Shown here: one piece after another, positions 1 through 14,992 of the stretch
Layout: each line of letters opens with the position of its first letter
Numbering within the stretch: position 1 is the first letter of the stretch
Assembly: GCA_043228905.1 (NCBI GenBank)
Contig: JBHGNT010000823.1
Coordinates: forward strand, 1 to 14,992
Origin: Azolla caroliniana
Taxonomy: Eukaryota > Plantae > Polypodiophyta
Length of the DNA: 14,992 bases
Reading direction: 5' to 3'
The notes under the pieces: model-generated
Database searches by the model: none
The model's input: the letters and a program-made list of their open reading frames with translations, nothing else
Told to the model about the DNA's origin: nothing
Program-made: the position numbers and the translations under genes

Positions 1-470
1 GACGACTCCTTTCGATTTTCTTGCTTTGAGTTTGTTGAGATTGATGTGGCCGATTCACTTGTGCCATAGCTCTATGTCGGAGTCGACTTTCGTGTTTTTC
101 ACGAACATGGTGGATTTCATCTCGCGTGAATCAAGAATAAACATCCGACCCTCTCTTCGTCCGCGTGCGATGAGTCAGCCCTCTTTTTCGATGAAGCAAC
201 CGCCTTGATTAAATCGAACTTGCATCCCTTGCTCTACAATTTGGCCGACGGAGACCAAATTCTTCGTAATGGTCGGTACATGCAAGACATTTTTAATGTC
301 GTTTTGATTACCTTCTTTTCCGAACGGAACATTGCCAATGTGCCGAATTGGGTGCGTAGTGTTGTCTCTGGTTTCGACATAGCCGGGTCGGTCCGGCTCT
401 CGAAGTTCTCAGAACCATTCTTGATGCGATATCATATCGTTTCAGGCACCGGAATCGACGAACCATACGT
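1..470 (-). pseudogene. pol: Copia aspartic protease and GAG-pre-integrase remnant
   Basis: VWFVDSGA*NDM (DSG at 448-456), VLHVPTITKNLVSVGQ and IELWHK*IGHINL (LWHK*IGH at 46-69), with four in-frame TGA codons. Confidence 0.9.
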
Positions 471-537
471 CTTCCGGACCGGAGGCAGTACTTGAGGTAG
501 CGGCCGACATAGAGTTTGCTCTATGTTTCATCATGAA

Positions 538-675
538 CATTCCGCCACGGTCGGAGTTGTGCGCATACATTCCGCCACGATCTTCGTAGTCGGAGTTGTG
601 CCCGTACATCTCGCCACGGTCGGAGTTGTGTGTATACATTCCGCCACGATCTTCGTAGTCGGAGTTGTGTGCGTA
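538..675 (-). repeat. In-frame coding minisatellite, 39-30-39-30 bp (2 x 69 bp)
   Basis: Encodes YAHNSDYEDRGGM / YTHNSDRGEM / YGHNSDYEDRGGM / YAHNSDRGGM. Confidence 0.92.
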
Positions 676-723
676 ATTCGTGAGTTGTCGGCTTCTGGAT
701 GCCAATTCACGCATCTTCTTTCG

Positions 724-765
724 GCACTCTTCTTCGTGGTGGCCGAGCTTTCCGCAATATCCGCA
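724..765 (-). other. CX2CX4HX4C nucleocapsid zinc knuckle
   Basis: Manual translation past the stop, in the gag frame, gives CGYCGKLGHHEEEC. Confidence 0.92.
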
Positions 766-777
766 TTCGGTTGCGTT

Positions 778-1488
778 TTAACGGCTCGGGCCGGAGTGGA
801 ATCTCCCCCTTCTTGCGAAGTTTCCTCGTTGGCCTCCGTTTTGCGGCCGAAATTGGGAGTTGTTGTCGTAGGTCGGACCTTGTCCGCCTTGTCCTTGGCC
901 GAATCGTCCTCTCGCTCGTCCGCATCCTCTTCCTCCATTAGAGTGCGTGTAGAGCATGTGGCATTCCGACTCATTGCTCCTTGTATGCACGTGGTTTTCT
1001 TCGACCAATAGCATTGATTGGAACTCGAACAAGGAGGGAGATTTCTCCCATGCTAGAACAACGGTTCGCATCACGCTGAATCGTGGTGCGAGGCCGCCGA
1101 GCCATATTTGCACCATCTCATCATCATCTATACTTACGCTTATTGAGCCGAGCGAGTCGCAAAGCTCCTTGATCTTCAAGGTGTATGACGTGATGGACAT
1201 GTCCCTTTGTTGAATGTTGTTCAACTCTTGGCGGAGTTGAAGCTTCCTCGCGGTCGTGTTGGCGGCGAAAATCTTTCGTAGATTTTCCCACGCTTCCTTC
1301 GGCGTCTTGGCTTCTCGAATGTAACCGAGCATGTGGTCATGAACACATGTCGCCAAACAATACATCACGCGGCTTGCGGCTTGCTCCCATGTCACGTATC
1401 CAGGAACCGCTTCGGCAGGTCGGTCTTCATGCGCTCCTTTGATGTAGCTCCAATAGCCTTGTCCGACAAGGTATTGGTGCATCAACAC
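778..1488 (-). pseudogene. gag: Copia gag (UBN2/Retrotran_gag_2-like) open segment, N-terminally truncated
   Basis: 236-aa ORF with the copia gag helical region and an RG-rich linker. The TAA at 778-780 is premature because the zinc knuckle follows in frame. Confidence 0.9.
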
Positions 1489-1836
1489 TTAATTTCTCTA
1501 AATATGAATGTGTTCCCAAATACATTATATGTCATCTTTCTCGCCTCTAGACGATATGTAGAATGTTCATTCCATCTATGATATGAAGGAACTTCACGGC
1601 CAAGGTAATGAAAATGGAGAGACCTATAAAAGCCTATAGTTAGGCTTGTGTAAGGGGAGAGAAGTGATGTAAGAAAAAAAAAACTATGAGACGACCAATA
1701 TTTCATTTCAAGTAATAAAGGTGAAAGTGAGCACTAGATCTAGATGTTTAACACCTTTTCCCATGAATGTTGCAATGGAGACCAAACATTGCGATTTTGA
1801 AAGGACTTTATGCAAACAAAGCATAGTTGAAATTGC

Positions 1837-1920
1837 AACCAACTGTCGGATTGTAACCAATGACCTAAGGACAGAAATCAACAACACAATCCTCCGCTCT
1901 ACCAACTAAGCTAAGCTGAA
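1837..1920 (-). pseudogene. Degenerate tRNA-Tyr-derived copy, long type
   Basis: Retains TAGCTTAGTTGGTAGAGCGGAGGA and TCCTTAGGTC. The anticodon position reads GTG, the B box is GGTTACAATCC and there is no acceptor stem. Confidence 0.88.
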
Positions 1921-2330
1921 AGTTGTGTGAAAGACTTCGTATTCATCCAATATAAAAGCAATGATGGATGGATGTTCCTAGCGACAACGCAACATGAATA
2001 ACATGTTTCCATTGATAGCTTAAATATAATACTTGATTTCAAGCTTGCAATGTTGCAAACCTATCAAATGGTTTAGAGGAAAATCAAATTTTTGATTTAA
2101 TAAAGGGAGGATACTCAGATAAACGGGAAGTGACAAAGAACGGAGGTGTTGTGCAAAGATAAATCGATAGATTCTATTAGGTGTGACATTTAAGACGAAA
2201 TTAATATTTCATTCTACATAATAAAGGTAAAAATGACCATTACATCTAAATGTAAACTACCTTTACCGATGAATGTTGCAATGCAGAGTGCACATTGCCA
2301 TTGTAAAAGGAATTTATGCAAGGAAATCAT

Positions 2331-2334
2331 AAAA
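2331..2334 (-). terminator. Candidate Pol III terminator T4, about 26 nt downstream of tRNA copy 1; repeated at each full-length copy
   Basis: Minus strand reads CAGCTTTTATG. The homologous site beside the pseudo copies lacks the T run. Confidence 0.55.
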
Positions 2335-2359
2335 GCTGAAATCGCAAGCAACTTCGCGT

Positions 2360-2443
2360 TCCGACCTGTCGGATTTGAACCAACGACCTAAGGATGAAAT
2401 TGAACACTACAATCCTCCGCTCTACCAACTGAGCTAAGATCGG
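2360..2443 (-). tRNA. tRNA-Tyr: tRNA-Tyr(GTA) copy 1, 11-nt intron; variant
   Basis: Cloverleaf intact with T5.G68 wobble. It has C32>T and intron TGTTCAATTTC, so it lacks the anticodon-intron pair. Confidence 0.75.
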
Positions 2444-2471
2444 AGGTGTGGAAAAGCTTCCATATTTCTCA

Positions 2472-2477
2472 ATTATA
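2472..2477 (-). promoter_or_regulatory. Upstream TATA-like element (TATAAT) at -34..-29 of tRNA copy 1; present or slightly varied at the other copies
   Basis: Plus-strand attata lies 29-34 bp beyond the tRNA 5' end. Plant Pol III tRNA genes typically have a TATA-like motif near -30. Confidence 0.7.
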
Positions 2478-2659
2478 GACGCAAAAATGGACACAACATC
2501 TATACCAGGTTTTGATTAATGACTAACATGTAATGTTGAATGTCAAGCTTCCAACATTGCAGATATATTATATTAGTGACCATTATGAGATGCTGGATTT
2601 TATATAGGGAAGATGTTTAGATGAACAAGGGGTTACAACGAACGGAGATACTACTTAAA

Positions 2660-2674
2660 GATAGATAGATAGAT
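2660..2674 (+). repeat. (GATA)3GAT microsatellite, once per unit; (GATA)4GAT at 5439-5457
   Basis: Read directly. The extra GATA explains the 768 versus 764 bp spacing. Confidence 0.85.
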
Positions 2675-2842
2675 TGTATTATATTTGACCTCTAAGACGA
2701 CAAATATTTCATTTCAAGTAATGAGGGTGAAAGGGAGCACTAGATCTACATGTTCAACACCTTTTCCCATGAATGTTGCAATGGAGACCACACATTGCGA
2801 TTGTGAAAGGAATTTATGCAAAGAAAGCATAGTTGAAATTGC

Positions 2843-2888
2843 AACCAGCTGTCGGATTATAACCAACGACCTAAGGATGGCAATCAAC
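2843..2888 (-). pseudogene. Truncated pseudo-tRNA 3' half of the short unit; also at 5626-5671, 7391-7436, 9156-9201, 11476-11521 and 14275-14320
   Basis: Only the T-arm, variable region and part of the intron remain. The sequence jumps from ...atcaac to gggaag... of the downstream spacer. Confidence 0.85.
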
Positions 2889-3123
2889 GGGAAGCGACAA
2901 AGAACGGAGGTGTTGTGCAAAGATAAATTGATAGATTCTATTAGGTGTGACATTTAAGACGGAATTTATATTTCATTCTACATAATAAAGGTAAAAATGA
3001 CCATTACATCTACATGTAAAACACCTTTACCGAAGCATGTTGCAATACAAAGTGCACATTGCCATTGGAAAAGGAATTTATGCAAGGAAATCATAAAAGC
3101 TGAAATCGCAAGCAACTTCGAGT

Positions 3124-3207
3124 TCCGATCTGTCGGATTTGAACCAACGACCTAAGGATGACAATAAACACTACAGTCCTCCGCTCTACCAACTGAGCTA
3201 AGATCGG
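3124..3207 (-). tRNA. tRNA-Tyr: tRNA-Tyr(GTA) copy 2, 11-nt intron
   Basis: CCGATCTTAGCTCAGTTGGTAGAGCGGAGGACTGTAG[TGTTTATTGTC]ATCCTTAGGTCGTTGGTTCAAATCCGACAGATCGGA; all stems pair, T5-A68. Confidence 0.9.
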
Positions 3208-3601
3208 AGGTGTGGAAAAGCTTCCATATTTCTCAATTATAGACGCAAAAGTGGACATCTATACCAAGTTTTGATTAATGACTAACATGTAATGCTGAAT
3301 GTCAAGCTTCCAACATTGCAGATATATTATATTAGTGAGCATTGTCAGATGCTGGATTTTATATAGGGATGATGTTTAGACGAACAAGGGGTTACAACGA
3401 ACGGAGGTATTGCTAAAAGATAGATGGATAGATTGTATTATATTTGACCTCTGAGACGAACAATATTTCATTTCACGTAATAAGGGTGAAAATGAGAACT
3501 AGATCTTGATGTTCAACACCTTTTCCCATGAATGTTGCAATGGAGACCAAACATTGCGATTGTGAAAGGAATTTATACAAACAAAGCATAGTTGAAATTG
3601 C

Positions 3602-3699
3602 AACCAACTGTCGGATTCGATATGTCGGATTGTAACCAACAACCTAAGGATGGAAATCAACAACACAATCCTCCGCTCTAACAACTAAGCTAAGCTGAA
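3602..3699 (-). pseudogene. Degenerate tRNA-Tyr-derived copy, long type, +14 bp variant
   Basis: As 1837-1920, with an extra gtcggattcgatat. Confidence 0.85.
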
Positions 3700-4138
3700 A
3701 GTTGTGTGAAAGACTTCGTATTCATCCAATATAGAAGCAATGATGGATGGATGTTCCTAGCGACAACGCAACATGAATAACCTGTTTCCATTGATAGCTT
3801 ACATATAATAATTGATTTCAAGCTTGCAATATTGCAAACCTGTTCAATGGTTTATAGCAAAGTAAAATTTTCGATTTAATAAAGGGACAATACTCAGATC
3901 AACGGGAAGTGACAAATAACGCAGGTGTTGTGCAAAGATAAATCGATAGATTCTATTAGGTGTGACATTTAAGACGGAATTTATATTTCATTCTACATAA
4001 TAAAGGTAAAAATGACCATTACATCTACATGTAAAACACCTTTACCGATGAATGTTGCAATGCAGAGTGCACATTGCTATTGGAAAAGGAATTTATGCAA
4101 AGAAATCATAAAAGATGAAATCACAAGCAACTTCGAGT

Positions 4139-4222
4139 TCCGACCTGTCGGATTTGAACCAACGACCTAAGGATTACAATGAACACTACAGTCCTCCGCT
4201 CTACCAACTGAGCTAAGATCGG
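4139..4222 (-). tRNA. tRNA-Tyr: tRNA-Tyr(GTA) copy 3, 11-nt intron
   Basis: Intact cloverleaf and A/B boxes, T5.G68, intron TGTTCATTGTA. Confidence 0.88.
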
Positions 4223-4615
4223 AGGTGTGGAAAAGCTTCATATTTCTCAATTATAGACGCAAAAATAGACATCTATACCAGGTTTTGATTAATGACTAAC
4301 ATGTAATGCTGAATGTCAAGCTTCCAACATTGCAGATATATTATATTAGTGAGCATTGTCAGATGCTGGATTTTATATAGGGATGATGTTTAGAGGAAGA
4401 AGGGGTTACAACGAACGGAGGTATTGCTTAAAGATAGATAGATAGATTGTATTATATTTGACCTCTGAGACGACCAATATTTCATTTCAAGTAATAAAGG
4501 TGAAAGTGAGCACTCGATCTAGATGTTTAACACCATTTCCCACGAATGTTGCAATGGAAACCACACATTGCGATTGTGAAAGGAATTTATGCAAAGAAAG
4601 CATAGTTGAAATTGC

Positions 4616-4699
4616 AACCAAGTGTCGGATTGTAACCAACGACCTAAGGATGGAAATCAACAACACAATCCTCCGCTCTACTAACTAAGCTAAGCTGAA
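4616..4699 (-). pseudogene. Degenerate tRNA-Tyr-derived copy, long type
   Basis: Paralogue of 1837-1920. Confidence 0.85.
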
Positions 4700-5138
4700 A
4701 GTTGTGTGGAAGACTTCGTATTCATCCAATATAAAAGCAATGATGGATGGATGTTTCTAGCAACAATGCAACATGAATAACATGTTTCCATTGATAGCTT
4801 ACATATAATACTTGATTTCAAGCTTGCAATGTTGCAAACCTATCAAATGGTTTAGAGGAAAATCAAATTTTTGATTTAATAAAGGGAGGATACTCAGATA
4901 AACGGGAAGTTACAAAGAACGGAGGTGTTGTGCAAAGATAAATCGATAGATTCTATTAGGTGTGACATTTAAGACGAAATTTATATTTCATTCTACATAA
5001 TAAAGGTAAAAATGACCATTACATCTAAATGTAAAATACCTTTACCGATGAATGTTGCAATGCAGAGTGCACATTGCCATTGTAAAACGAATTTATGCAA
5101 GGAAATCATAAAAGCTAAAATCCCAAGCAACTTCGAGT

Positions 5139-5222
5139 TCCGACCTGTCAGATTTGAACCAACGACCTAAGGATGAAATTGAACACTACAGTCCTCCGCT
5201 CTACCAACTGAGCTAAGATCGA
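5139..5222 (-). tRNA. tRNA-Tyr: tRNA-Tyr(GTA) copy 4; probably impaired
   Basis: C1>T alters the C1-G72 Tyr identity pair. Also C62>T and intron TGTTCAATTTC. Confidence 0.6.
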
Positions 5223-5906
5223 AGGTGTGGAAAAGCTTCCATATTTCTCAATTATCAACGCAAAAATGGACACGACATCTATACCAGGTTTTGATTAATG
5301 ACTAACATGTAATGCTGAATGTCAAGCTTCCAATATTGCAGATATATTATATTAGTGACCATTGTGAGATGCTGGATTTTATATAGGGAAGATGTTTAGA
5401 TGAACAAGGGGTTACAACGAACGGAGATACTAATTAAAGATAGATAGATAGATAGATTGTATTATATTTGACCTCTAAGACGACAAATATTTCATTTCAA
5501 GTAATGAGGGTGAAAGGGAGCACTAGATCTACATGTTCAAAACCTTTTCCCATGAATGTTGCAATGGAGACCACACATTGCGATTGTGAAAGGAATTTAT
5601 GCAAAGAAAGCATAGTTGAAATTGCAACCAACTGTCGGATTATAACCAATGACCTAAGGATGGCAATCAACGGGAAGTGACAAAGAACGGAGGTGTTGTG
5701 CAAAGATAAATTGATAGATTCTATTAGGTGTGACATTTAAGACGGAATTTATATTTCATTCTACATAATAAAGGTAAAAATGAGCATTACATCTACATGT
5801 AAAACACCTTTACCGAAGCATGTTGCAATACAAAGTGCACATTGCCATTGGAAAAGGAATTTATGCAAGGAAATCATAAAAGCTGAAATCGCAAGCAACT
5901 TCGAGT

Positions 5907-5990
5907 TCCGATCTGTCGGATTTGAACCAACGACCTAAGGATGACAATAAACACTACAGTCCTCCGCTCTACCAACTGAGCTAAGATCGG
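5907..5990 (-). tRNA. tRNA-Tyr: tRNA-Tyr(GTA) copy 5, 11-nt intron
   Basis: Same sequence as copy 2 (T5-A68). Confidence 0.9.
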
Positions 5991-6384
5991 AGGTGTGGAA
6001 AAGCTTCCATATTTCTCAATTATAGACGCAAAAGTGGACATCTATACCAGGTTTTGATTAATGACTAACATGTAATGCTGAATGTCAAGCTTCCAACATT
6101 GCAGATATATTATATTAGTGAGCATTGTGAGATGCTGGATTTTATATAGGGATGATGTTTAGACGAACAAGGGGTTACAACGAACGGAGGTATTGCTTAA
6201 AGATAGATAGATAGATTGTATTATATTTGACCTCTGAGACGAACAATATTTCATTTCACGTAATAAGGGTGAAAGTGAGAACTAGATCTTGATGTTCAAC
6301 ACCTTTTCCCATGAATGTTGCAATGGAGACCAAACATTGCGATTGTGAAAGGAATTTATGCAAACAAAGCATAGTTGAAATTGC

Positions 6385-6468
6385 AACCAACTGTCGGATT
6401 GTAACCAACGACCTAAGGATGGAAATAAACAACACAATCCTCCGCTCTACCAACTAAGCTAAGCTGAA
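6385..6468 (-). pseudogene. Degenerate tRNA-Tyr-derived copy, long type
   Basis: Paralogue of 1837-1920. Confidence 0.85.
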
Positions 6469-6907
6469 AGTTGTGTGAAAGACTTCGTATTCATCCAATA
6501 TAGAAGCAATAATGGATGGATGTTCCTAGCAAAAACGCAACATGAATAACATGTTTCGATTGATAGCGTACATATAATACTTGATTTCAAGCTTGCAATG
6601 TTGCAAACCTATCAAATGGTTAAGAGGAAAATCAAATTTTTGATTTAATAAAGGGAGGATACTCAGGTAAACGGGAAGTTACAAAGAACGGAGGTGTTGT
6701 GCAAAGATAAATCGATAGATTCTATTAGGTGTGACATTTAAGACGAAATTTATATTTCATTCTACATAATAAAGGTAAAAATGACCATTACATCTAAATG
6801 TAAAATACCTATATCGATGAATGTTGCAATGCAGAGTGGACAATGCCATTGTAAAAGGAATTTATGCAAGGAAATCATAAAAGCTAAAATCCCAAGCAAC
6901 TTCGAGT

Positions 6908-6991
6908 TCCGACCTGTCGGATTTGAACCAACGACCTAAGGATGACAATGAACACTACAGTCCTCCGCTCTACCAACTGAGCTAAGATCGG
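6908..6991 (-). tRNA. tRNA-Tyr: tRNA-Tyr(GTA) copy 6, 11-nt intron
   Basis: Intact, T5.G68, intron TGTTCATTGTC. Confidence 0.9.
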
Positions 6992-7671
6992 AGGTGTGGA
7001 AAAGCTTCCATATTTCTCAATTATAGACGCAAAAATGGACACAACATCTATACCAGGTTTTGATTAATGACTAACATGTAATGCTGAATGTCAAGCTTCC
7101 AACATTGCAGATATATTATATTAGTGACCATTGTGAGATGCTGGATTTTATATAGGGAAGATGTTTAGACGAACAAGGAGTTACAACGAACGGAGATACT
7201 ACTTAAAGATAGATAGATAGATTGTATTATATTTGACCTCGAAGACGACAAATATTTCATTTCAAGTAATCAGGGTGAAAGGGAGCACTAGATCTAGATG
7301 TTCCACACCTTTTCCCATGAATGTTGCAATGGAGACCACACATTGCGATTCTGAAAGGAATTTATGCAAAGAAAGCATAGTTGAAATTGCAACCAACTGT
7401 CGGATTGTAACCAACGACCTAAGGATGGCAATCAATGGGAAGGGACAAAGAACGGAGGTGTTGTGCAAAGATAAATCGATAGATTCTATTAGGTGTGACA
7501 TTTAAGACGGAATTTATATTTCATTCTACATAATAAAGGTAAAAATGACCATTACATCAAGATGTAAAACAACTTTACCGAAGAATGTTGCAATACAAAG
7601 TGCACATTGCCATTGGAAAAGGAATTTATGCAAGGAAATCATAAAAGCTGGAATCGCAAGCAACTTCGAGT

Positions 7672-7755
7672 TCCGATCTGTCGGATTTGAACCAACGTCC
7701 TAAGGATGACAATAAACACTACAATCCTCCGCTCTACCAACTGAGCTAAGATCGG
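7672..7755 (-). tRNA. tRNA-Tyr: tRNA-Tyr(GTA) copy 7; minor variant
   Basis: T5-A68, C32>T and T47>A; stems intact. Confidence 0.78.
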
Positions 7756-8149
7756 AGGTGTGGAAAAGCTTCAATATTTCTCAATTATAGACGCAAAAAT
7801 GGACATCTATACCAGGTTTTGATTAATGACTAACATGTAATGCTGAATGTCAAGCTTCCAACATTGCAGATATATTATATTAGTGAGCATTGTCAGATGC
7901 TGGATTTTATATAGGGATGATGTTTAGACGAACAAGGGGTTAAAACGAACGGAGGTATTGCTTAAAGATAGATAGATAGATTGTATTATATTTGACCTTT
8001 GAGACGACCAATATTTCATTTCAAGTAATAAAGGTGAAAGTGAGCACTAGATCTAGATTTTTAACACCTTTTCCCATTAATGTTGCAATGGAGACCACAC
8101 ATTGCGATTGTGAAAGGAATTTATGCAAAGAAAGCATAGTTGAAATTGC

Positions 8150-8233
8150 AACCAACTGTCGGATTGTAACCAACGACCTAAGGATGGAAATCAACAACAC
8201 AATCCTCCGCTCTACCAACTAAGCTAAGCTGAA
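8150..8233 (-). pseudogene. Degenerate tRNA-Tyr-derived copy, long type
   Basis: Paralogue of 1837-1920. Confidence 0.85.
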
Positions 8234-8672
8234 AGTTGTGTGGAAGACTTCGTATTCATCCAATATAGAAGCAATGATGGATGGATGTTCCTAGCAACAA
8301 TGCAACATGAATAACATGTTTCCATTGATAGCTTACATATAATACTTGATTTCAAGCTTGCAATGTTGCAAACCTATCAAATGGTTAAGAGGAAAATCAA
8401 ATTTTTGATTTAATAAAGGGAGGATACTCAGATAAACGGGAAGTTACAAAGAACGGAGGTGTTGTGCAAAGATAAATCGATAGATTCTATTAGGTGTGAC
8501 ATTTAAGACGAAATTTATATTTCATTCTACATAATAAAGGTAAAAATGACCATTACATCTTAATGTAAAATACCTATATCGATGAATGTTGCAATGCAGA
8601 GTGCACAATGCCATTGTAAAAGGAATTTATGCAAGGAAATCATAAAAGCTAAAATCCCAAGCAACTTCGAGT

Positions 8673-8756
8673 TTCGACCTATCGGATTTGAACCAACGAC
8701 CTAAGAATGACAATGAACACTACAGTCCTGCGCTCTACCAACTGAGCTAAGATCGG
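8673..8756 (-). pseudogene. tRNA-Tyr: tRNA-Tyr copy 8; likely pseudogene
   Basis: G72>A gives a C1.A72 mismatch. Also C65>T, C40>T and G27>C. Confidence 0.8.
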
Positions 8757-9437
8757 AAGTGTGGAAAAGCTTCCATATTTCTCAATTATAGACGCAAAAA
8801 TGGACACAACATCTATACCAGGTTTTGATTAATGACTAACATGTAATGCTGAATGTCAAGCTTCCAACATTGCAGATATATTATATTAGTGAGCATTGTC
8901 AAATACTGGATTTTATATAGGGATGATGTTTAGACGAACAAGGGGTTACAACGAACAGAGATACTACTTAAAGATAGATAGATAGATTGTATTATATTTG
9001 ACCTCTAAGACGACAAATATTTCATTTCAAGTAATAAGGGTGAAAGTGAGCACTAGATCTAGATGTTCAACACCTTTTCCCATGAATGTTGCAATGGAGA
9101 CCACACATTGCGATTGTGAAAGGAATTTATGCAAAGAAAGCATAGTTGAAATTGCAACCAACTGTCGGATTGTAACCAACGACCTAAGGATGGCAATCAA
9201 AGGGGAAGTGACAAAGAACAGAAGTGTTGTGCAAAGATAAATCGATAGATTCTATTAGGTGTGACATTTAAGACGGAATTTATATTTCATTCTACATAAT
9301 AAAGGTAGAAATGACCATTACATCTACATGTAAAACACCTTTACCGAAGAATGTTGCAATGCGAAGTGCACATTGCCATTGGAAAAGGAATTTATGCAAG
9401 GGAATCATAAAAGCTGAAATCGCAAGCAACTTTGAGT

Positions 9438-9521
9438 TCCGACCTGTCGGATTTGAACCAACGACCTAAGGATGACAATGAACACTACAGTCCTCCGCTC
9501 TACCAACTGAGCTAAGGTCGG
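9438..9521 (-). tRNA. tRNA-Tyr: tRNA-Tyr(GTA) copy 9, canonical acceptor stem
   Basis: CCGACCTTAGCTCAGTTGGTAGAGCGGAGGACTGTAG[TGTTCATTGTC]ATCCTTAGGTCGTTGGTTCAAATCCGACAGGTCGGA; matches plant cytosolic tRNA-Tyr as I recall it. Confidence 0.95.
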
Positions 9522-9920
9522 AGGTGTGGAAAAGCTTTCATATTTCTCCGTTATAGACGCAAAAATGGAGACAACATCTATATCGAGTTTTGATTGATGA
9601 CTAACATCTAATGCTGAATGTCAAGCCTACAACATTGCAGATATATTATATTAGTGAGCATTGTCATATTCACGATTTTATATAGGGATGATGTTTAGAC
9701 GAATAACGGGTTACAACGAACGGAGGTATAGCTTAAAGATAAATAAATAGATTGGATTATATTTGACCTCTGAGACAAACAATATTTCATTTCACGTAAT
9801 AAGGGTGAATGTGAGCACTAGATCTAGATGTTCAACACCTTCTCCCATGAATGTTGCAATGGAGACCAAACATTGCGATTGTGAATGGAATTTATGCAAA
9901 GAAAGCATAGTTGAAATTGC

Positions 9921-10018
9921 AACCAACTGTCGGATTCGATATGTCGGATTGTAACCAACAACCTAAGGATGGCAATCAACAACACAATCCTCCGCTCTAC
10001 CAACTAAGCTAAGGTGAA
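9921..10018 (-). pseudogene. Degenerate tRNA-Tyr-derived copy, long type, +14 bp variant
   Basis: Paralogue of 3602-3699. Confidence 0.85.
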
Positions 10019-10469
10019 AGTTGTGTGAAAGACTTCGTATTCATCCAATCTAGAAGCAACTAAGCTAAGGTCTACCAACTAAGCTTCCATATTTCTCAAT
10101 TATAGACGCAAAAATGGGCACAACATCTATACCAAGTTTTGATTGATGAATAACATGTAAAGCTGAATGTCAAGCCTGCAACATTGCAGATATATTATAT
10201 TAGTGAGCATTGTCAGATGCTGGATTTTATATAGGGATGATGTTTAGACGAACAAAGGGTTACAACGAACGGAGGTATTGCTTAAAGATAGATAGATAGA
10301 TTGTATTATATTTGACTTCTGAGACGACCAATATTTCATTTCAAGTAATAAAGGTGAAAGTGAGCACTAGATCTAGATGTTTAACACCTTTTCCCATGAA
10401 TGTTGCAATGGAGACCAAACATTGCGATTTTGACAGGACTTTATGCAAACAAAGCATAGTTGAAATTGC

Positions 10470-10553
10470 AACCAACTGTCGGATTGTAACCAATGACCTA
10501 AGGACAGAAATCAACAACACAATCCTCCGCTCTACCAACTAAGCTAAGCTGAA
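10470..10553 (-). pseudogene. Degenerate tRNA-Tyr-derived copy, long type
   Basis: Matches 1837-1920 at +8633 bp. Confidence 0.85.
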
Positions 10554-10992
10554 AGTTGTGTGAAAGACTTCGTATTCATCCAATATAAAAGCAATGATGG
10601 ATGGATGTTCCTAGCGACAACGCAACATGAATAACATGTTTCCATTGATAGCTTAAATATAATACTTGATTTCAAGCTTGCAATGTTGCAAACCTATCAT
10701 ATGGTTTAGAGGAAAATCAAATTTTTGATTTAATAAAGGGAGGATACTCCGATAAACGGGAAGTGACAAAGAACGGAGGTGTTGTGCAAAGATAAATCGA
10801 TAGATTCTATTAGGTGTGACATTTAAGACGAAATTAATATTTCATTCTACATAATAAAGGTAAAAATGACCATTACATCTAAATGTAAACTACCTTTACC
10901 GATGAATGTTGCAATGCAGAGTGCACATTGCCATTGTAAAAGGAATTTATGCAAGGAAATCATAAAAGCTGAAATAGCGAGCAACTTCGAGT

Positions 10993-11076
10993 TCCGACCT
11001 GTCGGATTTGAACCAACGACCTAAGGATGACAATGAACACTACAGTCCTCCGCTCTACCAACTGAGCTAAGATCGG
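10993..11076 (-). tRNA. tRNA-Tyr: tRNA-Tyr(GTA) copy 10, 11-nt intron
   Basis: Same sequence as copy 6 (T5.G68). Confidence 0.9.
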
Positions 11077-11756
11077 AGGTGTGGAAAAGCTTCCATATTT
11101 CTCAATTATAGACGCAAAAATGGACACAACATCTATACCAGGTTTTGATTAATGACTAACATGTAATGCTGAATGTCAAGCTTCCAACATTGCAGATATA
11201 TTATATTAGTGACCATTGTGAGATGCTGGATTTTATATAGGGAAGATGTTTAGATGAACAAGGGGTTACAACGAACGGAGATACTACTTAAAGATAGATA
11301 GATAGATTGTATTATATTTGACCTCTAAGACGACAAATATTTCATTTCAAGTAATGAGGGTGAAAGGGAGCACTAGATCTACATGTTCAACACCTTTTCC
11401 CATGAATGTTGCAATGGAGACCACACATTGCGATTGTGAAAGGAATTTATGCAAAGAAAGCATAGTTGAAATTGCAACCAGCTGTCGGATTATAACCAAC
11501 GACCTAAGGATGGCAATCAACGGGAAGTGACAAAGAACGGAGGTGTTGTGCAAAGCTAAATTGATAGATTCTATTAGGTGTGACATTTAAGACGGAATTT
11601 ATATTTCATTCTACATAATAAAGGTAAAAATGACCATTACATCTACATGTAAAACACCTTTACCGAAGCATGTTGCAATACAAAGTGCACATTGCCATTG
11701 GAAAAGGAATTTATGCAAGGAAATCATAAAAGCTGAAATCGCAAGCAACTTCGAGT

Positions 11757-11840
11757 TCCGATCTGTCGGATTTGAACCAACGACCTAAGGATGACAATAA
11801 ACACTACAGTCCTCCGCTCTACCAACTGAGCTAAGATCGG
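11757..11840 (-). tRNA. tRNA-Tyr: tRNA-Tyr(GTA) copy 11, 11-nt intron
   Basis: Same sequence as copy 2 (T5-A68). Confidence 0.9.
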
Positions 11841-12234
11841 AGGTGTGGAAAAGCTTCCATATTTCTCAATTATAGACGCAAAAGTGGACATCTATACCAA
11901 GTTTTGATTAATGACTAACATGTAATGCTGAATGTCAAGCTTCCAACATTGCAGATATATTATATTAGTGAGCATTGTCAGATGCTGGATTTTATATAGG
12001 GATGATGTTTAGACGAACAAGGGGTTACAACGAACGGAGGTATTGCTAAAAGATAGATGGATAGATTGTATTATATTTGACCTCTGAGACGAACAATATT
12101 TCATTTCACGTAATAAGGGTGAAAGTGAGAACTAGATCTTGATGTTCAACACCTTTTCCCATGAATGTTGCAATGGAGACCAAACATTGCGATTGTGAAA
12201 GGAATTTATACAAACAAAGCATAGTTGAAATTGC

Positions 12235-12332
12235 AACCAACTGTCGGATTCGATATGTCGGATTGTAACCAACAACCTAAGGATGGAAATCAACAACACA
12301 ATCCTCCGCTCTAACAACTAAGCTAAGCTGAA
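12235..12332 (-). pseudogene. Degenerate tRNA-Tyr-derived copy, long type, +14 bp variant
   Basis: Matches 3602-3699 at +8633 bp. Confidence 0.85.
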
Positions 12333-12771
12333 AGTTGTGTGAAAGAATTCGTATTCATCCAATATAGAAGCAATGATGGATGGATGTTCCTAGCGACAAC
12401 GCAACATGAATAACCTGTTTCCATTGATAGCTTACATATAATACTTGATTTCAAGCTTGCAATATTGCAAACCTGTTCAATGGTTTATAGCAAAGTAAAA
12501 TTTTCGATTTAATAAAGGGACAATACTCAGATCAACGGGAAGTGACAAATAACGCAGGTGTTGTGCAAAGATAAATCGATAGATTCTATTAGGTGTGACA
12601 TTTAAGACGGAATTTATATTTCATTCTACATAATAAAGGTAAAAATGACCATTACATCTACATGTAAAACACCTTTACCGATGAATGTTGCAATGCAGAG
12701 TGCACATTGCTATTGGAAAAGGAATTTATGCAAAGAAATCATAAAAGATGAAATCACAAGCAACTTCGAGT

Positions 12772-12855
12772 TCCGACCTGTCGGATTTGAACCAACGACC
12801 TAAGGATGACAATGAACACTACAGTCCTCCGCTCTACCAACTGAGCTAAGGTCGG
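12772..12855 (-). tRNA. tRNA-Tyr: tRNA-Tyr(GTA) copy 12, canonical acceptor stem
   Basis: Same sequence as copy 9 (C5-G68). Confidence 0.95.
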
Positions 12856-13254
12856 AGGTGTGGAAAAGCTTCCATATTTCTCCGTTATAGACGCAAAAAT
12901 GGAGACAACATTTATATCGAGTTTTGATTGATGACTAACATCTAATGCTGAATGTCAAGCCTACAACATTGCAGATATATTATATTAGTGAGCATTGTCA
13001 TATTCACGATTTTATATAGGGATGATGTTTAGACGAATAACGGGTTACAACGAACGGAGGTATAGCTTAAAGATAGATAAATAGATTGGATTATATTTGA
13101 CCTCTGAGACAAACAATATTTCATTTCACGTAATAAGGGTGAATGTGAGCACTAGATCTAGATGTTCAACACCTTCTCCCATGAATGTTGGAATGGAGAC
13201 CAAACATTGCGATTGTGAATGGAATTTATGCAAAGAAAGCATAGTTGAAATTGC

Positions 13255-13352
13255 AACCAACTGTCGGATTCGATATGTCGGATTGTAACCAACAACATAA
13301 GGATGGCAATCAACAACACAATCCTCCGCTCTAACAACTAAGCTAAGCTGAA
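13255..13352 (-). pseudogene. Degenerate tRNA-Tyr-derived copy, long type, +14 bp variant
   Basis: Paralogue of 9921-10018 at +3334 bp. Confidence 0.85.
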
Positions 13353-13791
13353 AGTTGTGTGAAAGACTTCGTATTCATCCAATATAGAAGCAATGATGGA
13401 AGGATGTTCCTAGGGACAACGCAACATGAATAACATGTTTCCATTGATAGCTTACATATAATACTTGATTTCGAGCTTGCAATATTGCAAACCTGTTCAA
13501 TGGTTTATAGCAAAGTCAAATTTTCGATTTAATAAAGGGACAATACTCAGATAAACGGGAAGTGACAAAGAACGGAGGTGTTGTGCAAAGATAAATCGAT
13601 AGATTCTATTAGGTGTGACATTTAAGACGAAATTTATATTTCATTCTACATAATAAAGGTAAAAATGACCATTACCTCTACATGTAAAACACCTTTGCCG
13701 AAGAATGTTGCAATGCAGAGTGCACATTGCTATTGGAAAAGGAATTTATGCAAGGAAATCATAAAAGCTGAAATCACAAGCAACTTCGAGT

Positions 13792-13875
13792 TCCGACCTG
13801 TTAGATTTGTACCAACGACCTAAGGATTACAATGAACACTACAGTCCTCCGCTCTACCAACTAAGCTAAGGTCGG
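13792..13875 (-). pseudogene. tRNA-Tyr: tRNA-Tyr copy 13; likely pseudogene
   Basis: B box is broken (GGTACAAATCT; T55>A, C62>T). Also G63>A and C13>T. Confidence 0.8.
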
Positions 13876-14555
13876 AGGTGTGGAAAAGCTTCCATATTTC
13901 TCAATTATAGACGCAAAAATGGACACAACATTTATACCAAGTTTTGATTGATGACTAACATCTAATGTTGAATGTGAAGCCTACAACATTGTAAATATAT
14001 TTTATTAGTTACCATTGTTAGATTTTCGATTTTATATAGGGATGATGTTTAGACGAACAAGGGGTTACAATGAACAGATGTATATCTTAAAGATAGATAG
14101 ATAGATTGTATTATATTTGACATCTGAGACGAACAATATTTCATTTAACGTAATAAGGGTGAAAGTGAGCACTCGATCTAGATGTTCAACACCTTTTCCC
14201 ATGAATGTTGCAATGGAGACCACACATTGCGATTCTGAAAGGAATCTATGCAAAGAAAGCATAGTTGAAATTGCAACCAACTGTCGGATTGTAACCAAAG
14301 ACCTAAGGATGGCAATGAACGGGAAGTGACAAAGAGCGGAGGTGTCGTGCAAAGATAAATCGATTGATTCTATTAGGTGTGACATTTAAGACAGAATTTA
14401 TATTTTATTATACATAATAAAGGTAAAAATGACCATTACATCTACATGTAAAACACCTTTATCGAAGAATGTTGCAATGCAAAGTGCACATTGCCATTGG
14501 TAAAGGAATTTATGCAAGGAAATCATAAAAGCTGAAATTGCAAGCAACTTCGAGT

Positions 14556-14639
14556 TCCGACCTGTCAGATTTGAACCAACGACCTAAGGATGACAGTGAA
14601 CACTACAGTCCTCCGCTCTACCAACTGAGCTAAGGGCCC
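14556..14639 (-). pseudogene. tRNA-Tyr: tRNA-Tyr copy 14; acceptor stem disrupted
   Basis: The 5' strand GGGCCCT cannot pair fully with AGGTCGG. Also C62>T. Confidence 0.8.
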
Positions 14640-14992
14640 AAGTGTGGGTAAGCTTGCATATTTCTTAATTATAGACGCAAAAATGGACACAACATTTATA
14701 CCGAGTTTTGATTGATGACTAACATGTAATGTTGAATGTCAAGCCTACAACATTGCAGATATATTATATTAGTGACCATTGTCAAATTTTCGATTTTATA
14801 TAGGGATGATGTTTAGACGAACAACGGGTTACAACGAACGGAGGTATATCTTAAAGATAGATAGATAGATTGTATTATATTTGACCTCTGAGACGAACAA
14901 TATTTCATTTCACGTAATAAGGGTGAAAGTGAGCACTAGATCTAGATGTTCAACACCTTTTCCCATGAATGTTGCAATGGAGACCACACAGT

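Follow-up and report, generated by a model that had tools for sequence, protein, structure and literature searches.

We begin with the question that this locus raises: does a long tandem array of tRNA-Tyr genes in Azolla caroliniana hold genes that are or recently were in use, or is it an inert satellite derived from them? The window (the whole stretch of DNA analysed, 14,992 nucleotides) carries the array head-to-tail on its minus strand over 13.3 kb, from 1684/1687, where homology to interior units starts, to 14992, where the array runs off the right end. A sequence-only reading had placed a tandem tRNA-Tyr array from 1687, and this start is confirmed, as are the layout and the head-to-tail repeats. 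The orientation is corrected, the genes being on the minus strand, and the simple repeat gives way to a hierarchical one.

A gene and a pseudogene together form the basic unit, a dimer of about 1.0 kb. Deletion of 246 bp from this dimer, the 5' half of the pseudo-tRNA among them, has given a derivative unit of 764 bp, and dimer and derivative together make up a 1.77-kb higher-order unit. The array holds 14 full-length intron-containing tRNA-Tyr(GUA) genes (T), nine Tyr-derived pseudo-tRNAs (P) and six pseudo-tRNA 3' halves (Table 1), in agreement with the degenerate sibling earlier described for each gene; gene and dead sibling are repeated at least 14 times, as the array leaves the window. 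Rfam gives 23 tRNA matches at or above the gathering score (all on the minus strand, 1837 to 14635), and ARAGORN finds 11. The 23 tRNA-like elements are without exception tRNA-Tyr genes or derivatives of them, which bears out the description of a single-isotype array, and an Rfam search of the spacers gives no further matches and no tRNA-Ser gene. Direct-repeat families of 14-15 copies each are found at intervals of about 760 and 1010 bp, and the longest self-match (1687-6336 versus 10320-14990, offset 8633) has 95.4% identity. Six T genes lie head-to-tail within 2360-6991, where a tandem tDNA cluster is defined by at least five tDNAs within 5 kb (PMC13437025). Homologous units are 91-97% identical; because they differ by 3-9%, the array is without strong homogenisation and is not rDNA-like as had been proposed, the near-identity of rDNA units being missing. 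The array spacers are present in contigs of two organisms (A and B) and absent from the contigs of a third (C).

Table 1. Features of the tRNA-Tyr array and its left flank in the window.
Feature	Position	Strand	Evidence
Tandem tDNA-Tyr array	1687..14992	-	homology to interior units; continues past window end
Ty1/copia gag fragment, left flank, outside array	778..1488	-	Pfam PF14223, E = 3.7e-20
tRNA-Tyr gene, intact pairs, U5.G68, U32, Tb	2360..2443	-	Rfam 57.6 bits
tRNA-Tyr gene, intact, U5-A68, Ta	3124..3207	-	Rfam 60.2 bits
tRNA-Tyr gene, intact, U5.G68, Tb	4139..4222	-	Rfam 58.1 bits
tRNA-Tyr gene, weakened: U1.G72, U62, five G.U pairs, upstream TATA lost, Tb	5139..5222	-	Rfam 48.5 bits
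tRNA-Tyr gene, intact, U5-A68, Ta	5907..5990	-	Rfam 60.2 bits
tRNA-Tyr gene, intact, U5.G68, Tb	6908..6991	-	Rfam 58.1 bits
tRNA-Tyr gene, intact pairs, U5-A68, U32 and A47 variants, Ta	7672..7755	-	Rfam 59.7 bits
Broken tRNA-Tyr copy: C27, A72, U40, U65; two broken pairs	8673..8756	-	Rfam 47.2 bits
tRNA-Tyr gene, intact, C5-G68, Ta position	9438..9521	-	Rfam 60.3 bits
tRNA-Tyr gene, intact, U5.G68 wobble, Tb	10993..11076	-	Rfam 58.1 bits
tRNA-Tyr gene, intact, U5-A68, Ta	11757..11840	-	Rfam 60.2 bits
tRNA-Tyr(GUA) gene, intact, C5-G68, Tb position	12772..12855	-	Rfam 60.3 bits; no broken pairs, invariant bases intact, TATAA -34, TTTT +26
Broken tRNA-Tyr copy: A55 in T loop and B box	13792..13875	-	Rfam 53.5 bits
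Broken tRNA-Tyr copy: 5' acceptor strand replaced (G1, G2, C4), three broken pairs	14556..14639	-	Rfam 38.1 bits
Pseudo-tRNA P1, Tyr-derived, anticodon and T loop destroyed	1837..1920	-	Rfam 33 bits
Pseudo-tRNA P1	4616..4699	-	Rfam
Pseudo-tRNA P1	6385..6468	-	Rfam
Pseudo-tRNA P1	8150..8233	-	Rfam
Pseudo-tRNA P1	10470..10553	-	Rfam
Pseudo-tRNA P2 (P1 with ~14 extra nt after T loop, repeating AATCCGACA)	3616..3699	-	Rfam
Pseudo-tRNA P2, extra copy directly after a P1	9935..10018	-	Rfam
Pseudo-tRNA P2	12249..12332	-	Rfam
Pseudo-tRNA P2	13269..13352	-	Rfam
Pseudo-tRNA 3' half left by 246-bp deletion, approximate ends	2843..2884	-	motif match 2850-2866; deletion mapped
Pseudo-tRNA 3' half, approximate ends	5626..5667	-	17-nt motif
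Pseudo-tRNA 3' half, approximate ends	7391..7432	-	17-nt motif; deletion mapped
Pseudo-tRNA 3' half, approximate ends	9156..9197	-	17-nt motif
Pseudo-tRNA 3' half, approximate ends	11476..11517	-	17-nt motif
Pseudo-tRNA 3' half, approximate ends	14275..14316	-	17-nt motif

We turn our attention to the gene copies. Each T gene is 84 nt long, with anticodon GTA and an 11-nt intron at position 37/38 (14/14) that occurs in five sequence variants. The anticodon matches a nuclear tRNA-Tyr(GUA), as do C1-G72 and A73, the Tyr identity elements of eukaryotes, and the invariant bases of the D and T loops. The elements of a type-2 RNA polymerase III gene are also found: the A and B boxes inside the genes (TAGCTCAGTTGG and GGTTCAAATCC), TATA(A/T) upstream at -34 in 13/14, and a first TTTT downstream at +26 or +19 in all 14. 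The earlier account of full-length genes with A/B boxes, a TATA-like element at -30 and a T4 run holds for the elements, with the TATA placed at -34, while three of the 14 genes prove to be broken. In the other 11 every cloverleaf pair is preserved and all 18 of the invariant or identity positions checked are retained (including C1-G72 or U1.G72, A73 and G34-U35-A36), and Rfam tRNA scores reach 57-60 bits in ten copies. The T50/A64 variant, suggested as an allele marking the array, is not array-specific. A T4 run is a minimal terminator, which counts against the view of working genes. No CAA triplet is present between -1 and -20 of the T copies, which read ...GGAAGCTTTTCCACACCT before +1; this triplet is important in angiosperm tDNAs (PMC7544208), a rule that may not hold outside angiosperms. 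The P copies do carry CAA upstream. They have no B box (A56, C57), and the 17-nt pseudo-tRNA motif occurs 25 times in place of the 0.01 expected by chance.

The next question is how such an array could have formed. Between the T and P consensus sequences, divergence amounts to 30% upstream, 20% over the tRNA body and 25% downstream; judged from these differences, the split between them is old. The starting point would have been a monomer of about 0.5 kb (a tRNA gene and its flanks) that duplicated, one duplicate being kept as a gene (T) and the other decaying to a pseudo-tRNA (P), with flanks now about 25-30% diverged. The T-P dimer would then have been amplified through unequal crossing-over, and the regions downstream of T and P, which are homologous, may have recombined to produce the 246-bp deletion and with it the 764-bp variant, whose combination with the dimer would have been amplified in turn and partly reshuffled. 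The compensatory series at pair 5:68 (C-G, U.G, U-A) maps onto three flank haplogroups with strong support, and the position of a gene within the unit (Ta or Tb) does not define clades.

Are the gene copies maintained, or are they passengers? The leading alternative is an inert tRNA-derived satellite in TE-rich heterochromatin, under neutral decay, in which the intact copies merely reflect fairly recent amplification. It can call on the divergence of the units, on a GC-to-AT bias, on the absence of the array from the runs on record as RNA, on the loss of three of 14 genes, all nine P and all six half-P copies, and on nucleotide diversity in the exons (0.044) that is near, and not significantly lower than, spacer diversity (0.066-0.075), with values as low in about 15% of spacer windows. 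When real spacer variation is laid onto the tRNA, however, a mean of 3.8 of 14 copies remains intact, and 11 or more remain so in 0.8% of trials (P about 0.008); disruptive exon substitution events are in deficit as well (6/16 versus 63.5% expected, one-sided p = 0.03, all six within three copies), both P values being approximate because windows overlap and copies share descent. Two of the three G-to-A events turn a U.G pair into U-A, and the T consensus is still a perfect tRNA-Tyr despite the divergence of the T and P flanks. With 11 of 14 copies intact where about four are expected under spacer-like variation, the T genes, as far as their substitutions tell, are or recently were under constraint, and the substitution pattern indicates copies filtered for an intact cloverleaf, which are in use or were so until recently. 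Selection could be mimicked by gene conversion from functional tRNA-Tyr genes at other loci. Neutral evolution of the tRNA bodies had been named beforehand as the mark of an inert satellite; the changes are mostly of harmless types, with raw exon diversity only slightly lower, and the excess of intact copies and the deficit of disruptive changes are not those of an unconstrained embedded gene. We consider the satellite explanation unlikely.

The surroundings of the array bear on its state. GC-to-AT changes amount to 0.25 per GC site and AT-to-GC changes to 0.067 per AT site (a 3.7-fold bias), and CpG observed/expected is 0.75 in the array versus 1.29 in the flank; the GC-to-AT excess fits cytosine methylation and would be compatible with it. 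The retrotransposon neighbour pointed out earlier is indeed there, a copia gag fragment of very high contig depth adjoining the array. Because of the GC-to-AT excess, the retrotransposon surroundings and the Arabidopsis precedent, the array is likely cytosine-methylated and silent in most tissues, and at most conditionally expressed. A run presumed to be RNA matches the array over no more than a 37-nt piece of repeat, and the RNA check, resting on contigs, cannot give RNA level, start or end and easily loses short RNAs.

A constitutively active dosage array, serving as a main, permanently transcribed source of tRNA-Tyr in a genome whose tRNA supply rests in good part on arrays, would account for the intact promoter and terminator elements and for the constraint signal, and the fern Azolla filiculoides is reported with about 7,500 tRNA genes (PMC13578239). 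The U5 allele, however, is carried by ten of the 14 array genes and yet makes up only about 2.5% of contig depth at that position, the remainder being canonical C5, so that most tRNA-Tyr-like sequence lies outside the array. Repressed chromatin is suggested by the deamination-type mutation bias and by the TE neighbours, Arabidopsis keeps its clustered tDNAs silent under standard conditions (PMC7544208), and permanent activity is in our view very unlikely. A structural or regulatory role, in which the array would act as a TFIIIC-bound chromatin boundary or yield tRNA-derived or 24-nt small RNAs in place of mature tRNA, is the least credible reading and highly improbable, since no observation requires it, the regularly spaced B boxes beside TE sequence are compatible with it without being evidence for it, the P copies have lost their B box, and constraint spans the whole cloverleaf including acceptor stem and anticodon.

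The explanation that we favour, and hold to be probable, is a nuclear plant-type tandem tRNA-Tyr(GUA) cluster whose T copies have mostly been kept intact and are used now or were recently, in an array that is probably methylated and mostly silent. Judging by their motifs, the intact copies would offer RNA polymerase III internal A and B boxes for TFIIIC, the TATA-like element would serve TFIIIB, T4 at +19 or +26 would act as terminator, and the intron would be cut out by the tRNA splicing machinery.

To our knowledge, tandem tRNA-gene clusters of plants have been studied almost solely in Arabidopsis. The array alone is an added example of a known plant cluster type and brings no new principle. 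As a second, independent tRNA-Tyr array, with genes filtered for function beside decaying pseudogenes, it provides a natural comparison with the Arabidopsis Ser-Tyr-Tyr (SYY) cluster, which could reveal whether tyrosine-tRNA arrays are a recurrent answer to one need, and the allele markers (U5.G68, U5-A68 and the intron variants) make its expression directly testable. It is a speculative and improbable further step to see here the tRNA-Tyr reserve of a non-flowering plant, drawn on under certain conditions, evolved independently of SYY and part of genome-wide, methylation-gated higher-order arrays of many isotypes. If true, tandem tDNA arrays would be an old, recurrent regulation of tRNA supply in land plants, and not a Brassicaceae oddity, and the extreme tRNA gene counts of some ferns would be explained.

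How does the array compare with known systems? It had been called possibly undescribed, but plants are well known to carry tandem tDNA clusters with tRNA-like pseudogenes among their members, and Tyr belongs to the isotypes most often found in clusters there (PMC7544208, PMC12308677, PMC13437025). The closest known system is the SYY tDNA cluster on chromosome 1 of Arabidopsis thaliana (PMC7544208, PMC12308677, PMC2886086), in which canonical cis-elements persist alongside tRNA-like pseudogenes; DNA methylation keeps this cluster silent, and it is switched on again in cells of the root cap (PMC7544208, PMC12308677). Both are multi-kb tandem arrays of intron-containing tRNA-Tyr(GUA) genes with a three-element higher-order unit (about 1.5 kb in SYY, 1.77 kb here), retained Pol III elements, interspersed pseudogenes and growth driven by whole-unit segmental duplication; the heterochromatic setting, demonstrated for SYY, would apply to the Azolla array by inference. 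In contrast to SYY, which is described as nearly Brassicaceae-specific, the present array comes from Azolla caroliniana, has no tRNA-Ser in its units (the third element being a long-dead Tyr copy) and has more diverged units, and its clades do not follow gene position as those of Tyr1 and Tyr2 do in SYY (PMC13437025). Plant tDNA homoclusters (tRNA-Pro and tRNA-Cys in Arabidopsis, tRNA-Ile and tRNA-Ala in maize, tRNA-Gln in barley; PMC13437025, PMC10701932) are likewise compact single-isotype arrays grown through local tandem duplication; they differ in isotype, and the gene-pseudogene dimer with its deletion derivative as repeat units is particular to the Azolla array.

We consider here the array, a minus-strand tandem repeat of tRNA-Tyr genes, which is most likely a tDNA-Tyr cluster that arose by tandem amplification of a gene-pseudogene dimer, with its gene copies constrained. 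In a search of the window with the Rfam tRNA model, 23 matches reach at least the gathering score, and all 23 are on the minus strand; ARAGORN (bacterial mode) recovers 11 of these elements. The direct-repeat search gives families of 14-15 copies each, spaced ~760 and ~1010 bp, and in self-BLAST each part of 1684-14992 aligns with several others at 91-97% identity. The repeat structure is taken from these two procedures; Tandem Repeats Finder does not report the array, because the period is above its 500-bp limit. The array of tRNA-Tyr genes described in the sequence-only reading is confirmed by the Rfam matches and the self-comparison, and so is its proposed start at 1687, since the likeness of the leftmost unit to the interior units ends at 1684-1687. 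The right end lies beyond the window. GC content changes from 51% in the left flank to 35-37% in the array, a shift that coincides with the array start. The Rfam search of the spacers gives no further family, no MITE-like inverted repeats are found within a unit, no ORF in the array exceeds 106 aa, and the spacers show no homology to the left flank.

Aligned in register via the conserved D-arm and anticodon-stem core, the 23 elements comprise 14 full-length tRNA-Tyr(GUA) gene copies (T) and nine Tyr-derived pseudo-tRNAs (P, subtypes P1 and P2). Each T is 84 nt long, with an exon 1 of 37 nt that terminates in the anticodon loop CTGTAG, an intron of 11 nt (variants include TGTTTATTGTC and TGTTCAATTTC) and an exon 2 of 36 nt. 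The P copies, which plainly derive from the same gene, have a mispaired acceptor stem, a changed anticodon loop (G36, T37) and a T loop of TTACAAT (A56, C57) with the B box gone, and TTTT is absent within 80 nt downstream; these copies are dead. Subtype P2 has ~14 extra nt 3' of the T loop, repeating AATCCGACA. By alignment, the 764-bp T-to-T interval is the 1001-bp T-P-T interval minus 246 bp, a deletion in which spacer and the P 5' half are gone and the P 3' half is retained (half-P; six copies in a motif search). A P or half-P comes after every T, with one additional P. A T-P dimer of ~1.0 kb forms the basic unit, and the most frequent higher-order unit joins a T-halfP to a T-P (~1.77 kb); some stretches are plain dimers of ~1.015 kb.

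Coordinates of features in the window
Feature	Position	Strand	Remark
Array	1687-14992	minus	continues past right window end
Rfam tRNA matches	1837 to 14635	minus	
Super-repeat, first segment	1687-6336		4.65 kb
Super-repeat, second segment	10320-14990		
Additional P	10018		
T copies failing the checks	14639, 13875, 8756		5' ends
Weak T copy	5222		passes the checks
tRNA position 5 used for allele depth	2439		
ORF in copia element	442-714	minus	
Imperfect 30/39-bp tandem repeat	537-669		within copia element
Mosaic stretch	1484-1686		loose ends of gag copies at 1477-1483
Second high-copy flank piece	~1570-1677		ends in A11 run
A11 run	~1672-1685		at flank/array junction
High-copy spacer pieces	2218-2325, 2758-2811		
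Spacer piece in unrelated surroundings	2261-2297		
GCAATG/CATTGC hairpin	2270-2300		example

The two element classes are homologous throughout the 480 bp that were aligned, from 150 bp upstream of the tRNA as far as 250 bp downstream of it, at ~70% identity; identity within a class is 92-95% for T and 90-93% for P. Between the consensus sequences of T and P, divergence is 30% upstream, 25% downstream and 20% within the tRNA body. Above the 1.77-kb unit there is a super-repeat, whose two segments agree at 95.4% identity with an exact offset of 8633 bp. The T/P divergence, the deletion form and this 4.65-kb match therefore give the array a hierarchical history. An old monomer duplication would have produced T and P, the T-P dimer would have been amplified, recombination of homologous downstream regions would have created the deletion form, and the higher-order unit would have been amplified in its turn. 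The tree of T flanks (tRNA excluded) has three well-supported haplogroups and two mosaic units; because unit position does not set its clades, the tree suggests that unequal exchange, in more than one register, shaped the array.

Whether the T copies could still serve as genes is judged from standard positions, because minimum-free-energy folding did not give the cloverleaf. Each copy is scored on all 21 cloverleaf pairs and on 18 invariant or identity positions (U8, A14, G18, G19, A21, U33, G34, U35, A36, R37, G53, T54, T55, C56, R57, A58, C61, A73), and 11/14 pass. One of the passing copies is nevertheless weak: it lacks a TATA and contains U1.G72 and five G.U pairs. The Pol III elements that had been proposed are present: both the A box (TAGCTCAGTTGG) and the B box (GGTTCAAATCC) agree with the consensus, TATA(A/T) is found in 13/14 copies at -34 (one at -33), and the first TTTT comes at +26 except in three copies, where it is at +19. 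The T copies lack the CAA triplet at -1 to -20 that matters in angiosperm tDNAs (PMC7544208). The T copies are most likely still Pol III-competent.

Rate alone fails to reject neutrality for the T exons, since their diversity is only mildly reduced (pi 0.044 vs 0.066-0.075 in spacers) and equally low values occur in ~15% of 72-column spacer windows. The kind of substitution is more telling. Among 16 exon events, only six disrupt a pair or an invariant base, where the mutation spectrum of the array itself predicts 63.5% (one-sided p = 0.03), and all six are confined to the three dead T copies. When real spacer variation, including variants common to several copies, is transferred onto the tRNA in simulation, a mean of 3.8 of the 14 copies is intact (sd 2.6), and at least 11 are intact in 0.8% of trials. 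These two results stand against the neutral tRNA bodies by which the sequence-only reading would have recognized an inert satellite. Pair 5:68 occurs as C-G, U.G and U-A, each state tied to its own flank haplogroup, and the T consensus is a flawless tRNA-Tyr despite the T/P flank divergence of 25-30%. Gene conversion from functional tRNA-Tyr genes elsewhere could mimic selection. Taken together, the tests, which use overlapping windows and copies related by descent, provide moderate evidence that the T copies are under purifying selection now or were until recently.

We turn to the public sequencing runs compared with the window, whose source organisms are coded A, B and C. The best runs contain ~1/3 of the sampled 31-letter words of the stretch, and they are all DNA of organism A from several studies; the fraction is 0.21 in organism B and 0.14 in a leaf metagenome. 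Among the public runs that share words of the array stretch, none is on record as RNA. With contigs aligned to positions 1300-2900 at 80% likeness, organism A covers 29/30 bins and organism B 30/30, at 90-99% likeness; in organism C (from a study that also includes one A run) coverage is confined to the retroelement and the tRNA body and does not extend to the spacers, and just a 37-nt piece is covered in a run guessed to be RNA. Because the spacers are covered in A and B and not in C, we take the array family to be common to A and B and absent or >20% diverged in C. At tRNA position 5, the canonical C5 makes up ~97% of contig depth for A and B and 100% for C, where depth gives neither copy number nor expression. 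Therefore U5 marks the array, as had been claimed for the T5 allele, and the bulk of tRNA-Tyr-like sequence lies elsewhere. The same claim for T50/A64 does not hold, since a metagenome plant contig has an identical exon 2. That contig (ENA ERZ1034377, L001 1-2177) is the one plant contig matched in a metagenome scan with an exon-2 pattern; the scan with an intron-spanning tRNA-Tyr pattern gives no match. The contig carries a plant PPR-type gene and then a decayed tRNA-Tyr, which agrees fully with the array genes in exon 2 and has a degenerate 5' half that no longer passes Rfam.

In the array, GC-to-AT transitions amount to 0.25 per GC site vs 0.067 per AT site for AT-to-GC, and CpG observed/expected is 0.75 vs 1.29 in the flank. 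Both the mutation bias and the CpG ratio fit deamination of methylated cytosines. By analogy with the Arabidopsis cluster, methylation and a mostly silent state are probable for the array.

In the left flank lies a Ty1/copia gag fragment (PF14223, E = 3.7e-20), with protein relatives found only in metagenome contigs from ENA and JGI. Immediately past the gag domain, the tandem repeat in the copia element encodes on the minus strand iterations of an HNSD(Y/R)(E)DRGGMY-like motif. This copia gag, the plant-type upstream TATA of the T copies, the PPR contig and the leaf-metagenome run all speak for a land plant as the source. A second, highly repeated piece sits between the gag fragment and the array. 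Contig depth is 10^4-10^5 in the gag part, 2 x 10^3-2 x 10^4 in the second piece and 10^1-10^3 over the greater part of the array; copy number from these figures was rejected, as they are inconsistent. Given the gag fragment, the high-copy second piece and the A11 run at the junction, the left edge looks like one or more TE insertions and need not be the true array end. The second piece may be the tail end of a retroposon in plus-strand orientation that inserted into the array. The stretch before the array is mosaic, and most genomic gag copies continue differently there.

Two spacer pieces reach a contig depth of at least 10^4 in A and B, level with the retrotransposon flank, and have no match in the window's own flank. 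A shorter piece, flanked on either side by unrelated sequence, is also found in organism C and in the run guessed to be RNA. Because of this depth and these surroundings, part of the spacer is taken to occur also in a dispersed repeat of very high abundance. Each T and P is followed, at ~+50 to +75, by a hairpin whose stem is GCAATG/CATTGC and which overlaps a high-copy piece; the stem is kept in both classes, and the loops differ between them.

Tandem tDNA clusters are already established in plants, with Pro, Cys and Ser-Tyr-Tyr clusters in Arabidopsis, and the array is thus not of an undescribed kind, as had been supposed. The sequence-only reading stands fully as an observation and partly as an interpretation: the gene-pseudogene array is upheld, and "rDNA-like" fails because the units differ by 3-9%. 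In the fern literature we found tRNA gene counts and no description of tandem tRNA arrays; Azolla filiculoides has ~7,500 tRNA genes and >10,000 tRNA-like sequences, ascribed to genome duplication and repeats (10.1101/2021.12.21.473619, PMC13578239). The useful aspects of the present array are its clear hierarchy, its constraint signal and its ready allele markers. Arabidopsis thaliana's Ser-Tyr-Tyr cluster (SYY) has 27 units of ~1.5 kb each, and tRNA-like pseudogenes account for 13/54 of its Tyr copies (PMC7544208, PMC12308677, PMC2886086). According to a 2026 survey, SYY is nearly Brassicaceae-specific, and Pro, Ser and Tyr are the isotypes most often clustered in angiosperms (PMC13437025). 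SYY units contain tRNA-Ser, whereas the present array has none and is therefore not SYY itself; since plant tDNA clusters, Tyr among them, are already established (PMC13437025), it belongs to this known class.
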